Below, one piece after another: positions 1 through 64,000 of a stretch of 64,000 nt of DNA. Below the pieces are notes generated by a model that saw nothing but the letters and a program-made list of their open reading frames with translations, made no database searches and was not told where the DNA came from. The DNA is taken from assembly GCA_022729235.1 (NCBI GenBank), contig JALDAJ010000001.1, positions 608,001 to 672,000 on the forward strand, in the 5' to 3' direction. How positions within the stretch are numbered: the stretch's first letter is position 1; every line of letters starts with the position of its first letter. This stretch comes from Candidatus Nanohalarchaeota archaeon. GTDB lineage: Archaea > Nanohalarchaeota > Nanosalinia > Nanosalinales > Nanosalinaceae. Both the position numbers and the translations under genes were made by a program.

Positions 1-80
1 GATCATAAATGTGCGGTAGTTTTTATTTTTATGTTGGATTACAGGTTATCCACAAAAATCTTGTTAGCCATCGGAGTATC

Positions 81-2000
81 ATGTGCGGCATATCTGGCGG
101 AGAAAACGCGGAAGAACTGTTACGGAATCTCGAACATAGGGGTGATTCCTCAAGTGTCAGGGAGGGAGAGATAGACCTAGGTCACGTTCTGCACTCGGTT
201 GTTGGTAATGTTGAGCAGCCGCTGGAGGGAGAGGGTGTTCTCGCCGCGAACTGTGAGATCTACAACTGGGAAGGGCTCGCGAGACAGCTCGGAACGGATG
301 CCGAGAACGATGCAGAACTCCTGCTTTCACTTCTTGACAGGGAAGGTCTCGACGCGCTGGAACTTCTTGACGGGGTCTACGCGTTCGCCTACTATAATAA
401 TGGAGAGCTCGTGCTCGCACGCGACCTACTTGGAGTAAAACCTCTGTGGTACTCCCGCGAGCCGTTCGCTTTCGCCTCGGAGAAACAGGCGCTGGAGAAA
501 GAAGGACTGGAGGCGAAGGAGCTGCATCCCCGACGGGTTCTGAAGTATGATACTGAGACAGACAGCATCGAGTTCGAGCAGAGAGAATTCTTCGAGATCC
601 CGAAGAACTCAGAGAGAGATATCGATCAGGTAGCGGAGGAGGTCAAGGAGCTGTTCCTGAAAGCTGTTGAGAAGCGTGTTCCTGAAGGCGACCTCGCACT
701 GCTGTTTTCGGGGGGCGTCGACTCGACCATGGTGGCTACTGCGTTACAGGAACTTGGAGAGGACTTCACGTGCTACACCGCGGGTATCCAGCACGGAAAC
801 GTTAACGCACCGAGGGATATGGAGTGGGCGGAAAAAGTCGCCGAAGATATGGGTCTTGAACTTGAGTCGTACGAGGCATCGCTTGCGGAGGTCGAGGAAA
901 CACTTCCTGAGGTAGTTGACTGGATATCTTCTACTAGCGTCGTAAAGACAGGGGTCGCGTTACCGTTTCACTACGCGCTACAGGGAGATGAGAAGGTCGT
1001 GATGAGCGGGCTGGGTTCCGAACAGCTCTATGCAGGTTATTCGCGTATGAAGGAGGGCTACCTGAACCAGGAATGCTTGTCCGGTCTCCGCTCACTCTTC
1101 CACCGCGACCTTTACAGGGATGACGTGGTGGCTATGAGGAACGGTTATGAGCTGAGACTTCCGTTTTTAGATCATGATTTAATTGAGCATGCGTTGTCAA
1201 TTCCGGGAGACCAGAAAGTTAGTGATGATTACAAAAAATATGTGCTCAGGAAGGCAGCGGAAAAACTGGGTGTTCCCGAGGAAGTAGCTTGGCGTGGAAA
1301 AACTGCGGCGCAATACGGCAGTAACTTCGACAAGGCTATAGCTAGGCTGGCGAGGGATAACGGCTTCGACCACAAACAGGGGTACATCAACTCTTTCAGA
1401 GACCGACCTAACAATAAAATCGCAGCTCTCACTTCAGGCGGTAAGGATTCTAACGCCGCACTCTATAGGATAAACCGTAGGAACAACGAGATCGCGTGCC
1501 TGGTCAACCTGCAGTCTGAGAACAGGGACAGCTACATGTTCGATTCCAAAGAGATGAGCATAGTTGAAGAGCAGGCTGAACAGCTCGGCATACCGCTGAT
1601 AGTCCAGGAAACAGAAGGTGAGAAGGAGAAAGAGTTAGGAGATTTGAAGAAGGGATTACAGAGAGCGGTTGAAGAGTACGGTATTGAAGGAGTTGTTGCT
1701 GGCGCTATCGCTTCCACTTACCAGCGTGACCGCGTGGAAAATGTCGCGGAAGAGCTAGGTCTTAAGGTATTTGCGCCGCTGTGGATGGAGGACCAGGAGC
1801 GCTATATGCGGTGGCTGGTAAGAGAGGGCTTCGAGGTCGAGATCACTGAGGTCGCGGCTAGAGGTCTAGAGGAGCGCTGGATAGGTAAAGTACTGGATGA
1901 AGAGTCGGTAGAGGAGCTTATCGATCTATCGCAGGAGTACGGTTTCAATGTTGCCGGTGAAGGCGGTGAGTACGAGACACGGGTACTGGAGTTTCCCTAG
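81..2000 (+). CDS. Fusion of asparagine synthase-like protein (class II GATase + Asn synthase domain) with a C-terminal diphthine-ammonia ligase (Dph6/DUF71) domain
   Basis: Start taken at ATG 81, giving MCGI with the N-terminal Cys nucleophile. AsnB motifs NCEIYN, RDxxGVKPL, FSGGVDS, SGLGSEQLYAGY and RLPFLD. C-terminal SGGKDS, GAIASTYQ and GEGGEYET match Dph6. Confidence 0.85.
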   Translation: MCGISGGENAEELLRNLEHRGDSSSVREGEIDLGHVLHSVVGNVEQPLEGEGVLAANCEIYNWEGLARQLGTDAENDAELLLSLLDREGLDALELLDGVYAFAYYNNGELVLARDLLGVKPLWYSREPFAFASEKQALEKEGLEAKELHPRRVLKYDTETDSIEFEQREFFEIPKNSERDIDQVAEEVKELFLKAVEKRVPEGDLALLFSGGVDSTMVATALQELGEDFTCYTAGIQHGNVNAPRDMEWAEKVAEDMGLELESYEASLAEVEETLPEVVDWISSTSVVKTGVALPFHYALQGDEKVVMSGLGSEQLYAGYSRMKEGYLNQECLSGLRSLFHRDLYRDDVVAMRNGYELRLPFLDHDLIEHALSIPGDQKVSDDYKKYVLRKAAEKLGVPEEVAWRGKTAAQYGSNFDKAIARLARDNGFDHKQGYINSFRDRPNNKIAALTSGGKDSNAALYRINRRNNEIACLVNLQSENRDSYMFDSKEMSIVEEQAEQLGIPLIVQETEGEKEKELGDLKKGLQRAVEEYGIEGVVAGAIASTYQRDRVENVAEELGLKVFAPLWMEDQERYMRWLVREGFEVEITEVAARGLEERWIGKVLDEESVEELIDLSQEYGFNVAGEGGEYETRVLEFP

Positions 2001-2305
2001 TCTCTCTTCAGTTCCTCTGCTATCTGCTTAGTGCTGTTATTCAAGCAGTAGATATCTTTTGACCTAACAGTCGGTCTCTTTAGCTTAATCAAACCTATCT
2101 GTTCGGCAGTATTCAACCAAGATCGGAATACTTCTTCTGTAACTCCGGGACCGACTTTCTCGTAGAGCTCTTGAGGCGTAAGTTCTTCGTTATGGAGCTG
2201 GATAAGGGTCTCATCTCTCCAGTTTCGCTCATTATCTCTGTTGAGGGTTTTATCGGAGCTCTTTTTCCGGTATAGAAAGTTCTTCAAGGTTCTGAGGGAG
2301 GACAT
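1997..2305 (-). CDS. Small winged-helix-like hypothetical protein
   Basis: 102 aa, pattern LTPQELYE...FRSWLNTAEQIGLI...IYCL. TTTAAA box about 30 nt upstream. Confidence 0.55.
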   Translation of the reverse strand: MSSLRTLKNFLYRKKSSDKTLNRDNERNWRDETLIQLHNEELTPQELYEKVGPGVTEEVFRSWLNTAEQIGLIKLKRPTVRSKDIYCLNNSTKQIAEELKRD

Positions 2306-2428
2306 AATAAATTCGGACGAGACCTAGGTGCTTTAAATCCTCTACAGAGAAAAGTATAGGTTCAGATGAATAGGAAAAAGGTAAAGCGTGTAAGTTGTGG
2401 AGTACGAGACATGGTGTAAGGTTTCTTC

Positions 2429-2812
2429 TCAAGAGTAAATACTCTGCGTTTCGAGTACTTTTCTCAGGTCCCCGGGCAAAGAATAGTATACATCGATGTC
2501 AGGGTTTTTGCCTGTTTTTTGTTTCTCCAGGTAGTCTAACTTTTCTTCCCTGTTAAGCCGGCTTCTGAAATGGTTCATACTTGGAGAGTCTCTATCCCCG
2601 ATAGTTTCGTTATATAGCTCTTTTGCTTCGGTTTCTCCATTTTCGTAAAGGTGATCTATAACCTCTCGGAGCCAGCCCCCTTCTACGTGCTCAAGATACG
2701 CTATCAGTTCTTCCTCCCGTGGATTTTCTTCTTTATTCTCGCTTTCCGCGTCTGGTTTTCCACTGTTTTCTCCGTTTAGCAAATGTTTTACTTTCCTAAA
2801 ACCTTCTAACAT
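2429..2812 (-). CDS. Small winged-helix-like hypothetical protein
   Basis: 127 aa, pattern EAKELYNE...FRSRLNREEKLDYL...YYSL, similar to the neighbouring ORF. TTTAAA box upstream. Confidence 0.55.
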   Translation of the reverse strand: MLEGFRKVKHLLNGENSGKPDAESENKEENPREEELIAYLEHVEGGWLREVIDHLYENGETEAKELYNETIGDRDSPSMNHFRSRLNREEKLDYLEKQKTGKNPDIDVYYSLPGDLRKVLETQSIYS

Positions 2813-2881
2813 GAGGAAGAGATTCTATTAACGGTTTAAACCTACTATTACAGCCTTCTGTAAGAAGAGATGTAAAGAAGG

Positions 2882-4240
2882 TCAGGACAGCATCCTGTCC
2901 TGGTACTCTTCTAGATGCTTCGAGGACTGGTTAACGTCTATGAAGTGTTCTCTTGCCTTCTCAACGTGTTCTTTTGTAATTACTTCTTCACCTTGTTGCT
3001 CGGCTATGTCGTTTGCCGGTGCGATGAGGTGTGATGCGTACCTGAGGGAGGATTCGTCGCCGATCTCTGCTAATGCGTCAAGCGCTTCATCTTCAAACTC
3101 TATGTCCTCGTTCTCAGCTCTGATCTCTACGATCTCCCTGATTTCCTCTTCCCTGTATGGTTCTGTCTCAATGATCAGTAATCGGTCAAGTAGGTCGAGC
3201 GGTAGTCCGTGAGGTGATTCTATGTCTGTGCCTCTGATCTTGGTCTCTCCGCGGTTGGAAGCCATTACGATGATAGGTGAGAACTCGCGCTCCATCGCCC
3301 GGTTCAGGAATGATAGTGCCTCGATGTCCAGCATGTGGACTTCGTCGATGAAGAGTACTCCTGGCATTAGTTCTCCTTTTCCTTTCTCGATCATTTCCTT
3401 GACTTGTTCGTTGACCGCGTTCCTGATATCTTCATCGATTCCTGAGTCTCCTGCACCCAACATAGCTGCGAGTCCGCCACCACTTCTCTGGGCATTAACT
3501 TTGTCCATGTGGTGGAGAGTTAGGGTGTGGGTGAACTCTTTTTCCTGCTGCACGTGTCCAGTGGGTGTTGGAACTAGGTCTGCAACTGAGGCGTCTGCGG
3601 TGTCCTCCCAGTCTTCTTTCGCTTTACCAAGTCTCTGCACTTGACCTGATTCGGAGTCGATCCTGATAACGTCGCCCCTTGTGATGTTCTCCTGCTGTAG
3701 CTGTTGCGCCACTCTCCTACCAAGCCTCAGGTTGCGTGAGTCGTCCTGTGTCTCCAGGGTTACGGAGGCTTCCATGGCTCCTCCCTGAGCCATCGGGTTC
3801 ATGCCCTGTCCCTGTTCGATATCGATGTCCACGACCTTACCTTCGTAGACTTCACGTTCTTCCTGTATCTTCACTCCTAGCGCACGCCGGAACTTCTCTT
3901 TTAGCACCTCGTTCTTGTCCTTGTCAGCGGAGAATATCTCGGAACCGGTCAGCTGGACGAAGGGGATGTCCTGCCCGAGTTCGTTCGCCATTCCAACTGC
4001 TAGAGCCGTTTTACCGGTTCCTGGAGGTCCTGAGAACAGGACTGCACGACCCGCCAGTTTTCCCTTCTTCGCGAGGTTGACCACGTGTCCTGTGGATTCC
4101 CTCGCCTTCTGCTGACCGACCAGTCCGTCACCGGTTTTAGATGCTTCACCGTTTTCATCGATTCCCAGACCCCTGATATGAGAGTGAGAACCGATTCTTT
4201 CGAAATCAACTTCTTCTGATACCTCTTCTATCTGAACCAT
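2882..4240 (-). CDS. TIP49/RuvB-like AAA+ ATPase (RUVBL1/2 homolog)
   Basis: HSHIRGLG, GPPGTGKT, GVLFIDEVHMLD, SPHGLPLDLLDRL, SLRYA. Confidence 0.95.
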   Translation of the reverse strand: MVQIEEVSEEVDFERIGSHSHIRGLGIDENGEASKTGDGLVGQQKARESTGHVVNLAKKGKLAGRAVLFSGPPGTGKTALAVGMANELGQDIPFVQLTGSEIFSADKDKNEVLKEKFRRALGVKIQEEREVYEGKVVDIDIEQGQGMNPMAQGGAMEASVTLETQDDSRNLRLGRRVAQQLQQENITRGDVIRIDSESGQVQRLGKAKEDWEDTADASVADLVPTPTGHVQQEKEFTHTLTLHHMDKVNAQRSGGGLAAMLGAGDSGIDEDIRNAVNEQVKEMIEKGKGELMPGVLFIDEVHMLDIEALSFLNRAMEREFSPIIVMASNRGETKIRGTDIESPHGLPLDLLDRLLIIETEPYREEEIREIVEIRAENEDIEFEDEALDALAEIGDESSLRYASHLIAPANDIAEQQGEEVITKEHVEKAREHFIDVNQSSKHLEEYQDRMLS

Positions 4241-4332
4241 TTTGTATCGCCTCGAATTCGGAAGATAGAATTTAGATTTAAATATAGGATGGAATACGGA
4301 GTTGTATCGACAACGAAGTCTAGGAGGGATGT

Positions 4333-4800
4333 TTATCCTTCTCCGGGACGCCTATCATATTTTTCTAGACTGTCATCAGGAGGGAGGTATTCATCAAAAT
4401 CTTCTAGCCTGACTTCTACCATGTCCCAGCGGTCTTCATCGCTCTCAATATCCTCTTCAAACACGGTCTCTCCAAAACCGGTTATTCGGTAATACTTTGC
4501 TGTAAAGTTTCCTCTTGTTGATTCAGCGAGACCTTTATTTTCGAGTCTCTTGAAAACAAGACTGTAAGAGCTTTCCGATTGATCTGTTAACCTGTCTAGT
4601 TCAGGCGACATGTGTAGTGGTCTTCTCTTTTCTGAACCTGCTGGAGGGCTGTTCTCGTGTTTTTCAAGGTAGTATAGAAACGCGAGAGCGTTATGGGCAA
4701 CTGGCTTCTCTCCTAGATAGGTTAAAGCCTCCTCTAAAAGGTCTTCATTGTTCTCTTCGGGCTCCAGAAAGTGTCTTAAGTAACTCTTGATTCCGAACAT
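4333..4800 (-). CDS. Winged-helix-like hypothetical protein
   Basis: SLVFKRLENKGLAES...KYYRITGFG resembles a PadR/MarR-like wing. Confidence 0.55.
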   Translation of the reverse strand: MFGIKSYLRHFLEPEENNEDLLEEALTYLGEKPVAHNALAFLYYLEKHENSPPAGSEKRRPLHMSPELDRLTDQSESSYSLVFKRLENKGLAESTRGNFTAKYYRITGFGETVFEEDIESDEDRWDMVEVRLEDFDEYLPPDDSLEKYDRRPGEG

Positions 4801-4911
4801 AGGATGTTCTAAAGCTCTTCAGATAAAAGCAAAACTGGGATTCGGTGGATGAAAGGATGTGTCTGGCAGGATTTGAAGTCGAAAACAAGTGTAGAACTTT
4901 TTAAGTCGTTA

Positions 4912-5268
4912 TCAGAACCGGATGCTTTTCCTGAGTCCTGCCTTTGCGGGGTCAGGTTCTACTAGCTGGTAGGCGTGGTCCTGGATTTCGGCGAATTTTC
5001 CGCACTGCGGACATCGCTGGTACCCGGAGTGGTCGCCTCCAACTGTTTGCTGGTGACCGCAGCTCCCACAGGACATCAGTGTTTTTAGGTGTTCTACGTC
5101 AAGGTCGATGCGTTCCAGTATGGTGCCGCGGGCGAAGTGGTTGAAAAGTGATTCAAAGGTATCGGGGTCGCACAGGTTCTGGTTGATTCTAACTCTAGCT
5201 GATCCGTTGGTAGAAATGCGGGAGAGATCCTGCATGACTCCGATTACCACGTCGCCTACTTTGTCCAT
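4912..5268 (-). CDS. HypA/HybF-like zinc-ribbon protein
   Basis: CDPDTFESLF...GTILE, then CGSCG...CPQCG. The N-terminal MHE motif is absent. Confidence 0.6.
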   Translation of the reverse strand: MDKVGDVVIGVMQDLSRISTNGSARVRINQNLCDPDTFESLFNHFARGTILERIDLDVEHLKTLMSCGSCGHQQTVGGDHSGYQRCPQCGKFAEIQDHAYQLVEPDPAKAGLRKSIRF

Positions 5269-5372
5269 TAACTAACCCTCTTGGTATTCCCTTTCCCCCT
5301 AAGGATGCACTTCCTCACAACCTTTATTTAAGTTAACGGCTCCGGATATCGACGCCGGTTCTCCCGCTTTTT

Positions 5373-5798
5373 TTACGGCAGGACTGGTTCGAGGTATTCC
5401 CTGTTTTTCTTGATATACATCGCCGCGATTGATACCGTGATTATGGCGGAATTTGCTTCAAGGCTGTATGCGGACACCAGTGAAAGAGAGAACTGATGTC
5501 CTAGAGGGAAGAGTAATGGGATGCTGGAGTATGTGAGAATGTCAAGGAACAGGTGCGAGCTATAGCCCAGGAAGCAGCTCTCAGCTGATACTCTATCTTC
5601 TGTATAGGTGTATACTAGTAGGGTGAAAACAGATGCGGCGAATATAGAATGCATTATACCGTGGTATGTAAACGGGTAAGTGTGGTTGAGGAGGAAGTCA
5701 AAACTCGGGACTAGAGCAAAAATTACTGCTGTAACAAGTCTTTTATCAAGTATGTAGGCTAGAGACAGGGCGAAAACGGCATATGTTAAAGATATCAT
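5373..5798 (-). CDS. Membrane metal-dependent hydrolase (YdjM-like)
   Basis: Hydrophobic, with PSFD, HGIMHS, SHLFLD and PLLFP motifs. Confidence 0.7.
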   Translation of the reverse strand: MISLTYAVFALSLAYILDKRLVTAVIFALVPSFDFLLNHTYPFTYHGIMHSIFAASVFTLLVYTYTEDRVSAESCFLGYSSHLFLDILTYSSIPLLFPLGHQFSLSLVSAYSLEANSAIITVSIAAMYIKKNREYLEPVLP

Positions 5799-5801
5799 GG
5801 T

Positions 5802-6866
5802 CTAAAAAGTATAGGTGCCGGGTAATTCAAATATATCCTCCATGCCTCTTCTTTCCTGTTCGCGCCTTATTCTAGCAAGTTCTGCTGCGCCGTATACACC
5901 CGTATCATACTCATTTTTGGCTGTCTTTATCTCTGGTATGAAGAGGGCGTAACCTCCGAGGTGCTCTTTTGCGAGGTCAAGAAGATATGGTTGTTCTAGG
6001 ATGACGGTTCCTCCTGTGGTCAGAAGATTTTCTTCTTCATCGTTTTCCAGAAATAAGTTTATCATGTTTCCGTAGCCGGAGGCATTTATATGTGAAAGCA
6101 CATCTTCAGTGAATTCTTCCACTACTGGCTCTCCCTGATGGTAATGTTCAAAGATGTTGGCCGTGGTGAATTCTCCATCTATCACATATTCTGGATCTTT
6201 GTCTTTGTGTTCACAGTATTTCCGGAAGAATGGCGGTATATTTTGGCCCGATGCGTAGGCCTCCCAGACGTTTCTCTTATCAAAGGTCTCCATACGGAGG
6301 CCTATTTGGGGGTTAACCTGACAATAGCCTAGCTCTGCGCCGCTAGATATTCTATTTCCCTTTATGACTCCGCCGCCGATACCCGTTCCGTGAACAACGT
6401 GAACTAGGTTATCGTAATTTCCTTCTTTCCCGTGTCCATGGGATATTTCACCTATGGCTGCGGTAATGCCGTCGTTCTCAAGGAAGAGAGGGACTCCATC
6501 AACTTCTTTTTCAAGTTCGAGGTCAGGGCTATTCGCTGCTGTCTCAACTGTCCTGTTTTCCCGGGCTTCCTGGTTTAGCGGTCCGGGGCAGCCAATGCCT
6601 ATGCCAGAGAGCTGGTCAGGACCTATATCTTTCTCCTGTGAATATTTCCTAAACGCACTCACTACTGAATCTGATGCTGACTCTGGGCCTGCTACTAATT
6701 CTTCTGTGAGATATTCTCGCGAATCCGGGACAAGTTCTCCTTTAGGTCTCAGGATCCCGAATCTACATGTAGTCCCGCCGAAGTCGATTCCTCCAAAAAA
6801 GTAGCCCTCTGCTTCTGAAGGAGGAGAACCGCGTTTCTGGTTTGTTGTGGTAGAGCTGACTCTCAT
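5802..6866 (-). CDS. ROK family sugar kinase (glucokinase-like)
   Basis: GIDFGGT, GIGCPGPL, LENDG, GTGIGGG, EAYASG, GVYGAA. Confidence 0.85.
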   Translation of the reverse strand: MRVSSTTTNQKRGSPPSEAEGYFFGGIDFGGTTCRFGILRPKGELVPDSREYLTEELVAGPESASDSVVSAFRKYSQEKDIGPDQLSGIGIGCPGPLNQEARENRTVETAANSPDLELEKEVDGVPLFLENDGITAAIGEISHGHGKEGNYDNLVHVVHGTGIGGGVIKGNRISSGAELGYCQVNPQIGLRMETFDKRNVWEAYASGQNIPPFFRKYCEHKDKDPEYVIDGEFTTANIFEHYHQGEPVVEEFTEDVLSHINASGYGNMINLFLENDEEENLLTTGGTVILEQPYLLDLAKEHLGGYALFIPEIKTAKNEYDTGVYGAAELARIRREQERRGMEDIFELPGTYTF

Positions 6867-6997
6867 TTAACCTCATTAACAGATGTGTCGAGGAGCATAT
6901 TTCAACAAATATGTGATGTAGGACATGTATCTAGTCTTTTCAGTAATTTCTATACCATGTAGAGAAAAGCGGACAGCGCTGAAAGACTAATTTGAGA

Positions 6998-7072
6998 TAG
7001 CGGGGCGTGGATTTGAACCACGGGCCTCCGGGTTATGAGCCCGACGAGCACTCCTGGCTGCTCTACCCCGCT
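6998..7072 (-). tRNA. Initiator tRNA-Met (CAT)
   Basis: Reverse complement AGCGGGG...CGGGCTCATAACCCG...GGTTCAAATCC...CCCCGCTA, with an A1-U72 pair and three G-C pairs in the anticodon stem. Confidence 0.95.
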
Positions 7073-7161
7073 AAGCTAGTATAGTTTGAAGGGTATGTCA
7101 GTTTTTTAAACCATCTTGATTCGGGCATAAGGATATTATTATCAATGGTTGATTCTAAGGT

Positions 7162-7821
7162 ATGAAGGTTCTAGGAGTTGACGAGGCAGGTAGAGGTCCG
7201 GCGATAGGTTCGATGTTCGTCGGGGGTTTTCTTGTGGAGGAAGAAGATATAGAGAGGTTGGAAGAGCTCGGTGTCAAGGATTCGAAGAAGCTCTCTGACA
7301 GGAAAAGAGAGTCGATTCGCGAAGAATTGGGTGACGTTGGCGACTTCTCTATGCGAGAGGTTACTGCCTCGGAGATTGATGAGCTCCGCGAGGTTATGAA
7401 CCTGAACGAGATAGAGATCAAGGCGTTCGTCGATGTCATATCCAGAACAGATCCAGACAAGGTGATAGTTGATCTTCCGGAGCCGGATGGAGACCGTTTC
7501 ATCAGGAAACTGAAGTCGGAACTACCTTCGGACTTTCAAGACGTGGAGTTCGTGGCGGAGCACGGCGCGGACGACGAGTATCCTGTGGTTTCAGCCGCGT
7601 CGATAGTGGCGAAGAGCGCCCGGGAGGAGCACGTTGAGGAACTGAAGCAGAAGTATGGCTTCGACTTCAAGTCAGGTTACGCGCACGACGAGGAGGTCTC
7701 GCAATTTCTGAGAAAGTACCTGGAAGAGTTTGGAGAACTACCTCCAGAAGCAAGAGAGTCCTGGAAGACCTGTCAGCGCATAGTCAAGGAGTCAGAGCAG
7801 AGGGATCTGGATGAGTTCTGA
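7162..7821 (+). CDS. rnhB: Ribonuclease HII
   Basis: GVDEAGRGP, VKDSKKL, VSAASIVAK, SGY. Confidence 0.95.
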   Translation: MKVLGVDEAGRGPAIGSMFVGGFLVEEEDIERLEELGVKDSKKLSDRKRESIREELGDVGDFSMREVTASEIDELREVMNLNEIEIKAFVDVISRTDPDKVIVDLPEPDGDRFIRKLKSELPSDFQDVEFVAEHGADDEYPVVSAASIVAKSAREEHVEELKQKYGFDFKSGYAHDEEVSQFLRKYLEEFGELPPEARESWKTCQRIVKESEQRDLDEF

Positions 7822-7862
7822 GAGGCTCACAAATATATATTTTATTACTAGTAAATAGTTAC

Positions 7863-8531
7863 ATGTCTCAGGTCGTCGAGAAAGGTAACTTATGCTCCCA
7901 GCTTGAACCACGGGAGACTACTGTAGAGGAGTTGTTCGAGTCTATACAGGATGATCCTGTGGCGAGTGAGAGGGACTTTGTCGAGCTGTTTTACGACCGT
8001 AGTTATTCACCTCCCGAAGAAGGTATTCTTGATGAGAAGGGTTATGACTTTGATGATAATGAAAAAGTGGTATATATCTCTCCAGAACACGTTTCAGAAG
8101 GGGTAGGTAAGAGTCCAATGGCGATACTCACCTTCCTGAGAGATAGGGAGCCTGTGCCGTATACCCCGAAGTGGTTCGGTTACAGTCGTGTTGACACAGA
8201 AAAGGACGATGAGGAACTATCCGCAGACTATCACGCGGCATGTAGAGGAAAGAAATACGGTCCACTGGTACCTCTTGCAGGACTGTCGCTTGCGGGCGGA
8301 CCTTCCGAAAGCGCGGTCTTCTATGAACTCCTGAACACGGAACTGATCAGGAAGACCATGCTTGGAATAGGCGCACTGGTTGCCGTTGGAGGTATCATAG
8401 GGTGGCGGTATGAATCTGGGCGTTGCGATGCACTGGAGCCGGAGATGTACAAGAGGAGAGCCGAAGAACTTGTCAACCGCTTCGGAGACTACGGGATAGA
8501 TGAACGGGAACTTAGCCTGGACGAGTTCTAG
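7863..8531 (+). CDS. Hypothetical membrane protein
   Basis: 222 aa acidic ORF with C-terminal hydrophobic segments and an AT-rich promoter upstream. Confidence 0.6.
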   Translation: MSQVVEKGNLCSQLEPRETTVEELFESIQDDPVASERDFVELFYDRSYSPPEEGILDEKGYDFDDNEKVVYISPEHVSEGVGKSPMAILTFLRDREPVPYTPKWFGYSRVDTEKDDEELSADYHAACRGKKYGPLVPLAGLSLAGGPSESAVFYELLNTELIRKTMLGIGALVAVGGIIGWRYESGRCDALEPEMYKRRAEELVNRFGDYGIDERELSLDEF

Positions 8532-8566
8532 CCAAGTTTAAAAGCTTCATACTGCTTTCTCTTGAT

Positions 8567-9112
8567 ATGATAACAGGAAAACTTGCAGAGTCCCGCGTAA
8601 GAATCGTTGACGAGGAGGATGCGGAAGAAGTTCATGATGAGTACTACTACGGAAAGTTTCAGGACGAGGAGGAAACAGTTCTTGAGCTTTCGCTTGTTGA
8701 GGCGCTGCACCTGGTTGACCGTGACGTGATAGAGGTAGAAGATAGTGGAGAAACTCTCTCACGTGAGACTCTCTACGATCACTGCATCGAAGTTGACGAC
8801 GAGTTCGACCAGAAATACAAGGTGTACGACGATTTAAGGGATAGAGGCTACATCGTGAAGAGCGGTTTCAAGTTCGGTGCGCACTTCCGCGTCTACCCTG
8901 AGGGTGTGAACCCGTATAAGGAAGGACCGAAGAGTCAGAGAGAACACACACAGTGGGTGGTACACGCTGTTCCCGAGGACTACACGCTCAGTTTCCAGGA
9001 GATGTCCCGTGCAGTAAGGCTGGCGCACAACATCCGCGCCACCATGTTATGGGGTATCGTCGACTCGGAAGGCGGAGTCACGTACTACGAAGTCGAAAGA
9101 GCTACTCCTTAG
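8567..9112 (+). CDS. endA: tRNA-intron endonuclease (single-unit, about 180 aa)
   Basis: LSLVEALHL, VYDDLRDRGYIVKSGFKFGAHFRVY, VRLAH, VDSEGGVTYY. Confidence 0.92.
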   Translation: MITGKLAESRVRIVDEEDAEEVHDEYYYGKFQDEEETVLELSLVEALHLVDRDVIEVEDSGETLSRETLYDHCIEVDDEFDQKYKVYDDLRDRGYIVKSGFKFGAHFRVYPEGVNPYKEGPKSQREHTQWVVHAVPEDYTLSFQEMSRAVRLAHNIRATMLWGIVDSEGGVTYYEVERATP

Positions 9113-9701
9113 AATTTTTGTCTTCTTTCTCAGGAAATCCAAGTGGTTGCTGGTCTAAGTCAGATACGTATTTCCTCTTACTACCTCTTTCATGAATACC
9201 CAATCCTTCAGGTTCTTTTAATCCTGCTCTTCCTATAGAGGGCGGGATTGCATGGACACGGAGTTCTCCGGGGAATAGCTCTCTTACTTCTTCATCGCCT
9301 ATCAGGGTTACTGTGCCTTTGTGTTCCTCAAATCCGAGCCAGCCTGTCCAGCTTTTGGGCTCTCCTCCGTATTGCTGGAAATTCATGTAGTAAACTGTTG
9401 TCTCGTTGGGGCTGTGTACTGCAGGTTTTAGATTCCAGTCATCGGGTAAAACTATATCTGCGGCGGAGGGATCAACAAGTAGATCCGCGCGTCTGCTGCA
9501 GTAATCCTTGTTTCCAAGCGAGGGCGACCTCGTAGTTGGAAGTGAATTACCGTAGAACTGGTCAAATGTTTCATAATCCTCTGGTACTGCGTAACCGTTA
9601 CCATCTCCTATGGACATGAATGTCCCATAATCGCCTGTTTGAGAATCATCATGAGTTGAGAGAAGTTCGTCCATTTCATCTGGACAGTCCATTGGATACA
9701 T
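9102..9701 (-). CDS. Hypothetical protein
   Basis: 199 aa acidic ORF filling the gap between endA and the rhomboid gene. Confidence 0.55.
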   Translation of the reverse strand: MYPMDCPDEMDELLSTHDDSQTGDYGTFMSIGDGNGYAVPEDYETFDQFYGNSLPTTRSPSLGNKDYCSRRADLLVDPSAADIVLPDDWNLKPAVHSPNETTVYYMNFQQYGGEPKSWTGWLGFEEHKGTVTLIGDEEVRELFPGELRVHAIPPSIGRAGLKEPEGLGIHERGSKRKYVSDLDQQPLGFPEKEDKNSKE

Positions 9702-9728
9702 TGTTTGAAGTGAGTAATAAAAATGTTG

Positions 9729-10694
9729 TTAATATCCGAGCAAGTCCAGAACTCCCTGTCTGGGCTGATGTTTTTCTCTTAGTTTCTTTCCGTACCATAC
9801 GCCTAGTATGAGTCCTGTCAGGTGGGCTGAGCTCGCAAAATTCCCGATCACGGGCAGTGTTATGCCTACCATCTTTGTCAGCAGGTTGAATGTCTCTATT
9901 GATCCGAAAGCGTATAGTGCAGTCTTTATCTTCATAGGTATCACGAAGAAGAGCAGTACTTCGGCACGCGGGTACAGTACGGCGACGGCTGCGAACACAG
10001 CTACTACGGCGCCCGAAGCACCTACGATAGGTGGTAGTGTGACTGCGCCCCCGACTGCAGGTCCGTAGACCTGGAACAGTAAGTTCCGGAAAAGTACCAC
10101 TGCTATACTGGCTGCGAGCCCTGCTGCTACGTAGAACTTCAGTAAACGTTTCGCACCTATCATCCTTTCCAGCGGTGTGCCGAAGAAGTAGAAGGTTATC
10201 ATGTTCGCGAAGATGTGGAATCCTCCTCCGTGAACCAGCATAACTGTGGCGAGAGCCCACGGCGATTCGAGAAGAGTCTTTGTCAGTAGCTCCGAGGAAT
10301 AGCCCATCTCTGCCGCAGCCATGTTGGTCGCCTCCACTGCGCCAGTAGTAAGTGCGGGGGACAGGGTCAGGAAGTCTTTGAACGCGGGCGACGCCTCGTG
10401 AAGAAGGAATGCGGCTACTGTTACACCTATGATGGCTAACGTGGTACTGCTTGTTAAGGCGTCAATCGCGTCTCTGAATATGGACTGGTGTTTAACCTTT
10501 CGAGGTTTAAGCTCACCTCTCACCTCTTTCTCCTCAAACCATTTCTGCGTCTCCTCCCGCTCCTCTTCAACTCCTTCCTCAAGACTGTCACAGTCATGGT
10601 TCTCGGGTAATCTGTGTGAGGAGCAGAACTTCTTCCCGCAGTACTTGCAGGTGAATGCCATCGACTCGTCTCCGCATTTTGAGCACTCGGCCAT
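9729..10694 (-). CDS. AN1-type zinc finger + rhomboid intramembrane serine protease
   Basis: Start taken at MAECSKC. CKYCGKKFCSSHRLPENHDC, HIFANM, GASGA, AHLTG. Confidence 0.9.
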   Translation of the reverse strand: MAECSKCGDESMAFTCKYCGKKFCSSHRLPENHDCDSLEEGVEEEREETQKWFEEKEVRGELKPRKVKHQSIFRDAIDALTSSTTLAIIGVTVAAFLLHEASPAFKDFLTLSPALTTGAVEATNMAAAEMGYSSELLTKTLLESPWALATVMLVHGGGFHIFANMITFYFFGTPLERMIGAKRLLKFYVAAGLAASIAVVLFRNLLFQVYGPAVGGAVTLPPIVGASGAVVAVFAAVAVLYPRAEVLLFFVIPMKIKTALYAFGSIETFNLLTKMVGITLPVIGNFASSAHLTGLILGVWYGKKLREKHQPRQGVLDLLGY

Positions 10695-10769
10695 GGAAGA
10701 ACCTGCGGTACCGCTCTTTATCAAATTGTTATCGGTACAGCCTAACTTTCTCTGCGTCCGATTCACCGC

Positions 10770-12512
10770 TCAAAATTCTTTGAGGTCGTTTCCGTCCATG
10801 AAACCTTTGAGGCTCTTCTCTAACTCTTCAACATTTACTCTTACCTGTTCAGTGGAGTCCCTGTCCCGGAGAGTCACGGTCCCGTCTTCCAGGGTCTGGT
10901 GGTCCACGGTCGCGCATATCGGCGTACCGATCTCGTCCTGCCGCCTGTAACGGCGACCGATAGCGCCTGAATCATCATACTTCACGGAGAAACCGCTTTC
11001 TCTTAGGCTCCTGGCGACTTTTCGTGCGCGCTCTCCCATCCCGTCCTTATCCATCAATGGGAATACAGCCACTTCTACAGGTGCGACTTCCGCGGGTAAG
11101 CGGAGAACGGTTCTCTCCTCTCCATCTACTTCGTCTTCCTCAAGGTTATGCGCTAGAACCGTGTAGAGTATTCGGTCGACACCGAACGACGGTTCTACAG
11201 TTTCAGGCATGATATGTTCTCCGGTCTCCTCAACTTCTTTTCGTGTAAATCCTGTTTTCTCCACGGGAACATTTACAGTCTCGCCATCGATTTCCAAGCT
11301 GATGCTTTCCTGCTCCTCGAACCTCTCCGGTTCTTCCTCCGCGATTCTCCCGAGTTCGTCCGCGATATCTGAGGCGCGGTCACCGTATTCAGGTCCAAGG
11401 ACGCTCATGTCTGGACTGACGGTTGCTTTCTCCACGGTCTTGGGCTCGTCGTATGGCTTGAAAACAGTGAAGTCTTCGCCCGAGTGCTCCTGGTGCTTCT
11501 TGAGGTCGTAGCATCCTCTGTACGCGAAACCTGTGATTTCAATCCAGTCACCTCCGACTTCAGATTCGGCGTCCCAGCAGTCGCTCGCGTAGTGCGACCT
11601 CTCGTCCTCCAGGTGCTGCCGGAACCTGAACCGGTCCATATCGATACCTATCCGCTCGTACCACTTCTTTGAGATACCGAGATAGTATGCTATCCAGTCG
11701 CTCGCGACCACGCCGTTTTCGACTGCTTCCGCCACGGTCATCTCGAGTACTTCTCCGCCGTCTTTATCCTGCTCGTTGATAGGGTAAAGGCGGAGCTCGA
11801 CGTCTTCCACGTCCTCCATTTCCGGTTCGTCTTTTTCTGGATCGATAAAGAACTCCAGCTCTGCCTGCGTGAACTCTCTGACGCGGACAATCGATTTCCG
11901 CGGTGATATCTCGTTCCTGTAAGCCTTTCCTATCTGTGTAACCCCGAACGGCAGCTGGTTGCGGGCGTATTCTTTCCACTGAGGGAACTCGACGAAGATT
12001 CCCTGAGCTGTTTCAGGTCGTAAGTAGCCGGGTGAGGAATCTCCTGGACCGATGTTTGTGCCGAACATCAGGTTGAAATCGTCGACTTCCACGTCTGCCA
12101 GTTCCTCGCCGCAGTTCGGACACTGGAGGCTGTTTTCTTCGATTATCTCCATTATCCTATCGGTGGAGAAGCTCTCCGCCTCCTCGATATCCGTGTTATC
12201 CTCGACCAGATGGTCTGCCCTGATGGATTCGCCGCACTCGGGGCATTCTATTATCATGTCGTCGAAGGTCTCAAGGTGCCCGGATGCCTCGAACACGTCT
12301 TCAGGCATGATTGTCGGTGCTTCTATCTCCATGTTGCCTTCCTGGTAGGTGAACCGGTCTCTCCATACATCCTCCAGGTTTCTCTTCAAGGCGGTACCGT
12401 GGGGTCCGAACGTGTAGAAACCGGCTGTACCTCCGTAAATCTCATTGGAGGGAATAAAAAATCCGCGTCTCTTCGCCAGTTCTTTCAGGCTCTGTGTGGT
12501 ATTCTGGGTCAC
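10770..12512 (-). CDS. glyS: Glycine--tRNA ligase (alpha2 type)
   Basis: LRPETAQG, RNEISPR, REFTQAE, EPSFGVDR, IGRRYRRQDEIG. Start re-assigned to GTG 12512 because SD GAGGTG lies 6 nt upstream. Confidence 0.95.
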   Translation of the reverse strand: MTQNTTQSLKELAKRRGFFIPSNEIYGGTAGFYTFGPHGTALKRNLEDVWRDRFTYQEGNMEIEAPTIMPEDVFEASGHLETFDDMIIECPECGESIRADHLVEDNTDIEEAESFSTDRIMEIIEENSLQCPNCGEELADVEVDDFNLMFGTNIGPGDSSPGYLRPETAQGIFVEFPQWKEYARNQLPFGVTQIGKAYRNEISPRKSIVRVREFTQAELEFFIDPEKDEPEMEDVEDVELRLYPINEQDKDGGEVLEMTVAEAVENGVVASDWIAYYLGISKKWYERIGIDMDRFRFRQHLEDERSHYASDCWDAESEVGGDWIEITGFAYRGCYDLKKHQEHSGEDFTVFKPYDEPKTVEKATVSPDMSVLGPEYGDRASDIADELGRIAEEEPERFEEQESISLEIDGETVNVPVEKTGFTRKEVEETGEHIMPETVEPSFGVDRILYTVLAHNLEEDEVDGEERTVLRLPAEVAPVEVAVFPLMDKDGMGERARKVARSLRESGFSVKYDDSGAIGRRYRRQDEIGTPICATVDHQTLEDGTVTLRDRDSTEQVRVNVEELEKSLKGFMDGNDLKEF

Positions 12513-12590
12513 TTTTGACACCTCTGGAAAAGTTGTCGATTAGAAGCCTTAAAAACCGACAGGACGAAAGAGCTAGAACTGGTTAAAGGG

Positions 12591-12674
12591 TTATTCGAAA
12601 CACGTGAAGTGTTTCTCAACGCAACTTCCTGGAGAAAGCTGCGAGAGTCCAAAGTAGCCACCCTTGATTGACAT
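12591..12674 (-). promoter_or_regulatory. glyS leader ORF MSIKGGYFGLSQLSPGSCVEKHFTCFE* with putative +1 frameshift cassette GGT GGC TAC TTT GGA(Gly)
   Basis: Read by hand. The +1 frame is open from 12652 to 12509, and its TGA overlaps the glyS GTG. Confidence 0.7.
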
Positions 12675-12739
12675 AGATATCACAGTTGGTTCTGCTCGTG
12701 GAAAGCTTAAAAACCGTCCGAGTATTACGATGTAATATA

Positions 12740-13927
12740 ATGCCGGGTTCTGGAATGAAGAGTTTGGAAGATGCAGAGTTGGAAGGTAAAAGCGTGGTTC
12801 TCAGGACTGATCTAAACCTTCCTGTCGAGGACGGCGAGCCGCAGAAGACGGTCCGGTTTGAACGCTACATTGAAACAGTGAAGGAGCTCAGTGACGAAGG
12901 TGCGAGGACGATGGTAATCGCGCACCAGGGGAGACCGGCGAGGAAGGATTTCATGTCGCTGGAAAGACACGCAGAACTGATGTCGGAAGAGCTAGGGCAG
13001 GACGTTAACTTCGTACGGAGCTTCTTCGGACCGGAGCTTGGAGATGCAGTCGCCTCGATGGAGGACGGCGATGTAGTACTGCTTGAAAACATACGTTTCC
13101 TCTCCGAGGAGCTTCAAAACTTGCCCTCCGAGAGGCATTCTGATGATTATTTTATTGAGAATCTCTCCAGGTACTTCGATATTTTTGTAGACGATGCGTT
13201 CTCTGCATCACACCGCTCCCACGGATCGATAGTTGGATTCGTACCGCGCCTCGAATCCTATGCAGGACCTGTTATGCAGCGTGAACTGGAGAACTGTGGC
13301 AGGGTAAGAGATGAGCTTGACAATCCGTTGCTGGTTCTAGGAGGGGAGAAACCTTCCGATTTGATAGGTATGATGGAGCAGGTAATTGACCGGGCTGAGA
13401 AAGTACTGCTGGGCGGTATCCCTGGCGAACTTGCACTCAAGCTCCAGGGAAACGATCTCGGCGGGAAATCCGAGTGGATAGAGGAGCAGGGCTTTGACGG
13501 TAAGAGCAAGGAGCTTCAAAGAATCATCGAAGAACACGAGGAAAAGATAGTTCTGCCTGTAGATGTCAGAACGGACTCAGGTAACCACAAGATCGGTGAA
13601 GTCCCGGAAGGAGAGATGACATGGGATATCGGAGAGGAGACGCGGGAAAGGTTCGTGGAAGAGATAGGTGACGCGGAATCGATTGTCATGAAAGGTCCTA
13701 TGGGTGCGTTCGAGGATTATCCTGAGGGCACGCGAGCGGTAATCGATGCGATAGCAGAAAACGATGGCTTTACAGTACTCGGCGGAGGACACACATCTTC
13801 ACTTATACACCGATTCGGTCATGACCTCGACGAGTTCACACACGTCTCCATCGCGGGCGGAGCATTTGTCCGGTACATGAGCGGGGAAGAACTGCCCGCG
13901 GTCGAAGCGCTCAGGGAGTATTCTTAG
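12740..13927 (+). CDS. pgk: Phosphoglycerate kinase
   Basis: RTDLNLP, AHQGRP, LLENIRF, DAFSASHR, GGGHT, SIAGGA. Start is ATG 12740 or 12755. Confidence 0.93.
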   Translation: MPGSGMKSLEDAELEGKSVVLRTDLNLPVEDGEPQKTVRFERYIETVKELSDEGARTMVIAHQGRPARKDFMSLERHAELMSEELGQDVNFVRSFFGPELGDAVASMEDGDVVLLENIRFLSEELQNLPSERHSDDYFIENLSRYFDIFVDDAFSASHRSHGSIVGFVPRLESYAGPVMQRELENCGRVRDELDNPLLVLGGEKPSDLIGMMEQVIDRAEKVLLGGIPGELALKLQGNDLGGKSEWIEEQGFDGKSKELQRIIEEHEEKIVLPVDVRTDSGNHKIGEVPEGEMTWDIGEETRERFVEEIGDAESIVMKGPMGAFEDYPEGTRAVIDAIAENDGFTVLGGGHTSSLIHRFGHDLDEFTHVSIAGGAFVRYMSGEELPAVEALREYS

Positions 13928-13985
13928 GGTCCGGATGTTGCTGACTGTCGAAATATACTTAACGCAGACTTCACAATAATGACGT

Positions 13986-14152
13986 ATGCAGCAAGGTGGC
14001 TGTTTTTGGACTTTTGCATCTGAATGATTTAGACAGCAGTATTTCTATTCCGGGTGGATGTTTTTGGGCCATCTAGTCTTCTAAAGGACAGGTTACGCTT
14101 TTCCCTGAACTATCTCAGAATCTGCTCAGTAAGGGAGCTTTCATGGCTTTAA
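13986..14152 (+). promoter_or_regulatory. Trp leader A: MQQGGCFWTFASE* (13986-14027), with a second cassette PGGCFW in its +1 frame (14050-14067)
   Basis: GGT GGC TGT TTT TGG and GGT GGA TGT TTT TGG lie in successive +1 frames. TATA-like ACTTAA about 25 nt upstream. Confidence 0.6.
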
Positions 14153-14294
14153 TCAATTAAATCGGTTTTTATACACTTCAACATATTTTCTAAGTCTTTT
14201 AGATAGAAATAGTCATTATTCTATCTTTTTAGACTCTAAAAACCTCTAAAAGCTATTTAAAAGTTTTCTAACAACTGGAAAACACGTGATTAAA

Positions 14295-14369
14295 ATGACA
14301 AACGACACACAAGACGAAACACAGGCAGAAGCCCGACAGGGGGGATGTTTTTGGAGAACAAAATCTTGA
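14295..14369 (+). promoter_or_regulatory. Trp leader B: MTNDTQDETQAEARQGGCFWRTKS* with cassette GGG GGA TGT TTT TGG(Trp)
   Basis: TATTTAAA box and GTGAT SD-like sequence upstream. The +1 frame runs to TAG 14406 and overlaps the next ORF. Confidence 0.6.
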
Positions 14370-14389
14370 AGAAGTTGTAAAGGGGGGCA

Positions 14390-14725
14390 TTGCTGGAGCA
14401 GGGTAGAGAAAGGGCTGTTTCGGTAATTGATAACTGTCTAACGATTGATGTAGACTCTTTCGATGAGGAAGTCTATTCAGAGGTTTTTGAGGTGCTGTTT
14501 TCTCCTGAAGAAGGATATCTAAGAGATGTTCCAGAGGACTTCCAATTCCGGCTCAGAAAAATATCGAGGTTCACTGTCGGCTGGGGTACGGAGTACTCGG
14601 AAACATATTCCAATGAACTAACTGGCCGTGATATCCGGGAGATGCAGAGGAAGGCGGTTGAAGAATCGTACACAGTTGGCTATTCCTCTGAAAAGTTCAT
14701 CGAACTGTACGAGGAGGTGATGTAG
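14390..14725 (+). CDS. Hypothetical acidic protein upstream of trpS
   Basis: 111 aa with host-like acidic composition. Weak TTG start. Confidence 0.55.
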   Translation: MLEQGRERAVSVIDNCLTIDVDSFDEEVYSEVFEVLFSPEEGYLRDVPEDFQFRLRKISRFTVGWGTEYSETYSNELTGRDIREMQRKAVEESYTVGYSSEKFIELYEEVM

Positions 14726-14786
14726 TATCGCGGTAAGTGAGAAAGATTCCACCGGATATAAGAGCGCTAGGGAGGAATGATTAACC

Positions 14787-15890
14787 ATGCCAGAGATAGA
14801 TCCGTGGGGAGACGTTGAAGTCGGAGAGTACCGTGAAAAGATGGAGAAGTTTGGTATCGAGCCGATCGAAGAGATAGCAGATAAGCTCCCTGACCACCGA
14901 TACATAAGAAGAGGGATAATCTTCGGTCACCGCGGGATGGACGAGTACCTGGACGCGCTCGACGACGGCGAGGACGTGGCGATGATAACTGGTATAATGC
15001 CGTCCGGCATGTTCCACCTCGGGCACAAGATAGTGGTCGACCAGGTGCTGATGTACCAGGAGATGGGCGCAGACGTAACTCTCACTGCGGCGGACATCGA
15101 AGCGCACAACACCCGCGGTATCTCGCTGGAAGACGCGCGTGAGATGGTTATCGAGCAGTACCTGACCAATTACGTCGCTCTGGGTCTCGACCTGGAGAAC
15201 GTTGATTTCTACTTCCAGAGCCAGGCAGGCAACGACCACCTTGCCCGCTCCAAACTTTTCGCGAAGCACCTGACACGGAACGAGATGGACGCCACCTACG
15301 GAGAACCAAGTCCTGGTAAGATAGCGTCCGCATTAATGCAGTACGCCGACATACTGAGACCGCAGTTCCCGGAGAACGGCGGACCGAAACCAACTGTTGT
15401 TCCTGTTGGTATCGACCAGGACCCTCACATAAGACTGACCCGGGAGGTCGCGCGGAAGGCGTCTCAAGACTTCTACAAGCCCGCATCCATTTACAACAAG
15501 TTCATGCGCGGGCTTCAGGGTGGGAAGATGTCGAGCAGCGATCCGAAGAGCTACATCGCGCTTACAGATTCTGTTGAAGAGGAGAAACAGAAGATCGACG
15601 AGGCGAAGACTGGTGGTCGTGACACGCTGGAGGAGCACCGTGAGAAAGGTGCGGACGTTGAAGAGGACATGGTCTTCGAACTACTTGCTTTCCACCTTAT
15701 CGAGGACGACTCCGAGCTTGAACGTATCCGTGAAGAGTATGAGTCGGGCGAGATGCTGTCCGGAGAACTCAAGCAGATAGCGAAGGAGAAACTGGAGGAG
15801 TTCCTCCTCGCGCATAAAGAGAGGAGAGAAGACGCGCGTGAAGAAGTCGAACAGTTCGTCGAGGAGAACGTAGAGTCAGAACTTGTTTAA
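14787..15890 (+). CDS. trpS: Tryptophan--tRNA ligase
   Basis: TGIMPSGMFHLGH (HIGH), VPVGIDQDPH, KMSSS. Confidence 0.95.
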   Translation: MPEIDPWGDVEVGEYREKMEKFGIEPIEEIADKLPDHRYIRRGIIFGHRGMDEYLDALDDGEDVAMITGIMPSGMFHLGHKIVVDQVLMYQEMGADVTLTAADIEAHNTRGISLEDAREMVIEQYLTNYVALGLDLENVDFYFQSQAGNDHLARSKLFAKHLTRNEMDATYGEPSPGKIASALMQYADILRPQFPENGGPKPTVVPVGIDQDPHIRLTREVARKASQDFYKPASIYNKFMRGLQGGKMSSSDPKSYIALTDSVEEEKQKIDEAKTGGRDTLEEHREKGADVEEDMVFELLAFHLIEDDSELERIREEYESGEMLSGELKQIAKEKLEEFLLAHKERREDAREEVEQFVEENVESELV

Positions 15891-15914
15891 GTCCGGCTCC
15901 AGTATTTCTGACTT

Positions 15915-16610
15915 ATGTTGCCCGAGTTGATACTGCGTGAGGAGGAAGAGGAGAACCTTCCTCTGCTTGCAGTTCTAGGTCTCGCATCAGGTCTGGCAGG
16001 ATTTATTGCTGCAAGAGCTCTTTTTCCATCGCAGATAGATCTTCTTACGGTGATTTTTGCCTCGATACCGCTTGTATACCCTCTCGTGACGTATTTCCTG
16101 GAGCGTGAGAACGAGTCGCGACCCCATCTCCCGGAGATACAGGTCTACGGTTCGATTTTCCTTGGAATGGCGGCAGCATTCTTTATCCTGGGCTTGTATA
16201 ATCCTGAGTTATTCTCATTGCAGAATGCTATTATAGGTGCTGCAGGGCATGCAGTCAATCCAGTATCCTTCACCACGGTCTTATCCAATAACCTGATGGT
16301 GTTCCTGGGGATTCTGGCTGTCGCGTCGATTATAGGGTCGGCAGGAGCCTTTATACTGACCTGGAATGCCTCAGTCTTAGGAGTCTTCATGGCAGGGCTT
16401 GTACGTGACTCTATTCTCATGCCGTTCGCCTACATCCCCCACGCGTCTCTGGAGATGGCAGGGTTCATAGTCGCAGGAGTTGCAGGTACAATGATCTCTG
16501 CCGCAGTCTACAGAGAGCATTTCGATAAGGATACATGGCTCGACCTCTCAAAGCTGGTCGCCACGGGTGTTGGACTGATAGTCATCGCGGCGGTGCTGGA
16601 GACTGCGTAG
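15915..16610 (+). CDS. SpoIIM/DUF95 family membrane protein
   Basis: Multi-TM, with NNLMV, WNASVLG, PHASLEMAGF and AAVLET. Confidence 0.75.
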   Translation: MLPELILREEEEENLPLLAVLGLASGLAGFIAARALFPSQIDLLTVIFASIPLVYPLVTYFLERENESRPHLPEIQVYGSIFLGMAAAFFILGLYNPELFSLQNAIIGAAGHAVNPVSFTTVLSNNLMVFLGILAVASIIGSAGAFILTWNASVLGVFMAGLVRDSILMPFAYIPHASLEMAGFIVAGVAGTMISAAVYREHFDKDTWLDLSKLVATGVGLIVIAAVLETA

Positions 16611-16641
16611 ATATTAAAATCTGTGGTACAAGAAGAGAGTT

Positions 16642-16698
16642 ATGTCACCATCCGAAGCACAGGGAACACTGAAGGGTGGACGTTTTTTCCGCCTGTGA
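16642..16698 (+). promoter_or_regulatory. pheS leader ORF MSPSEAQGTLKGGRFFRL* with putative +1 frameshift cassette GGT GGA CGT TTT TTC(Phe)
   Basis: TATA-like ATTAAAA about 25 nt upstream. The +1 frame is open from 16685 to 16798, and its TGA overlaps the pheS GTG. Confidence 0.72.
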
Positions 16699-16794
16699 AA
16701 GGCAGATTAACAGCTCTATTTCTGGATTGGTTTTTTCGAGGTCTCGGACAGGTATCGCTCAGATATTAAAGTTTAATTTGGGAGGTGTAAACCT

Positions 16795-18186
16795 GTGAGA
16801 CTTTCAAGCCAGTCAATACAGGTTCTGGAAGAACTGAGAGAACAGAGCCCACGCACGGTCGAAGATCTGGAAAAAGAGGGATACGACCAGTCGATGGTTC
16901 ACCGTGCCGCGATGGAACTTGAAGAAAAAGGAATTGTTAACTACAGGGAGGAGGAAGAGGTAGAATGGGTCATAACTCCTGCCGGCGAAGAAGTAATTCA
17001 AGAAGGCTCGCCCGAGCACCAGCTAATAGAGAGGCTTGCGGATGGAGCTGTACCGCTCTCCGAACTTGAAGATCTCGACCTGGATGTCGCGCTTGGAAAG
17101 GCGCGGGAGAAGGGATGGGTCCGTATCAAGGAGGGCGAGGTCTCGCTTACCGAACAGGGACGGCAGGGTCTCGGCTCGGACCGTGTTCAAAACAAGTTAA
17201 AGGACCAGGAATACGACGAAGAGGTCCGTGAGAGAGGGCTGGTCGCGCCGCAGGAAAGAACTGAACGAATACTGGATTTGACTGGTGAAGGAGAAGCCAT
17301 AGATACAGGAGAGCTAGGAGAGGAGTTCAACGTCGAGGCGCGGGTGAAAACACCGCGGACAGGTAAGAAACATTTCTACCGCGAGATAATGGACTACGCC
17401 CGCCGTGTGTGGAAAGACATGGGCTTCGAGGAGATGAGCGGTGACTACGTCACCTCCGGACTGATGAACTTCGACGCGCTTTACATCCCGCAAGACCACC
17501 CTGCCAGAGAGCTCCAGGACTCGTTCTTCATGGAGACTCCGGCGAAAACAGATTTATCCATTTATGGGGGAAAGGTGCAGGAAGTGAAAGACGTCCACGA
17601 GTTTGGTGGTGATGCCGGCGGTAAGGGATGGCAGTACGATTGGTCGCGTGAAGACGCGGAAAGAAACGTGCTGAGAACACATACAACTGACGTTTCCGCG
17701 AAGAGGCTCCACGAGATGGAGATTAACGAGGAGGAGCTACCGAAAAAGTTCTTCTGTCTTGGTAGAGCGTTCAGGAATGAGACGGTTGACAGGACTCACA
17801 ACGCAGAGTTCTACCAGACCGACGGTATCGTCGTAGGAAAAGACCTGAGCTTCCGCAACCTGAAAGGTTACCTGAGCGAGTTCTTCGAGAAGATGGGTTA
17901 CAGCGAGTTCCGGCTTATCCCCTCCTACTACCCCTACACGGAGATGAGCGTAGAGGTACAGGTCTGGGACGATGAAGACGAGGAATGGCTCGGGATGGGT
18001 GGAGCAGGTATGTTCCGCCCGGAAGTTGTGAAACCGATGCTGGGCTTCGAGGCGACAGTACTGGCATGGGGTCTAGGAATCGGGAGGATAGCCATGATAA
18101 ACGCCGAACTCAACGATATAAGAGAGCTTTACAGGAACGATATCGAAATCCTGGAACAGACACCTGTATGGAGGCCTGATCAGTAA
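16795..18186 (+). CDS. pheS: Phenylalanine--tRNA ligase alpha subunit
   Basis: NFDALYIPQDHPARELQD, LRTHTT, FRNETVDRTH, YYPYTE, GMFRPE. SD GGAGGTG. Confidence 0.95.
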   Translation: MRLSSQSIQVLEELREQSPRTVEDLEKEGYDQSMVHRAAMELEEKGIVNYREEEEVEWVITPAGEEVIQEGSPEHQLIERLADGAVPLSELEDLDLDVALGKAREKGWVRIKEGEVSLTEQGRQGLGSDRVQNKLKDQEYDEEVRERGLVAPQERTERILDLTGEGEAIDTGELGEEFNVEARVKTPRTGKKHFYREIMDYARRVWKDMGFEEMSGDYVTSGLMNFDALYIPQDHPARELQDSFFMETPAKTDLSIYGGKVQEVKDVHEFGGDAGGKGWQYDWSREDAERNVLRTHTTDVSAKRLHEMEINEEELPKKFFCLGRAFRNETVDRTHNAEFYQTDGIVVGKDLSFRNLKGYLSEFFEKMGYSEFRLIPSYYPYTEMSVEVQVWDDEDEEWLGMGGAGMFRPEVVKPMLGFEATVLAWGLGIGRIAMINAELNDIRELYRNDIEILEQTPVWRPDQ

Positions 18187-18189
18187 TGA

Positions 18190-18280
18190 CGAAAACAAGT
18201 TTTCTTAAGCTCGAAAACCGTAGGTTTTCTGCAGTCGAGAAGACTCATAGAGTCTTCGACCTCGCCAACCACGAGGTGGT
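18190..18280 (+). repeat. Palindromic intergenic element between pheS and pheT
   Basis: Hairpins GAAAACC-GTA-GGTTTTC and GAAGACTC-ATA-GAGTCTTC. Confidence 0.5.
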
Positions 18281-18286
18281 AGCCGA

Positions 18287-19936
18287 GTGCCTCACGTAAA
18301 AATAGACAAGAGAGAGTTCGATGAACTCGTCGGTAGAGAGGTCGATGAAGAACTACTGTACGAGAAGGCTTCTTTCCTCGGCGTCCACTGGAACCATGAA
18401 GAGGGTCCAGAATGGGATGTAGAAGTCTATCCAAACCGACCTGATTTACTCAGTGTAGAAGGCTTGGCTCGTGCGTACAGAGGTTTCTTCGGCGTGAAGA
18501 CTGGGTCGGAGAGTTACACTCCTTCAGGAGGCTCCATTGAGGTCGATATCGATTCTTCAGTCGAGGAAGTAAGACCTCACATCGCCTGCGCAGTCGTGAG
18601 GGATGTTGATGTATCAGAAAAGATACTGAACGGCTGGATACAGCTACAGGAGAAGCTCCACGAGTCGATGGGGCGGAAGAGGGATAAACTGGCGATAGGT
18701 CTTCACGACCTTGGACAGGTTGAGCCACCGTTCACCTACAGGGCGGTGGAGCCGGATAGAGTATCATTCACTCCTCTCGAACATGACAGGGAGATGCAGT
18801 TAGGGGAGATACTGGATGAGCACGAGAAGGGGCAGGAATACGCGTGGATACTCGAAGACGAGGACAGATACCCGGTGATAGAAGATTCGGAAGGAAGAGT
18901 TATCTCTTTCCCTCCTATAATCAACAACCAGCTGACCGAGGTAACAGCCGGGACAAGCGACATATTCATCGACGTGACTGGAAAGGATCGCAGGACAGTA
19001 CTTAAAGTACTAAACATCCTCACCACGGCTCTCTCCGAGAGGGGAGGTTACGTGGAAACGGTACTGGTCAACGGAGAGGAGATGCCTGACCTGGAACCTG
19101 ATGAATGGAAACTAGACCCGGAATATTTCCGGGACATCTCTGGTCTCGAACTTGATGACAGTCAAATCATCGAACGGCTGGAGAAGATGAAGTTCGGGGC
19201 GGAGAAGAAAAACGATGCTATAGAAGTCAGGGTCCCGGCTTACAGGAACGACGTGATGCACCAGTACGACCTGATAGAGGACGTGGTGATCGCACACGGC
19301 TACGACAATATAGAACCGGAGATACCTGAGATCGACCAGGTCGCAGAGGAAAGACCTGTCGAGGATTACACGCGTATAATGAGAGATATACTACAGGGTA
19401 CGGGGGCGCTGGAAACTCATACCTATGTGCTCTCCAACCGCGAGAAACTGTTCCACAGGATGAACCTTGAGGGGGAAGAGATCGCAGAGATGTCGAATGC
19501 GTTGACAGAGGACTACACCGCGGTAAGAAACTGGCTCCTTCCCTCCTTGATGAATGTGCTTCGGAGGAACAGGCACCGATCCTACCCGCAGAAGTTCTTC
19601 GAGGTCGCCGATGTCTCGGTGCTGGACGACTCTGCAACAGGCGCGTCCAACAGGAGAAAGCTGGCGTACGTCCACTCAGGCAACAGCGCGGATTATACAG
19701 ATGTCCGGCAGGTACTCCAGGTGCTGGAACGTGATCTTGGAGTTGAGTTCCGTATAGATTCTGGATCAGGAAACTGCTTCGACCCTGAACGCTCCGGCGA
19801 CATCTACCTGGGAGAGGAAAAGATAGGTATTATAGGTGAGTTCTCCAGCAGTGTCATAGAGAACTGGGACCTGGACCGCGGCGTTGCGGGCTTCGAGCTG
19901 GACGTGGAGAAATTGCTGGAGATCATCAGGAACTAG
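18287..19936 (+). CDS. pheT: Phenylalanine--tRNA ligase beta subunit
   Basis: PNRPDLLSVEG, QEKLH, SFPPIIN, DLIEDVVIAHGY. Confidence 0.95.
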   Translation: MPHVKIDKREFDELVGREVDEELLYEKASFLGVHWNHEEGPEWDVEVYPNRPDLLSVEGLARAYRGFFGVKTGSESYTPSGGSIEVDIDSSVEEVRPHIACAVVRDVDVSEKILNGWIQLQEKLHESMGRKRDKLAIGLHDLGQVEPPFTYRAVEPDRVSFTPLEHDREMQLGEILDEHEKGQEYAWILEDEDRYPVIEDSEGRVISFPPIINNQLTEVTAGTSDIFIDVTGKDRRTVLKVLNILTTALSERGGYVETVLVNGEEMPDLEPDEWKLDPEYFRDISGLELDDSQIIERLEKMKFGAEKKNDAIEVRVPAYRNDVMHQYDLIEDVVIAHGYDNIEPEIPEIDQVAEERPVEDYTRIMRDILQGTGALETHTYVLSNREKLFHRMNLEGEEIAEMSNALTEDYTAVRNWLLPSLMNVLRRNRHRSYPQKFFEVADVSVLDDSATGASNRRKLAYVHSGNSADYTDVRQVLQVLERDLGVEFRIDSGSGNCFDPERSGDIYLGEEKIGIIGEFSSSVIENWDLDRGVAGFELDVEKLLEIIRN

Positions 19937-20136
19937 CTGTCGTCTTTAACCTCGCTCTCTGTCGGTATTATTAACCAGGCAATCAGGTAGAGAAGGATTC
20001 CGGAGCCTATTCCAAACAGGACTAATGCTATCAGGAGTAATCTTACCAGCGTCGGTTCTAGGTCATAAACCTCGGCGATACCGCCACAGACTCCTCCGAG
20101 GACTCTATCGGTTTCTGACCTGTAAAGCTTCGTCAT
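19933..20136 (-). CDS. PspC domain membrane protein
   Basis: LYRSETDRVLGGVCGGIAE...YLIAWLIIP. Confidence 0.88.
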   Translation of the reverse strand: MTKLYRSETDRVLGGVCGGIAEVYDLEPTLVRLLLIALVLFGIGSGILLYLIAWLIIPTESEVKDDS

Positions 20137-20137
20137 T

Positions 20138-20629
20138 TCACATCACTTCGTCTTCGTGTGCGTGCCTGTAGTCGTGTAGCTCTTCGTCTGAGAACCAGAT
20201 GCCGAGTTCTTTTTTAGCTTCTTCAAGTGTGGCTGATGCGTGGATGATGTTCTTGTAATGAGTTCCTGATTCGTCAGCGTGGTCCATCGACATGTGTGCG
20301 AAACGTCCCCTGATAGTTGAAGGATGAGCGTCTTTCGCACTGGTATCACCGACTATTTTCCGTAGGTTCTCGACTGCGTGGACACCTTCGATAGCGAGCG
20401 CGACTATAGGTCCCTGCTTCATGTACTCTGCTAGTCCTTCGTAGAACGGTTTGTCAACGTGCTCCTCGTAGTGCTGCTCCAGGAGCTGGTCGGTTGCCTG
20501 TACCATCTTCATGCCGGAGATCTTGAACCCGGCGTTCTCGATAGTGGCGATTATGTCGCCTACTATACCTCTTTTAACTGCATCGGGTTTCAGCGCTACA
20601 AAGGTGGTTTCCACATAGTCATCTGCCAT
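20138..20629 (-). CDS. ndk: Nucleoside diphosphate kinase
   Basis: TFVALKPDAVKRG, HYEEH, TIRG, NIIHAS. Confidence 0.95.
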   Translation of the reverse strand: MADDYVETTFVALKPDAVKRGIVGDIIATIENAGFKISGMKMVQATDQLLEQHYEEHVDKPFYEGLAEYMKQGPIVALAIEGVHAVENLRKIVGDTSAKDAHPSTIRGRFAHMSMDHADESGTHYKNIIHASATLEEAKKELGIWFSDEELHDYRHAHEDEVM

Positions 20630-20693
20630 TTTCGATTACCTCTTATCCATTCAATTTGGCGCAACATTTTTTAACTTGTTAAAAACCAGGGAT

Positions 20694-21143
20694 TCAGCTC
20701 GAAGCTTCGAGGTGGCGGTAAGTAGTTTCTTCGCATGGCAGCAGGTTCACGTTCTCGTTCTCCAGCCATTCATCGCCGGACTGTCCTTCATACTCTGCCC
20801 CGGAGGTCCATTCCATGCCGCTGATGTCTTCACCGCAGATATCGTACGCCTGGACCATAAGCTCTGCCTCGACAAGGCGGTAATAGTTCTCGGTACCTTC
20901 TTCAGGTGTCTCGTAGTCGTCGTAGTTGTATACCTCGTAAGTTTGTCTCTCGACACCCAGACAGATACCTACGTCCAGTCCGGCACAGTAAGTATCGACC
21001 TCCACAAACCCTACCTCGACGGGGTCGCTGTCAGTTATGAGGTTGTTGCCGGCGATAACCGCGACTACTATTGCTATACATGCTCCGAGAAATTTTAGGT
21101 CGCGCCTGAAGTCGTCGCTGAGGTTGATTTCGCCTAAATCCAT
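20694..21143 (-). CDS. Hypothetical single-pass membrane protein with Cys pairs
   Basis: Start taken at MDLGEINL. One TM segment followed by an acidic domain. Confidence 0.6.
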   Translation of the reverse strand: MDLGEINLSDDFRRDLKFLGACIAIVVAVIAGNNLITDSDPVEVGFVEVDTYCAGLDVGICLGVERQTYEVYNYDDYETPEEGTENYYRLVEAELMVQAYDICGEDISGMEWTSGAEYEGQSGDEWLENENVNLLPCEETTYRHLEASS

Positions 21144-21225
21144 AATCTGTGGTTGAGTATGTAGACTCTTAAAATGGTGTGATGCGGGAAATTTATGAAC
21201 CTGAGCATCGACCCTCATTATAGGG

Positions 21226-23088
21226 ATGCAGCTAGGGACTATACAGGGAGAAGTCAACACTTCTTCATTCACTTTCAGAGCGACTGAGGAGGTCAAGAAG
21301 TTCGACTTCGTATCGGTGAAAAGTAACGACCAGTGGATACTCGGTCAGGTAGAGGAAGTGACGAAACACCCTGACGGTGAAACGGTAGCGAACGCGAACA
21401 TCATAGGTTACCGTGACAAGGGATTGACCAAGGCTCCTCGGCGTGTTATAGAGCCGGATTCGATTGTCTACAGGGCGGACCAGGAGCTTATATCGGAGAC
21501 ACTGGGGCTTGAAGACTCAGGTTTACAGGTCGGTACCCTGGAGACGAACCCCGACATCGATATCCATGTGGACGCGGAGGATTTCTACAAGCACTTCGCG
21601 GTGCTAGCTCAAACTGGCGCCGGAAAGAGCTATCTTACTGGAGTATTGATCGAGGAGATGCTGGAGCAGGACTTACCGGTGCTGATAATAGATCCTCACG
21701 GGGAGTACTCCTCGCTGAGGCAGCATAACGAAGACTCTGACAACCCGAAGGGTTACGACGTGAAAGAGTACTCGCCTAACACAGACATCAACCAGGACGC
21801 GATTCCGATGTCGTTCTCGTCAGTCAACCTGGAGAAGAAGGAGTTGATGGATGTTATCCCGGACTCACTGACTAATTCGCAGATGGGTGTGCTTTACAAC
21901 GCGTTGAAGCGTCTCCGCGAGAAAGATGAAGACTATAATCTCAACGATCTTATGGACGCGGTTTCGCACGAAGAGTCGACCGCGAAGTGGAACCTGTTGA
22001 ATTCTCTGGAGCAGATAGAGCAGTCAGGACTGTTATCCGAGAGCCCGGTGGATCTGGAGTCACTGGTGGACCCGGGTGAGGCGACTATAATCAATCTCAA
22101 GGCGGTTGAACCAGAACCCGCGGAGATGACGATGTACCTGCTCGCGAAGAAGCTTTTCGACCTACGGAAGAAGAACCATATTCCGCCGTTCCTGATGGTG
22201 ATTGAGGAGGCGCACAACTTCGCTCCGGAGAAAGGGTTCCAGCAGGCGCTGTCAAACGATATACTGAGAAAAATCGCGTCGGAGGGAAGAAAGTTTGGTC
22301 TTGGTATCGGCGTCATCTCACAGAGACCGGCGAGAATCGACAAGAATGTGCTCTCCCAGTGCAACACCCAGTTCATATTAAGGGTGACTAATCCGAACGA
22401 TCTCAAGGCTATCTCCAAGTCTTTCGAGGGAGTCACCTCGGAAGTTGAATCGATGATAAAGTCGCTGCCTCCGGGCGTGTCTTTCGTTCTCGGAAATGAG
22501 TATCCTGTCATGACTGATGTACGCACCAGGAAATCAAAGCACGGTGGCGAGACACAGACCTCGGAGGAGTATACTGAGCGGAGAGAGATAGAGGTGTTCC
22601 CGCCCCGTAAGGATATCAGGGAGCTAGAGTCGGAGCGCGGGGAGAAGTATTCCCTGGCGCATTATCCTCTTTATCTACTGGAGAACGATGAGAAGAAGCT
22701 GCTTCTCGATGGCACATCGGGTGATGTCAAGGCGGAGCGCGAAAGTCTTTCTGGACAGGAGAAGAAGATTCTCGAGATGATAGGGAACGGGAAGTCAAAG
22801 AGCAATATAGTCGAGGAACTGGAGCTTGGGGTGGCGAAGGTGACAAATGTGATTGAGGGGTTGAAGGAGAAGGATAGGATAGATGATGAGGAAGAGATAG
22901 AGAGTTCTGTGCTTGATATAGATATAGAGGAGAAGAGGGTCGAGGAAGATAAGCTGATAGATTTTGAGCTTGCTAAAAGCGAAATAAAGGATAGGATGGG
23001 AGATGCATCGGTCAGGCGCGTCTATTACCCGTATTATTCCCGGGATGATGAAGTCTATGATCCTATATTGGAAAAGGAAGTAGGGTGA
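21226..23088 (+). CDS. HerA-like ATPase (HAS barrel + DUF87) with a C-terminal HTH-like extension
   Basis: HFAVLAQTGAGKS, IDPHGEY, IEEAHNF, EGRKFG, SQRPA. Confidence 0.88.
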   Translation: MQLGTIQGEVNTSSFTFRATEEVKKFDFVSVKSNDQWILGQVEEVTKHPDGETVANANIIGYRDKGLTKAPRRVIEPDSIVYRADQELISETLGLEDSGLQVGTLETNPDIDIHVDAEDFYKHFAVLAQTGAGKSYLTGVLIEEMLEQDLPVLIIDPHGEYSSLRQHNEDSDNPKGYDVKEYSPNTDINQDAIPMSFSSVNLEKKELMDVIPDSLTNSQMGVLYNALKRLREKDEDYNLNDLMDAVSHEESTAKWNLLNSLEQIEQSGLLSESPVDLESLVDPGEATIINLKAVEPEPAEMTMYLLAKKLFDLRKKNHIPPFLMVIEEAHNFAPEKGFQQALSNDILRKIASEGRKFGLGIGVISQRPARIDKNVLSQCNTQFILRVTNPNDLKAISKSFEGVTSEVESMIKSLPPGVSFVLGNEYPVMTDVRTRKSKHGGETQTSEEYTERREIEVFPPRKDIRELESERGEKYSLAHYPLYLLENDEKKLLLDGTSGDVKAERESLSGQEKKILEMIGNGKSKSNIVEELELGVAKVTNVIEGLKEKDRIDDEEEIESSVLDIDIEEKRVEEDKLIDFELAKSEIKDRMGDASVRRVYYPYYSRDDEVYDPILEKEVG

Positions 23089-23124
23089 TGTTTAAAGAAA
23101 TTTACCGTCGCTTACTTTATTCGC

Positions 23125-23251
23125 GGGTCCGTGGTCTAGCTTGGTTATGACGTCGCCCTTACAACCGCACCGCGTGTGACGCGTTGCTTGAACCCGCACG
23201 CAGAGCGAGTGAGTGAGGCGAAGATCCCCAGTTCGAATCTGGGCGGACCCA
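23125..23251 (+). tRNA. tRNA-Val (TAC) with a 52-nt intron at 37/38 (23164-23215)
   Basis: Acceptor stem GGGTCCG/CGGACCC-A, anticodon stem TCGCC/GGCGA, T-loop GTTCGAATC. BHB central helix CTTA/TGAG with 3-nt bulges. Confidence 0.88.
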
Positions 23252-23370
23252 CTAATTCCTGTCTGGGGAGGAATAACTCCGGAACATGAGTGTTGTTACC
23301 AGAAGGTACTTAAACAATGATGAGTAATTTTGTGTTAATACCTTAAAGCCTCGCGAGGAAGAATCAGTTT

Positions 23371-23718
23371 ATGACCGACTTTAAACAGGCGATAATTGTG
23401 AGAGAAGATATCGGGATGTCACGTGGAAAGATGGTAGCGCAGGCGTGCCACGCATCTCTAGGTGTATACAGGAAAACACCCGAGACGCAGAGACAGAGAT
23501 GGGAGGAGCAAGGTGCTAAAAAGATAGTGCTCGAAGCTGGTGACACAGACCTTATCGAGATACATGAGCAGGCGAAAAGTAATGGTGTGCCATCGTATCT
23601 TGTCCAGGACGCAGGGATGACTGAGCTGGAACCTGGAACAAAGACTGCTGTCGGGATAGGTCCTGCAGAGGAGGATAAAATCGATAATATAACTGGCGAA
23701 CTGAGATTGGTAGAGTAA
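23371..23718 (+). CDS. pth2: Peptidyl-tRNA hydrolase Pth2
   Basis: GKMVAQACHAS, KIVL, DAGMTE, GIGP. Confidence 0.93.
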   Translation: MTDFKQAIIVREDIGMSRGKMVAQACHASLGVYRKTPETQRQRWEEQGAKKIVLEAGDTDLIEIHEQAKSNGVPSYLVQDAGMTELEPGTKTAVGIGPAEEDKIDNITGELRLVE

Positions 23719-23734
23719 AGAGGTGAAAATAAAG

Positions 23735-24898
23735 ATGGAAGAGATACCAGAATGGGATTATTACTCCGATACACCCGGGATCAAGGGAAGTATCAAGGAG
23801 CAGGTGAGCGACTTCATAGTTACAGAGCTAGCTTCTCATGAGACTGATGAAGAAGGCGATCATCTTATAGTGAAGCTCAGGAAGCAAAACATGACTACGA
23901 TGGAGGCGGTCGACACCCTGTCAAATATCCTCCATATCTCAAAAGACCGTGTAGGGTACGCAGGAAACAAGGATAAGAGAGCTGTGACAGAGCAGTACAT
24001 CTCCATCCAGGGCGTCTCCGAGGCAGATGTGAACCAGATATTCACGGACGAGTTCGATCTTGAGGTCGTAGGTAGAAACGGTTATATCGGTCTAGGAAAT
24101 CTTAATGCAAACCGGTTCGAAATCACTGTAAGAGACCTTAATATCCCGTTAGAAGACATCCGGAACCGCACGCTGAAGATAGTGGACGAACTGGACGGTA
24201 AGTTCCCCAATTATTTCGGCAAACAGCGTTTTGGGTCATCCCGACCTATCACCCACCAGGTCGGACGACACATACTGAAGGGCGACTTCGAAGAGGCAGT
24301 ATGGACGTACATCGCCAAGCCTTATGACCACGAGTACAAGTCGATAAGAAAGGTCAGAGAAGAGCTGTGGGAAACACGGCAGGTAGAGGACATGGCAGAG
24401 AAGTTCCCCAAGCATTACCGGTACGAGAAAGCACTGCTTTATCATCTGACGAAGAACGAAGACGACTACAAGGGAGCTATCAAAAGACTGCCTGAAGGTC
24501 TCCAGAGGCTTTTCATCCACGCCTACCAGTCCTGGGTTTTCAACCGCGTTCTTTCAGAGCTTATCGGTGAGGGATGGTATGATGCCGAATACGAAATCCC
24601 GCTAGTAGGTTACAAAACAGAGCTCAAGGACAACAAGCCTGGTAACCTGGTCAAGGAAGTTCTGGAGGAGGAAGGTATAAGCCAGGAAGATTTCAGGCTA
24701 CAGGAGTTCCCGGAGCTCAGGAGCGAAGGCAGTTACAGGCGCGCATTCGCAGATTTCAGGAACTTTGAAATCCAGGATATAGGGGAGGACGACCTTAACA
24801 TGGCAAAGAACAAGATGAGGGTTAAATTCGACCTGCCCAAGGGTGCTTACGCAACAGTGCTACTAAGGGAGATAAGAAAGACCGGACCTAATAACTGA
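23735..24898 (+). CDS. truD: tRNA pseudouridine(13) synthase
   Basis: YAGNKDKRAVT, NRFEI, NYFGKQRFG, LPKGAYAT. SD GAGGTGA precedes ATG 23735. Confidence 0.92.
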   Translation: MEEIPEWDYYSDTPGIKGSIKEQVSDFIVTELASHETDEEGDHLIVKLRKQNMTTMEAVDTLSNILHISKDRVGYAGNKDKRAVTEQYISIQGVSEADVNQIFTDEFDLEVVGRNGYIGLGNLNANRFEITVRDLNIPLEDIRNRTLKIVDELDGKFPNYFGKQRFGSSRPITHQVGRHILKGDFEEAVWTYIAKPYDHEYKSIRKVREELWETRQVEDMAEKFPKHYRYEKALLYHLTKNEDDYKGAIKRLPEGLQRLFIHAYQSWVFNRVLSELIGEGWYDAEYEIPLVGYKTELKDNKPGNLVKEVLEEEGISQEDFRLQEFPELRSEGSYRRAFADFRNFEIQDIGEDDLNMAKNKMRVKFDLPKGAYATVLLREIRKTGPNN

Positions 24899-24902
24899 TA
24901 AC

Positions 24903-26135
24903 ATGATACTTTACGTCGCATGGCTGCTGATTTTTTCATCAGTATTTATCGCGATATTTTACTTAAGCATCTATTCTAACGTTAAAGGCACAAGACAGGA
25001 AGAGCTCCTGGATTTTGAAAACCCTCCCAAGGTCACAGTTCTGATGCCTGCCTTTAACGAAGAAAAAGTGGTAGAAGAGGCTCTAGAGTCAGTTAAAACC
25101 CTGGACTACCCGGACTATGAAGTTATCTTCATCGATGACGCATCCACTGACTCCACGCTGGAGAAGGCGAGGGACAATTCCTTTGAGGACATGACAATCC
25201 TCCGGCACGAACAAAACAAAGGGAAAGCTGCGGCACTGAACACCGGGATTGAGGAATCCGAGGGAGAATACGTAGTTGTACAGGATGCTGACTCGAAAAT
25301 CGAGGCTAACCTGATCTACAAGGCTTTAAGTCGGATGGAGAGGGATGACTCCCTTGGTGCGGTGATAGCGTCTATAAAACCTCTGGATACGGATACGTTT
25401 CTCAGGAAGATACAGGCGGTCGAGTACCAGGTTATGAACTTTTACAGGATGCTGATGACAGAGATAAATACCCTGAATGTAACCCCGGGAGCTTTCTCTA
25501 TCTATAACGCATCGAACCTCAGGGAAGTAGGTGGATTTGATGAAGGCAATATAACGGAGGACCTGGAGATGGCGTTCAGACTAAGGAAAAATGGGAAGAT
25601 GTTTGAGATGGTTTACTTCGACTCGTCTCACACCGAGTTCCCTGCTACTCTTAAACAACTCTACAACCAGAGGGTGAGATGGGCTAGAGGATTCATCTAC
25701 AACGGATTAAAATACAGGGAGATGTTTCTAAACCCGGATTACGGGTACTTCGGGACTTTGCAGCTGCCTATGCTGGTCTTGATGCCGGCGCTGATCGTGA
25801 CTTCGTTTGTCCTGGTCATAACCGGTATCTTACAGATGAGTTACCAGTTCGCCCTCCAGGTCTCTGCTGTAGGATTATGGATGCCTGAATTATCTCTGGA
25901 AAGTATTCACATCGCCTTTCTAGGTGCAAACATGAAAATCTATATACCTCTCCTGCTCAGTCTGGTCCTGATAGCCTACATCATAAAGACAGCGTATAGT
26001 TACTCTGGTGAAAAGCCCAAGAACATCCCGGCACTGATGTTATACTTCTTCACATACTTCCTGCTACAGTCCGGGTTCTGGGTTTCAGCACTTTTAAAAG
26101 AAATAGCCAGGAGTGAAAAAGTATGGACTTCGTGA
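24903..26135 (+). CDS. Processive GT2 family glycosyltransferase
   Basis: PAFNEE, DDASTD, GKAAALN, DAD, TED, QRVRW, plus C-terminal TM segments. Confidence 0.9.
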   Translation: MILYVAWLLIFSSVFIAIFYLSIYSNVKGTRQEELLDFENPPKVTVLMPAFNEEKVVEEALESVKTLDYPDYEVIFIDDASTDSTLEKARDNSFEDMTILRHEQNKGKAAALNTGIEESEGEYVVVQDADSKIEANLIYKALSRMERDDSLGAVIASIKPLDTDTFLRKIQAVEYQVMNFYRMLMTEINTLNVTPGAFSIYNASNLREVGGFDEGNITEDLEMAFRLRKNGKMFEMVYFDSSHTEFPATLKQLYNQRVRWARGFIYNGLKYREMFLNPDYGYFGTLQLPMLVLMPALIVTSFVLVITGILQMSYQFALQVSAVGLWMPELSLESIHIAFLGANMKIYIPLLLSLVLIAYIIKTAYSYSGEKPKNIPALMLYFFTYFLLQSGFWVSALLKEIARSEKVWTS

Positions 26136-26764
26136 AAGAATCCTTCTTGACAGCAGTAGGGTTCACATTTTTGATGATAAGCCTGGGTGTCCTGATAGGC
26201 TTACAAATGGACGATTTCAGAGGAGACCACCTTTCCGACGAACTGAGACAGTCACAGCTGGATTCGGAGACGTTCTCAGTGATCGAATCATACTCTGGCG
26301 CATCCGGGAATAATTACTGTGGACTTCTAGAAGTCCAAATCCCTGAAATAGGGGAGAGAAACGCAGAACTAGGCTCGAGACTGGAGCGGTTCGATGCACA
26401 GAGCCTGGGAGATGACTCTGAGTACGTTTACATACGTGACCGGTACTACAATAACCAGCTCCGGCTTTACATGGCGCTGGAGAGCTACCAGAACGACTGC
26501 AGTGATAACCAGACCAGGATACTCTACTTTTTCGATGACTCTTCGAACAGTGAGAGACAGGGCGCGGTGCTTGATGAAGTTGTAGAAGATAAAGGCGTAC
26601 AGGTCTTCAGTTTCAACGTCAAAGCGGATTCGCCGGTTGTACAGGTACTGGTCCAGAACTACAATATAACAGAACAGCCGACTCTGATTATTAATGGAGA
26701 GACGAAACTGGAGGGATTCATCTCGAGAGGAGAACTCTTGAATGACGTAATCGATAACTCCTAG
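26123..26764 (+). CDS. Membrane-anchored protein with a C-terminal thioredoxin-like fold
   Basis: N-terminal TM, ILYFF...QGAVLD...YNITEQPTLIING. No CxxC. Confidence 0.6.
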   Translation: MDFVKESFLTAVGFTFLMISLGVLIGLQMDDFRGDHLSDELRQSQLDSETFSVIESYSGASGNNYCGLLEVQIPEIGERNAELGSRLERFDAQSLGDDSEYVYIRDRYYNNQLRLYMALESYQNDCSDNQTRILYFFDDSSNSERQGAVLDEVVEDKGVQVFSFNVKADSPVVQVLVQNYNITEQPTLIINGETKLEGFISRGELLNDVIDNS

Positions 26765-26822
26765 CGCTATTTCACTTTCTATCAGATACCTTAAAAACTT
26801 TCAGTAAAAACCAGGATAAGTA

Positions 26823-27131
26823 ATGGAGCTACCCAGAATTGTGGTCGCGGCTGTTCTTGCAGGTCTCTTCCTGGGGCTTATAGCCTATAACTACAGTCCT
26901 GGGAACGGTCCGGACCTTGATGACGGCTACTGCCAGGACGTCGAGGAGAACATACGGGCGAATGCCACGTTTGAAGGCTCTATAGCATGTCATCCTCCTG
27001 ATGCTGAAGAGGTAAGAGGAATCAATGTCTCTCATGATGTAGAGGACAGGACCGACTTAGCATGTGTATGCGTGAACAGTTTCGAGGATAACAGGGAACC
27101 TAATATATTCACGATAAATATCGCGGGCTAA
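26823..27131 (+). CDS. Small membrane-anchored Cys-containing protein
   Basis: N-terminal TM and four Cys. Confidence 0.55.
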   Translation: MELPRIVVAAVLAGLFLGLIAYNYSPGNGPDLDDGYCQDVEENIRANATFEGSIACHPPDAEEVRGINVSHDVEDRTDLACVCVNSFEDNREPNIFTINIAG

Positions 27132-28015
27132 CCCCTGTAACTTCTTGATATCGACAACCTGTTACTTCTCCCTTCTTTCTCCTTAACTACTACCTCATTT
27201 TCCACCAGGTTGGAAACTATGCCCGACACCTTTGCCTTGGAGTAGTCAAGCTCACCGACGATATCTTTCTGCAGCATCGTTCCATCATTATCTCTCAACA
27301 GCTCCAGAACCTCCACCTCATCATGACCTAGATCGCCGTATACGTTTTCTATATCCTCCTGCCTCATACGGCGGAAGGAAAAATAGCCCGTAAGAGCTAC
27401 GAGTGCCGCGACAGTCGCCAGTGCTACCCCTTCATAAAGGTTTATCGGTGTGGAGAAGCGCTCGTAGGCGATCTGGAAATTGACTGTTTCTCCCAGGCTT
27501 GGCTCTGTTTCCCATTCTACAAATATCCGCTGTCCATCACTGTTCGTATTTGCACCAGGGGGCTCGATTACTGACATAGAAACATTTTCCTCGTCAGGCA
27601 GTCCTGCCCCGCGTGGAAGCAGAACCCTGAGACTGAACTCTTCTGTACGGCGGTAAAAATTCTGCGTGTATTCGAAAAGCCTGATGTCCTGTCTCTCAGT
27701 TACAGTATCCGACACCTTGAAACCCATTTGAACGTTGAAACTTTCCTCTGGAGGAGGTTCGCAGCTTATCTCAGACCCTATCTGTAAGCGGGTTACCTCA
27801 CAGTCAGCAGTCGCCCCGTCGATGGCGACCTCTACATCATCTATAGGATAATTGACAAGGTATGTGAAGCGGTTAGCGGTTAAATCGCTTACAGTCATAT
27901 CAACTTCAACGGACTGATCTGCGAGATCGATCAGAACATCCTCGTTCTGTATGGTTGTGGCGGCAGCTGAAGATACCATGAAGACGGCAAAACATGCCGC
28001 GATGAACTTTCTCAT
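27128..28015 (-). CDS. Membrane-spanning protein: signal peptide, extracellular domain, TM, cytoplasmic winged HTH
   Basis: Start taken at MRKFIAAC. C-terminal MLQKDIV...SKAKVS...GRSN. Confidence 0.75.
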   Translation of the reverse strand: MRKFIAACFAVFMVSSAAATTIQNEDVLIDLADQSVEVDMTVSDLTANRFTYLVNYPIDDVEVAIDGATADCEVTRLQIGSEISCEPPPEESFNVQMGFKVSDTVTERQDIRLFEYTQNFYRRTEEFSLRVLLPRGAGLPDEENVSMSVIEPPGANTNSDGQRIFVEWETEPSLGETVNFQIAYERFSTPINLYEGVALATVAALVALTGYFSFRRMRQEDIENVYGDLGHDEVEVLELLRDNDGTMLQKDIVGELDYSKAKVSGIVSNLVENEVVVKEKEGRSNRLSISRSYRG

Positions 28016-28049
28016 GAATTTCTTTCCCGTTTTCAACGTTAAATAGGTT

Positions 28050-28451
28050 TTACTCGTTTGCCCTTGAGATAAGAACTCCTCCAGGACCCATCTGCGCGTA
28101 CTGGTGCATGGTGCTTGCAACGTTCTGCAGTGCTTCCTGGGCTTCTCTCAACTTCATCTCGTAGTCATCCGGACCCTCAATCTGCACGTAAGTAGGTCCG
28201 TAATTGATGACTGTCTGGATAGCCCTGTCGAACCCGTCCAGCTTTACTCTTACCTCTGCGATCTGGGAGTAACCAATATCCATGTCCGGGTGAGGATTTT
28301 CCACTTCTGATACTTCATCGACTTCAGATTCAATTATTTCAACGCGTTCCTCAGTACCAAGCGCCTCCACATGGTCTTCCAGCGCACCCTCAAGCGCTTT
28401 TCTTTCAGGGGCGACAGCCTCAAAAGCCATCCAAAGCTTCAGTTTCTCCAT
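28050..28451 (-). CDS. Hypothetical protein
   Basis: 133 aa acidic ORF containing INYGPTYVQIEGP. Confidence 0.65.
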   Translation of the reverse strand: MEKLKLWMAFEAVAPERKALEGALEDHVEALGTEERVEIIESEVDEVSEVENPHPDMDIGYSQIAEVRVKLDGFDRAIQTVINYGPTYVQIEGPDDYEMKLREAQEALQNVASTMHQYAQMGPGGVLISRANE

Positions 28452-28531
28452 GTTTCCTGGCTTAACCCTGAATCTTTAAAGCCGTACCGACCTGTCGAAC
28501 CAATTTAAACCGCCAGTACGATTCTAAAACT

Positions 28532-28963
28532 ATGGAAGAACAGGAGAAAATCGAGGAAGTAAGGCACAGGCTTGAAGAGATAGGAGGAGAGTATGGCATA
28601 GACCAGATAGAGCTCGGTAAACTCCTTATAGTGGTTTCTGCCTCTGTTCTGATGGTTTCAATCCCTGCAGCAATGGCTTTTCACAGCGCTCTAGGTAGTG
28701 TAGAATCGACCCAGGAAAACATGAGCCAGGCAGCAGATTTCGTCCAGTCCAGCAGCTTCCAGTCAGAACTCGATAACCTGGTCATGCAGGAGGACGGAGA
28801 CCAGTTTCTCTGGGCGTACCAAGGGTTTCAGAGGGCGGGAGATGCAGCTGAAGGGCTTGAAGAAACTTCTGATGACATGGAGGAGAGATACACGGTCTTC
28901 CAGTGGATAAGTCTCCTCGCCATACTCGGGCTTGTATCTGGAATCACCATCATCTATTTGTAA
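28532..28963 (+). CDS. Hypothetical two-TM protein
   Basis: Two hydrophobic segments. TTTAAA box about 25 nt upstream. Confidence 0.6.
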   Translation: MEEQEKIEEVRHRLEEIGGEYGIDQIELGKLLIVVSASVLMVSIPAAMAFHSALGSVESTQENMSQAADFVQSSSFQSELDNLVMQEDGDQFLWAYQGFQRAGDAAEGLEETSDDMEERYTVFQWISLLAILGLVSGITIIYL

Positions 28964-28988
28964 ACCGCTAAAAAATCTAGTTTTAAGG

Positions 28989-30311
28989 ATGAGAAGACTC
29001 TTCCCGGTCCTGTTCCTGGTTTTCTTTATCCTGGGAGCAGCAGGACAGGAAACACCGCAACCTACGCTGCAGGAGATAGAGATTTATGACGTGGAAGGCT
29101 TGAGCGCCTCGGACCGTGAGACCGGGGGATACCTGGTAACTTCAGGTATCAATCAGACTTTCAGTATCAACCACTCGGAGAGGTACCACGAGTACAGGTT
29201 CGAGTTTATAATAGAAAATGAGGGAGATGGAGAATGGAATCTGGATGATGGAGACGTTATGGAGCACGAGAACCTTGACCCTGGGTGGGGAATCGATGAA
29301 AGCGGTGATGTCTGGTACAACACTACCAGTGAACGGTACTTCGGCGGGGCTTTCCAGGACGGGGACATAGAGTGGGACACCTCCCCGGGGGGAACAGTTG
29401 GAACAGGAGAAACACTTTTCGCGAAGTACGTGGTCAACATCTCCACGGAAGCTGAGGATCTCAGAGACCAGTACTTCCTGGTCAACACGACGGATGATGA
29501 ATACGAGGGTAGTGAGGACTACCATGAGCTTGATGTGAAACGGTTCGGCGCCCTATACCCTGTACTGGTAGAACCTCCAAATGACACTAAAGTCCAGAAA
29601 AACAGGTTCTTCGAGATGATGGCGGAAGTAACGTGTCTCGAAGGAGTATGCGGAGAGGTTGACACCTCCATAAGATACAATGAGACCGGTGATGCTGACA
29701 CCCTGGTACAGGAAAACAGTGCAGAACCGTTCTACACCAACGCATCCAACACGGCGACATGTTCCGCGGATTTAGGGCTTGACGAGACCTGCTCGGAGAG
29801 ATTCTTCGTGAACGCCACGGGTGAGACTGAGTCCTACCACCTGCTCGACACCAATGCGAGTTCGAGCTACAGCGACATCGATAACAACAGCTCTGATGAC
29901 AACCAGGTGCAGATAAACGAGGTCCTTATGGTTGATGCACAGTTCGATGCTGTTGAATTCGGGTTACTGGACCCGGGAACTGAGAACAGCTCCGCGACAG
30001 GTAACGAAGACCTGGCTTACAACATCAGTATACCCGAAGAGAGCAACACAGTTGACAACCTCTGGATAAGGGCTACCGAGATGGAGTCGCAGGAACGCGA
30101 GGATTACAACATCCAGCCCGGGAACGCCTCCTACAGCACCGAGAACGATGTAGATACGTCTGAAAGACTTTCAAGTAGCTACCAGTTACTGGCTAATAAC
30201 CTGGTTCCTGGTAGCGTGCTCACAACTTTTTACTGGCTTGACGTACCGTACGGCATATATCAGGGAGGATACAACGGGACGCTTTACTTCAAGGTGAATT
30301 CCACGGGGTGA
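28989..30311 (+). CDS. Secreted glycoprotein with a C-terminal WxL/pilin-like domain
   Basis: Signal peptide MRRLFPV, many N-x-S/T sequons, C-terminus YWLDVPYGIYQGGYNGTLYFKV, no TM anchor. Confidence 0.65.
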   Translation: MRRLFPVLFLVFFILGAAGQETPQPTLQEIEIYDVEGLSASDRETGGYLVTSGINQTFSINHSERYHEYRFEFIIENEGDGEWNLDDGDVMEHENLDPGWGIDESGDVWYNTTSERYFGGAFQDGDIEWDTSPGGTVGTGETLFAKYVVNISTEAEDLRDQYFLVNTTDDEYEGSEDYHELDVKRFGALYPVLVEPPNDTKVQKNRFFEMMAEVTCLEGVCGEVDTSIRYNETGDADTLVQENSAEPFYTNASNTATCSADLGLDETCSERFFVNATGETESYHLLDTNASSSYSDIDNNSSDDNQVQINEVLMVDAQFDAVEFGLLDPGTENSSATGNEDLAYNISIPEESNTVDNLWIRATEMESQEREDYNIQPGNASYSTENDVDTSERLSSSYQLLANNLVPGSVLTTFYWLDVPYGIYQGGYNGTLYFKVNSTG

Positions 30312-30315
30312 TCCA

Positions 30316-30999
30316 GTGAGGAAACCGATTCTTATCCTGGTCCTGTTAATGTTCACCTTACAGGTATCCGCATTCGGCACCATGATAGAGACCTCGGAGA
30401 AAACTGTTGAAGGTCTTTCCGCTGATTACACGGTCTACCTCTTTAATATGGGTGAGGAAGAGATCGAAGTAGAATTTGAGGTGTCGGGTCTGGAGAGAGC
30501 AGACTACTCCGGTCTAGAGAACATTCTGGTCGGACCTTCTAACGTCAGCGAAGAGCCGAGGGAAGGATGGAGCTACATCGATGGGAGGTACGTTGAGCCT
30601 GCAGAGGAAAGCTTTACGGTCCAGATGGATAGACAACGGGAAAATAGTTCGATGGACTTCCAGCTTGAGGTGACGGCACGCCTCCCGGATGACGCGGAGA
30701 GAACTATTCGCCAGGAAATAGTGCATGAACGCGTGCATGACCTCCGGATGGAGACCCGGACCGTGATAATAGACCCAGAGGATGAAGAGGAGCAGGAGCT
30801 GTGGAGAGAGGTTAACGCTACAGAAAGAGAGGGAATGGAAGAATTCCGGGGTGAGAGGGAGGAAGAAAATGGAGAACTTGTAGAGAATAATATGACAGGT
30901 GAAGACACTGAAGGTAGTGATAGAGGCTCTGTAAACACGCTAACGTTTGTATTAGTCGCAGGGATACTGCTTATGTCAGCCTACCTGTTGACTGTGTAG
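30316..30999 (+). CDS. Surface protein with signal peptide and C-terminal TM
   Basis: Signal peptide, LFNMG Ig-like motif, C-terminal TM. Confidence 0.65.
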   Translation: MRKPILILVLLMFTLQVSAFGTMIETSEKTVEGLSADYTVYLFNMGEEEIEVEFEVSGLERADYSGLENILVGPSNVSEEPREGWSYIDGRYVEPAEESFTVQMDRQRENSSMDFQLEVTARLPDDAERTIRQEIVHERVHDLRMETRTVIIDPEDEEEQELWREVNATEREGMEEFRGEREEENGELVENNMTGEDTEGSDRGSVNTLTFVLVAGILLMSAYLLTV

Positions 31000-31105
31000 T
31001 TTGGAAACATCTTTTAACCGGAAATACAAAGCATAGAGTGAGGGGGAGGGAAAAATAGTAGCCGGTAGATCCTGGGAAGACTTCCGGTTCCGGAGAGGTC
31101 TAAAA

Positions 31106-33232
31106 ATGGAGAACAACTTATTCACGCTGGGCTTAGCCGCCCTTCTACTGGTAGCTGCAGCCGCAGCTGTAGATACATTTGATGATTCAGAGATCCATGT
31201 GAACGTTAATGATTCCTGCCAGGTCTCCCTTTACAACTTTGAACAACCCGGTTTCGGGTTTGAACACCACCGGAAGATAGGTTTCGGAGGTAACGGGACA
31301 TGGGGAAATGATGGTCCGGTAACTGTCGTAAACACCGGGAACCAGAACGCGAGCTACCTTTTTAACCTGTCGATATATCCTTCCACAAAACCGGAGATAG
31401 AAACTATTGCTCCGGAGCAGAACGATACCTTCAGCATCGAGGACGGGGAGGAGACAGAGGTGACCTTTGAATACAGGTTTGAGGCATTCTCGGGAGAAGA
31501 GGCGGTTGCGGATTTGCTGATAAAGGAGGACTCTGAGGAAGAATACTCTACCATAGATACACAGAACCAGACAGCGAGCGATGGCTCCGTCCTGTACGAA
31601 CAAACACAGGATCTGCCGGAGGGGGAGCACTTTTACATGGTAGAGGTGGAGTCAGCCCACGGAAAGGTGTATCACACAGAGCCGGTTGGTTTCGCGGTTG
31701 GAGACGATAATAACGCGTCTATGCCTGATAAAGGTGCGGACATGGATTTCAAACCAATGGATATCAACGTGCAGCCAAATCCTGAAGAGTACACTGACAA
31801 CACGACATTATCCGCTAACTGGGCGGCAAACGAGTCTATCCCCGGGGATTTCCCTCCCCGTGAAAATCTGGGTATAGACTTCACGGCTAACTACCCGCCC
31901 GCGAACTACACAGGAAACGCGACTGTTGAATACGTATGCGGAGACTTGGCAGAACTGGAGGATGACAGGCAGAATGATACCATAACTTATGACTACAGTT
32001 TCGAGAGGATGACAGGGATACTTGAGATAGTTGAGATAGAGGAGGATGGTGAGGCGCCTGACGAGGCGGGTGAAGAAGATGAAACTGACTACGAACTACC
32101 TCCTGAGCTGGAGTCGATACTGGAGGATGCAGAGATAGACCTGGATGATCCAGATGTAGAGGAGGATGTCGAGTTAAACCTGAGCGCTGTCGTCGAATAC
32201 CTGAATGAGACGGGTGAAATAGACATAGATGACCCGGACAGGGAGGAAGACGCTAGACTGGAACTGGACGCCATACTTGAACACTTCGAAGAGGATGCTG
32301 AACCGAGGGAGGGAGACGACCCGGAATTCCCGGGAGAAACACCAGTACCTGACCCGTCTCCTGAACTCGTCGTGGAGATGACGCCTGTAGAAAGCAGTTA
32401 CAACGCCACGCCGGGACAGTTTGCGCCCATGGAGCTCAGTGTGCAGAATGTTGGAGGAACGGATGTTGATGATATCGATATAGATCCCAGGATAGATGAA
32501 ATTATGCCTGGCTGGGAGGTGGAGGGCTCGCAGATTTCTTCGTTACCGCAGGGCGCAAATATCACGAGAACGGTCTTTGTTCAACCAGCAGAGACCGCGC
32601 AACCTGGCGAGTACCTAGTCCCTGTCGATGCCTATGACGGGAATAACACAAGAATCGATCTGGAGTACGTAAATCTGGAGGTGGAGGACGTACCCGCGTT
32701 CTTTAACCGGATGAGATTCACCGATGTCCCTAGGACAATCGCGATTGAGGAAGGAGACGAGCAGACATATCCGGTCATGATAGAGAATATAGGTCGGGAA
32801 GACCTTGAGAATATAGAGTTTGAGGCGCAGAACATCGATGACTGCGGAACTTTCTCCGCGCCAGTGGTTGATGAGCTTCAAGAGGGCGAGTCAGTATCCG
32901 CCAGTCTAGAGATCGCCGCGACTGATTCGACGGGAGAATGCGAGATAAATGTGATAGCCTCATCGGATGAGGGTGCTTACACCTTCGCTGATATGACGGT
33001 AACGGTTATCCCGGAGGATGCGTTGATACCTCCTGAGCAGAGAGTGCCGTTGATAGCCTTTGTATGGACGTTCCTCCTAGCAGGCTACGGTGTATCCGTC
33101 CGGAAGTTTGACCTGCAGTCCTTTGGTCTGAAGCTTCCGCTGGTTTTACTGGTGATAGGGCAGACCGTGATTATACTCTACCTTGCGACTAACACTTATG
33201 GTGTGCTTCCCTCGGAGATATTCCCGTTCTGA
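31106..33232 (+). CDS. Large surface protein with Ig-like (CARDB/NEW3-like) domains and C-terminal TMs
   Basis: VQNVGG...AQPGEY, IENIG, acidic repeats. Confidence 0.7.
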   Translation: MENNLFTLGLAALLLVAAAAAVDTFDDSEIHVNVNDSCQVSLYNFEQPGFGFEHHRKIGFGGNGTWGNDGPVTVVNTGNQNASYLFNLSIYPSTKPEIETIAPEQNDTFSIEDGEETEVTFEYRFEAFSGEEAVADLLIKEDSEEEYSTIDTQNQTASDGSVLYEQTQDLPEGEHFYMVEVESAHGKVYHTEPVGFAVGDDNNASMPDKGADMDFKPMDINVQPNPEEYTDNTTLSANWAANESIPGDFPPRENLGIDFTANYPPANYTGNATVEYVCGDLAELEDDRQNDTITYDYSFERMTGILEIVEIEEDGEAPDEAGEEDETDYELPPELESILEDAEIDLDDPDVEEDVELNLSAVVEYLNETGEIDIDDPDREEDARLELDAILEHFEEDAEPREGDDPEFPGETPVPDPSPELVVEMTPVESSYNATPGQFAPMELSVQNVGGTDVDDIDIDPRIDEIMPGWEVEGSQISSLPQGANITRTVFVQPAETAQPGEYLVPVDAYDGNNTRIDLEYVNLEVEDVPAFFNRMRFTDVPRTIAIEEGDEQTYPVMIENIGREDLENIEFEAQNIDDCGTFSAPVVDELQEGESVSASLEIAATDSTGECEINVIASSDEGAYTFADMTVTVIPEDALIPPEQRVPLIAFVWTFLLAGYGVSVRKFDLQSFGLKLPLVLLVIGQTVIILYLATNTYGVLPSEIFPF

Positions 33233-33747
33233 TTCTCTATAACCATTTCCAGTGACAGGATAACACCGACTGCTACTATAAGTAGTACCGAGGCTGTCAT
33301 CGAGGATACACCTGCTTCTATTATCTCCGAAACTGCAGCTAAATCACCTTTACCCAGTCCAAGAGTCACTGACAGGAACATCCCTGCCGAAACCATCCCG
33401 GCGAGTTTCTCCCTGAAATCTCCTGCCCTGAGACCGGCCAGGAGCGTTAAAGCACCAGCAGTTATAGTGGCAGCGTAGCCTGAAAGATAAAAGGCAAGAA
33501 GTTCGGTGTTACCGAGACCGCAGTAAGGGGAAACAGTTCCATGCAGACCGGAAAGAAATGAAAACCCCAGGCTGAACCCGTAGTTACATCCTGTGTATTC
33601 GAGCACGGATATGTGACCTAGTTCGTGTATGAGCGGACCAATAATGAGGAAGCAGGTAAAGAATGCTCCTGAAATCACCAGATTTTCCAGCAGTTTTTCT
33701 CTCCTCTCAGAGCTTTCCAGGTCTTTCAAGTGTTTATCTGGATACAT
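33196..33747 (-). CDS. Membrane zinc metalloprotease-like protein
   Basis: IHELGH (HExxH) within a TM segment, and a later GD motif. Confidence 0.65.
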   Translation of the reverse strand: MYPDKHLKDLESSERREKLLENLVISGAFFTCFLIIGPLIHELGHISVLEYTGCNYGFSLGFSFLSGLHGTVSPYCGLGNTELLAFYLSGYAATITAGALTLLAGLRAGDFREKLAGMVSAGMFLSVTLGLGKGDLAAVSEIIEAGVSSMTASVLLIVAVGVILSLEMVIENQNGNISEGSTP

Positions 33748-35372
33748 CAGTATCCCTTGACTACCTTTCTCGAGGCATTTATTATCTCGTCTATGTCGGA
33801 GACGTCAAGATCGCCAGTGTACTGGTCGACATGCATCCCGTCGAAGAACTCTCTTAACGTCTCCACGTTCTTACCTCTCTTATCCCGGATCTTGTCCGCT
33901 AGTTCCCTGTAAGTAAGTTCTCTCTCGATTCCCTCTTTGTATTCAAGGTAGCCTTTCATGATTTGAGCAGTCTTTATAGCGGCTTCTTCCTCATTTTCCA
34001 GGTCCTTGTACTTCTCAAGCAGCTCCAGTACTTTCCTATCCCGCGCGCCGTTATCGTTGTCGCTTTCGTCACCGCCGCGTTTAAGGATGTCGCGTACACT
34101 GTTCCGGAAATCCCGGATATCATCGAGCTGATCTCTGAAACTACTGCTTTCTTCCTCTTCTTCCTCATGTCCTACAGCACCCATGAGCATCTCAAGTTCC
34201 TCTTCCGCCTCTTCTCTCATCTCCTCCATTTCCTCCTCTTCAACTTCATGGTCTTCAGACTTGCTGCCGGCACCAATAACTTCTACCTCTCCGCTATCTT
34301 CCTCCATCGACTGCTTTATCTTCTTGAGGTCGTCGATGCTAGCCTTCCTGAGAACTTCCCTGTCAAAATCGTCTTCAAGTTCCTCTATAAGTTCTTCTCT
34401 CTCCGTTTTATCATCTCTCAGTTTCTTAAGCTCGTCAAGGGTTAACTCTTCCAGCTGCTCATCGCTCATGTCAACGTCCAGTTCTTCAAGTATCTCTTTC
34501 TTCTCCTCCAGTTCAGGATTGGTTTCATCCTCGTCTTCCTGCTCTTCTATGTCTTCTCCAGGGTCTTCTTCCCAGTCTTCTATGTCTTCATCCTCTATTT
34601 CTTCCAGTTCCTCGTTTTCGTCTTCTCCAGCCTCCTCTTCTTCATCTAGTTCCCCTGAATCTTCGGCATCATCTTCATCATCGAGTTCCTCACCTTCTTC
34701 TCCTGTTTCTTGATCTTCTAATGATTCTTCGTTTTGTATAGACTTCATAGCCTCGGCGATATCTCCTGTAGAAGAGTCTATACTGTCCGCGAGCCTGTCC
34801 ACTTTTTCTTCCGGCTCAAGTTTCTCCATATCTCTTTCCAGCTGTTCGAGGTCTTCCTCCAGCTCTTCGACGTCTTCCTCGACGTTCTGGATGTCTGAGG
34901 CAGCCTGTATCTCTGCTATCTCCTTTTTTATAAGCTCGATAGCGGTTTTCCGGTTCTTCAATGACTCCTCGGCTTCAAGGAGTTCCTCCAGCGCCTCTGT
35001 AGAGAGTGATCGTGCCTCGATGAATGCCTGGAGTTCATCCACGGTCCCGCTCGTAACTTCTATCAGGCGCTCTACTTCGATGTGGTCTGTGTTAACGGCG
35101 TTTGAGAAGTCCTCTTGGTTGTCCACCTGCTCTATTATACTCTTTATCTTCCTGACATCTTCCCTGGCTTCCTCAAGCAGACCGTCATCCTCTTCTTCCA
35201 GTCTCTTACCCAGTATCTTTTTCGCCGACTTCCTGTCCTTACCCGCTTTCTCCGCCTCAAGAAGGGTCATGACCTGCTCATCTGACAGGTCACGCATCTC
35301 GACGTATCTCTCCAGCTCTTCTACTGTACCGCTAAGGGCTTCTACAACTTCGACTGTGCCGAGTTCTTCCAT
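33747..35372 (-). CDS. Very acidic coiled-coil protein with two N-terminal helical repeats
   Basis: Two copies of GTVxEL...LLEAE...K[DN]RK[ST]A and a long D/E tract. Confidence 0.7.
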   Translation of the reverse strand: MEELGTVEVVEALSGTVEELERYVEMRDLSDEQVMTLLEAEKAGKDRKSAKKILGKRLEEEDDGLLEEAREDVRKIKSIIEQVDNQEDFSNAVNTDHIEVERLIEVTSGTVDELQAFIEARSLSTEALEELLEAEESLKNRKTAIELIKKEIAEIQAASDIQNVEEDVEELEEDLEQLERDMEKLEPEEKVDRLADSIDSSTGDIAEAMKSIQNEESLEDQETGEEGEELDDEDDAEDSGELDEEEEAGEDENEELEEIEDEDIEDWEEDPGEDIEEQEDEDETNPELEEKKEILEELDVDMSDEQLEELTLDELKKLRDDKTEREELIEELEDDFDREVLRKASIDDLKKIKQSMEEDSGEVEVIGAGSKSEDHEVEEEEMEEMREEAEEELEMLMGAVGHEEEEEESSSFRDQLDDIRDFRNSVRDILKRGGDESDNDNGARDRKVLELLEKYKDLENEEEAAIKTAQIMKGYLEYKEGIERELTYRELADKIRDKRGKNVETLREFFDGMHVDQYTGDLDVSDIDEIINASRKVVKGY

Positions 35373-35407
35373 CTCTGGGAACTATTTGAAATTGGTTAAA
35401 TAAGGGT

Positions 35408-36358
35408 TTATGGAAGGATGCTGTAACGAGTGGAACCTAGTACCCACTCAAGGAGCAGGAGAATCAGTGTGGCGTAGATAAAGTAAATTGAAACGCTGGT
35501 CTCTACCTCTCGCTCCTCAAGCTCCATGATTTCCTCCCGGAGCTCCGTACCGTTGTTTACTGTGCTGAACTCTCCACCGGTCTGTTCTGCCACGCGCCTT
35601 AATTCGTTCTCGTTGATGTTCGGGTAGACAGCTCTCGTGGCGTTCTCCCCACCTATTATCTCGTACTCTGTCCGCACCTCGCTTTCATCACCTATACCGA
35701 CTGTATGCACTGTTGTATTATGGGTCTGGGCGAACCGGATGGATTCGTTTACAGGTGTTCCGGCGCTGCTCTCACTGCCGGTGATGACGATAACAGTCCC
35801 GGAACGGTTAGTTTCCAGGAGCATCGAGGTCGAGGTGTGGACCGCATCTCCCAGTGCCGAACCTGCTATTTCTCCTACATCTACCGTGTTGACCTGTAAC
35901 GATGCGCTCTCGTAGTCAGAGGTCATGTCTACGTCTCTTGAAATATCTCCGGCGAAGGAGACTACTCCTACCTCAGAGTCTCCTTCCATCTGTGATATAA
36001 ACTCCGAGGTCATCTGCTTGGATGCCTCGAGCCGTGTCGGTTCTATATCGTCGGTAAGCATGGAACTGGACGAGTCTATCGCGAAGACGACGTCGGTATC
36101 CGGTGCCTGCACCTCTTCCACCAGTGCAGGCGATGAAAGACCGATAATCAGGAGAGTCAGCGCCCCTATCCTTGTCAGGAGCACGATATTGCTTGACTTG
36201 AGAAAGTTCTTCCCGGCCACTTTCTGCAGGGTCTCATAGTTCCCGAACTTCATCGCTCTCTGCCTGTTCTTCTTCGTTGCCCCGATGTAAAGCACGATAG
36301 CAAGCCCGTTCACAAGCAAGAGCAGCCACGCGTACTCGTTGGTCAGTACCAGACGCAT
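35408..36358 (-). CDS. BatA-like vWA domain membrane protein
   Basis: N-terminal TMs, MIDAS-like DSSSSM, PTRL, C-terminal LLLEW. Confidence 0.88.
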   Translation of the reverse strand: MRLVLTNEYAWLLLLVNGLAIVLYIGATKKNRQRAMKFGNYETLQKVAGKNFLKSSNIVLLTRIGALTLLIIGLSSPALVEEVQAPDTDVVFAIDSSSSMLTDDIEPTRLEASKQMTSEFISQMEGDSEVGVVSFAGDISRDVDMTSDYESASLQVNTVDVGEIAGSALGDAVHTSTSMLLETNRSGTVIVITGSESSAGTPVNESIRFAQTHNTTVHTVGIGDESEVRTEYEIIGGENATRAVYPNINENELRRVAEQTGGEFSTVNNGTELREEIMELEEREVETSVSIYFIYATLILLLLEWVLGSTRYSILP

Positions 36359-36359
36359 G

Positions 36360-36462
36360 TGAAAACCTCCTCCGCTCGTTTTCTATAATATGATTTTCTT
36401 CCAGAAAACACGGTCTGAAACTCGCTCCGCTCATTTCTTGAGATCTCTTCTAACGAAGACAT
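36360..36462 (-). repeat. Palindromic/repeat intergenic element inside the MoxR operon
   Basis: GAGCGGAG occurs twice, with GTTTTCT...AGAAAAC inverted repeats. Confidence 0.5.
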
Positions 36463-36465
36463 CTT

Positions 36466-37395
36466 CTACCATCCTCCTCCTTCCTGGTCGAAGTAGGATG
36501 CGAAAGCCTTTGCGAATTCATCCCTGGTATCGATTTTAAGGAAACTGGCGCCTCCCCCGGTCAGCTTCTCTTTCATCCTTTGCTCCTCTATATCAGCCTC
36601 CCGGTCGAACTCCTCCTTGATCTTCGTGGTGTCGACCACCATCTGACCGCCGCCACTTGAAGAAGACTCGAACCGGAAGTTACCGGCTTCAGGCATCCGG
36701 TAGTCTCTCAGATCCCGGACCATGACGGCCATCTGGTGCCTGAACTTCTCGTTCGCCAGCTGCATCTTAGCCTTCCAGTCTCCCTCGACCTCAAGGAAGT
36801 CGGATATGATGAATATCGAAGTATTACCCTTTATCTGCCCGATCACATCGTTCATCGCCTCTTCAAGATCGAACTTCCCCCCGTAGATATCGTAGTCTGT
36901 AACCTCGTGGAGCACCCGCTGGTACTGGTCTGTACCGCCCTGCGGCGTGACTATACGAGACTCCTCGCCCCACATACCTATCCCGACGTCTATACCTGCA
37001 TCAACGGAGGCGTAGGTAAGTGCAGAGGCGACGACAGCAGCGTATTCCGATTTCAGCTTGTCTGCGGTACCGAACAGCATCGTGTCCGATACGTCCATTA
37101 TTATGAATACGTCCATGTCCCGCTCCTCATCGAACTCCTTGACGTAGAGCTCTGGTTTACCCGCCGAAATCTTCCAGTCTATGCGCGAGGCATCGTCCGC
37201 CGGCAGGTACTGTCTCAGCCCTGAGAACTCGACACCGGATGGCTGGAAGTGCTCCTTGTATTTGAGTATGAACCGGAAAAGGTCGGATACACGTTTGACC
37301 TCGACATCAACCTGTTTCCTCAGTTTCTCTGGCGGTATAAGATCGTTTTTGTTCACTCCTTCGCTGTTGTCTCCCTTCATGTTATCGAGAAACAT
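36466..37395 (-). CDS. DUF58 domain protein
   Basis: GVEFSGLRQY, DASRIDWK, DVSDTM, ISDF. Confidence 0.9.
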   Translation of the reverse strand: MFLDNMKGDNSEGVNKNDLIPPEKLRKQVDVEVKRVSDLFRFILKYKEHFQPSGVEFSGLRQYLPADDASRIDWKISAGKPELYVKEFDEERDMDVFIIMDVSDTMLFGTADKLKSEYAAVVASALTYASVDAGIDVGIGMWGEESRIVTPQGGTDQYQRVLHEVTDYDIYGGKFDLEEAMNDVIGQIKGNTSIFIISDFLEVEGDWKAKMQLANEKFRHQMAVMVRDLRDYRMPEAGNFRFESSSSGGGQMVVDTTKIKEEFDREADIEEQRMKEKLTGGGASFLKIDTRDEFAKAFASYFDQEGGGW

Positions 37396-37397
37396 CT

Positions 37398-40178
37398 CTA
37401 CCTCACCGGTACATTATCGACGATGTCCTGTATGATATCCTCGACCTCAAGCCCTTCTGCCTCACCCTCGTAGTTCAGTATTATCCTGTGGATGAAGACA
37501 TCCCTGATGACCTCTCTTATATCCTCGGGAGTGACGTAAGTTCTCTCGTTGTATAGCGCGTTAGCTCTCGCGGCTAACGCCAGGTTAATGGAAGCTCTCG
37601 GTGTGCAACCCCAGTCGATGTAATCCGAGTACTCCAGTCCGTAGTCTTCAGGGTTTCTTGACGCGTCCACCAGGTCGACGATGTAAGCCTTGATCTCCTG
37701 CGACACGTTGACAACCTTTGAGAACTCCTGCATGTCAAGGACGTCCTGTTTTTCGACAGCGGTCTGGATGTTGAAGTCTTCTTCCATATCCATGATGTTG
37801 GCGTTCAGGTCGATAATCTTCTGCTCGCTCTTCTTCTTCGGGTAGGGCAGGTATATCTTGAACAGGAAACGGTCGATCTGCGCCTCAGGTAACGGGTAGG
37901 TATTGTGGTTGATACCGCACGCTCCTAGTCCTGCCACGTAGTTATGGCTTTTAGGGACGCTGAGTCCTATGACTGGGCCTTCATATTCTTCGGATTTGAT
38001 TTCCTGAACAGGGTCGTAGAATACATCGCTTTCAACAAGTTTTTTGAGATATGATATGATTTGCTCGGCTTTCTTCAACCTTTTTTCCCTCTCCTGTTTC
38101 ACGAACTGTTCTACCTCTGCCGTATCGTCTTCGTTCTTGTACGTCTGCCATACCATATGCTTTGAAAGCTCTGTTTCCTCTACTATCTCTGTAATCGCGA
38201 TACCGCAGCTCTGAGCTTTCTTCTGGACTGAATTGTGTTCCTGGATTTTCCTCTCCTCAACTGTATCTTCCATTAAATCTACGAAATTCTTGAGTTCGTG
38301 CTCTGAAACTCTGCCTCTCTGTTTCGCCATGTGATAGAGAGAGTACCAGTCACGTTCTGTCATATCTCCAGAGTACTTGAATCCTAGTATACTGACAAGC
38401 TCGTCTATCATCTCGCTCTCTACAGGTAGAACTCTGTAAGCAGAGGGTCCCTCGACTACCTCTGGTTCTTCTCCCGGCCACGTAAACCTATCCATGTAAG
38501 GTTTCAGGTCTTTACCGGAGACCCTGAGACGGTAAACCCGTTCTTGGTCGTATATCGCCGGTCTGATACCGAAATCGATTAGCATGTGAGATATCAGATT
38601 GATTGTTTCTCTGTCGTTCTGAGTCATCGTGATCCGGATATTGTCCTCTTCCTTATCATTTTCGAAGTATGACTCTGCCTGCATGAACGCATCGATGAAC
38701 TCTTTCTTGAATTCTTCTGGTGCATTCAGCAAAGTTTCCGGCTTATCAATCCTGTACCTCTCTTCCAGGTACCGGATAAACGGCTTGGAACGTACCTTAG
38801 CATGCTTTACACCGTCTTTCATCCTCGTGTTTACTTCCAGCCCTGCCTTTTCAGCCAGAGATATCCATCTCTCAATAAGTTCCGGATAATTTTTCTGGGA
38901 GACCTCGACAGAATTATTATTGATGTTTCCTTCTGCAAGCGTGAATCCTAGGAAGAAGCCTGCATCTCCAGCGTTCCAAGAATCCGATATCTGGTGGGTC
39001 TTGTGGCTCTCAATGTAGCTACTTGGTTCGATATTCTCCTGTTTAAGGACCTCCGCCAATTCTTCTCCGATCCCGTTTGAAGTTCCACTAAGGTAGTTGA
39101 GGGTTCTATCATAACTTATCCCTGATTTCTCTGCAAGCTCTTTCTTGGTCAAGTGAGATGCTATACGTAGAGCATCCACATCTTCATAGGAGAAGTCTCT
39201 CTCTTCGATACTTCTCTTGGCGTCTTCTACATCGTCTGCTGTAACAGTTCTGAACTCTTCATCCAGTTTTTCGATAGTTTCTTTATGCGAAGGAAAACCT
39301 TCCTCAGGAAGGTCTAAGACTTCTGGACATACTAGGAAGTCACCTTCCTGTATCTCCTCAGCTCTCTTCCAGACAAGTCTGCCGCTCTCGTTCACGAGGA
39401 ACGGATGATCGCCGTTGACCTTGATACGTCTACCGGTTCTCGTGGTTACAGTATAGGCTTTTCCGCTGTAATCCTTCTCGTATACCATGCAGGAAGTCTC
39501 CTCAATTTCTCCATTCACTGAAAGGTTGTTGGTAAAGTCTCCCGCATCATAAATTCTCTTGTCATTGTCTTCATGGATAAGTTCTCCTTCCTGCTTAGCA
39601 TGTTTCAGAGCATTTTCCGCCTTCCAGAGTTCACCGTTCATGTAAAGAGTTTCCTCAGGATGTAGGCTTCCTCCCTGTTCGACAGGGTTATGCGTCGCCA
39701 TAGTGAAGAACGGCTCGGGCAGGTGGAAGGTTTCGTCACCGATAGATACTTTATGCTCCTGCATAGCCTCAAGCATAGCAGACTGGACTTTCGGCGGTGC
39801 ACGGTTAATCTCATCTGCCAGGATAAAGTTCGCGAATATAGGTCCTTTCTCAACGTAGAAACCCTTGTCCTCGTTATACGCCTCGACACCTACGATATCG
39901 CTCGGCAGTTTGTCCGGCGTGAACTGGATACGGTTGAACTCCGAGCCCTCAACGATCTGACCGAGAAGCTCGACAAGCAAGGATTTCCCTAGTCCTGGTA
40001 CTCCTTCCAGCAGGATGTTACCTCCCGCAACTACTGTAAGCATGATTTTGTGGATGACATCTTCCTGCCCGACGAATCCCTTGTGGACCTCGTTCTCCAT
40101 ATCCTTGATCTTGGCAGCCAGCTCCTCTGCCTTCTCCTGCTTTTTCTGGTCAGAAAGATCTGCGAACTTACTTGCCAT
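37398..40178 (-). CDS. MoxR family AAA+ ATPase containing an intein
   Basis: EGVPGLGKS, RIQFTPD, ADEINRAPPKVQSAMLEAM, ATHNPVEQGG|intein|TYPLPEAQIDRF. Confidence 0.92.
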   Translation of the reverse strand: MASKFADLSDQKKQEKAEELAAKIKDMENEVHKGFVGQEDVIHKIMLTVVAGGNILLEGVPGLGKSLLVELLGQIVEGSEFNRIQFTPDKLPSDIVGVEAYNEDKGFYVEKGPIFANFILADEINRAPPKVQSAMLEAMQEHKVSIGDETFHLPEPFFTMATHNPVEQGGSLHPEETLYMNGELWKAENALKHAKQEGELIHEDNDKRIYDAGDFTNNLSVNGEIEETSCMVYEKDYSGKAYTVTTRTGRRIKVNGDHPFLVNESGRLVWKRAEEIQEGDFLVCPEVLDLPEEGFPSHKETIEKLDEEFRTVTADDVEDAKRSIEERDFSYEDVDALRIASHLTKKELAEKSGISYDRTLNYLSGTSNGIGEELAEVLKQENIEPSSYIESHKTHQISDSWNAGDAGFFLGFTLAEGNINNNSVEVSQKNYPELIERWISLAEKAGLEVNTRMKDGVKHAKVRSKPFIRYLEERYRIDKPETLLNAPEEFKKEFIDAFMQAESYFENDKEEDNIRITMTQNDRETINLISHMLIDFGIRPAIYDQERVYRLRVSGKDLKPYMDRFTWPGEEPEVVEGPSAYRVLPVESEMIDELVSILGFKYSGDMTERDWYSLYHMAKQRGRVSEHELKNFVDLMEDTVEERKIQEHNSVQKKAQSCGIAITEIVEETELSKHMVWQTYKNEDDTAEVEQFVKQEREKRLKKAEQIISYLKKLVESDVFYDPVQEIKSEEYEGPVIGLSVPKSHNYVAGLGACGINHNTYPLPEAQIDRFLFKIYLPYPKKKSEQKIIDLNANIMDMEEDFNIQTAVEKQDVLDMQEFSKVVNVSQEIKAYIVDLVDASRNPEDYGLEYSDYIDWGCTPRASINLALAARANALYNERTYVTPEDIREVIRDVFIHRIILNYEGEAEGLEVEDIIQDIVDNVPVR
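37902..39668 (-). mobile_element. Intein (589 aa) with LAGLIDADG-type homing endonuclease
   Basis: Begins SLHPEET, block B TRTGRRIKVNGDHPF, FFLGFTLAEG and FIDAFMQAES motifs, ends CGINHN followed by Thr. Confidence 0.9.
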
Positions 40179-40221
40179 CGCACTAAATGATTCCGCAAGC
40201 CTGAATAAAAAACCTTCAAGA

Positions 40222-40497
40222 CTACAGCTGGTGATATCCTTCGTCTCTGTGAATTACTGTTAGGATGATGATCTCGCTGTCCTGTATGTCAAATATTGCT
40301 CTGTGGTCGAGTTTACCGTTCCTCTCGCCTATTTTCAACCGGAAAAGAGATTCTTGATTAACCTGTATCAATTTGACTTTTTCATGGGATGTCGGCCCGT
40401 CTTCTAGCTTTTCTATCTCTTCCCTTAATCTCTGTTCAATTTCTTCGTCGATCGAGTTAAGCTTTTTCTCCGCCTCGCCAGAGTATCTGATTTTCAT
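40222..40497 (-). CDS. RelE/ParE family toxin
   Basis: MKIRYSGEAEKKL...FRLKIG...HRAIF...VIHRDEGY. Confidence 0.8.
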   Translation of the reverse strand: MKIRYSGEAEKKLNSIDEEIEQRLREEIEKLEDGPTSHEKVKLIQVNQESLFRLKIGERNGKLDHRAIFDIQDSEIIILTVIHRDEGYHQL

Positions 40498-40610
40498 GTC
40501 TGAATCTTCTGACCGATTTTTTATAAATATCACTAATATTTATGGTTATTTCATCAAATCTCATAATATTTTATAAAGCTTAAGACCTATACACTGGTTA
40601 GTTGATTGAA

Positions 40611-40862
40611 ATGCCTGTAAGCGTTGACCTACCTGAAGATATGAGAAGGGATCTTGAGAAGAAGAAAGAGGAGGAGTACTACAGCTCGATGAGTGAAGTT
40701 ATCCGGACAGCCATCAGACAGTTTCTAGAGAAAGATGAGACACAGCTTACCAGGAAGGACGAAGCGATTCTCGAACTGATCAAGCAGGGCAAAGTAGAGG
40801 AGGTCCATCTGGAAGGAGAAGCGCTGGAAAGCCTGCAGAAAGGCATGGAAGAACTAGACTGA
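40611..40862 (+). CDS. Ribbon-helix-helix (CopG) antitoxin/regulator
   Basis: VSVDLPEDM...YSSMSEVIRTAIRQFL. Confidence 0.8.
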   Translation: MPVSVDLPEDMRRDLEKKKEEEYYSSMSEVIRTAIRQFLEKDETQLTRKDEAILELIKQGKVEEVHLEGEALESLQKGMEELD

Positions 40863-40918
40863 GTGATGTGTGGCGCATTACGGTAAATGATAAAAAGTTG
40901 GAGATAACGGTTCTAGGT

Positions 40919-41059
40919 ATGGCTGAAACAGTCGAGAAACCGGATGACAGAAGTGTCGATGAACTTCTTGCAGGTCTAAAGAAGAGTATCAAGCAGGCGA
41001 AGGAAGGTAAGACCCGGTCCTGGAAGGAAGTTAAGGAAGGTTTTCAGCAAAAGCAGTAA
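40919..41059 (+). CDS. Small RelB-like antitoxin candidate
   Basis: LKKSIKQAKEGKTRSWKEVK resembles the C-terminus of RelE-binding antitoxins. Confidence 0.5.
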   Translation: MAETVEKPDDRSVDELLAGLKKSIKQAKEGKTRSWKEVKEGFQQKQ

Positions 41060-41369
41060 AGTCAGATATCTTGCCAGCTAATTTTTGAGCCTCTTTCTTA
41101 GTCAGGACCCTGATACAGTAAACCTTGTCGTCCCCGTATTTTTCCAGATACTTTCCCTCTAGAAACCAGGCTCTGTAATCTCTACCAAGGTTCATCTGCA
41201 AGGCAGGGTGCATGTTACCGGATAGATACTTATCAAAGGCCTGTCTCGGGGAAGCCCCGATTCCCAGGTTCTTCTCTGTGGCGTCCAACTTACTGAATAA
41301 AGTGTCTCTGACAGTCTCCGGAAGCCGTTCAAGATCGCCTTCTGCCCTATGAGTTAAATCTATCTCCAT
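41031..41369 (-). CDS. RelE-like toxin
   Basis: MEIDLTHRAEGDLERLP...LGRDYRAWF...VLTKKE. Confidence 0.65.
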   Translation of the reverse strand: MEIDLTHRAEGDLERLPETVRDTLFSKLDATEKNLGIGASPRQAFDKYLSGNMHPALQMNLGRDYRAWFLEGKYLEKYGDDKVYCIRVLTKKEAQKLAGKISDFTAFAENLP

Positions 41370-41646
41370 AAACCAAATTATAGAACCTCTTTTTACAAAT
41401 ATTCTGGTCTAAAAACAGACTTAGAACCTCTAAAACTCATATAAGCTGGTTAGAAATACTTTAGCATGATGAAAGGAGCCATTTTATGGTTTAAACGTGT
41501 AAGAACTGTATTTATCTGCACTATCTGGCACTCCTACATAACACTGTGAACCACGACCGAACACTCATCGCCACAGCCCTCCGGTTTCTCTTAAGATAAT
41601 AGAAGAAAAGAAAAAAGGTGGATGTGGGTGTAGGAGACTAGATCGC

Positions 41647-42789
41647 TTACGTCACAACTGACTCGACGTTGATAATCAGGTCTCCTTCCTCGATCATACC
41701 TGCTGCAACACCTAGTGGCAGGTTCAGATGTGTGCCGAACTCGAAGTGTTCCCCTGGCTGTAGTGGGTCTTCGGTGATGTACCTGATTGCTCCAGATGCA
41801 TCTCCATCTCCCTCACCACCGCCATCGTCGAAGGGATGGTCGGTTGTGTCTCCGTATTCAGCTGCTTCTAAATCCTCGTTGATATCTAGAGAATCAGAGT
41901 GAGCTCCAGGCGGAATAAATCCGTCACCCAGTAATGGGTCCCATTTGGACCACATTACGAATGTGTGTTCACGTTGGCTAGGAGTGTCGTGAGCTTCTAC
42001 GTCGCAGTAAGTCACAACGTCAAAGTTCCTCTCTTCTACTTCTTGATCTCCGTCACCGCTACCAGTGGTTGTGACATTGACATCTGGGACATAACCGTAG
42101 TCTCCGCTAATCGGTTCGATAGGATACTCTGTGTACTCAGAAGGATCTGTAAAGTCCACTGATCCAATCTGGTCGATTGTCTGTGCTTCGTTTCCTAAGA
42201 GAAGCGTGTCTGCTCCGTCTTCTCCATCACAGATGTTGTTCGCTGAGTTTGCAGTGCCATCGGCTTGAATTAGCCAGAAGAACTCGTCTTCTCCCATCCG
42301 GATTCTTCCGTAGTGGTACTCACTTCCAGATCCTGTAGATGGAACTACGTATCCGAGATCGTTGTCAGCGAACTCTACTCTGCTGACTGCTGCTAGACCT
42401 CCCTGTGATACAGGCTGTTCTGAGTCTACTTCACCCATGATGAAGTTCCCTGTATCGTAGGCGCCTGAGTCTCCGGTACCGAATGGTCTCTCAGATGGCT
42501 TTGTGGTTGTTGCCCAGATTCGTTCCAGCTGTACTGATCCTGCGTTCTCTATCTCTACTCCTGTGAATTGCTCTGTGTCAGAAGATTGCTCGTGCTCACT
42601 TCCTGGGAAGATGTCATCATCGAAGGTCAGCTGTGAAGGGTTGACCTTGACCGCTGTCTGTTCGCTTACCGTGACGTTGAAGTCTGAGTCGTCTTCTGAG
42701 TCTGGGGCAGGCTGTGCTGTTGTCATTGCTGCCATTCCTACTGCGAATGCTACTGCTACTAGAGCTACTGTTGCTTTGTGTTTTCTCAT
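41647..42789 (-). CDS. Secreted major surface/filament subunit candidate
   Basis: Strong SD GGAGGTGA before MRKHK, signal peptide, no TM anchor, long upstream leader, downstream U-rich tract. Confidence 0.7.
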   Translation of the reverse strand: MRKHKATVALVAVAFAVGMAAMTTAQPAPDSEDDSDFNVTVSEQTAVKVNPSQLTFDDDIFPGSEHEQSSDTEQFTGVEIENAGSVQLERIWATTTKPSERPFGTGDSGAYDTGNFIMGEVDSEQPVSQGGLAAVSRVEFADNDLGYVVPSTGSGSEYHYGRIRMGEDEFFWLIQADGTANSANNICDGEDGADTLLLGNEAQTIDQIGSVDFTDPSEYTEYPIEPISGDYGYVPDVNVTTTGSGDGDQEVEERNFDVVTYCDVEAHDTPSQREHTFVMWSKWDPLLGDGFIPPGAHSDSLDINEDLEAAEYGDTTDHPFDDGGGEGDGDASGAIRYITEDPLQPGEHFEFGTHLNLPLGVAAGMIEEGDLIINVESVVT

Positions 42790-43140
42790 TTTGATTTCAC
42801 CTCCTTGTCTTGTTGGTTTTTGTAGGTTTTGAAAGAGTAAATCGGTCACTAACCGATAAGAATGAATTACTGATTGTAAAGGTCTCTGTACAACTACGTC
42901 CAAAAGGATTAGTAGAACTATGGTTACGGGTTAAACTTCCCGCGGATGGACTAACAACGTCCGTGTGTTTGTTGCCTTGCATTAAGGGAATCACGCGTGT
43001 TCGTGTCCCCTCTCCCCCTTGAAACCCAATTCAGAGAGCTTGTTTATAAAATTAAACCGGGTGTGTTGGCTCCGGGTGAACTTTGCGGTCACAAGGCTCG
43101 ATAACTGTTTAAAGAATCGGATATTTCACTATTCTATAAT

Positions 43141-44238
43141 ATGGTATCTGCAAGAAAGCTGGCGCCGGCGATTTTCCTCGTGATGTTCATGTCGACAGTA
43201 TACGCGTTCAACGTAGGCGTTTCCCCGAATAATATACACTTAGGAGAGGTCGAGGCTGGTGAAACAGTTGAGTTAGAGATATACGTATGGTCGGACGCTG
43301 ACGGCGCTGTAATAGTTGACCCGGAGTACAGGAGAGGTGTAGGTCGTTATATCCACAGGGAGGACGAGATGCCTTTTGAGGTCTCCGGTCTTTCCGAGCA
43401 GGATACTTCTGAATGGGTGACATGGACAGAGGACGAGTACGAGGTCGACCCTGAGACAGAAGTAACAGCTGACGACGGCTCGACCTACGAGGAGGTGATG
43501 CCTTTCGAAATCGATATTCCTTCAAATGCGGAGCCGGGCTACAGGCTTGCCTTCGTGGACATCGACCTTGAGACAGGGGCGGGAGGACAGGGCTCTCAGC
43601 TAGGTATTTACTCTGTACCTGTGATACCTATAACGTATGAAGTGACTGGTGCTGGGACTGTTGACAGGTCGCTGGACGTCAATGAGGTCCGTTCGGTCCG
43701 CGCCGGCGCGGATGTGGTCCGTGTAGATTACCTGGTTGAGAACACCGGTACCGTCACGACGTCTCTGCGCGACTCAGATCTTTCGATAATGGATGATAGA
43801 GGGTTTGAGAGAGCGGATGATTCTCTTTCCCGTGTGAGGATAGCGCCCGGCGAAACTGAGGTGGTGACGAGGTGGTGGCGCGACGATTCGGAGATTGAGG
43901 CAGGTGAGTACCGTGTGAGCGGTGAGCTGGACTACATGACCGGTCAGTCGTTCTTTGAATCGACGATTGATATCGGAGACATAATAGAGATCAGGGAGGG
44001 ACAGGAACCGGACGACCCTGATGATCCTTCACAAGGTCAACCGCCTTACTTCCTGATACTTATGGTGCTCCTGGTTTTAGGAGTCCTGATGTACTCGTTT
44101 GAGGTTGATCCTCTGTACATCATATCGTTCCTGGGTGTCATAGGTATCTCCGCGTTCGTTGTAACTTCAGGTCTACCGGTCTATCTAGCCGGACTAGTTA
44201 TAATAATGACTCTCATACTACTTTACTACGGAGGCTGA
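43141..44238 (+). CDS. Surface protein with two Ig-like domains and C-terminal TMs (WxL-interacting/DUF916-like)
   Basis: GVSP, IDIPSNAEPG, VENTGTV, C-terminal TMs. Confidence 0.65.
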   Translation: MVSARKLAPAIFLVMFMSTVYAFNVGVSPNNIHLGEVEAGETVELEIYVWSDADGAVIVDPEYRRGVGRYIHREDEMPFEVSGLSEQDTSEWVTWTEDEYEVDPETEVTADDGSTYEEVMPFEIDIPSNAEPGYRLAFVDIDLETGAGGQGSQLGIYSVPVIPITYEVTGAGTVDRSLDVNEVRSVRAGADVVRVDYLVENTGTVTTSLRDSDLSIMDDRGFERADDSLSRVRIAPGETEVVTRWWRDDSEIEAGEYRVSGELDYMTGQSFFESTIDIGDIIEIREGQEPDDPDDPSQGQPPYFLILMVLLVLGVLMYSFEVDPLYIISFLGVIGISAFVVTSGLPVYLAGLVIIMTLILLYYGG

Positions 44239-44245
44239 AAAACAG

Positions 44246-44707
44246 ATGGACAAGATACCTATTTTTGTCGTGGGCTTCAGCATCGCCCTCGGTCTGGCAC
44301 CTTTCATTCTTGATGATCAACTGCTTGAAACCTATGAAAACGAGTTCTACGTCAACGGTTCGGTTTACACACCGGATGACATTGACAACGCGACTGTAAG
44401 AGGCGACTTTGACCCTCACCTTGCGTTCGGTGAAGTCCCGAAAGAGTTCGAGTTGGTGAAGAGTTTGAACCTGCAGACTGACAGACCGACTCTTTCAGTC
44501 TTCAGTACAGAGGGAAACGTCTCTGAGGTCGTTGATTACCCTCGGTACAAGTACTACAGTCAGCCCGACGAGGCGGAAATCGCCTTCAACGGAACTGAAC
44601 CAAGCCTTTACGAAGGAAAGCTTCAGATGAAAACCTGGAGAGCTGAGGAAGGAGTTGCCGAGAGATGGCTGGACGTCCGGCACTGGTACTACTCGTTACG
44701 TTACTAG
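44246..44707 (+). CDS. Membrane-anchored hypothetical protein
   Basis: N-terminal TM, LAFGEVP motif. Confidence 0.6.
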   Translation: MDKIPIFVVGFSIALGLAPFILDDQLLETYENEFYVNGSVYTPDDIDNATVRGDFDPHLAFGEVPKEFELVKSLNLQTDRPTLSVFSTEGNVSEVVDYPRYKYYSQPDEAEIAFNGTEPSLYEGKLQMKTWRAEEGVAERWLDVRHWYYSLRY

Positions 44708-45468
44708 CGCTTCCTCTTGTATCCGCCCTGACCTTTGAGGTAAGTGTGGATAACGAGGTTTCCAGCGGTGAGTACGACCTGAACTACTCCAGCGAAGTGG
44801 AAACACTCCAGTCTATCAACGTCACCTTTGATAATAAGGGATCAATCGGCTGCCAGTACAGGTTAAAAGGAGAGTTCAGCCAGGGTAACGATACTATAAC
44901 CAGATTCTCACCGGCTTACCCTCTCTTTCCCGGCTCGCACACCACTGCAGAACTCCAGTATATACCTTTCAACTACACCGGGCAGGTAAACACCACGGTA
45001 TACTCCCACTACTGCGAGAGAGAAGAAGAGATCGACAGCTTCACGTTCAACGTGACTGAGAAAACTATCTTCAACGGCACGGTCGACACCCGGACAGTAG
45101 ACGTCGGTGACCGGCAGACCAGGGTAGAGATGGATATCGGGAACGGCACCATGATACCGGAAGAGGCGCCAACGTTCTGGAAAGTTTCCGGTACAGAAGT
45201 AGAGAACGGGGAGGCTATCATAACTTATGATCCACCGATTTTCCAGGAAGGAAGGACCATCTCCTACACAGTCCTGGATGAGAACCGTTCCGTTGTAGGT
45301 ACTGCAGACGTGTTACTGGAGGAGCAGCCGACGGCGTGGGAAGAATTCAGGAATAACCTGGAGGAGAACTCGTTAAAGCTGCTGGCTATGCTGGTCGTCG
45401 CAAATATATTCATCTTGACGGTGAAACCGGCTCGAAGGAAGATTAAAAGCTTTAAAGCTCCGGAATAG
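44665..45468 (+). CDS. Surface glycoprotein with C-terminal TM
   Basis: Signal peptide, NKGSIGC, sequons, TM. Confidence 0.65.
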   Translation: MAGRPALVLLVTLLALPLVSALTFEVSVDNEVSSGEYDLNYSSEVETLQSINVTFDNKGSIGCQYRLKGEFSQGNDTITRFSPAYPLFPGSHTTAELQYIPFNYTGQVNTTVYSHYCEREEEIDSFTFNVTEKTIFNGTVDTRTVDVGDRQTRVEMDIGNGTMIPEEAPTFWKVSGTEVENGEAIITYDPPIFQEGRTISYTVLDENRSVVGTADVLLEEQPTAWEEFRNNLEENSLKLLAMLVVANIFILTVKPARRKIKSFKAPE

Positions 45469-45482
45469 AACTTACATTATAA

Positions 45483-48449
45483 ATGAGCCAGAAAACCCGT
45501 TTTCTGCACAAGATACTGGTTGTTTCCCTGTTCTCTATAGCACTCATGTCATTCTCCGCGGCGGATTCTCCGGATCACGAAATCGATATCACATATTCCG
45601 GAGACGACAGCGAGATTTGGCTGCAGGCAGACAGCTCAAGTGAGACGACTCTGCAAGCACGCCTGGTATGTGAAGAAGACTATGAAGTGGATAGTATATG
45701 GATAGAAGAGATAGGTTACGGTGAGGTAGAGGGAAGTGAGGTGACTGATAGTGATACTATATCATACACTTTCGAGCGTGGTGAAGATGAGCCGGGTGAT
45801 TACCAGGTTGAAGGAGTATGTGATGACAGTGGTACTACTGAGGCTGCAGAGCCTACCTCTTTCCAGGTCATAGAGATGGCTCCTGAGATTGTGAGACCTG
45901 GAGCTACTACTCCGGGTTACAGAGGATACTTCATGGGCGATGATAGTGAGGGAGAGATTTACAAGGGAACTCCTGTTGTTATAGATCTGAACGTTGAAGG
46001 ACTGGATAGGGACTTTGAAAGATCGGAAGTCGATATCGGGGCATGGTTCTCAGGTTATAGCGATGAGTTAAGTACGAACTACGAGATCAGCGAGGATAAC
46101 GAGGTTCTCACCGTCCATCCTTTCGTACCGAATGATATAGAAGGAGATAAGCACGATATAACTGTTGACTTCAGGTTTAACTCTGCAAGAGATGATACAA
46201 CCTTCGCTGTCAGCTCCGAAACTCACGGTCAACCATTATACATAACTTCGGTAAGAGTAGAGGAGCAGAAACCTGGTCGAAACATCCTCTTGAATGAGAT
46301 AGGTGATATCGAGCTTGATCTCTACGTTGAGGAAAACTACAGGAACTTTGGTATATCTGCGGACGATTTCCGGCTGAATGAGGAGACCGGTCTTTTCCGG
46401 CTTGAACCTAGAGATGGTTCTGGAGAATATACGTTAGAACTTGACACGGTCCCCGAGATAGATGAAGACGATGATTTCGAGGCAGTGATAGATTTCAAGG
46501 ATGTCCTGTACGGTTCGAACTATGTTGAGGTAGCGGAGTTTAACGTGGAGAACAAGGTCTGGTTTGAGGGCCACCTGCGGAATGTCGCCGACCATCCTAT
46601 CCAGGGCGAGTTTGTGGCATATAAGGATGGTGAGAGGATTACCTTTGACACGGATGAAGGATACTATTCCAGGATGTTTGAGCCGGGTGAATACGATTTC
46701 AGAACTGACTTTTTCGAAAACAATGTACTAAGAGGTGGCGTATACCTACAGGACGTTGAGCTCAGTGAGGAGTTCGATACGAGCGTCAGGTTCAATTATT
46801 ATGAGAACCCGGACGGACTTGGTACTGAGGGATTCGAACCGATTAACATGATGTCTGTCATCTTCGGTCATCCGTTCGATGGCGATGGAAGCGATGCTTG
46901 GATAAGATTCGACCCTCACGGAGTTGAGGTCAGTGATGTCAGTGTCTACGAATGCAGGAACTGGAACTTCTTCTCACAGGAATGCATGGGACAGTGGAGC
47001 CAGATACCGGACTCGGAAGTTTCACCTGATCCTGTGAACTACGAGATGCGGTTCCCCGTCGAACCTCTTGAAACACGGTACTTTGAAACGGACAGGAAGA
47101 TTTTGATGAGTGCTTACGCAGCTGGTACGCCTGCAGGACTGGAGCTTGATTCACCACTCGAGATCTCTGGAGTCAGTGATGGGATGGCTCCTGTAGGTGA
47201 GGAGCTGGAGTTCTCCGGCGGTATAGTATCTTCTGAAGGAAACTCTGTGAGAGGCGCTAATGTTACTGTTAAGCTTATGGATGGTCAGGAAGAGGTGGTG
47301 TCCGGAGAAGATGTCTCACGGACTGACGGGAGTTTCTCGATAGAGATGGATGCACCAGCTGAGCAGGATATATATACGATAATGATAGAAGCGGAAGATG
47401 GTTCCCACGAACCCTACTTCGCGGAGAGTGACAGGATGCTGGAGACGTTTGTGATGGAAGGCTTGGAGCTTTCCGCGGTTGCGGACGGAACCCGGGATAT
47501 AACGGCTGGTGAGACATCAACGCTTGAGTTCCAGCTGGAGAACACGGGGCAGACAGAGCTGAATGGTGTCGGTCTGGATGTCTCTTCTGACAGTTCTGAT
47601 TTCACGGAGTACGTGGAGCTTGAGCAGGAAAGTATCGATGCTCTTGAATCAGGGGAGATAGTCACGGTAAATGTTAACGTCGATATACCTGCTGACTACT
47701 TCGAGGATACGCCTGCAGAGTACCCGACGATAGAGGTCGAGGCGTGGGCTGAAGGACAGGAAGGAGAACCTGTTAACGCGGAGTCATCCCTGATGACTGC
47801 GGTAAGCGCTTCTACAGGAGAGACAGGTGAAAATGATACTGGAACTGAAGAAACCACGACGCCGGACGACGGCTTCGAGTTCGATGGTACGATGACTATC
47901 TCGCCCTCGGAGATGAGGGAGGTTACAGGCGCGTTCATCGCAAGCCAGAGCGCGCTGAATATCGCGCTTGGACTGATATTCGTGTTTATGATGGTGCTCG
48001 CCGGCGCCCTAAAGAAGAAGGACGGGGGTGGCAGAGATGTCCGCAGGGACGTTGTGCCTGGTAACTCGCACGGGCGGACAGGTGTACGTCCTCCGAAGGT
48101 ATCCCCGGCTGAAGAGGAGGAGCAAAAAGAGGAAGAAACGGATGGCGTGAGTGCTGGAGAAGATGATGAAGAAGAGGAGATAGAGGAAAGTGTTGATGAG
48201 ACAGAAGATACCAGTGAAGAGGTCAACAGGTTTGCGGATGCGATGGATGACGAAGAACAGGTGGGAGAGGATAGCAGTGAAGAGGAGGAAGATAAAGAAG
48301 AGAAGGAAAGAAGTGACGTTGAAGAACAGGAAGGCAAGGATGAATCAGTTGATGAGGATAAAGATGTTTCCGGGGCGAAATGTGATATCTGCGGTGAAGA
48401 GTTCGATACCGAGGCAGGCGTGAAGCTCCACAAAGAGACTGCTCACTGA
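45483..48449 (+). CDS. Large surface protein with TM, acidic cytoplasmic tail and terminal C2H2 zinc finger
   Basis: Signal peptide, Ig-like domains, TM, CDICGEEF...HKETAH. Confidence 0.75.
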   Translation: MSQKTRFLHKILVVSLFSIALMSFSAADSPDHEIDITYSGDDSEIWLQADSSSETTLQARLVCEEDYEVDSIWIEEIGYGEVEGSEVTDSDTISYTFERGEDEPGDYQVEGVCDDSGTTEAAEPTSFQVIEMAPEIVRPGATTPGYRGYFMGDDSEGEIYKGTPVVIDLNVEGLDRDFERSEVDIGAWFSGYSDELSTNYEISEDNEVLTVHPFVPNDIEGDKHDITVDFRFNSARDDTTFAVSSETHGQPLYITSVRVEEQKPGRNILLNEIGDIELDLYVEENYRNFGISADDFRLNEETGLFRLEPRDGSGEYTLELDTVPEIDEDDDFEAVIDFKDVLYGSNYVEVAEFNVENKVWFEGHLRNVADHPIQGEFVAYKDGERITFDTDEGYYSRMFEPGEYDFRTDFFENNVLRGGVYLQDVELSEEFDTSVRFNYYENPDGLGTEGFEPINMMSVIFGHPFDGDGSDAWIRFDPHGVEVSDVSVYECRNWNFFSQECMGQWSQIPDSEVSPDPVNYEMRFPVEPLETRYFETDRKILMSAYAAGTPAGLELDSPLEISGVSDGMAPVGEELEFSGGIVSSEGNSVRGANVTVKLMDGQEEVVSGEDVSRTDGSFSIEMDAPAEQDIYTIMIEAEDGSHEPYFAESDRMLETFVMEGLELSAVADGTRDITAGETSTLEFQLENTGQTELNGVGLDVSSDSSDFTEYVELEQESIDALESGEIVTVNVNVDIPADYFEDTPAEYPTIEVEAWAEGQEGEPVNAESSLMTAVSASTGETGENDTGTEETTTPDDGFEFDGTMTISPSEMREVTGAFIASQSALNIALGLIFVFMMVLAGALKKKDGGGRDVRRDVVPGNSHGRTGVRPPKVSPAEEEEQKEEETDGVSAGEDDEEEEIEESVDETEDTSEEVNRFADAMDDEEQVGEDSSEEEEDKEEKERSDVEEQEGKDESVDEDKDVSGAKCDICGEEFDTEAGVKLHKETAH

Positions 48450-48479
48450 TAGTTCTGGTTAAGAAAAAGTCTAGTAGAG

Positions 48480-49265
48480 TTACCGTGTCACGTTCTGTTT
48501 CAGTTTCTTGAATCCGCGCTTGAGTTTCGCGAACCTGGGTCTTTCGAACCGTTGTCCTTCCAGTCGGTGTGCAAGTTCCTGTATCTCGAGTGATGCCTCG
48601 GAGAGAGGTTCTTTGTTGACAAGAGGTGTGTTTTCGAACAGCGACTTCTTCATCTCGATGTCGTACGGTACCTTTGCCATTATGTGTGACTCGGTCATCA
48701 TCTCTACCTCGCGTTCGATCATCTCCATTTCTGGGTCGTTCTTAGCCATGTTGATTACTGTTCCGAGGATGGGTATACGCATATCTTTCGCCTTCTCTAT
48801 TATCTGGGCTGCGTTGATGCCTGAGGTCTGGGTGGGCATCGTCACTATCATAAGTTCGTCGCACGCGTGCATTATGTTCTCCACGGTTGAGTCCAGTCCA
48901 GGTGGGCAGTCAACGATTACGTAATCCGATACTTCGCGCGCGTGTTCCACCGCGTCCCTGATATCTGAAGGATCGGGTTCTACCATGTCGATTTCGTTGG
49001 AGGCGACCATCGCCTTTACCCCGGTTGGATGTCTGAAGATCGCGGATGACGGGTGGTCGTTTCCTTCTAGAATGTGCTGTATCTTTACAGGGTGATCGTA
49101 GCGTCCTAGGTGTACTCCCAGGTTTGACGCGGAGAAATCAGTGTCTATTACGGTTACCTCTCTTCCGAGTTCGCTCAGGGAGATACCGAGGTTTACGGAG
49201 AGGCTGGTCTTTCCTACGCCTCCCTTTCCCGATATCATACCTATGACTCGTCCGCCGCTCATCAA
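48480..49265 (-). CDS. minD: MinD/ParA family ATPase
   Basis: SGKGGVGKT, DTDFSASNL, DCPPG. Confidence 0.85.
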   Translation of the reverse strand: MMSGGRVIGMISGKGGVGKTSLSVNLGISLSELGREVTVIDTDFSASNLGVHLGRYDHPVKIQHILEGNDHPSSAIFRHPTGVKAMVASNEIDMVEPDPSDIRDAVEHAREVSDYVIVDCPPGLDSTVENIMHACDELMIVTMPTQTSGINAAQIIEKAKDMRIPILGTVINMAKNDPEMEMIEREVEMMTESHIMAKVPYDIEMKKSLFENTPLVNKEPLSEASLEIQELAHRLEGQRFERPRFAKLKRGFKKLKQNVTR

Positions 49266-49339
49266 TAACGGAGAATTTGGCTGTTATGTTAATAAACTTG
49301 ATGAAAGAAGCGCGTGTGTTACGGGCAGGTTTTCCGGTT

Positions 49340-51853
49340 TTACTTCTTAAGCCTGTAGCTCATCGACCCGTTTTTGTTCTCCGCCTTGACTTTGTTCTCC
49401 TTTGCGAGCCAGCCTAATGCCTGGTGCAGAGTATGGTTGTCGATAGTTCCTGGTGTGTGGTCAAGAAGTTTCTGCGCTGTCGCATGACTGTGCTCCTCCA
49501 GGACCTGGTATACCTTTCCTGCGGGCTCGCCTATCATGGATTCGATGCTGAACTCCATGCTTCCGCCGCTGTCTTTACCTTCCTCTGCTTCCGCGACTTT
49601 TACGAGAGTCTCCAGCGCGACGTCGGGTGAGACAGAGATAGCGTCTATACCTGCGTCGACCAGGAGGTCCGCGTAGCCTTCGTGAGTGGAAGGTGCGTCT
49701 CCGCAGATGCCTACGTGGCAGTCCTTGGCGTGCGCCTGGTTCACGAGTTTTCTTATCGACTCCTTTACTGCAGGGTCTCTCTCGTCGAACAGCTCCTTGA
49801 GCCTATCGCTGTTCCGGTCGACTCCTAGAGTTAACTGTGTGAGGTCGTTGGTTCCGATTGAGAAGCCGTCGAATACCTCTGCGAACTCTTTTGCTCTTAT
49901 TATGTTGGCAGGTATCTCAGCCATCACGTAGATGTCTATGTCTCCCTCGTCGAGCCCGTATTCCTTCATCTTCGCCCGGACATTCTTTCCTTCTTCCACT
50001 GTACGGCAGAACGGTACCATGATGGTAAGGTTGTCAAGTTCCAGCTCGTCGATGCAACGCCTCAGTGCCTTGCATTCAAGTTCGAACGCCTTGGAGAACT
50101 GGTCGTCGTAGTATCTTGAGGCGCCTCTCCACCCGAGCATAGGGTTAGCCTCGTCGGGTTCGTAGTCCTCGCCACCTCTCAGCTGTGCGTACTCGTCCGA
50201 CTTGAAGTCTGAAAGGCGTACAACGACCTGGTCAGGGTAGAAAGCAGCCCCGATCTTCCCGATACCGCTTCTCAGCGCTTCCACGTACTCGTCCTCTCTG
50301 TCTTCTTCTATCAGTTTCAGTGGGTGTGCGCCAACGTGTGAGGAGATTATGAACTCTTCTCTCGCGAGTCCAACACCTTCTACAGGTAGTTGCGCGACCT
50401 TGAACGCCTCGCTAGGCTCCCCTACGTTTACCTGTACCTCTGTATCTGTCTCGGGTATCTCATCGAGGTGGTGTTCTTCAACTTCGAACTCGAGTTCTCC
50501 TTTCCATATCTTTCCTGTCGAGGCTGAGCCGTCAACGGTCACTTCTTGACCGTCTTTCAGCTGTGATGTCGCGTTCTCCGTCCCGATAACGGCAGGAACA
50601 CCGAGTTCTCGTGAGACGATAGCGGCGTGACTGGTTCTCCCGCCTTTATTTGTTATTATGGCGCCTGCCTTCTTCATGATAGGTTCCCAGTCAGGGTCGG
50701 TCATGTCGGTTACCAGTACCTCGCCTTCTTCGAACTGGTCTATCTGTTTCGGTGACTCCAGCACGTGTGCTTTTCCGGTACCGATCTTCGAGCCGATAGC
50801 GCTCCCTTCTAGGAGGACCTCGGATTTCTCCGCCATCTTGTATTCTTCTATTACATTTTCGTCCTTCTCGCTCTGCACTGTCTCCGGTCTGGCTTGAACG
50901 ATGTACATCTCCTTGGTCTGACCGTCGAGCACCCACTCGATATCCATCGGCTTTTCATAGTGGTCCTCTATTTTTTCGCCGTACTTCGCGAGTTCTTTCA
51001 CCTGGTTTTCCGTGATGCAGAACTTGTCCCGTTCGTCCTGAGGTACTTTTACAGTTTCGACTTCTTTGTCAGGGTCGTCGCTCCTGATCTCCTTTATCTC
51101 TTTCTCGCCGAGTTTCTTTTCGATTATCCCGAAGTTACGCTTGTATACAGTGAACTCGTCCGGGTTGACCTCGCCCGCGACGACCATGTCTCCCAGACCG
51201 TACGAGCCGTTGATGGTTATAACATCCTCAAAACCTGAGTCAGGGTCGATGGTGAACATGACGCCCGCGGCGCCTATGTCGGATCGACCCATCTTCTGGA
51301 CCACCGCGGAGAGTTTCACGTCGAAGTGTGAGAAATCTTTGTCCTCCCTGTAGGAGATGGCGCGGTTGGTGAAGAGTGATGCGAAGCAGTCCTTGATACG
51401 TTTTATCAGATCCTGTTTCCCGGAAACGCTGAGGTACGTGTCCTGCTGACCTGCGAATGATGCGCCGGGAAGGTCTTCTGCGGTCGCCGATGAGCGTACC
51501 GCGACCTCTGGTTCGTCAACGCCCAGTTTTTCTGCGAGCTCTTCATAGGCTTCTATAAAGTCGTTGCGGAGGTCTTCAGGTATATCTGCCTCTTTGATAT
51601 GCGCTCTTATCTGTTCTCCCCGTCTCTGTAAGTCATTCACGTCGTCCGTATCTAGTCCATCGAGCAGGGTCTCTATCTTGTCTCTAAGGTCTGTCTCCTC
51701 TATAAAATGGTCGTATGCGTCTGCAGTAGTCGCGAAACCGGGTAGGACAGGTACGTCGATTTCATTCTGTAGTTCTCCCAGGTTTGCGCTTTTGCCACCT
51801 ACTCTGTCAGTATCGTTGGAATCTATATCGTTGAACCAGAGGAAGTTTGTCAT
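49340..51853 (-). CDS. ppsA: Phosphoenolpyruvate synthase with a C-terminal winged-helix extension
   Basis: VGGKSANLGEL, VRSSATAED, GGRTSHAAIVSRE, NPMLGWRG, SIGTNDL, ICG. Confidence 0.95.
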   Translation of the reverse strand: MTNFLWFNDIDSNDTDRVGGKSANLGELQNEIDVPVLPGFATTADAYDHFIEETDLRDKIETLLDGLDTDDVNDLQRRGEQIRAHIKEADIPEDLRNDFIEAYEELAEKLGVDEPEVAVRSSATAEDLPGASFAGQQDTYLSVSGKQDLIKRIKDCFASLFTNRAISYREDKDFSHFDVKLSAVVQKMGRSDIGAAGVMFTIDPDSGFEDVITINGSYGLGDMVVAGEVNPDEFTVYKRNFGIIEKKLGEKEIKEIRSDDPDKEVETVKVPQDERDKFCITENQVKELAKYGEKIEDHYEKPMDIEWVLDGQTKEMYIVQARPETVQSEKDENVIEEYKMAEKSEVLLEGSAIGSKIGTGKAHVLESPKQIDQFEEGEVLVTDMTDPDWEPIMKKAGAIITNKGGRTSHAAIVSRELGVPAVIGTENATSQLKDGQEVTVDGSASTGKIWKGELEFEVEEHHLDEIPETDTEVQVNVGEPSEAFKVAQLPVEGVGLAREEFIISSHVGAHPLKLIEEDREDEYVEALRSGIGKIGAAFYPDQVVVRLSDFKSDEYAQLRGGEDYEPDEANPMLGWRGASRYYDDQFSKAFELECKALRRCIDELELDNLTIMVPFCRTVEEGKNVRAKMKEYGLDEGDIDIYVMAEIPANIIRAKEFAEVFDGFSIGTNDLTQLTLGVDRNSDRLKELFDERDPAVKESIRKLVNQAHAKDCHVGICGDAPSTHEGYADLLVDAGIDAISVSPDVALETLVKVAEAEEGKDSGGSMEFSIESMIGEPAGKVYQVLEEHSHATAQKLLDHTPGTIDNHTLHQALGWLAKENKVKAENKNGSMSYRLKK

Positions 51854-51961
51854 TGCCAAAGGATTGGCAACCTCTGCATTTAAAAAGAGCGTTGTGAGTG
51901 GTAGGTGGAAATAGGTTTTCCAGTGGAAGAGGATTTTAACGAGCGTCCAGAATTTTTGGTT

Positions 51962-52381
51962 GTGACGAGGAAAGGTCAGGCGGCGATAGAGTACCTTGCG
52001 GTTTTCGGGATAGCTCTTGCGCTATCCGCGCCGTTCATAATCCAGGCACAGGAGACGATGGTGGAGCTGAAGACAGGTTCCGAGGCGATGCAGCTCCATA
52101 ACTCTCTTGAAAAGCTGGAGACGTCGGTGAAAGTGGTTTCCGCCTCCGGAGAGCCCGCAAGGAGGACTTTTGAGATGGAGGTGCCTTCCAACGTGGTGTC
52201 TGCGGAGATACAGGGTACAGGAGTGGTTTACAGAGTGGACAGCCCCTCTGGGGAGTCTGATATAATCGTTGATACCGGGACCGAGTTCCACGAGGACAGT
52301 GAGGTGCCTGAGAGCCAGGGAAGCCATACTATGAGGGCTTACATGGACGGTGATGAGGCGGTGCTCGAGGTGGTATCCTAG
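51962..52381 (+). CDS. Type IV pilin-like protein (class III signal)
   Basis: RKG|QAAIEYL followed by a hydrophobic helix. Confidence 0.85.
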   Translation: MTRKGQAAIEYLAVFGIALALSAPFIIQAQETMVELKTGSEAMQLHNSLEKLETSVKVVSASGEPARRTFEMEVPSNVVSAEIQGTGVVYRVDSPSGESDIIVDTGTEFHEDSEVPESQGSHTMRAYMDGDEAVLEVVS

Positions 52382-52782
52382 TGATTAAGGGTCAGAGTTC
52401 GCTGGAGTTCCTGAGTTATGTTGCGATTTCCGGGCTTATACTGGCTATCTTGCATGGTGTGATGGTGGACCGGCAGGGAGATGCTGCCCAGTACCAGGTG
52501 GAAAGGAATGCTGATCAGGTGCTTGAGAAAGTTTCCTTTGAAGTGGAAATGGCTCTCGTGCAGGGAGAAGGATATTCCCGTGTATTCACACTGCCGGACA
52601 GTATAGCTGGTCATGACTACGAGGTCAGGCTAGCCGACGGGATGGCTGTACTTGAGTATGGGGGGGAAACAGTGCGGGGTTCGAGCCGTTACAGCGGGGA
52701 GGAGATAGGTGTACAGACTGATGATACAAACGTTTTCCGGGTGGTTAATGATGAGGGTGAGATCAGTCTTGAGGAAGGGTAA
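52381..52782 (+). CDS. Type IV pilin-like protein
   Basis: KG|QSSLEFL. Confidence 0.85.
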   Translation: MIKGQSSLEFLSYVAISGLILAILHGVMVDRQGDAAQYQVERNADQVLEKVSFEVEMALVQGEGYSRVFTLPDSIAGHDYEVRLADGMAVLEYGGETVRGSSRYSGEEIGVQTDDTNVFRVVNDEGEISLEEG

Positions 52783-53278
52783 AGGTCAGAGCTTCATGCC
52801 TGATTTCCTGGCGAGCATAGTTATTTTCAGCCTGGTTATCACTATTTTTCTCTCGTCATGGAGCAGTGTGGTTTCTCATCACGGGGAGGCGGAGGTGGAG
52901 TCCCTGTTGATGCAGGCAGACCACACGTCAACTTTCCTGGTTACAACGCCGGGTTACCCGGAGGACTGGGATAGAGATAACGTTGAGATAGTAGGTTTTG
53001 CTGAGGAGGAAAATATACTGGATTTAGAGAAGATACAGGAGTTCGGGGAGATAGACTACGGGGAGCAGAGGCGTTTGATGCGGGCAAGGGATTTTTATCT
53101 TGAGTTCGAGAACAGCTCCTCGGAGGAAAGGGAGATCCTGGAGATTAACGGCGAAGAACTCTTTTACGGCGAAGACTTTGACGACCCTGATTTTGTTTAT
53201 CCTGTGAAGAGAACTGTTAAAATCGATGATTCCGGTGACCTGTACGAGGCGGAGATGAACTACGTGATTTACCGATGA
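52769..53278 (+). CDS. Type IV pilin-like protein
   Basis: KG|QSFMPDFL, TPGYPEDW. Start uncertain (TTG 52769 follows a GGTGA SD). Confidence 0.8.
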   Translation: MRKGKGQSFMPDFLASIVIFSLVITIFLSSWSSVVSHHGEAEVESLLMQADHTSTFLVTTPGYPEDWDRDNVEIVGFAEEENILDLEKIQEFGEIDYGEQRRLMRARDFYLEFENSSSEEREILEINGEELFYGEDFDDPDFVYPVKRTVKIDDSGDLYEAEMNYVIYR

Positions 53279-55188
53279 AAAAGGGATTCTACTTTTCATT
53301 TGATGCATTGATGGCGTTGACAGTGCTGAGCATATCTCTTGTCGTTGTGACTCAGTCCGGCAGTATCACGTTTGATGATTACAGGGCAGGGGAGGTTGCT
53401 TACCACCAGTCCTCAACCTCAGGACAGGACGCGATGAGGCTTGCCTCCCGCGAAAGCTTCCAGGTCTACAATGAAAGTTTCCAGCAGGAGCTTGTAGCGG
53501 AAACAGTTATGGAGGAGGAAGACCTCGACAGGACTGTGCTGGACGGAGTCTCCCTTCTCTGGGCAGCGAGAAACATAACACACGCGAGGACCGCTGCTAA
53601 GACATATTTCTCGGACAAACTTGACTCAGAGTTCCGGCTGGAAGTGACTGAAGGAGTTAACGCGACCGAGATATACCAGACGTCGGAAGATCTTGAAGAT
53701 GCGGAGACAGTTTCAAGTTCGACTCGCTTGGTTTCAGGTCACAGTATCGACCGGCCGAGCGAGGGTTTCCAGGCGCGCGCCAGGGCGGTTGAGGCAGTTA
53801 CCAATCAGACCAAGATAGTTGACATCCCGATGATGGGTAGCGGTGGCTACACTAACACGCTAGAGGTTGACAGGGATTTCTATGTGCCTGCGCAGGAAGG
53901 TAAGATCGACGAAGCTGAGATGTATATATCGATGCAGTGGGGGGAGAGCCACTTCAACTCGGCGACCTTGGAAATAAACGGTGAGACTGCGATAGAGGAA
54001 GATGATATGTCAGTGGAGGATGATGATAAGGCTCACTACGGTTTCGGTAAAGTCGATGTGACTGATTACGTGGAGGAAGGCTGGAACCATTTCAATCTCG
54101 TCTTCCCAAACCAGGACTCCCAAAACGATTACCACGCACACATACAGCCGGGGACAAGGATAGAGGTGGTCTACACCCAGGATACCGAAAAGGTCAAGTC
54201 GCGTGACTGGGAATACCTTACAGATGTTCGGGGGGAGGCAACTAATGTTAATCATAAAGGAGGAGTGTGGTACAACTATCCGCTACAGGTTCCCGGGGAT
54301 GGGGATGTAGGAGAGGCGGTACTTGAACTTGATATAAGGAATCTTCAGGACCAGAGCGACGATGATCTGCAGGTCTTCGTGAATGATGAGCAGATCGTTG
54401 AAAAATCAGCTGAAGAGGTAGATGATGTTGAGGTAATAGAGTTTCAGGATTACCTGGAGCCGAAGACAAATGTTCTATCAATCTACGGGAATGTAGAGCT
54501 TGAAGACGGCAGGATAGAAGACTTCACTCATGAAGGAGATGAAGACCCGAGGATTTACTCTGATCCGATAGAGGAAGAAGGATCTAGAGTAAAAGTTGAC
54601 TTTGAGTCGCCCGGTGAGGAGCTGGAGTTCGGTCTTATAGATATACGTTGGACGGAGGAGATAGGAGGCGAAATAGAGGAACCGATATCCTTCGGGCAGA
54701 ACCCGGCATATTTCAACCAGACATATGATGAAGAGTTCGAGATAATCAACTCGTTCCTGAACGTGGCGCAGCTCAACAGTATCAATGTCACCCACACCGC
54801 GGGTATAGACGAGCATGAAACGATATTCGAATCTCCGCGGACTTACGCCACCCCTTCAAGAATCGAGACCGGAGAGGAACTGGTGGCAGGCGGTGAAACC
54901 ACGGAGTACTGGTTCCAGGATGAATGCTTCGATGGGGAGCAGAGAGACCACTGCGATATTCTTCCGGAGTCAGGTCTGGAGGTCGAGATAGGTTTGCCTT
55001 CACAGGTCGGCTACGGCAGACTGTTCGATAACAGATCTTCGGCAGTTGACGATGCAGAAAGAAGGCTTGAGGAACAGCTCGGGCAGTTCGCAGAGGCGAC
55101 TGACATCGAGGACGACACATTGTCCACCGGGGGACAGCCGTACCTATGGGGTCCTGCAACGGTAAGGCTGGTGATATGGGATGAGTAG
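53275..55188 (+). CDS. Large minor pilin/adhesin-like protein
   Basis: KKG|FYFSFDAL, C-terminal WGPATVRLVIW. Confidence 0.75.
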   Translation: MKKGFYFSFDALMALTVLSISLVVVTQSGSITFDDYRAGEVAYHQSSTSGQDAMRLASRESFQVYNESFQQELVAETVMEEEDLDRTVLDGVSLLWAARNITHARTAAKTYFSDKLDSEFRLEVTEGVNATEIYQTSEDLEDAETVSSSTRLVSGHSIDRPSEGFQARARAVEAVTNQTKIVDIPMMGSGGYTNTLEVDRDFYVPAQEGKIDEAEMYISMQWGESHFNSATLEINGETAIEEDDMSVEDDDKAHYGFGKVDVTDYVEEGWNHFNLVFPNQDSQNDYHAHIQPGTRIEVVYTQDTEKVKSRDWEYLTDVRGEATNVNHKGGVWYNYPLQVPGDGDVGEAVLELDIRNLQDQSDDDLQVFVNDEQIVEKSAEEVDDVEVIEFQDYLEPKTNVLSIYGNVELEDGRIEDFTHEGDEDPRIYSDPIEEEGSRVKVDFESPGEELEFGLIDIRWTEEIGGEIEEPISFGQNPAYFNQTYDEEFEIINSFLNVAQLNSINVTHTAGIDEHETIFESPRTYATPSRIETGEELVAGGETTEYWFQDECFDGEQRDHCDILPESGLEVEIGLPSQVGYGRLFDNRSSAVDDAERRLEEQLGQFAEATDIEDDTLSTGGQPYLWGPATVRLVIWDE

Positions 55189-55236
55189 GTTTGCGCACCA
55201 AAGCTATTTGCAGAAATCACCTGTAGGTGATTTCAA

Positions 55237-56418
55237 ATGAAAGGAATGATTTACACGACGTTTGCGATTCTCGCTGCCTCACTGATTTTCTTTATGGCAG
55301 CGCTTCCTATGACGTCCACGGTTGACATAGATACTTCGGAGGCGATAAGGATAGGAGAGGCTTCCTTCTACCTGGACAGTGTACTGGAAGATGTGGAGAG
55401 GAGTACAGGGATAGCTGTTCGTAGAGGTTTGACGGGAGCGTCCAACTATATAATCGGGACTGGGGAGCCGTTGGATGATGCAGAAGATGATCTTACCGAG
55501 GCTATAGTGAACGGTTCCATAAACGGTGTGGAGCTTAATGCTACGGAGAACGCATCTCTTGGGGAATGGGGTGACAGAGTTGAGAACATGACAGAGGAGG
55601 CAGGATACCGGCTTGAGATGAGGGTTTCTGATTACAGCTTTGATTCCTCCGGGTTCCATGTCGAGACATCGAAGCAGCTTGAGGCTAGGCTGGAGGATCC
55701 TGTGACCCTGGCATCTTTCAACAGGTCAGTGTCTGTCGATGTGGATGCGGAGGTCAAAGGAGTTGAAGACCCGATGCTGCTTCTGCGGTCTGCAGGCAGG
55801 TATACTACGTCTATTAACTACTGTGGATTTGATGAACCGGCGAACTATCTAGATACTGGCAGCAGTCATAACTCTCCGTCGGTTCTTGGTGAAGCTGTGG
55901 TGGAACCGGGTAGTAGCCTTGAAGAGGTCGAGGACAGGAATGACAAGATTCTCGTAGTTGAGGATGTAGACGGGGAGGACGAGAGCGAGGTCGAAGAGTT
56001 CAGGGGCGTGGTTTCGTACCAGTCCGCTGATCCTGTGGACACGGGATACGTATATGGTATAGATGACCTGGGTATCGGGACAGGACAGGATCTTATCCTT
56101 TACGGTAACGAGGTATGGGAGTCGAACTTCAGGCAGATGATTTTCCAGGACTGCTACGTACCTGCAGACGCCCCTGGTCTCATGGAGAGGTATGAGAACG
56201 ATCTTACCGAGGTTAATGATGGGATGCTTACTTTTGTGGATGTCGGGTCTTTACCCGATGCTTTGAGGCACGAAGAAACTGCTGTTGGCTACAAGTACTT
56301 CCCGGGCGACGGCGGGGAAGAGCTCAATAATATAGCAGGTGTGACTGACAGGTACAGCTGGTTCCGGCTTGATAATGAGGATGCGGAAAGACTTGGGGTG
56401 CAGGAACTGGTCAAGTGA
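55237..56418 (+). CDS. Minor pilin-like protein
   Basis: MKG|MIYTT followed by a hydrophobic helix, and GVEDPML. Confidence 0.7.
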   Translation: MKGMIYTTFAILAASLIFFMAALPMTSTVDIDTSEAIRIGEASFYLDSVLEDVERSTGIAVRRGLTGASNYIIGTGEPLDDAEDDLTEAIVNGSINGVELNATENASLGEWGDRVENMTEEAGYRLEMRVSDYSFDSSGFHVETSKQLEARLEDPVTLASFNRSVSVDVDAEVKGVEDPMLLLRSAGRYTTSINYCGFDEPANYLDTGSSHNSPSVLGEAVVEPGSSLEEVEDRNDKILVVEDVDGEDESEVEEFRGVVSYQSADPVDTGYVYGIDDLGIGTGQDLILYGNEVWESNFRQMIFQDCYVPADAPGLMERYENDLTEVNDGMLTFVDVGSLPDALRHEETAVGYKYFPGDGGEELNNIAGVTDRYSWFRLDNEDAERLGVQELVK

Positions 56419-56453
56419 TGAGAAGAAAAAGTAAGGAGGGGAAAGAAACGGCT

Positions 56454-56888
56454 TTATGCCATTTCTCCTGTCAGCGTACCTGTCGAGTTAGCTGAATCGA
56501 ATTCGCCTCTCTCATACTGGACTGATATATCGAAGTCGTTACAGGTTCCTTCCTGTGCAGAAAGGTCTGTGATGTCAAACACAGTTGATTCGCCGTTTCC
56601 GAGTTCTTCGTCAAACGTAGTTACTGTATCTCCGACGTAGATGTCCTCTACCATGACCTGTTCACCGGCGTTGTTGGTGACCTCTAGCTGTAGGTATTCT
56701 CCAACTTCAAAGTCGGTTACTGCGACTTCGGTTGCTTCGAATCCGGATGTACCTTCTAGACACTGTCCCTGTACCGTCATGAAGATCGCTCCTCCGACGA
56801 TAGCGACTACTAGAAGCATCCATCCGTAGGTCATCAGGTACTCGATCGCTGACTGTCCTTTTCTTGTGTTGAATGTTTGTTTGCTCAT
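56454..56888 (-). CDS. Major type IV pilin candidate
   Basis: RKG|QSAIEYLMTYGWMLLVV. Confidence 0.88.
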   Translation of the reverse strand: MSKQTFNTRKGQSAIEYLMTYGWMLLVVAIVGGAIFMTVQGQCLEGTSGFEATEVAVTDFEVGEYLQLEVTNNAGEQVMVEDIYVGDTVTTFDEELGNGESTVFDITDLSAQEGTCNDFDISVQYERGEFDSANSTGTLTGEMA

Positions 56889-56957
56889 CAGGTTTTACAC
56901 CTGGGAATCTATGCGATAATTGGCTTGTCCGTTATAAAAAGCCTTTTATCAGGGTTT

Positions 56958-57938
56958 TCAGGTGAAACCTCCCATAAGCGATGCTATACCGCCCTTTATG
57001 ATGAAGAAGAGTATCAGTGAGACTGTAATCATGACTGGTATGTACTTCGCTCCTTCTTTGACGTTCGCGTTCTTTATCTCGGAGATAATCAGCGCTGCAA
57101 AGAAGTTGATGACTATTATAGCTATTATAGAGAACTGTTCGAAGAACGCAGTTTCTACCTGCGGTTCCTGGAATGTGAGCCCGAGTTCTCCGCCTGTCTG
57201 CATCTCGCCGATATCGGTGTCGTCCCACATATCTGCGGTTGTTTCTGACATGTAGACGCTGATTGAGAAGAGTAGTGGTGCTCCGACTACTGCAGCCATC
57301 AGTATGAACATGACGTACATCTTGATGTTCGAGTTGATTTCCTGCCGGAGTTCCATAGAGTTTCTTATGTCGTCCGCACTTGATTCCAGGAGTTTAGCTG
57401 TGTTCCCTCCTGATTCCAGCCCGTCGACCAGGAGTTTGATGGTTTCCTTGAACAGTCCGGATTTGACCCGTGACTCCATTTCTCCCAGCGCTTCTTCCAC
57501 TGGTTTACCCCCGAACATCTCCATCGCGGTCTGCCTGAGTTCCTCTGCTAGAGGTCCGAACTCGTCTCTTGCGCTTAAAAGGAATGCTTTTTCGATGTTC
57601 AGCCCGGATTTCATGTTGGCGCTTATCAGCAGTAACGCATCGGGTAGGACATTTTCCATTTCTTTTTTACGGCGTTCAGCGGCGATAGATATTATCACGT
57701 ACGGTATCAGTGGTGGGGCGGTTACCAGGGAGAGTACCAGGAGAACTGACCTCCATACAAGGCTGTAAGGCAGAAGTAAAGCAGTTAGTATCACGGCTAC
57801 GGAAACTGCTGCCATCCCGTTTATCACTAATTTTTCCGGGTTCTGAATGTCTGCGTATACCGCCTCCTGTTCTACTTTTTCTCGGTATACCTCTGGCAGT
57901 TTTTCGTACAACCCTTTGATACTTATGGCGGTTTTCAT
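56958..57938 (-). CDS. Type IV pilus membrane platform protein (TadC/PilC-like)
   Basis: LPDALLLISANMKSG, FGPLAEE, SGG. Confidence 0.88.
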   Translation of the reverse strand: MKTAISIKGLYEKLPEVYREKVEQEAVYADIQNPEKLVINGMAAVSVAVILTALLLPYSLVWRSVLLVLSLVTAPPLIPYVIISIAAERRKKEMENVLPDALLLISANMKSGLNIEKAFLLSARDEFGPLAEELRQTAMEMFGGKPVEEALGEMESRVKSGLFKETIKLLVDGLESGGNTAKLLESSADDIRNSMELRQEINSNIKMYVMFILMAAVVGAPLLFSISVYMSETTADMWDDTDIGEMQTGGELGLTFQEPQVETAFFEQFSIIAIIVINFFAALIISEIKNANVKEGAKYIPVMITVSLILFFIIKGGIASLMGGFT

Positions 57939-58789
57939 GTCTTAACCTCCGGTCTTTTCGATTTAACGAAGTTCAGGAAAACTAGCTGGAAGAGTATAAG
58001 CCCTCCTATTATCTGGTAGAATGTGAACTTGCCGAGTCCTACGCCTGTGAATGTTGAGAGGACTATCAGGAAGGTAACACCCAGTGAAGGGACGATTACT
58101 GCTACCATGAGGTATACGAGTACGTAGGGATTTAGCTCCTTCCCGTATCTTTTGACATCCAGCTTCTGCTGTTTCACCATCGAGTCTACCAGCGACTCCA
58201 GTGTATTCGAGATATCGGTACCGGATTTAAGTGCGTTGATCATCTGCCACATCGCCCTGCGGTACTGCTGGGAGGGGTTCCTGACTATTGAGTCTTCCAG
58301 CGCCTGTATCTGTGGCTTTCCGCCGTTGATGTCTTTTACGATGAGGTTGAACTCTTTCGATGCTTCCCCGTAGTCTTCACTGACAGATACCATCGCCTCG
58401 TAAAGTGATATACCGGATCGTACCTCTATCAGCATGTGCCTCAGTGCGTAGGGAAGGTCTTTTTCGAGCTCCCTTGATCGGCGTTTCGCCTTGATTTTAG
58501 GGTAGTTAGCGAATGTCAGGAATCCGAAGAAGCTTACCAGTGGAAACCCTGCGATGGACAGGAATGCTATCTGGAGTTCTTCAGTTACGATGCCGAAGAG
58601 AGCCATAGATAGTGATAAAACCAGTCCGACCTGCATACCCCGGAGTACGGCAGAAGCCAGGAACCTGTCCGGGTCTGTATCCATCCTGGCGCGTGTCAAA
58701 TCCCGCTGTATGTTTGGGACAAGCTTTTTCGCCTTCTCTGCAACCGGTAGCAGTGGCTTTAAAACTCTCTCTGAGGTTTCGAACCTCAT
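57935..58789 (-). CDS. Type IV pilus membrane platform protein (TadB/PilC-like)
   Basis: LPYALRHM, YGEASKEF, RNPS. Start taken at MRFETSE. Confidence 0.88.
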   Translation of the reverse strand: MRFETSERVLKPLLPVAEKAKKLVPNIQRDLTRARMDTDPDRFLASAVLRGMQVGLVLSLSMALFGIVTEELQIAFLSIAGFPLVSFFGFLTFANYPKIKAKRRSRELEKDLPYALRHMLIEVRSGISLYEAMVSVSEDYGEASKEFNLIVKDINGGKPQIQALEDSIVRNPSQQYRRAMWQMINALKSGTDISNTLESLVDSMVKQQKLDVKRYGKELNPYVLVYLMVAVIVPSLGVTFLIVLSTFTGVGLGKFTFYQIIGGLILFQLVFLNFVKSKRPEVKT

Positions 58790-58868
58790 GCCTAGGGTTT
58801 TCGCGGGATTAAATAAAAAGGGAAAAGTCGCCGTGCTATTTTTATAGAGGAAGAACAAGAGTTTACCT

Positions 58869-59189
58869 ATGGAAACATTTGGACTGTTCCTGAACTTTCT
58901 GACCCTTCTGCTATCGCTTTCATGTTTGGTTTTGATTTACCTGGCGATAGACCGGTGCAGGGAGTCTGAATTTGTCCCGCTTTACTATTTCATAGCCTTG
59001 AGCGCGGGTGGTGTAATGGCGCTGTCGGTTGCGAGGGTAGAAGCAATTTTCTGGGGTAATGGAATAGTTCTCTCGTCATCGCTTCTACAGGATCTTTTGA
59101 TATCGTACGTGGCGCTTTTCATCTTCGGTTCGATATGGCAGAGCCATGAGGCAGAGCTGTGTATGATCCCTCTTTTAGGGGAAGAATAA
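58869..59189 (+). CDS. Small three-TM membrane protein
   Basis: Hydrophobic 106 aa ORF on the opposite strand within the pilus locus, with a TTTATA box upstream. Confidence 0.55.
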   Translation: METFGLFLNFLTLLLSLSCLVLIYLAIDRCRESEFVPLYYFIALSAGGVMALSVARVEAIFWGNGIVLSSSLLQDLLISYVALFIFGSIWQSHEAELCMIPLLGEE

Positions 59190-60854
59190 CTACTCTTCAA
59201 GGATGTGATCCGGGTCTTCGTCGTTTTCCGAGGCAGAAACTACCTTATCCGGGTTGGAGTAGTATTCGGCGATGATTTTTCCGACGCCGTGAACCGTGTT
59301 CACTCCTCTTTCCTCCATCCATTCAAGCACTCTTTTCTTCTCCTCCAGGTTCTCCTCCAGTTCTTTCCGTGTCATTCCTGTGTGCAGGTTAAGTGTCTCG
59401 AATATCGCCTGTGATTCCTGTTTCTTCTCGACCTCGTCTTCCTTGGATTTCCACTCGTATATCACGTCGGCAGTGACCTCGTTTTCCTTGGTTGTTACCT
59501 CTGCTACTTCCATGCACCGCCGGAAGTTCCTCCGTCTATCTCTAAACATGACAACGTTGACATCGACCGCGTCCACCATCGTCTTCGGGACGTCGATAGG
59601 AGGGTTGACCAGGCGGCGGACGGTCTGCTGTGCGGTATCTGCGTGCAGTGTCGAGTAAACCGAGTGACCTGTGTGCATCGCCTCGAACAGTACTTCCGCC
59701 TGCTGCTTCTTCCTTATCTCTCCTACAAGGATGCGGTCGGGACGCATACGGAGTGCGTTGACGAGCAGGTCAAGCATCGATACGCCTCCTTTACCTTCCG
59801 GGTTGGGTTCTCTTGTCGTAAGTGGAACCCAGTGCAGGAACTCTGGTAGCGAGACCTCTCGGGTATCCTCTATAGAAAGGACGCGCTGGTTCGGTGGGAT
59901 GAAAGGCATCAACACGTTTAGGAGCGAGGTCTTACCTGCTCCGGTACCCCCGGAAACTATCAGGTTGAGCTCATACTGCAGGCACAGCCAGAGAAAGGCT
60001 GCGACATCTCTGCTTATAGTCCCGTTCTCTATGAAATCGGTTATTGTCCACGGGTCCCGCGCGAATTTTCTTATCGTTATAGTGTTTCCCTGGGTTGATA
60101 TAGGATAAAGTGTTGCATTTGTACGGTCGCCCGAGGGAAGGTGTGCGTCCAGAAGCGGGTGCAGTGAGGAGATGTTTTTTCCTACACGCCGACCTATCTC
60201 GGACGCGTAATTGTAAATCTGGTCTTCGTCCTGGAAGGTGACATCGGTCTTCATCCATCCGAGTTCTTTGTGGTATACCCAGGCAGGTTCATCGCTGGAG
60301 TTGATAACTATCTCTTCCAGGTGCTGGTCGTTGAGAAGTATCTCTATGTCTCCCAGCCCAAGCATCTCGTGGATCAGGTTGCCTATAAGTATTTTTTTCG
60401 CTCTTTCCCGGGTCTCTGGAAGCTCTTCCTCGAGCTGTTCCATTGCCTGGTCCCGGAACTTCTTTTTCACGTTCTGAAGCTCTTTCGCGTTTACAAACTC
60501 TTCTGTTGAAAGGTCTACTTCTTTTACAACCTGTTCCTTCAGGTCGCTGAGGACTGCCTCTGTCGCGGTCCGTATCTCTGGTCTCTCAACCTCGTAAATA
60601 AGTACGTAATCCTCTTCGGTTTCACTGATTTCTACGTGGGCAGGGATGCCGTCCGCCTCTACCTTGTACTCCTCTTTAAGCTCTTTTTTACCCGGTCCTT
60701 CTTGCTCTTCTCGCGGTACGTCAATTTCTTCTTCATCTATTCCGGAATCTTCCTGTTCTACAGGTTCTTCTACTATTTCTTCTTCCTGTCCCTCCTCCTC
60801 TTCTTCTTCGACCGGTACCGAGTCTATCTCAACTTCCTCTTCGTCCTCACTCAT
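59190..60854 (-). CDS. Type IV pilus assembly ATPase (VirB11/CpaF/PilB family)
   Basis: TIRKF, GGTGAGKT, IEDTRE, LRMRPDRILVGE, TGH...TLHA. Confidence 0.93.
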   Translation of the reverse strand: MSEDEEEVEIDSVPVEEEEEEGQEEEIVEEPVEQEDSGIDEEEIDVPREEQEGPGKKELKEEYKVEADGIPAHVEISETEEDYVLIYEVERPEIRTATEAVLSDLKEQVVKEVDLSTEEFVNAKELQNVKKKFRDQAMEQLEEELPETRERAKKILIGNLIHEMLGLGDIEILLNDQHLEEIVINSSDEPAWVYHKELGWMKTDVTFQDEDQIYNYASEIGRRVGKNISSLHPLLDAHLPSGDRTNATLYPISTQGNTITIRKFARDPWTITDFIENGTISRDVAAFLWLCLQYELNLIVSGGTGAGKTSLLNVLMPFIPPNQRVLSIEDTREVSLPEFLHWVPLTTREPNPEGKGGVSMLDLLVNALRMRPDRILVGEIRKKQQAEVLFEAMHTGHSVYSTLHADTAQQTVRRLVNPPIDVPKTMVDAVDVNVVMFRDRRRNFRRCMEVAEVTTKENEVTADVIYEWKSKEDEVEKKQESQAIFETLNLHTGMTRKELEENLEEKKRVLEWMEERGVNTVHGVGKIIAEYYSNPDKVVSASENDEDPDHILEE

Positions 60855-61743
60855 TTTTCTTCGATTCGAGCCATCTCAGAAGTGTTTCACGGTTTTTACC
60901 GGATTTTTCAAGCGATATTATTTTTTCATAGTTGGGCGAATCCATGTCAACTATCTGCTGCTTTGCCTCGTCTACTGTACCGTTTAAGGCTTTCTTGTAG
61001 CCGTTTGAACCTACAAGGTTTGAAATCTTCTGTGTGAATGACTTGAATAATCCTCTCGCTTCTTTCTGCCCTTTTTCCAGATCTTCAAGTTTGTCCTCCA
61101 CTTCTTTTGCGGTTTCCGCGTGTTTTTCCAGTTTCTTCAGGGCTTTCACTTTTTTCCTTATCTCGTCTTTTTTCTCCTCGAACTCTTCTGCCTTGCTCTC
61201 TGCCTCCTCTATTTTCTCCATCTTGGAGTCTATCTTTGAAAGCAGCTCTATTGAACTTGAGTGAATTTTTTCCTCTTCCTGTTTGTTCTTTTCCAGCCGT
61301 TGCTCCAGTTCTTCTTCCATCTCTTCAAGCTCAACCAGCTGTTCTTTCAGTTCCTCTTCTTTTTTCCTATTATCTTCCAGGTTTTCAGCCAGTTTCTTGA
61401 GTTCCTTTCTTGCTTCCTTGACTTTTTTCTGCCGGGACTTCAGCTCGTTTTCTACATCTTCTGTCTTCTCTTCTACTTCTTCTTTCAGTTCCTCGAGTTT
61501 GTCCTCTGCAGCTTCCTTGTTCTGTTTGGTGTACTTGAGAACCATACCTTTCCGTGCGGAGTAACTTTTCTCTACGAACCCGTTTTCGTCGAGGGCTTTT
61601 GCCCACTCCTTGATTCTTTTCTCTGAGACGCCAAGGTCTTCTGATATCTGGGATACGTTAGCCTTCTGGTTTTCAGCCAGGTAGTTAAGTAGTGTGTCGA
61701 CCCCGGTTTCTATGACCACATTTTCCCATTTATCTTCTGCCAT
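60847..61743 (-). CDS. Winged-HTH + coiled-coil protein
   Basis: IETGVD...WAKALDENG, then a coiled coil and C-terminal GTVDE...EKSGKNRETL. Confidence 0.7.
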   Translation of the reverse strand: MAEDKWENVVIETGVDTLLNYLAENQKANVSQISEDLGVSEKRIKEWAKALDENGFVEKSYSARKGMVLKYTKQNKEAAEDKLEELKEEVEEKTEDVENELKSRQKKVKEARKELKKLAENLEDNRKKEEELKEQLVELEEMEEELEQRLEKNKQEEEKIHSSSIELLSKIDSKMEKIEEAESKAEEFEEKKDEIRKKVKALKKLEKHAETAKEVEDKLEDLEKGQKEARGLFKSFTQKISNLVGSNGYKKALNGTVDEAKQQIVDMDSPNYEKIISLEKSGKNRETLLRWLESKKNE

Positions 61744-61787
61744 CAGAACATTACTGTTTTAATTTCACTTGGTTTTAAAGACTAGTT

Positions 61788-62732
61788 ATGCTCATAGTTT
61801 TCTCCCACGTACTGGCGTTCTCCGTGCTATTCATTGCTGCTATCTGGGACCTTTACACGACCGATGTCCCGGATTTCCTCGGTGTAATCGGAGTTATCGG
61901 CGGTATATCTCTTCACGGGGCTCATGCGTTTGTTACAGGTTCTATAGACCCTATAATGTGGAGTCTTGGGGCAGGACTTGTTTTCTCTGTATTCGGTTGG
62001 GGAATGTACCTGCTCGGTCTGTGGGGAGGTGCCGACGCGTTTGCGATGAGTGTCCTCGGTTTTGCAGCGCCTTACGGGATAGGAAGTATAAGTGCTCTGC
62101 ACGGCGTTAACCTGTTTGTGAATATAATGATAGTAGGGTTTGTCTACTCCCTGCTTTTCGCGTTCTACCGCGCGCTCAGGTCCGGGACGGTTTTCCGGAA
62201 GACTCTATCCCGGATAAAAGAGGATGAGCGCAAGATATCCGCTGAGATTTTGCTGGGAGCTGTTCTTGCTGTGGCAGCGGAGTTTACAGGGTTGAATGGT
62301 ATTGTTTACTTTACTGCTATCGTGTCCCTGGTCTTCCTCTTCCGCTTCTTGAAAGTTCTTGAGGAGGAAGAGATGAAGTTCGACAAGAGCATAGAAGATA
62401 TTGAACCGGGAGATGTTGTTTCCCTGGAGAACCTGGATATAGGGGTTGCGAGAGAGAAGAACATGACTGGCAGGTATCTGGAGCTACTGAGGGTGAAGTC
62501 TGGCGAAATAGGATTTTCTTCTATAGGTGATAGACTTGAACCGCTTGAGAACAGGATAGGTTACCCGGCGGTCGTGGGTATAACCGAGGACGAAATAGAA
62601 GAGCTAGTGAACGAGGGCGTTGAAAGCGTTGAAGTCCAGACCGGGGCGCGTTTCGTACCTGTATTCCCTGTTGCGTTACTCATCACGAGCGCTTACGGCG
62701 GCGGAATAGTTTTTCTGCTCCAGGTATTCTAG
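61788..62732 (+). CDS. Prepilin peptidase (A24, PibD/FlaK-like)
   Basis: AAIWDL, WGGAD, RFVPVF, multi-TM. Confidence 0.88.
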   Translation: MLIVFSHVLAFSVLFIAAIWDLYTTDVPDFLGVIGVIGGISLHGAHAFVTGSIDPIMWSLGAGLVFSVFGWGMYLLGLWGGADAFAMSVLGFAAPYGIGSISALHGVNLFVNIMIVGFVYSLLFAFYRALRSGTVFRKTLSRIKEDERKISAEILLGAVLAVAAEFTGLNGIVYFTAIVSLVFLFRFLKVLEEEEMKFDKSIEDIEPGDVVSLENLDIGVAREKNMTGRYLELLRVKSGEIGFSSIGDRLEPLENRIGYPAVVGITEDEIEELVNEGVESVEVQTGARFVPVFPVALLITSAYGGGIVFLLQVF

Positions 62733-64000
62733 CTTATGATAGTTATATCTTCCGATTCTGAGCCAGGCTCTGACATCTCCTGAGCCCGGAGTTTCTGCTC
62801 AAGTTCGTGTATCTTCTCCTGGTTCGAGAGCACGTGCTCCGCCAGGTTGTCAATCTTTCTCTCAAGGGAGGAAAGGTCGGCTCCGCCTGTGTTTTCTTGA
62901 CCGGTCGCGACGGGCTGAGGCAGCTGTTCCTGCCTGTCCGCCCGGTCTTTCAGCTCTTCTACATCTTCGACGCGTCTCTCGACATTGTCTATCTTGGTAT
63001 TGACAAGTTCCTCCATATCTTCAAGCTTCTGGTCGAGTCTCTCGACCTGTGCCTTGAGACGGTTCTCGTTCCTGTTCACACTCTGACCGATTTCCTGTAC
63101 CTTGGAGCTTACCTGTTTCTGACCTTTTTCTGTCTCGTCTCTTATTTTTTCCAGCCTTTTCTCGGTCTGTTTCGCATTTTTTGCTATCTGCGCATCGAGC
63201 TTCTCCAGCTCAGTTTCAAGGTTCTCAACGTAGCCCTGGTTGTTTTTCACGAGTTCGACGATGCGGTCGATACGCTCCGCGAAGTCCTGGTGGCTGCCCT
63301 GTACCTGTTCTAGTACTTCTTCCTGCACAGTTTCTTCCAGGCTACCTATTCTCTGTTCTCCTTCCCTAACTGCACGGTCTACTTCTGAGCCTAGCTGTCT
63401 TAACCTGTCCTCTACTTCGCCGTGTAGTTCTTCAAGCTCCTCGTCTAGGTCCTCTGTCTTGACAGTGTTCTCCAGTCTTCTCTCTATATCCTCCTTGAAT
63501 GCTTCAAGTTGCTGGCTCTCCTGCTCTTCTACATTTCTTTCCAGTTTCTTTAACCGTCTCCTGATATCTCTTACCTGTGTCTGGTCAAGTTTCTGGGATA
63601 GCCCGTCTTTTTCGAGCGAGGCTAGCCGGGACTTTATCGCGTTCAGGTCGAACTGTACTGCCCCGAGGCTTTCCGTGTCTGCGTCAACTTCTCCGGTGTC
63701 TAAGCTGGTTCTTTCGGTGTTGAGTTCTCGCTCAGGTCTGCGGTCCTGGAGCCGTGAGACCTCTGATTCCAGATCTATTATACGGTCTTCAAGTCTTTCC
63801 TCGATACCTCTTGCTCTCTCAACTTTTTTCTCCAGGTTCTCCATTTTTTTGAGAGGTTCATCGAGCTTCTGTATATCTTCCTCGCTGAGTCCTGATTCCT
63901 CGGATCCGGATTTCTCTATCTTTTTCAGCTCTTTCCTGAGCTTCTTCACTTCTTTAGTAACTTTCTTGAGTTGTTTGTAGTTGGATTTGACGGCGTTCTT
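62729..64000 (-). CDS. Long coiled-coil protein (5' end probably outside the window)
   Basis: Heptad-rich. The frame stays open to the window edge. Confidence 0.7.
   Translation of the reverse strand, partial: KNAVKSNYKQLKKVTKEVKKLRKELKKIEKSGSEESGLSEEDIQKLDEPLKKMENLEKKVERARGIEERLEDRIIDLESEVSRLQDRRPERELNTERTSLDTGEVDADTESLGAVQFDLNAIKSRLASLEKDGLSQKLDQTQVRDIRRRLKKLERNVEEQESQQLEAFKEDIERRLENTVKTEDLDEELEELHGEVEDRLRQLGSEVDRAVREGEQRIGSLEETVQEEVLEQVQGSHQDFAERIDRIVELVKNNQGYVENLETELEKLDAQIAKNAKQTEKRLEKIRDETEKGQKQVSSKVQEIGQSVNRNENRLKAQVERLDQKLEDMEELVNTKIDNVERRVEDVEELKDRADRQEQLPQPVATGQENTGGADLSSLERKIDNLAEHVLSNQEKIHELEQKLRAQEMSEPGSESEDITIIS

Follow-up and report, generated by a model that had tools for sequence, protein, structure and literature searches.

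The short leaders that precede aminoacyl-tRNA synthetase genes in this nanohaloarchaeal genome are best explained, with a probability that we put at about 0.8 from sequence comparison, by +1 frameshifting at a hungry codon assisted by a Shine-Dalgarno (SD) element, which would lead to coupled translation of the gene, to entry into it in frame, or to attenuation. The leaders carry a cassette with the consensus GGTG[G/A]N-YRY-TTT-X, in which X is the cognate codon. A sequence check of the window (the whole stretch of 64,000 nucleotides that was analysed) found all five cassettes where a preliminary description had placed them, two of them in the leaders of glyS and pheS, whose features are as follows, read from the sequence unless Pfam is named:

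10770–12512, minus strand: glyS (GlyRS; Pfam)
12509–12652, minus strand: glyS +1 frame, its TGA overlapping the glyS start GTG
12591–12674, minus strand: glyS leader ORF, 27 aa (MSIKGGYFG...)
12648–12662, minus strand: Gly cassette, GGT GGC TAC TTT GGA
about 25–33 nt 5' of the glyS leader ORF, minus strand: TATA-like tract
16642–16698, plus strand: pheS leader ORF, 18 aa (MSPSEAQGTLKGGRFFRL)
16675–16689, plus strand: Phe cassette, GGT GGA CGT TTT TTC
16685–16798, plus strand: pheS +1 frame, with an internal TATA and an SD inside it and GTGA on the pheS start
16795–18186, plus strand: pheS (PheRS alpha; Pfam)
18287–19936, plus strand: pheT (PheRS beta; Pfam), 3' of pheS

The +1 frames were confirmed to comprise 47 (glyS) and 37 (pheS) sense codons and to end in a GTGA overlapping the synthetase start. 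The glyS start was taken as the GTG at 12512, judged by the N-termini of orthologs; a second GTG upstream of it, at 12521, forms part of the glyS SD. The cassette was present in 25 of the 27 glyS orthologs with upstream sequence, and an SD stood before pheS in 3/3 leader-bearing orthologs vs 0/27 leaderless ones. Within the window a loose pattern was only mildly enriched (14 matches vs 7.5 +/- 2.6 expected, with 2 of 100 shuffles reaching 14), and the significance derives from genome and phylum counts.

The search covered Nanohalarchaeota, 151 Halobacteria and one metagenome pattern, and the cassettes counted are not independent because the genomes are related. In this genome the cassette was found at 10 of 19 synthetase loci, with the cognate codon in all of them, and the same filters that returned 12 matches returned none in the reversed genome; no cassette was found here before tyrS, ileS, argS, lysS-I, alaS, aspS, gltX, metS or proS, and in five other complete genomes it preceded ileS, aspS and leuS in 0/5 cases each. 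That X would match the cognate amino acid at other synthetase genes had been suggested, and this held in 131 of 132 cassettes lying within 330 nt upstream of a synthetase (8 synthetases; 70 genomes of the phylum), as well as in 19/19 cassettes further upstream. The proposal that the +1 frame ends at the synthetase start was likewise borne out: in 118/122 leaders this frame stayed open until no more than 15 nt from the start, vs 11 for the +2 frame and none for frame 0, with the +1 stop falling between -17 and +11 nt of the start in 120/122 and forming an NTGA overlap in 39. An in-frame (frame-0) ATG was present in 131/131 leaders, vs 2 and 7 for the other two frames, and A/T content peaked approximately 36–25 nt before this ATG. 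Strict matches lying outside any short ORF numbered 28 of 259. Two mismatches were seen: L049, an Ile codon before trpS, has no leader context and lies antisense inside a GlyRS-like ORF, and L546, TTT TTA before tyrS, apparently contains one extra T and has a closed +1 frame.

The cassette type is reused for at least 13 amino acids at approximately 200 loci. Trp cassettes precede trpE and trpD (Pfam) and genes identified by eye as trpB/trpC-like, a PALP-family dehydratase (threonine dehydratase) has Ile cassettes ahead of it, and cassettes stand ahead of thrS in many Halobacteria, including Halovenus species, and ahead of asnS in one further archaeon. At several Halovenus-type loci the +1 frame runs on for 20–160 nt beyond the start of thrS before it stops, a distance too great for tight coupling. 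We rejected the idea that Halovenus had acquired thrS together with its leader from nanohaloarchaea: in a quick tree (78 rows, midpoint rooting, 3 partial loci left out) the Halovenus proteins nested within Halobacteria. Viral contigs gave 8 pattern matches, none within a short ORF.

The composition of the cassette is tightly constrained. The preliminary description had been right that an SD-like element is present, but its form is GGTG[G/A] rather than GGNGG: the pattern occurred 269 times vs 88 in the reversed control, whereas a version lacking the T of GGT occurred 44 times vs 109. The spacer codon was always YRY. TTT proved to be required as the putative slippery codon, since the TTC version (37 vs 69) did not rise above background at the P site; among Phe codons of long ORFs, 73% are TTC. 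The P-site variants were CCC, CCT, CTT and GTT, and a codon of the set TTT/CCC/CCT/CTT/GTT, able to re-pair in the +1 frame, was present in 196 of 199 cognate cassettes, a set partly gathered with the TTT pattern and thus biased for P-site counts. GTT was followed by a pyrimidine in 4/4 cases and CTT by A in 4/4, as re-pairing needs. Against slippage, TTT precedes G or A in 131/199 cassettes, where only two of three pairs would form after the slip, three P-site variants (GCG-T, GAT-C, ATT-C) would re-pair badly or fail to re-pair, and the gap of 5 nt between GGTG and the P site is at the short end of the initiation range, although not outside it (mode 7; 6/50 at 5). The cassette SD is complementary to the 16S tail, whose 3' end is GATCACCTCC. 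Predicted duplexes ranged from -3.8 to -10.8 kcal/mol, fell in one register in 19 of 24 tested cassettes and ended 2–5 nt before the P-site codon; the tail used in this calculation was offset by one base, and only energies and relative register were used. Changes of the second codon from Gly to Glu, Asp or Val preserved the SD pairing. A broad variant pattern was too noisy, and 30 loci and 20 chosen regions of its 584 matches were examined.

The Trp region of the window has a more elaborate arrangement, here again read from the sequence except where another source is given:

13986–14027, plus strand: Trp leader 1 ORF (MQQGGCFWTFASE)
13995–14009, plus strand: Trp cassette 1, GGT GGC TGT TTT TGG
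14053–14067, plus strand: Trp cassette 2, GGT GGA TGT TTT TGG, which lacks its own ATG and sits in the +1 frame of cassette 1
14063–14152, plus strand: frame after two +1 shifts, ending in the conserved peptide YLRICSVRELSW and then TAA (sequence comparison)
14153–14294, plus strand: AT/U-rich gap with a TATA-like tract ahead of leader 3
14295–14369, plus strand: Trp leader 3 ORF (MTNDTQDETQAEARQGGCFWRTKS)
14340–14354, plus strand: Trp cassette 3, GGG GGA TGT TTT TGG, a rare GTG-less form
14390–14725, plus strand: orphan ORF of 111 aa (no Pfam family)
14787–15890, plus strand: trpS (TrpRS; Pfam), with its own SD and TATA-like tract

Direct coupling of these cassettes to trpS was not supported. 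Cassettes 1 and 2 are linked as a chain of two steps that ends at 14152, and the Trp-containing peptide at its end (TGG at 14144–14146) can be reached in the window only via two successive +1 shifts; 20 distinct Trp leaders share its motif, the codons varying synonymously in that shifted frame, and it takes one or two shifts to arrive at the conserved peptide. The gap that follows is a candidate termination zone and second promoter. Cassette 3, whose +1 frame ends at 14406, couples instead to the 111-aa ORF, which has a TTG start 14 nt before this stop and no homolog among proteins of 61–195 aa; trpS comes after that ORF. An indel had been suspected in the G run near 14382–14387, but the contigs of a sequencing run that may be the source of this DNA, and which are not an independent check, were identical over 12300–17000 and did not indicate one. 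No RNA record was listed as containing 10700–18200, which is uninformative.

Codon usage in the shifted frames differed between leader types. Cognate codons were depleted in coupled +1 frames (Tyr 0/421 vs 107/4063; Thr 2.4% vs 6.3%) and enriched at the end of attenuator-type +1 frames (Trp 24 vs 4.7 expected; Ile/Leu/Val 192 vs 77). A run of cognate codons was absent from frame 0, which usually holds one such codon, and occurred in the +1 frame of Ile/Val leaders, with a single Trp in Trp leaders. A hairpin over the +1 stop (z below -2) was found in 10 of the 26 folded Ile/Val leaders, 7 others in which no SD was found having been left unfolded, and SD-sequestering hairpins were not consistent among Ile/Val leaders. 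T4+ runs exceeded expectation downstream of Trp leaders (61 vs 36), and FttA/aCPSF1 is present. Shielding of coupled leaders from FttA, an earlier suggestion, was unsupported by their T4+ runs (68 observed vs 57 expected), and the coding strand of the window leaders contained no terminator-like site. The caveat that internal TATA tracts could act as basal promoters stands, as internal TATA boxes were conserved in leaderless orthologs, and such promoters may provide most of the expression; a sigma-70 promoter scan is uninformative for archaea.

From these constraints we propose a mechanism whose transcription starts, slippage, starvation dependence, coupling and attenuation are all predicted. 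A leaderless transcript would begin at or near the short ORF, which mostly opens with ATG AAR and then the cassette. When the tRNA for X is charged, X would be read in frame and the ribosome would stop a few codons on, too far from the gene for reinitiation; when it is scarce, the A site would stay empty, GGTG[G/A] would base-pair with the end of the 16S rRNA, and the tRNA in the P site would slip by +1. The shifted ribosome would then finish on the start of a synthetase or enzyme gene (as for glyS and pheS in the window), or make a protein that the +1 frame itself encodes (putative cases include an M20 peptidase, a GNAT protein and TrpD), or, in attenuator-type leaders such as Trp leader 1, meet more cognate codons and then a hairpin or U-rich gap. 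Tandem cassettes would demand several successive shifts, and a retained internal promoter would give basal leaderless expression.

In the main rival reading, the same regulatory logic could arise without slippage if a ribosome stalled at X lost its peptidyl-tRNA through drop-off or rescue and started again from the GTG contained in GGTG, whose reading frame is that same +1 frame. This caveat also stands, the GTG being nearly universal in that frame (198 of 199 cognate cassettes), rarely missing (2 of 30 loci examined) and kept when the first G changes (CGT GGT, AGT GAT), and restarting would account for the P-site variants unable to re-pair. We nonetheless consider it unlikely, because it does not predict that P-site codons should be homopolymers (TTT, CCC), that TTC should be missing, or that a pyrimidine should follow GTT and A should follow CTT; moreover, in 80/131 leaders the GTG is only 7 nt away from the ATG and has no SD upstream of it, it cannot serve as SD and P-site codon at once, and two GTG-less cassettes (L423 and the one at 14340 in the window) retain coupling. 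Some leaders also have 15–25 codons before the cassette, a length that would resist drop-off.

Classical attenuation, in which stalling at X would by itself change RNA folding or termination and the open +1 frame would be a by-product, draws on the hairpin and following pyrimidine tract that span the +1 stop of some Ile/Val leaders, the T4+ excess after Trp leaders, the presence of FttA/aCPSF1 and the precedent of pheL, where leader frameshifting is reported as incidental (PMC5009743). It seems very unlikely, as it leaves unexplained the frame-specific endings at the start in 118/122 leaders of 72–330 nt, the conservation of a peptide through synonymous changes in the shifted frame, the cognate-codon depletion and enrichment in that frame, and the long +1 ORFs without an early ATG. 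We give hardly any credence to a T-box-like RNA that binds uncharged tRNA directly: beyond the cognate codon it has only a resemblance in sequence, AAGGGTGG being what we take to resemble the T-box consensus, and a search of 12300–17000 gave no Rfam match at E values up to 1, X lies 7 nt downstream of TGG rather than far upstream in a stem, the variants GGTGAA, GGTGAC and GGTGTC lack TGG, the base after TGG is A or C regardless of the tRNA, and the cassette is under strict reading-frame constraints. Chance, or a promoter motif acting at the DNA level, would fit the roughly 2-fold enrichment of the loose pattern in the window and the strict matches outside short ORFs, but its probability is close to nil given the near-invariant cognate codon (131/132), the empty reversed genome (12 matches vs 0), the +1-frame endings and the frame-0 ATG counts.

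SD-assisted frameshifting, the reading that we prefer, resembles several known systems without matching any. Bacterial leader-peptide attenuators (trp, ilv, pheA, pheST) monitor tRNA charging through cognate codons in the leader and thereby regulate genes for synthetases and for biosynthesis, and leaderless poly-Cys ORFs of mycobacteria are reportedly attenuator-type leaders. The Ile/Leu/Val tracts and hairpins of cassette leaders look similar, but here a single cognate codon would act via a change of frame, the tracts are in the shifted frame, and coupled leaders show no terminator. The T-box riboswitch is also one module with a variable codon and the same target genes; the cassette, however, would depend on translation and frame, and has no stem I, antiterminator or Rfam match. 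The autoregulatory +1 frameshift of bacterial prfB (RF2) is described in PMC5009743 as having an internal SD, one spacer codon, a slippery P site (CUU U, with UUU U in a minority), a slow A site, a short frame-0 ORF and feedback. The cassette shares this layout, its slippage, slow A site and feedback being predicted, and four thrS leaders carry CTT as the P-site codon, twice as TAT CTT. The archaeal A site differs in being a cognate sense codon that varies with the regulated gene, rather than UGA within the RF2 gene, and the cassette mostly lies in a leader coupled to a separate gene, serves many amino acids and occurs in tandem. In ermCL, a ketolide-induced leader frameshift lets ribosomes run on into the intergenic sequence, and the downstream gene is turned on (PMC5009743); activation of a following gene by a shift in a leader ORF would be common to both, whereas ermCL has a drug trigger, a single locus and RNA unfolding, and the cassette trigger would be uncharged tRNA. 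Termination-reinitiation pairs generally place the stop between about -8 and +10 nt of the following start, in many cases with an SD. In Haloferax, according to PMC10666635 and PMC6728339, termination-reinitiation works at overlaps of -4, -1 and -8 nt, uses an SD at reinitiation, drops to 40–60% at 13–14 nt and is near zero at 23 nt; the cassette +1 stops fall inside this working range and the frame-0 stops outside it, although coupling by the cassette would be conditional on the frame switch. Known archaeal programmed frameshifts include fucA1 (-1), haloviral tail genes and magnesium chelatase, and the part of PMC8211752 that lists them names no cellular +1 case and no amino-acid-sensing case.

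Taken across lineages, the data probably reflect a general archaeal amino-acid-sensing regulon built on one interchangeable hungry-codon +1 frameshift cassette, single or serial. Its targets would be synthetases, enzymes of biosynthesis and salvage, and AbrB-like regulators, and it would extend through Nanohaloarchaeota and many Halobacteria to two or more further lineages of archaea; many of the genes would have mis-called starts and would be made only as trans-frame proteins under starvation. To our knowledge, how archaea match the expression of synthetases and amino-acid-pathway genes to tRNA charging is largely open. The literature searched gave no prior description of an amino-acid-sensing +1 frameshift leader in archaea, and the cassette system, as judged from genome comparison, would be an undescribed way in which archaea sense the supply of amino acids. 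Halovenus species have the thrS leader, so cultured Halobacteria would allow a test. A 2016 review of frameshifting knew of no hungry-codon frameshift that yields a starvation-specific functional product (PMC5009743); if our reading is true, this would be such a case, repeated at some 200 loci. It would also mean that archaeal ribosomes are capable of SD-stimulated +1 shifting, and it would provide a readable code, in which the codon after TTT names the amino acid that is sensed and assigns unknown genes to amino-acid regulons.

The five cassettes of the preliminary description, each comprising an SD-like GGNGGN, a spacer codon, a P-site TTT and a codon X for the amino acid of the synthetase concerned, were found in the window together with their short frame-0 ORFs and the +1 frames of 47 and 37 codons, and the genes downstream were identified as GlyRS, TrpRS and PheRS. 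The host genome (G000) is a single contig (C1) of 1.03 Mb, with the window at C1:608001-672000, and the nearest relatives of its ThrRS are labelled Nanohaloarchaea. A TATA-like tract was located 25-36 nt 5' of every leader ORF, and the second such tract raised as a caveat for the glyS and pheS leaders was present within both. The proposed delivery of ribosomes to the synthetase start would be direct for glyS and pheS, but Trp leader 3 was coupled to an orphan ORF instead, and trpS had a TATA-like tract of its own. In the window alone, a loose cassette pattern was weakly enriched (14 vs 7.5). The phosphoglycerate kinase gene (window 12686-13927) is divergent from the glyS leader, and the TATA-like tracts of the two overlap near 12705-12715.

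We searched 70 genomes of the phylum with RGGTGGHYRYTTT and obtained 269 matches in 62 of them, compared with 88 in the reversed control; 259 distinct matches were fetched. Among these, the predicted agreement between codon X and the cognate amino acid held for 131 of the 132 cassettes located at most 330 nt from a synthetase (Thr 32, Gly 28, Val 26, Ser 22, Tyr 14, Cys 5, Phe 3 and Trp 1), and for 19/19 located farther away. As had also been predicted, the +1 frame ran to the synthetase start in 118 of the 122 cassettes for which this start could be called automatically (10 were dropped), vs 11 for the +2 frame and none for frame 0. The +1 stop was -17 to +11 nt from the start in 120 of the 122, with an NTGA overlap in 39. 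A frame-0 ATG was present in 131/131 leaders, two codons ahead of the cassette in 80.

Single bases of the cassette were strongly constrained. When TTT was exchanged for TTC, which accounts for 73% of Phe codons, matches fell to background (37 vs 69); among 31 TTC matches, located at 30 loci, there was no case of a leader cassette ahead of a synthetase. Background was likewise reached when GGT lacked its T (44 vs 109; 2/30 loci real). Because the second codon varied between Gly, Glu, Asp and Val while GGTG, which agrees with the 16S tail GATCACCTCC, was kept, this constraint acts on RNA. Alternative P-site codons were CCC, CCT, CTT and GTT; the three outliers were GCG, GAT and ATT.

A filtered scan of the window's own genome gave 12 matches, and the same genome reversed gave none. 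A cassette coupled directly to the gene was present at eight of the 19 synthetase loci located (Gly GGA, Phe TTC, Val GTA, Ser TCC, Thr ACC, Leu CTA, class II Lys AAG and Cys TGT), and the operons containing hisS and trpS started with His and Trp cassettes; these were cognate in 10/10 cases, and no cassette was seen at the other 9/19. ARAGORN detected only 15 tRNA genes, with those for Phe, Trp and Thr not among them; these were probably overlooked by the scan, not truly missing. Other loci of this genome, with similar fetched loci (L-numbers), were as follows.

Further loci of G000, contig C1
951592 (-) and 939467 (-), LysRS of class II and class I-like, with a cassette at the class II gene only
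884417-886928 (L007; also L657, L660), His operon: two serial His cassettes with an AbrB/MazE-like ORF as their continuation; next, another cassette-like site (the third) ahead of a 252-aa ORF, then hisS
968181 (-), Tyr cassette not close to tyrS, its +1 frame encoding an AbrB-like protein that lacks an ATG of its own
831474-832338 (L008), a further copy of the Trp leader with its three cassettes, before a 151-aa ORF of unknown kind, not trpS
457145 (also L066, L097, L098, L306), tandem Ile/Val and Leu cassettes; an Ile/Leu/Val tract closes the +1 frame, the stop of which is often spanned by a hairpin; a short C/A-rich ORF comes next; PALP dehydratase, chorismate mutase, prephenate dehydratase/dehydrogenase and aminotransferase genes downstream
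797524 (-) (L003; also L444-L448), metS: no in-frame ATG before the first conserved motif in 6/6 genomes checked; an SD, then ATT/ATC-type codons, with an in-frame GTG inside the SD at two loci

At metS, a non-AUG start may thus serve as an independent control related to Met.

Starting from the proteins, we found the cassette in 25 of 27 glyS loci having upstream sequence (30 fetched), 18 of the 23 thrS loci from nanohaloarchaea (25 fetched) and 3 of 30 pheS loci; one genome had a Pro cassette upstream of proS. The three pheS leaders differed in length (120, 78 and 102 nt), yet all ended in NTGA, and an SD preceded pheS in 3/3 leader-bearing vs 0/27 leaderless orthologs. As the internal TATA was common to both kinds of pheS locus, the basal promoter has probably been kept.

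Of 151 sampled genomes of Halobacteria, 51 matched the pattern; 17 of the 29 loci examined preceded thrS, all with ACA as codon X, and a Met-Val/Ala-Gly-Val-Arg-Phe-Thr leader was upstream of 11/55 halobacterial thrS loci, with four degenerate forms. Metagenomes yielded 120 matches, of which 26 preceded a synthetase (25 cognate), including an AAT cassette before AsnRS, whose nearest named relatives were labelled Aenigmarchaeota and Bathyarchaeia, and an ACC cassette before an archaeal-type ThrRS; the remaining 94 were mostly unrelated chance matches. Endonuclease V was preceded by a Lys cassette in two genomes (L117, L221). At L222, L274, L282 and L276, GNAT, M20 peptidase or desuccinylase and enolase-like (by eye) ORFs stood under Trp and His cassettes, a set that may resemble N-succinyl-amino-acid salvage pathways.

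The content of the +1 frame indicates that it is read as protein. Cognate codons were shunned in coupled leaders (129, where base shuffles predicted 273); relative to other leaders, Tyr and Cys were absent from coupled +1 frames and Thr, Ser, Val, Gly and Phe were lower, although depletion of Gly and Phe codons was not found against shuffles. Uncoupled +1 frames ended in cognate codons (Trp among the last 12 codons in 23/28; Ile/Leu/Val tracts). The motif [YF]xxI[SAC][SAT][VIL]xxx[SA]W, which except for its upstream Y/F had served as the search pattern, terminated 20 distinct Trp leaders with degenerate third positions, and in three loci, including the window, was reachable only via two shifts. 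In a same-genus genome (L093:5143) the second Trp cassette had decayed and the frame was compensated, such that one shift led to the conserved Trp peptide. In 26 loci the +1 frame was a long ORF (e.g., M20 peptidase, GNAT, aminotransferase, TrpD, AbrB/MazE-like protein), with the first Met late or missing in most.

On the simplest reading, the ribosome would slip +1 at a hungry codon with help from the SD. Coupling in H. volcanii falls to near zero at 23 nt (PMC10666635), and therefore a frame-0 stop 40 nt or more ahead of the start should be too distant for coupling, whereas the +1 stop should couple; at glyS and pheS the +1 stop would couple directly to the gene. Trp leader 1 requires two shifts, followed by a third Trp codon and a U-rich gap, at which attenuation may occur, perhaps via FttA, which is present in the genome; this is the weakest step of the scheme. 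Restart at the GTG within the SD, after a stall, would open the same +1 frame and is a less probable rival, kept in view because the SD of nearly every cassette contains that GTG. Frameshifting is the putative mechanism with the best support.

No description of such a system was found in open-access PMC and bioRxiv, and some of the leaders may already be entered in small-ORF tables from ribosome profiling of archaea, without a frameshift-sensing interpretation. The cassette system is real, widespread and strongly constrained, and very probably represents a novel type of control by amino-acid sensing.

Follow-up and report, generated by a model that had tools for sequence, protein, structure and literature searches.

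The glycine-tRNA ligase gene (glyS) of this nanohaloarchaeal genome (1.03 Mb, single contig, 95% complete) is preceded by a short leader open reading frame (ORF) that is, judged from its conserved sequence, the glycine member of a Nanohaloarchaeota family of leader ORFs in which the cognate codon stands directly 3′ of an invariant TTT. We consider it probable, at roughly 0.75, that this leader acts as a glycine-starvation switch in which a hungry-codon +1 shift assisted by a Shine-Dalgarno (SD)-like element would be followed by reinitiation at a GTGA overlap with glyS. Positions below refer to the 64,000-nucleotide stretch of DNA that was analyzed (the window), and all features of the locus are described on its minus strand.

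The glyS gene (12512 to 10770) encodes a 580-residue protein that matches TIGR00389 with an E value of 2.6e-198. Upstream lies a 27-codon ORF (12674 to 12591; MSIKGGYFG...CFE), which opens with the ATG at 12674-12672, reads MSIKGGYFGLSQLSPGSCVEKHFTCFE, ends with the TAA at 12593-12591, and leaves 81 nt between the end of the 0 frame and the start of glyS. Within it, the TTT at 12653-12651 is the predicted P-site slip codon and the GGA at 12650-12648 is the predicted A-site codon and glycine sensor; an internal SD-like element, AAGGGTGG (12665 to 12658), which is complementary to the 16S tail, precedes both. A +1 shift would bring GAC (Asp) into the A site, and from position 12652 the +1 frame runs unbroken for 47 codons to the TGA at 12511-12509. 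This stop overlaps the GTG at 12512-12510 to form a GTGA (12512 to 12509), and 6 nt 5′ of that GTG is the SD sequence GAGGTG (12524 to 12519), which itself contains a GTG at 12521. The original prediction had placed TTT GGA at 12653-12648 inside this leader and had the +1 frame run to a TGA overlapping GTG 12512; both were found exactly there. Its central proposal, a frameshift cassette joined to glyS by GTGA coupling, is borne out as far as conservation across glyS orthologs can speak for it.

Conservation in glyS orthologs had been proposed as a check on that idea. The cassette, taken as a start codon, GGT-GRN-NNN, TTT, and a Gly codon, precedes glyS in 35 of the 43 scorable genomes of the nanohaloarchaeal family, representing 16 genera, and is absent in the remaining 8, with the proviso that the genomes are kin and such counts overstate independence. 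The family sample comprised 50 genomes; in three the DNA ahead of the gene was too short, in three more the search did not recover the 5′ end of glyS, and one (G064), which carries the motif about 120 nt 5′ of its glyS, stood outside the scoring. In the 35 cassettes, the successive codon columns are AAR (33 cases), GGT (35), GGA, GAA, or GGC (29, 5, and 1), a variable codon, TTT (35), and GGA or GGG (34 and 1). Because TTT accounts for 27.5% of Phe codons and GGT for 28.6% of Gly codons in the genome, the invariance of both points to selection on nucleotides and not on the peptide. The leader ATG of the orthologs lies 5, 7, or 10 codons 5′ of TTT, and the 0-frame leader stop lies 51 to 118 nt 5′ of glyS. 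In the other four families, where GlyRS is more distant, all 15 scorable glyS loci are without the cassette, although these families carry it before thrS, cysS, and serS-like genes. A loose pattern run against 53 Halobacteria glyS loci gave a single match, within a long ORF, and three pattern matches in viral contigs included no cassette before a synthetase. Nucleotide BLAST with the leader found matches in 3 of 60 other genomes, making the cassette family invisible to ordinary similarity search. Our verdict from this pattern of conservation is that the glyS leader is a real, conserved regulatory cassette.

The glyS leader shares with the rest of its family an ATG, GGT-GRN-NNN, TTT, a cognate codon, and a +1 frame that ends at the synthetase start. 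Besides Gly, family members with Val, Thr, Ser, Tyr, Cys, and Phe codons precede the matching synthetases. A scan of the source genome for GGN GGN NNN TTY in short ORFs returned 55 sites, 10 of which were listed as coupled to a long ORF or as having a long +1 frame; 5 of those 10 precede, and are coupled to, a synthetase with the cognate codon (Gly-glyS, Phe-pheS, Val-valS, Ser-serS, and Thr-thrS). A looser scan of the same genome found three Trp cassettes upstream of trpS and two more elsewhere, a His cassette before an operon containing hisS, and an Ile cassette with no adjacent synthetase. Of 23 Val cassettes in relatives, 22 lie ahead of valS, and the scanned Thr, Ser, Tyr, and Cys cassettes all precede their own synthetases.

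The 16S 3′ end reads GGATCACCTCC, with GGAUCACCUCC as its tail, and the RGGTG(G/A) of the cassettes pairs with this tail; the GAA second-codon variant, which gives the GGTGA form in 5 of 35, improves the match. The GGTG core lies 5 nt from the P-site TTT, compared with a mode of 7 to 8 nt at genome start codons. The stimulator encodes Gly-Gly in 30 of 35 cassettes, and TTT is present in all 82 distinct coupled cassettes tabulated. Re-pairing at glyS would be UUU to UUG, which creates a G-G mismatch at the wobble position and which we counted against a frameshift. The earlier expectation that this slip is comparatively weak stands, but the same slip is found before valS (22 leaders) and UUU to UUA before thrS; the family thus does not demand perfect re-pairing. 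For Ty3, too, good re-pairing is not required for the +1 shift, according to the excerpted text of PMC5009743. The wyosine enzyme TYW1 was not found in this 95% complete genome, and Trm5 is encoded, a combination in keeping with a slip-prone tRNA-Phe; the same excerpt links a lightly modified base 37 with easier shifting (PMC5009743).

The sequence around TTT also admits an explanation without any frameshift, in which ribosomes stall at the hungry Gly codon and are rescued, and a small subunit makes a fresh start in the +1 frame at GTG (from GGT-G) or TTG (from TTT-G). Both codons do lie in that frame (ORF 12661-12509), the TTG is 6 nt behind RGGTG and thus within the genome's initiation spacing, and pelota is encoded. 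We nevertheless regard such a restart as unlikely, given that the slip site offers no start codon in the Ser, Thr, Tyr, Trp, Phe, His, and Cys cassettes, that one thrS cassette (a single example) has GGC, and so no GTG, and is still ATGA coupled, and that the invariant TTT would be left unexplained.

The evidence for a +1 shift comes from the orthologs, since at the source locus the shuffled spacer was still open in the +1 frame up to the start in 20% of 1,000 shuffles, and a single locus therefore proves nothing. In all 35 leaders, the first stop of the +1 frame falls no more than 15 nt from the glyS start, as opposed to 0 of 35 in frame 0 and 4 of 35 in the +2 frame. The mean shuffle chance of a +1 stop near the glyS start was 0.22, and the product of these chances over the 16 genera is about 2e-10, a value that is overstated since the genera are kin. 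In the stretch from the A-site codon to 15 nt short of the start, the 35 leaders contain no +1 stop triplets, compared with 91 in frame 0, 35 of which are the leader stops themselves, and 50 in +2; 3′ of the leader stop, the counts are 0, 55, and 35, respectively. Spacer length ranges from 72 to 165 nt across the orthologs. The TAA within a TATA-like box at −30 is in frame 0 in 9 genomes, in +2 in 16, and in +1 in none, indicating that indels shifted its frame yet avoided +1. Over 64 pairs, +1-frame substitutions number 239, 253, and 186 at positions 1, 2, and 3. The absence of a third-position excess speaks against a functional +1 peptide, and the pattern is one in which the frame is kept open and the peptide, which is not conserved, is unconstrained.

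Three other routes to glyS were rejected. A −1 shift would lead into the +2 frame, which ends near the start in just 4 of 35 leaders, and readthrough of the leader stop would meet 55 more 0-frame stops downstream. Transcriptional slippage would have a run of three T residues to act on here and four in most orthologs, and it would, we infer, leave the cognate codons unexplained.

The distance from the glyS start to the +1 stop is −10 nt in 9 leaders, −5 in 2, −1 in 19, +6 in 2, and +8, +9, and +13 in the others, placing all 35 within −10 to +13 nt; the exact NTGA overlap occurs in 19, including the source locus, and is missing in 16. The start taken in each genome was the in-frame start nearest the +1 stop, and as an alternative up to 18 nt upstream existed in three genomes only, the circularity of this choice is small. 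The 16 leaders without an exact overlap would suit a second explanation, in which the shift is real and its output mainly transcriptional: +1 ribosomes would cover the spacer and block termination by FttA (aCPSF1), with reinitiation secondary. With 12% G, 31% A, 32% T, and 25% C, the spacer is poor in G, and the genome encodes FttA (TIGR03675), the likely cause of archaeal polarity according to the excerpted part of PMC12548453. However, protection alone needs no such precision as that with which all 35 stops fall within −10 to +13 nt, and stretches left untranslated in Haloferax reporters remained stable (PMC6728339, in excerpt). We rate this explanation a shade below fresh initiation.

The ORF list had started GlyRS at GTG 12521, which sits inside GAGGTG (12524-12519). 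The original prediction instead took GTG 12512, with its SD 6 nt upstream, as the true start, and conservation supports that choice. The R-G of the conserved KRRGF is 15 residues from a start at 12512, within the 13 to 16 of all 35 orthologs, whereas a start at 12521 would put it 18 residues away. An SD-like word precedes glyS in 26 of 35 orthologs, and an in-frame start inside the SD occurs in 3 of 35. We are thus highly confident in a predicted GlyRS start at GTG 12512, to which the annotation would be corrected. The initiator Met may be cleaved before Thr.

The source leader folds at a z score of −3.0, and 0 of 200 shuffles were equally stable. The conserved structure, missing from the original prediction, is helix 1, a 10-bp stem (CGCAGCTTTC/GGAAGTTGCG) at 12643-12620; it starts 11 nt from the first base of TTT. 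Two structural sets, picked by eye and covering 28 of 35 leaders, were compared. In the 8 orthologs with the helix 1 type, 6 of 10 pairs have changes on both sides. The other 20 have a shorter type, a 7-bp stem starting within the GGA codon, in which 87% of cells pair and 14 cells changed on both sides, with 0 of 500 shuffles matching and slid controls at 22 to 41%. The 7-bp hairpin GAAACAC/GTGTTTC that had been pointed out earlier (helix 2) is present at 12615-12597, ending 3 nt short of the 0-frame stop, but it is a minor feature, with 5 to 7 pairs in 6 of 35 orthologs, where two-sided changes are included. When the 35 nt that follow TTT are folded, 32 of the 34 distinct Gly leaders reach −8 kcal/mol or lower. 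A z score of −1.5 or below was found for 29 of 34 Gly leaders versus 3 of 48 other leaders, and for 2 of 23 Val-codon leaders, which share the UUU-to-UUG slip. By these comparisons, a predicted, covarying stem-loop behind the sensor codon is specific to glyS leaders.

A role of this stem-loop in compensating for UUG re-pairing was rejected, since Val leaders with the same slip mostly lack a hairpin, and so was a block on initiation at the +1 TTG, which Val leaders also carry without a hairpin. Its start lies 4 to 7 nt from the P-site codon in 21 of 34 leaders and 10 to 14 nt in 13 of 34, and this varying distance counts against a simple stimulator role. According to the excerpted part of PMC7282821, a stem-loop placed 11 to 12 nt from the P-site codon impedes binding of tRNA to the A site of E. 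coli ribosomes. The shorter-type stem is reminiscent of the A-site hairpin in T4 gene 60, as that hairpin is described in excerpt. One idea is that the GGT GGA glycines of the stimulator would stall starved ribosomes upstream as well, so that glyS would need an extra pause.

Covarying hairpins 3′ of the sensor codon are also what classical attenuation would call for, with a ribosome stalled on GGA altering the hairpins to free glyS and the open +1 frame being incidental. An incidental frame would not explain zero +1 stops against 91 and 50 in the other frames, and the non-Gly cassettes, which lack the hairpin, still keep +1 open. Moreover, there is a single sensor codon, no intrinsic terminator was found in the leader, and there is no conserved folding over the glyS SD, where predicted pairing ranges from 0.04 to 0.90 among the 35 leaders with no common structure. 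We therefore hold attenuation to be very improbable. A long-range pairing of AARGGT with the spacer word AAAACCYT was set aside as well, with predicted pairing of at least 0.3 in only 6 of 34 leaders. An ACCC spacer word occurs in 10 of 38 cassettes with AAG and 0 of 30 with AAA (Fisher p 0.002, with the source genome added by eye). The AAAACCYT word follows the gene start and not the leader, and base composition may explain the AAG link, which remains a lead. An Rfam search of the leader gave only a chance miRNA match (E 3.5).

Promoter-like boxes, assigned by pattern matching only, precede both the leader and glyS. The first, GTTTTTAAG at 12714 to 12706, lies 38 nt 5′ of the leader ATG as a candidate promoter and reads CTTAAAAAC on the plus strand, ahead of the divergent pgk; 23 of 35 orthologs have TATA-like words at −40 to −31 before the leader ATG. 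The second, again GTTTTTAAG (12556 to 12548), is a possible basal promoter 42 nt 5′ of the glyS start, displaced from the position about 30 nt before glyS at which 24 of 35 orthologs carry such a box. TATA-like words cluster at −30 before 420 first genes of the genome (30% in that bin). Thus, glyS may have a basal, leaderless transcript of its own, to which the leader would add an inducible share. A fixed-ratio shift that keeps GlyRS constantly low, or a relic leader with glyS driven solely by the second promoter, would suit the −30 box in 24 of 35 orthologs and the absence of the cassette from 8 of 43 genomes and from all 15 glyS loci scored in the other four families, but it is as improbable as attenuation, because a constant ratio leaves the codon-synthetase match in seven systems unexplained and a relic would gain +1 stops.

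For the starvation switch, we propose the following sequence of events. While charged tRNA-Gly(UCC) is plentiful, GGA would be read and ribosomes would stop 81 nt before glyS, beyond coupling reach. Translational coupling fades past 30 to 40 nt (PMC12548453, in excerpt), so with leader stops 51 to 118 nt before glyS, fed ribosomes would be too far away to couple. When charged tRNA-Gly is scarce, peptidyl-tRNA-Phe would wait on UUU with an empty A site, while GGUGG would pair with the 16S tail at a spacing 2 to 3 nt shorter than at start codons. The ribosome would then shift to UUG/GAC with two of three pairs, or skip the G without re-pairing, and the stem-loop would likely lengthen the pause. 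The shifted ribosome would continue in the open +1 frame as far as the GTGA overlap, where it would likely reinitiate on glyS, and more GlyRS would recharge the tRNA, closing a feedback loop. At overlapping Haloferax genes, coupling is strict and the SD serves reinitiation and not de novo starts, according to the excerpted part of PMC6728339. Ribosomes on the G-poor spacer may also protect the transcript against termination by FttA, and the second promoter-like box may provide basal glyS. Counted against a frameshift are the 5-nt spacing of the SD-like element, the cassette missing in 8 of 43 genomes, and NTGA in only 19 of 35. The Gly-Gly of the stimulator also speaks against it, as starved ribosomes would also halt two and three codons earlier, leaving fewer to arrive at the sensor. 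With its weak re-pairing, two upstream Gly codons, and private hairpin, the glyS member would be the hardest test of the model.

With somewhat less assurance than for the switch itself, we lean toward a broader reading in which Nanohaloarchaea would control their tRNA synthetases by a portable, codon-programmable amino acid sensor, a hungry-codon +1 shift in a leader ORF tied to termination-reinitiation. Such a sensor would be to archaea what T-boxes and attenuators are to bacteria and would be the first case of starvation-induced frameshifting in natural regulation; at glyS, the covarying stem-loop would compete with Gly-tRNA at the A site and so sharpen a sensor whose stimulator itself carries two glycine codons. 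Specificity set by one codon would make it testable in Haloferax by a few point changes and a possible compact biosensor for any aminoacyl-tRNA. To our knowledge, no archaeal mechanism for adjusting synthetase levels to tRNA charging has been established; T-boxes and attenuators are bacterial. We found no matching system by title or abstract in the full-text literature, a search that leaves subscription journals mostly outside and a prior mention possible, and no paper there on programmed ribosomal frameshifting in Nanohaloarchaea. A 2021 review, as excerpted, counts one reported programmed frameshift among cellular archaeal genes, a −1 event (PMC8211752); the excerpted part of a 2016 review describes starvation-driven shifting as having no known functional use or starvation-specific product (PMC5009743). 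If our reading is true, the cassette would supply both a cellular archaeal +1 programmed frameshift and a functional use of starvation shifting.

Several known systems share parts of this design. In the autoregulatory +1 frameshift of prfB (release factor 2), a U-rich P-site codon likewise follows an internal SD, a slow A site reports on the activity of the gene's own product, and the feedback is negative, as set out in excerpts of PMC10798248. In prfB, however, the sensor is a stop codon and the product a fusion protein, whereas the glyS leader has a swappable sense codon (GGA or GGG in the A site in 35 of 35) and a dispensable peptide that would take the ribosome to a separate start. The SD spacing is 3 nt in prfB (PMC10798248, which cites PMC3071715 on SD-to-P-codon spacing) versus 5 nt here, and the re-pairing is CUU to UUU versus UUU to UUG. 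In the ketolide-induced ermC leader, a shift in the leader ORF likewise carries ribosomes into the spacer and activates the next gene; as far as the excerpt goes, activation there is by RNA unfolding, and unlike the glyS leader it has a drug trigger, no codon-specific sensor, and no stop/start overlap (PMC5009743). Hungry-codon frameshifting (Gallant) and Ty1/Ty3 share the promotion of +1 by a slow A-site sense codon (PMC5009743, in excerpt), and the glyS cassette differs from hungry-codon shifting in appearing programmed and amino acid specific. At the overlapping upstream ORF of C. elegans zip-2, elongation defects, including tRNA-synthetase RNAi, activate the gene by a proposed +1 shift; as excerpted, that system is a general stress sensor with an undefined site and a fusion product, and it is eukaryotic, unlike the glyS leader (PMC11831180). 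The NTGA termination-reinitiation of Haloferax volcanii shares the overlap and the SD upstream of the second start (PMC6728339, in excerpt), and the glyS loci show its features, with the stop within −10 to +13 nt in 35 of 35, NTGA in 19, and an SD-like word in 26 of 35; unlike in Haloferax volcanii, the upstream partner would be a frame reached only after a shift.

A search with the Rfam T-box model gave 0 matches at E up to 5 in 12400-12800, and the GGTGG 7 nt from the cognate codon, which is GGTGA in 5 of 35, counts against a T-box. For a leader-peptide attenuator, the single sensor codon, the lack of a terminator-like site, and other family members without hairpins do not fit. T-box riboswitches and the leader-peptide attenuators of bacterial synthetases match supply to tRNA charging via a cognate codon in the leader. 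They share this purpose with the glyS leader, whose output would instead come through a change of reading frame. The glyS cassette falls outside the definitions of prfB, T-boxes, and attenuators, and it is likely a new kind of amino acid sensor.

Most cassette-bearing synthetase genes in the genomes compared share a further element, a word resembling TTCAAAACC that lies 30 to 60 nt before the synthetase start. Such a word occurs in 31 of the 35 glyS spacers (L017 and L012, two glyS loci of relatives, are examples), compared with only 10 of 420 first-gene upstream regions, and it is also found with the Ser, Thr, Tyr and Val leaders. The glyS spacer of the source genome carries TTTAACC in its place.

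Many of the leaders also contain a second potential slip site. AAA GGT stands at the leader start in 19/35 glyS leaders and in many other leaders, and ribosomes short of glycine might shift +1 there (AAA to AAG), into the same open frame. If AAA GGT does slip, glycine supply would cross-talk to other synthetases.

Two relatives have unusual glyS starts. At locus L125 (genome G029), ATG GCA ATC AAG GG is fused directly to an SD-like GGTG, and no ATG lies nearby in the glyS frame; the leader is apparently a collapsed form, produced either by deletion between two GGTG words or by misassembly. At locus L006 (genome G063), the +1 frame stops on an ATGA 13 nt upstream of the glyS start, and this ATGA opens a five-codon mini-ORF whose own stop overlaps the glyS ATG, an arrangement that could represent a two-step relay. 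A separate record, L036, is a contig titled Colwellia polaris whose glyS leader is the same as that of the nanohaloarchaeal genome G045; the contig is probably mis-binned or mislabelled.

On the glyS side of pgk, the stretch from the shared TATA-like box to the pgk ATG (12740) contains the palindrome TATTAC-N3-GTAATA (window 12723-12737, both strands). The genome holds four perfect copies, the others at 254948, 523393 and 883775 of the source contig (G000:C1), each 14 to 17 nt 5' of a gene start. The genes behind them encode Pgk, a Glu/Leu/Phe/Val dehydrogenase (with a divergent malic enzyme gene), a DeoC-family aldolase and a ROK kinase. Near-copies occur at 704361 and 944567, one of them preceding a nucleotidyl transferase gene. 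The palindrome looks like a carbon-metabolism operator, and this pgk-side element might also affect the glyS leader promoter.

Cassettes for other amino acids were found in the window and elsewhere on the source contig. Upstream of trpS, three plus-strand Trp cassettes occupy window 13980-14400; the +1 frame of the first enters the second in frame, and the third has GGG GGA instead of GGT GGA. Two more plus-strand Trp cassettes lie far from trpS, at 831471 and 831806, the latter coupled to an ORF of 148 aa for which neither NCBIfam nor Pfam gave a match at the thresholds applied. The +1 frame of an Ile cassette (KGGRFI; 457142, plus strand) is open for 49 codons and ends at neither a synthetase nor a long ORF. 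That of a His cassette (884414, plus strand) stops ~30 nt inside the small first gene of an operon in which hisS follows two genes later. On the minus strand, glyA (543434-542280) starts 1 base past the stop codon of serS. Control by the serine cassette would therefore extend to glyA, which encodes SHMT, the enzyme connecting serine with glycine.

Follow-up and report, generated by a model that had tools for sequence, protein, structure and literature searches.

The pheS leader and the pheS-pheT locus

The window (the whole stretch of 64,000 nucleotides that we analysed) contains pheS (PheRS alpha subunit; 16795..18186) and pheT (PheRS beta subunit; 18287..19936) on the + strand, and both genes begin with GTG. 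The product of pheS matches PF01409 (E = 1.6e-78). GTG 16795 is the true start of pheS, as orthologues align from query residue 1 at 27 of 27 oriented loci (tblastn). The Shine-Dalgarno sequence GGAGGTG (16781..16787, +) lies 7 nt before this start, and a proximal TATA-like box, ATATTAAAG (16763..16771, +), lies about 27 nt 5' of it. The Shine-Dalgarno sequence would occur only on a long transcript that includes the leader described below. In relatives without this leader, the proximal box is the only promoter element there. The gap between pheS and pheT is bridged by a relay ORF of 37 codons (18186..18299, +), whose ATG overlaps the stop codon of pheS (TAATG) and which terminates 10 nt beyond the GTG of pheT at 18287. 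We found a relay ORF at all 7 of the loci whose pheS-pheT gap is at least 25 nt.

Upstream of pheS is a short leader ORF (16642..16698, +; ATG 16642, TGA 16696-98), which reads MSPSEAQGTLKGGRFFRL* in the 0 frame. A distal TATA-like box, ATATTAAAA (16611..16619, +), is centred 27 nt 5' of the leader's ATG. This is the spacing expected in archaea, and it predicts that the leader's mRNA is leaderless. Across 119 leaders, the A+T content at -36..-24 from the leader ATG is 66-84%. The leader contains the sequence AAG GGT GGA CGT TTT TTC (16672..16689, +), which we read as a cassette. Its Shine-Dalgarno-like core, GGUGG (16675-79, +), contains a GTG in the +1 frame (16676-78). The putative P-site codon is TTT (16684-86), which is preceded by a YRY codon, and the next codon, TTC (16687-89), is the cognate sensor. 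A T6 run spans 16683-16688, and a second T run lies nearby (16731-36). From 16688, the +1 frame reads SACERQINSSISGLVFSRSRTGIAQILKFNLGGVNL*, with 36 sense codons before TGA 16796-98 (16688..16798, +). We call this the conveyor ORF. Its TGA overlaps the pheS GTG at 16795 as GTGA. The coordinates that the earlier note gave for the leader's ATG, the T run, the TGA and the pheS GTG are all correct, and its TATA-like box about 25 nt before the leader is the distal box.

When we shuffled 16611-16794, 79 of 20,000 shuffles (about 0.4%) gave an ATG-ORF with TTT-TTY and a +1 stop at -20..+12 nt from the start. By itself, the pheS locus is thus suggestive. The case becomes decisive because paralogous and orthologous cassettes exist.

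We found three pheS leaders: in this genome and in two relatives (G001 and G067). They come from three genera-level lineages with unrelated flanks. All three encode KGG[R/C]F-F, and the peptides are otherwise unrelated. Their +1 frames are open for 36, 22, and 30 codons, respectively, and end in GTGA or ATGA. The earlier note had expected a comparison of pheS upstream regions to reveal a conserved cassette and an open +1 frame despite divergent peptides. This holds for each of the three leaders, but the leader is absent at 25 of 27 orthologous loci, where it is simply missing rather than carrying +1-frame stops. Formally, the earlier note had named a lack of the cassette as evidence against its idea, alongside stops in the +1 frame; these loci lack the cassette, but without such stops.

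A cassette shared by leaders across the phylum

Across the phylum, short ORFs 5' of aminoacyl-tRNA synthetase genes carry a cassette with the consensus AAR-GGT-GGN-YRY-TTT-X. Judging from upstream composition, these ORFs are probably leaderless as well. In 41 genomes, the pattern AARGGTGGNYRYTTT had 114 matches, versus 8 for the reversed control. Of 70 genomes of the phylum, 55 contain the cassette pattern; for the family, the count is 47 of 49. The 70 genomes hold roughly 187 pattern hits, and Ile/Leu and His types are among the cassettes. In this genome, cassettes with differing sensor codons also precede the genes for ThrRS, SerRS, ValRS, LeuRS, GlyRS, CysRS, and TrpRS. In relatives, the cassette is also found before TyrRS, a TrpD-type transferase, a TrpB-like PLP enzyme, and an aminotransferase. 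This one cassette is combined with 10 or more sensor codons. Several further ORFs that appear to be controlled by cassettes had Pfam matches that were GCS2-like, AstE/AspA-like, or GNAT, or had no match, with no common theme.

Codon X matches the downstream synthetase without exception. We scanned up to 400 nt 5' of ThrRS, ValRS, SerRS, and PheRS genes with nucleotide patterns that leave X free, and X was the cognate codon in 56 of 56 cassettes (21 ThrRS, 14 ValRS, 19 SerRS, and 2 PheRS). In a second survey of 60 regions, again with no constraint on X, we counted only those cassettes whose downstream ORF matched a synthetase from G000 by blastp. X was cognate in 28 of 28 cases (3 Cys, 14 Gly, 7 Tyr, 2 Trp, 1 Ser, and 1 Phe). 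One Ser leader is common to both scans. In both surveys, there was a single cognate codon per cassette in the leader ORF.

Besides the pheS leader, the window contains cassettes for Gly and Trp. The GlyRS leader ORF, MSIKGGYFGLSQ...* (12591..12674, -), carries the shared cassette with GGA as the sensor. Its +1 frame (12509..12649, -) has 46 sense codons and ends with a TGA that overlaps the GTG of GlyRS at 12512 (GTGA). The first Trp cassette is in MQQGGCFWTFASE* (13986..14027, +), with the sensor TGG at 14007-09, and its +1 frame (14008..14076, +) is in frame with the second Trp cassette (PGGCFW, 14053-67). These are two sensors in series. The third Trp cassette, in MTNDTQDETQAEARQGGCFWRTKS* (14295..14369, +), lacks the GTG because its Gly codons are GGG GGA; it retains a G-rich, Shine-Dalgarno-like run. 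Its +1 frame (14353-14406) has no start codon anywhere, and the +1 stop is 14 nt past the TTG of an ORF of 111 codons (14390-14725) that lies upstream of TrpRS (14787-15890).

Looser searches were less informative. A loose Phe pattern, RGTGRNYRYTTTTTY, had 32 matches, versus about 47 for the control, so it is not enriched and we kept only exact GGTGG-type matches. Variants of the form GGR-GGN, which lack the GTG, were not enriched over the control pattern either, so we treat the third Trp cassette as the sole GTG-less example. A GGCF-TGA match at genome position 808548 looked like an RF2-type site and proved to be an out-of-frame chance match inside a continuous ORF. Matches at genome positions 620125, 743316, and 743761 were dropped as antisense or lacking a start.

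Selection on nucleotides within the cassette

The first Gly codon of the cassette is GGT in 57 of 59 leaders and is replaced by CGT in the other two (GGT is 29% of usage genome-wide). None of the 59 leaders has lost the GTG at this position, even where the peptide varies (KRG, KGE, KGD, SD). Where the P-site codon encodes Phe, it is TTT in all 49 cases, versus 28% usage genome-wide. TTT must be decoded by wobble, because the single tRNA-Phe has the anticodon GAA. Selection on the cassette thus appears to act on its nucleotides and not on the peptide.

The choice of GGT creates GGUG, which is the core Shine-Dalgarno motif of this genome and is enriched at -15..-6 from starts. In all 59 leaders, GGUG(G/A) lies 4-5 nt upstream of the P-site codon and is complementary to the 3' end of 16S rRNA; we judged this Shine-Dalgarno likeness on sequence alone.

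The earlier note described a Phe-Phe slippery site with perfect re-pairing on TTT. The second codon, TTC, does look like a sensor for Phe. TTT, in contrast, is the constant P-site codon across cassettes and is not specific to Phe. Re-pairing in the +1 frame is complete at pheS (TTT-T) and in the Ser, Trp, and Cys cassettes, but this is not general. With TTT-A or TTT-G (the Thr, Val, and Gly cassettes), two of the three positions re-pair. In some cassettes the P-site codon is CCY, GTT, CTT, or GCG instead of TTT, and GTT-C, GCG-T, and CCT-A re-pair poorly. Re-pairing is good only if X starts with T, and this counts against a frameshift. We also note that the YRY codon before TTT has no explanation in the frameshift model, which we count against the model.

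The +1 frame is open up to the synthetase start

Among 59 leaders for Thr, Ser, and Val, the first stop in the +1 frame falls within -20..+12 nt of the synthetase start in 58. For the same interval, the counts are 6 of 59 in the -1 frame and 0 of 59 in the 0 frame. Shuffling gives an expectation of 6.07 of 59, with a maximum of 19 in 200,000 simulations. The open frames are 22-68 codons long, and a stop/start overlap (ATGA or GTGA) is common. In the one exception, the +1 stop is 99 nt 5' of the start. With the three pheS leaders, these results bear out the earlier note's central claim, namely a leader cassette with a +1 frame that stays free of stops as far as the synthetase start and ends there. 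We considered whether ribosomes might enter the +1 frame by re-initiating after the leader's own stop, and rejected this: a +1 start lies within 7 nt of that stop in 3 of 59 leaders.

In two relatives, the +1 frame encodes an enzyme. The +1 frame that follows a W cassette in G035 forms an ORF of 397 codons with PF00591 (TrpD-type). In G011, the +1 frame of a cassette is an aminotransferase of 344 codons (PF00155). In both ORFs, the cassette GTG is the only in-frame start codon within 80 codons. Because the +1 frame runs into real enzymes in these relatives, it is translated there.

A proposed mechanism

We propose that the pheS leader is an RF2-like sensor in which a hungry codon induces a +1 frameshift, and that this is coupled to the synthetase by termination and re-initiation. 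We consider this explanation probable, though well short of certain. What the sequences show is the layout of the leaders and how well it is conserved, the match between codon X and the synthetase, the +1 frame free of stops, and the enzymes encoded in that frame in two relatives. The transcription start, the shift itself, its dependence on tRNA charging, and the re-initiation are inferred.

The distal promoter would yield a leaderless mRNA that begins at ATG 16642. A ribosome would read M-S-P-...-K-G-G-R-F and would then hold the wobble-read TTT in its P site, with TTC in the A site. GGUGG would lie 4-5 nt behind the P site, which is nearer than a true Shine-Dalgarno sequence is to its start codon, and it could pair with the 3' end of 16S rRNA. 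If Phe-tRNA is abundant, then TTC would be decoded and the ribosome would stop three codons later, at 16696-98, about 100 nt before pheS. If charged tRNA-Phe is scarce, then the paused ribosome would enter the +1 frame. It would translate 36 codons, across the proximal promoter and the Shine-Dalgarno region, terminate at the TGA within GTGA (16796-98), and re-initiate at the GTG of pheS. The relay ORF would then pass ribosomes from pheS to pheT. Because pheS has a proximal promoter and a strong Shine-Dalgarno sequence of its own, it need not depend on the leader.

More generally, the cassette may be a modular switch that is addressed by a codon: GGUGG, YRY, and the wobble-read UUU would turn any codon that follows into a sensor for its aminoacyl-tRNA. 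Copies of this switch would precede ten or more synthetase genes as well as Trp-pathway-type enzymes and an aminotransferase. We put the odds of this broader proposal slightly above even. Its output would be wired in one of two ways, with the enzyme fused in the +1 frame or with a non-coding conveyor frame that leads to re-initiation at a start codon. Cassettes also seem to work in logical combinations. Where Trp cassettes follow one another in successive frames, both would have to shift; where Ile and Leu cassettes, or Val and Leu cassettes, share a frame, a shift at either would suffice.

Alternative explanations

The main rival to a frameshift is independent initiation at the embedded GUG. 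There would then be two overlapping ORFs and no change of frame: the +1 ORF would start at GUG 16676-78 and lead ribosomes to the start of pheS, and the ATG leader would be a regulatory uORF that modulates access to the GUG through its ribosomes, whether or not these stall at the cognate codon. (In a variant of this idea, a stalled ribosome releases its short peptide and re-initiates on the GUG.) This would explain why the GTG is retained in every one of the 59 leaders even though the 0-frame peptide varies, why GTG-less GGR-GGN variants are not enriched, and why the cassette GTG is the sole nearby in-frame start in both fused enzyme ORFs. G011 also gained an ATG two codons 5' of the GTG, in a degenerate first cassette. 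On the other hand, the G-rich run abuts the GUG, which leaves no Shine-Dalgarno sequence at a working distance (-15..-6 for GGTG genome-wide), and in the Val, Trp, and Gly leaders the GUG is 8-20 codons from the 5' end and hence is not 5'-terminal. A ribosome stalled at X would probably mask the GUG, which is 8 nt behind the P site, so starvation would be expected to lower the output of synthetases and Trp enzymes, which is the wrong direction. Nor does independent initiation explain the invariant TTT in 49 P sites, and the +1 frame of the third Trp cassette has no start codon to use. We consider independent initiation unlikely.

An attenuator that relies on stalling alone seems considerably less plausible. 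Oligo-T runs terminate archaeal transcription, and such runs lie within and 3' of the pheS cassette (16683-88 and 16731-36), so a pause at the single cognate codon of a leaderless ORF could act on termination there, or on mRNA stability or folding, with the +1 frame being incidental. This gives no reason for the frame to be open in 58 of 59 leaders when about 6 are expected, and TTT is the longest T run in the Thr, Val, and Gly cassettes. RNA structure was rejected as an explanation: in the three pheS leaders there was no significant fold that would sequester the pheS start (z = -1.5, -0.85, and -0.45), and no terminator-like hairpin was found. An Rfam cmscan of 15500-18000 with E up to 10 gave two chance matches to unrelated families and no T-box match. 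The element AAGGGTGGA resembles the T-box core motif, but the identity of the amino acid is not reflected in the base that follows GGTGG, and the sensor codon lies in a translated ORF at a distance of 6 nt. Nor can transcriptional slippage on the T6 run be a general mechanism, because most cassettes have only TTT. Finally, the region before pheS could be a mere spacer, in which the SpoIIM-like gene on its 5' side has its terminator and two promoters lie, that resembles a leader by chance or as a remnant. Most pheS orthologues do without the leader, and at this single locus 0.4% of shuffles reached the arrangement. Given that the cassette and its frame are kept in three genera-level lineages with unrelated flanks, that the family has 114 matches versus 8 in the control, and that the cognate rule has no exception, the comparative data in practice refute this idea, and we give it almost no weight.

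Comparison with known systems

The hungry-codon frameshift that we favor resembles the autoregulatory +1 frameshift of bacterial prfB (RF2). The shift site of prfB combines a Shine-Dalgarno-like element a few nt upstream with a YRY codon in the E site, G:U wobble at the P site, and slow decoding at the A site. The cassette has the same three elements before its A site, and in both systems slow decoding in the A site would report a shortage of what the gene supplies. Only in two relatives (G035 and G011) does the +1 frame carry the main enzyme, which is the arrangement in prfB. The differences are that the sensor is a sense codon for an aminoacyl-tRNA instead of a stop codon; that the cassette is re-used with at least 10 sensor codons; that the +1 frame before pheS ends on the enzyme's start codon and does not encode the enzyme; that the spacer is 4-5 nt instead of 3; and that the cassette is in an archaeon, on a putatively leaderless mRNA.

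Attenuators such as those of E. coli pheST, trp, and his also place a leader ORF with cognate codons before a synthetase or biosynthetic gene to report tRNA charging. Unlike them, the cassette leaders have one cognate codon, a conserved second frame, and no terminator or antiterminator hairpins. The T-box riboswitches of Gram-positive bacteria similarly control synthetase and amino-acid genes as a regulon in which each gene has a single specifier codon, but a T-box binds uncharged tRNA on a structured RNA without a ribosome, whereas the cassette's codon is in a translated ATG ORF. A slow A-site codon permits a +1 shift in yeast Ty1 and in starvation experiments with hungry codons. The antizyme frameshift acts as a metabolic sensor, according to a 2021 review (PMC8211752). 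In contrast to the cassettes, none of these is known to involve a set of sensors that are each specific to one amino acid and placed upstream of the synthetase gene that matches it.

For the last step, two reports on Haloferax document re-initiation over overlaps or very short gaps (PMC6728339, PMC10666635). The ATGA or GTGA overlaps and tiny stop-start distances of the cassette set are like those of termination-reinitiation in H. volcanii, and coupling is predicted on this basis. In the Haloferax examples, a normal gene lies upstream, whereas the cassette leaders have a conveyor frame that is not conserved and that ribosomes probably enter only under certain conditions. In mycobacteria, leaderless short ORFs that respond to Cys through their cognate codons control downstream genes (bioRxiv 10.1101/834739). 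Those ORFs are reported to differ in having poly-Cys runs and bacterial attenuation, and they are not known to have a second frame or a cassette shared across amino acids.

Implications

The pheS leader is one of a large family of leaders in nanohaloarchaea, hitherto undescribed, that probably shift ribosomes to a second frame. Our literature search found no description of such a cassette system. According to the 2021 review, a single programmed frameshift, a -1 event, had been reported in Archaea (PMC8211752).

If our proposal is correct, the cassettes would constitute the first +1 frameshift system with a regulatory role in Archaea. Bacteria match synthetase levels by T-boxes, attenuators, and autoregulation. 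To our knowledge, none of these has been described in Archaea, and almost nothing is known of how archaea adjust the amounts of their synthetases to tRNA charging. The cassette family would be a functional counterpart to the bacterial T-box regulon. It would add a general sensor of individual aminoacyl-tRNAs inside the maintenance of the ribosomal reading frame, and would show that starved ("hungry") sense codons are used for regulation in nature. At about 18 nt and one further codon, the cassette is also small enough to be tested directly with reporters, and changing a single codon might re-target it. In genome annotation, gene finders would overlook or misannotate dozens of short ORFs and their conveyor frames, as well as at least two enzyme genes that lack a conventional start.

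A leader upstream of pheS

In this 1.03 Mb, single-contig genome, 184 nt separate the stop codon of a SpoIIM-like gene (16608-16610) from pheS, whose relatives in a collection of named genomes are from Nanohaloarchaea (Candidatus Nanohalobium, Nanosalina, and MAGs). pheS encodes the alpha subunit of PheRS (PF01409, E = 1.6e-78), and its start at GTG 16795 is supported by the alignment of all 27 oriented orthologous loci from query residue 1 (tblastn). An earlier note proposed a leader ORF in this gap with a site for a +1 shift, and we found the features that it described: the ORF from ATG 16642 reads MSPSEAQGTLKGGRFFRL and stop; a run of T lies at 16683-16688; the +1 frame from 16688 has 36 sense codons and ends at TGA 16796-16798, within a GTGA on the pheS GTG; and a TATA-like box (ATATTAAAA, 16611-16619, +) is centered 27 nt 5' of the leader ATG. 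A proximal copy of the box (ATATTAAAG, 16763-16771, +) is centered about 27 nt 5' of the pheS GTG, with GGAGGTG (16781-16787, +) in between. For the pheS locus alone, an equivalent arrangement arose by chance in 79 of 20,000 shuffles.

The leader contains what we call a cassette: AAR-GGT-GGN-YRY-TTT-X, where TTT is the P-site codon and X is the sensor codon in the A site. The expectation that pheS leaders would be conserved across nanohaloarchaea held only in part: three divergent leaders have the cassette and an open +1 frame, but 25 of 27 orthologous loci have no leader. Only this genome and its sole congener (G001) have the extra upstream segment; at leaderless loci, a TATA-like box comes directly after the stop of the upstream gene, some 25-33 nt 5' of the GTG or ATG. 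The G001 leader is MTAGTRLPTGPTDYKGGCFFRG and stop, and its 22-codon +1 frame ends in GTGA on the pheS start. The third leader, from another genus (G067), came from a pattern scan of all 70 genomes in the order; it reads MSLSLKGGRFFEY and stop, with a 30-codon +1 frame that ends in ATGA on pheS. Common to all three are the cassette, the TATA-like box and a Shine-Dalgarno sequence; otherwise they have no sequence in common. Among 15 named nanohaloarchaeal pheS loci, there was no further leader beyond the apparent G001 counterpart.

In genomes with cassettes, long gaps between pheS and pheT are bridged by short relay ORFs, which start on the pheS stop codon and end -4 to +10 nt from the pheT start. 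All seven loci with a gap of at least 25 nt (range 25-100 nt) have one; at the remaining 19 loci, the gap is -4 to +10 nt. The relay ORF in this genome is at 18186-18299 (+), and others are at loci L007, L009, L011, L018, L020, and L025.

Cassettes upstream of other synthetases

The 16-nt cassette core occurs again 5' of serS, and a scan of the genome for GGN GGN YGN TTT gave 24 sites, all but two in frames of at most 70 codons. We placed the synthetase genes with Pfam models and inspected their upstream regions. The +1 frame ends in a GTGA overlap for PheRS (leader ...KGGRF-F) and, after 46 codons, for GlyRS (MSIKGGYF-G). It ends in an ATGA overlap for ThrRS (MKGGCF-T), LeuRS (...KGGHV-L), and, after 61 codons, ValRS (...KGGRF-V). 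For SerRS (MKGGRF-S) the +1 stop is 5 nt inside the gene, for CysRS (MIMSSDRF-C) it is 11 nt 5' of the ATG, and TrpRS has three ...GGCF-W cassettes. The Ile, His, Pro, Asp, Lys/Asn, Tyr, Glu, Arg, and Ala enzymes have no cassette within 300 nt. Four more motif matches, inside genes or antisense to them, are chance matches. Elsewhere on the contig, outside the window, the MetRS frame (C1:797374-797536, -) lacks any ATG, GTG, or TTG close to the conserved N-terminal end (ITFEHERVTVTSALPY...), and a GTG in another frame lies just past a GGTGA; MetRS may have a non-canonical start or another recoding event.

When we searched up to 400 nt 5' of synthetases using a nucleotide pattern in which the sensor codon is unspecified, the sensor was always cognate (Thr 21/21, Val 14/14, Ser 19/19, Phe 2/2). 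The pattern AARGGTGGNYRYTTT had 114 matches in 41 genomes, versus 8 for the reversed pattern, and is present in 55 of 70 genomes across the phylum, among them 47 of the 49 from the family. We fetched 60 more regions around matches that were unaccounted for by Thr, Val, Ser, or Phe genes, with 64 cassette instances (one counted twice). In 28 instances, the ORF beginning beside the +1 stop matches a synthetase from genome G000, and all 28 cassettes are cognate (Cys 3, Gly 14, Tyr 7, Trp 2, Ser 1, Phe 1). Further Trp cassettes lie 5' of PALP (TrpB-like) ORFs, and Ile, His, Leu, Lys, and additional Phe cassettes are upstream of unidentified or non-synthetase genes.

The Phe cassettes before non-synthetase genes (KGGCFF, KGGRFF, RGGCFF; loci L178 in G022, L165 in G044, L234 in G002, and L163/L245 in G027) again have a +1 stop that adjoins the start. 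The genes that follow encode a GCS2-like protein, an AstE/AspA-like hydrolase, and, with no Pfam match, a protein of 361 aa; in G027 the +1 frame ends in ATGA and we identified no ORF downstream. Some loci have two cassettes in one frame (L037, C1:457118-457200, +; also L230, L233, and L211), either KGGRF-I then KGGRV-L (this genome, G018, and G002) or KGGRF-V then EGGRV-L (G014), which would give an either-or sensor. The double cassette in this genome precedes a pair of short acidic ORFs, of 95 and 109 aa. SerRS leaders of family f3 (L111, L117, L118, L121) have a distinct conserved ATG ACA GGG TTT T.. CGC CAA TCA, encoding MTGF[S/C/Y]RQS with a variable residue following F, and may be a second type of element.

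The +1 frame and the cassette in relatives

For ThrRS, ValRS, and SerRS, we fetched up to 30 loci each from 40 relatives of the same family and order. A peptide-level search gave 63 matches, of which 59 have GTG at cassette positions 4-6 (Thr 23, Ser 19, Val 17) and the other four are evident false matches. The rest of the fetched loci lacked a cassette (Thr 5, Ser 8, Val 7), gave false matches only (Ser 2), were short of upstream sequence (Thr 1, Ser 1, Val 2), had a start that could not be assigned (Thr 1, Val 3), or yielded no N-terminal match (Val 1). In 58 of the 59 leaders, which include kin and so are not independent, yet are too diverged for alignment outside the cassette, the first +1-frame stop is within -20 to +12 nt of the synthetase start (mostly ATGA for Thr, mostly +4 or +5 for Ser, and +5 to -17 for Val). 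The single exception has its stop at -99. By the same criterion, there were 6 of 59 leaders in the -1 frame and none in the 0 frame, and shuffling expects 6.07.

The cassette is conserved as RNA rather than as peptide. The first Gly codon is GGT in 57 of the 59 leaders and CGT in two (GGT is 29% of the genome's Gly codons); the second Gly position is G, E, or D; and the next codon is YRY in all 59 (encoding Arg, Cys, His, or Tyr). In 49 leaders TTT occupies the P site, and in the others CCC, CCT, GTT, CTT, or GCG does, while only 28% of Phe codons genome-wide are TTT. The sole tRNA-Phe has anticodon GAA and so reads TTT through a G:U wobble. The invariant GGUG(G/A) is this genome's Shine-Dalgarno core: GGTG is enriched at -15 to -6 from starts and is complementary to the 16S 3' end (...GGATCACCTCC). 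In the cassette, this core and the P-site codon are 4-5 nt apart, a shorter distance than the 7 nt at pheS itself. Positions -36 to -24 of 119 leader ATGs are 66-84% A+T, which is consistent with leaderless transcripts.

Trp cassettes

Judging from the sequences, ribosomes do read the +1 frame. A Trp cassette in G035 has as its +1 frame an ORF of 397 codons that contains a PF00591 domain (TrpD-type, E = 3.5e-38), and the corresponding frame in G011 is a PF00155 aminotransferase of 344 codons (E = 2.7e-41). In each case, the cassette GTG is the sole ATG, GTG, or TTG in the first 80 codons of that frame. Upstream of TrpRS in the window (13986-14406, +), the +1 frame of cassette 1 reads cassette 2 in frame. 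Cassette 3 lacks a GTG because its codons are GGG GGA, and its +1 frame has no start codon at all.

The G011 leader (L243) starts ATG AAG GTG GAC GCT TTT GG. Here a first cassette is read in its +1 frame, starting at an ATG gained two codons ahead of the GTG, apparently as an evolutionary bypass of the first sensor. Between cassette 3 and TrpRS is a 111-codon acidic ORF (14390-14725, +) with no Pfam match. In G001, G024, G023, G019, and G013, the +1 frame of the Trp cassette spans 108-132 codons and reaches the start of TrpRS or a TrpB-like ORF (for G024 and G013, we identified no ORF downstream), with at best weak similarity to the acidic ORF. Two further Trp cassettes (C1:831474 and 831809, +; L036), MNQGGCFW... 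and ...KGGCFW..., precede a 147-aa ORF with no Pfam match; the +1 frame of the first holds a degenerate second cassette (GDCFW and stop).

Proposed mechanism and alternatives

In the bacterial RF2 frameshift site, a Shine-Dalgarno-like run and a short spacer precede a YRY codon, a P-site codon read by wobble, and an A-site codon that limits the rate. The cassette has the same layout, except that its sensor is a sense codon. We propose that when the charged tRNA is scarce, the ribosome would pause at the sensor codon, the pause would lead to a +1 shift, and the shifted ribosome would arrive at the start of the synthetase gene. According to two reports, Haloferax is established as delivering ribosomes through stop-start overlaps (PMC6728339, PMC10666635). 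In our scheme, we infer that the frame shifts, where transcription starts, and that ribosomes re-initiate.

Ribosomes do not enter the +1 frame by re-initiating once they have passed the stop of the leader itself, as only 3 of 59 leaders fit this route. The main alternative is independent initiation at the embedded GUG with no frameshift, which we consider unlikely: it accounts for the invariance of the GTG, but it leaves the TTT, the missing Shine-Dalgarno spacing, and the direction of regulation unexplained, and it does not account for Trp cassette 3. Attenuation by stalling only is very improbable, as it gives no reason for the open +1 frame, and we found no RNA structure and no relevant Rfam match.

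Our full-text literature search found no description of such synthetase leaders. In the parts consulted, a 2021 review of archaeal recoding reports only one programmed -1 frameshift in Archaea and does not mention synthetase leaders (PMC8211752). Under the mechanism that we propose, with a +1 shift at the sensor codon, the regulatory logic is homeostatic.
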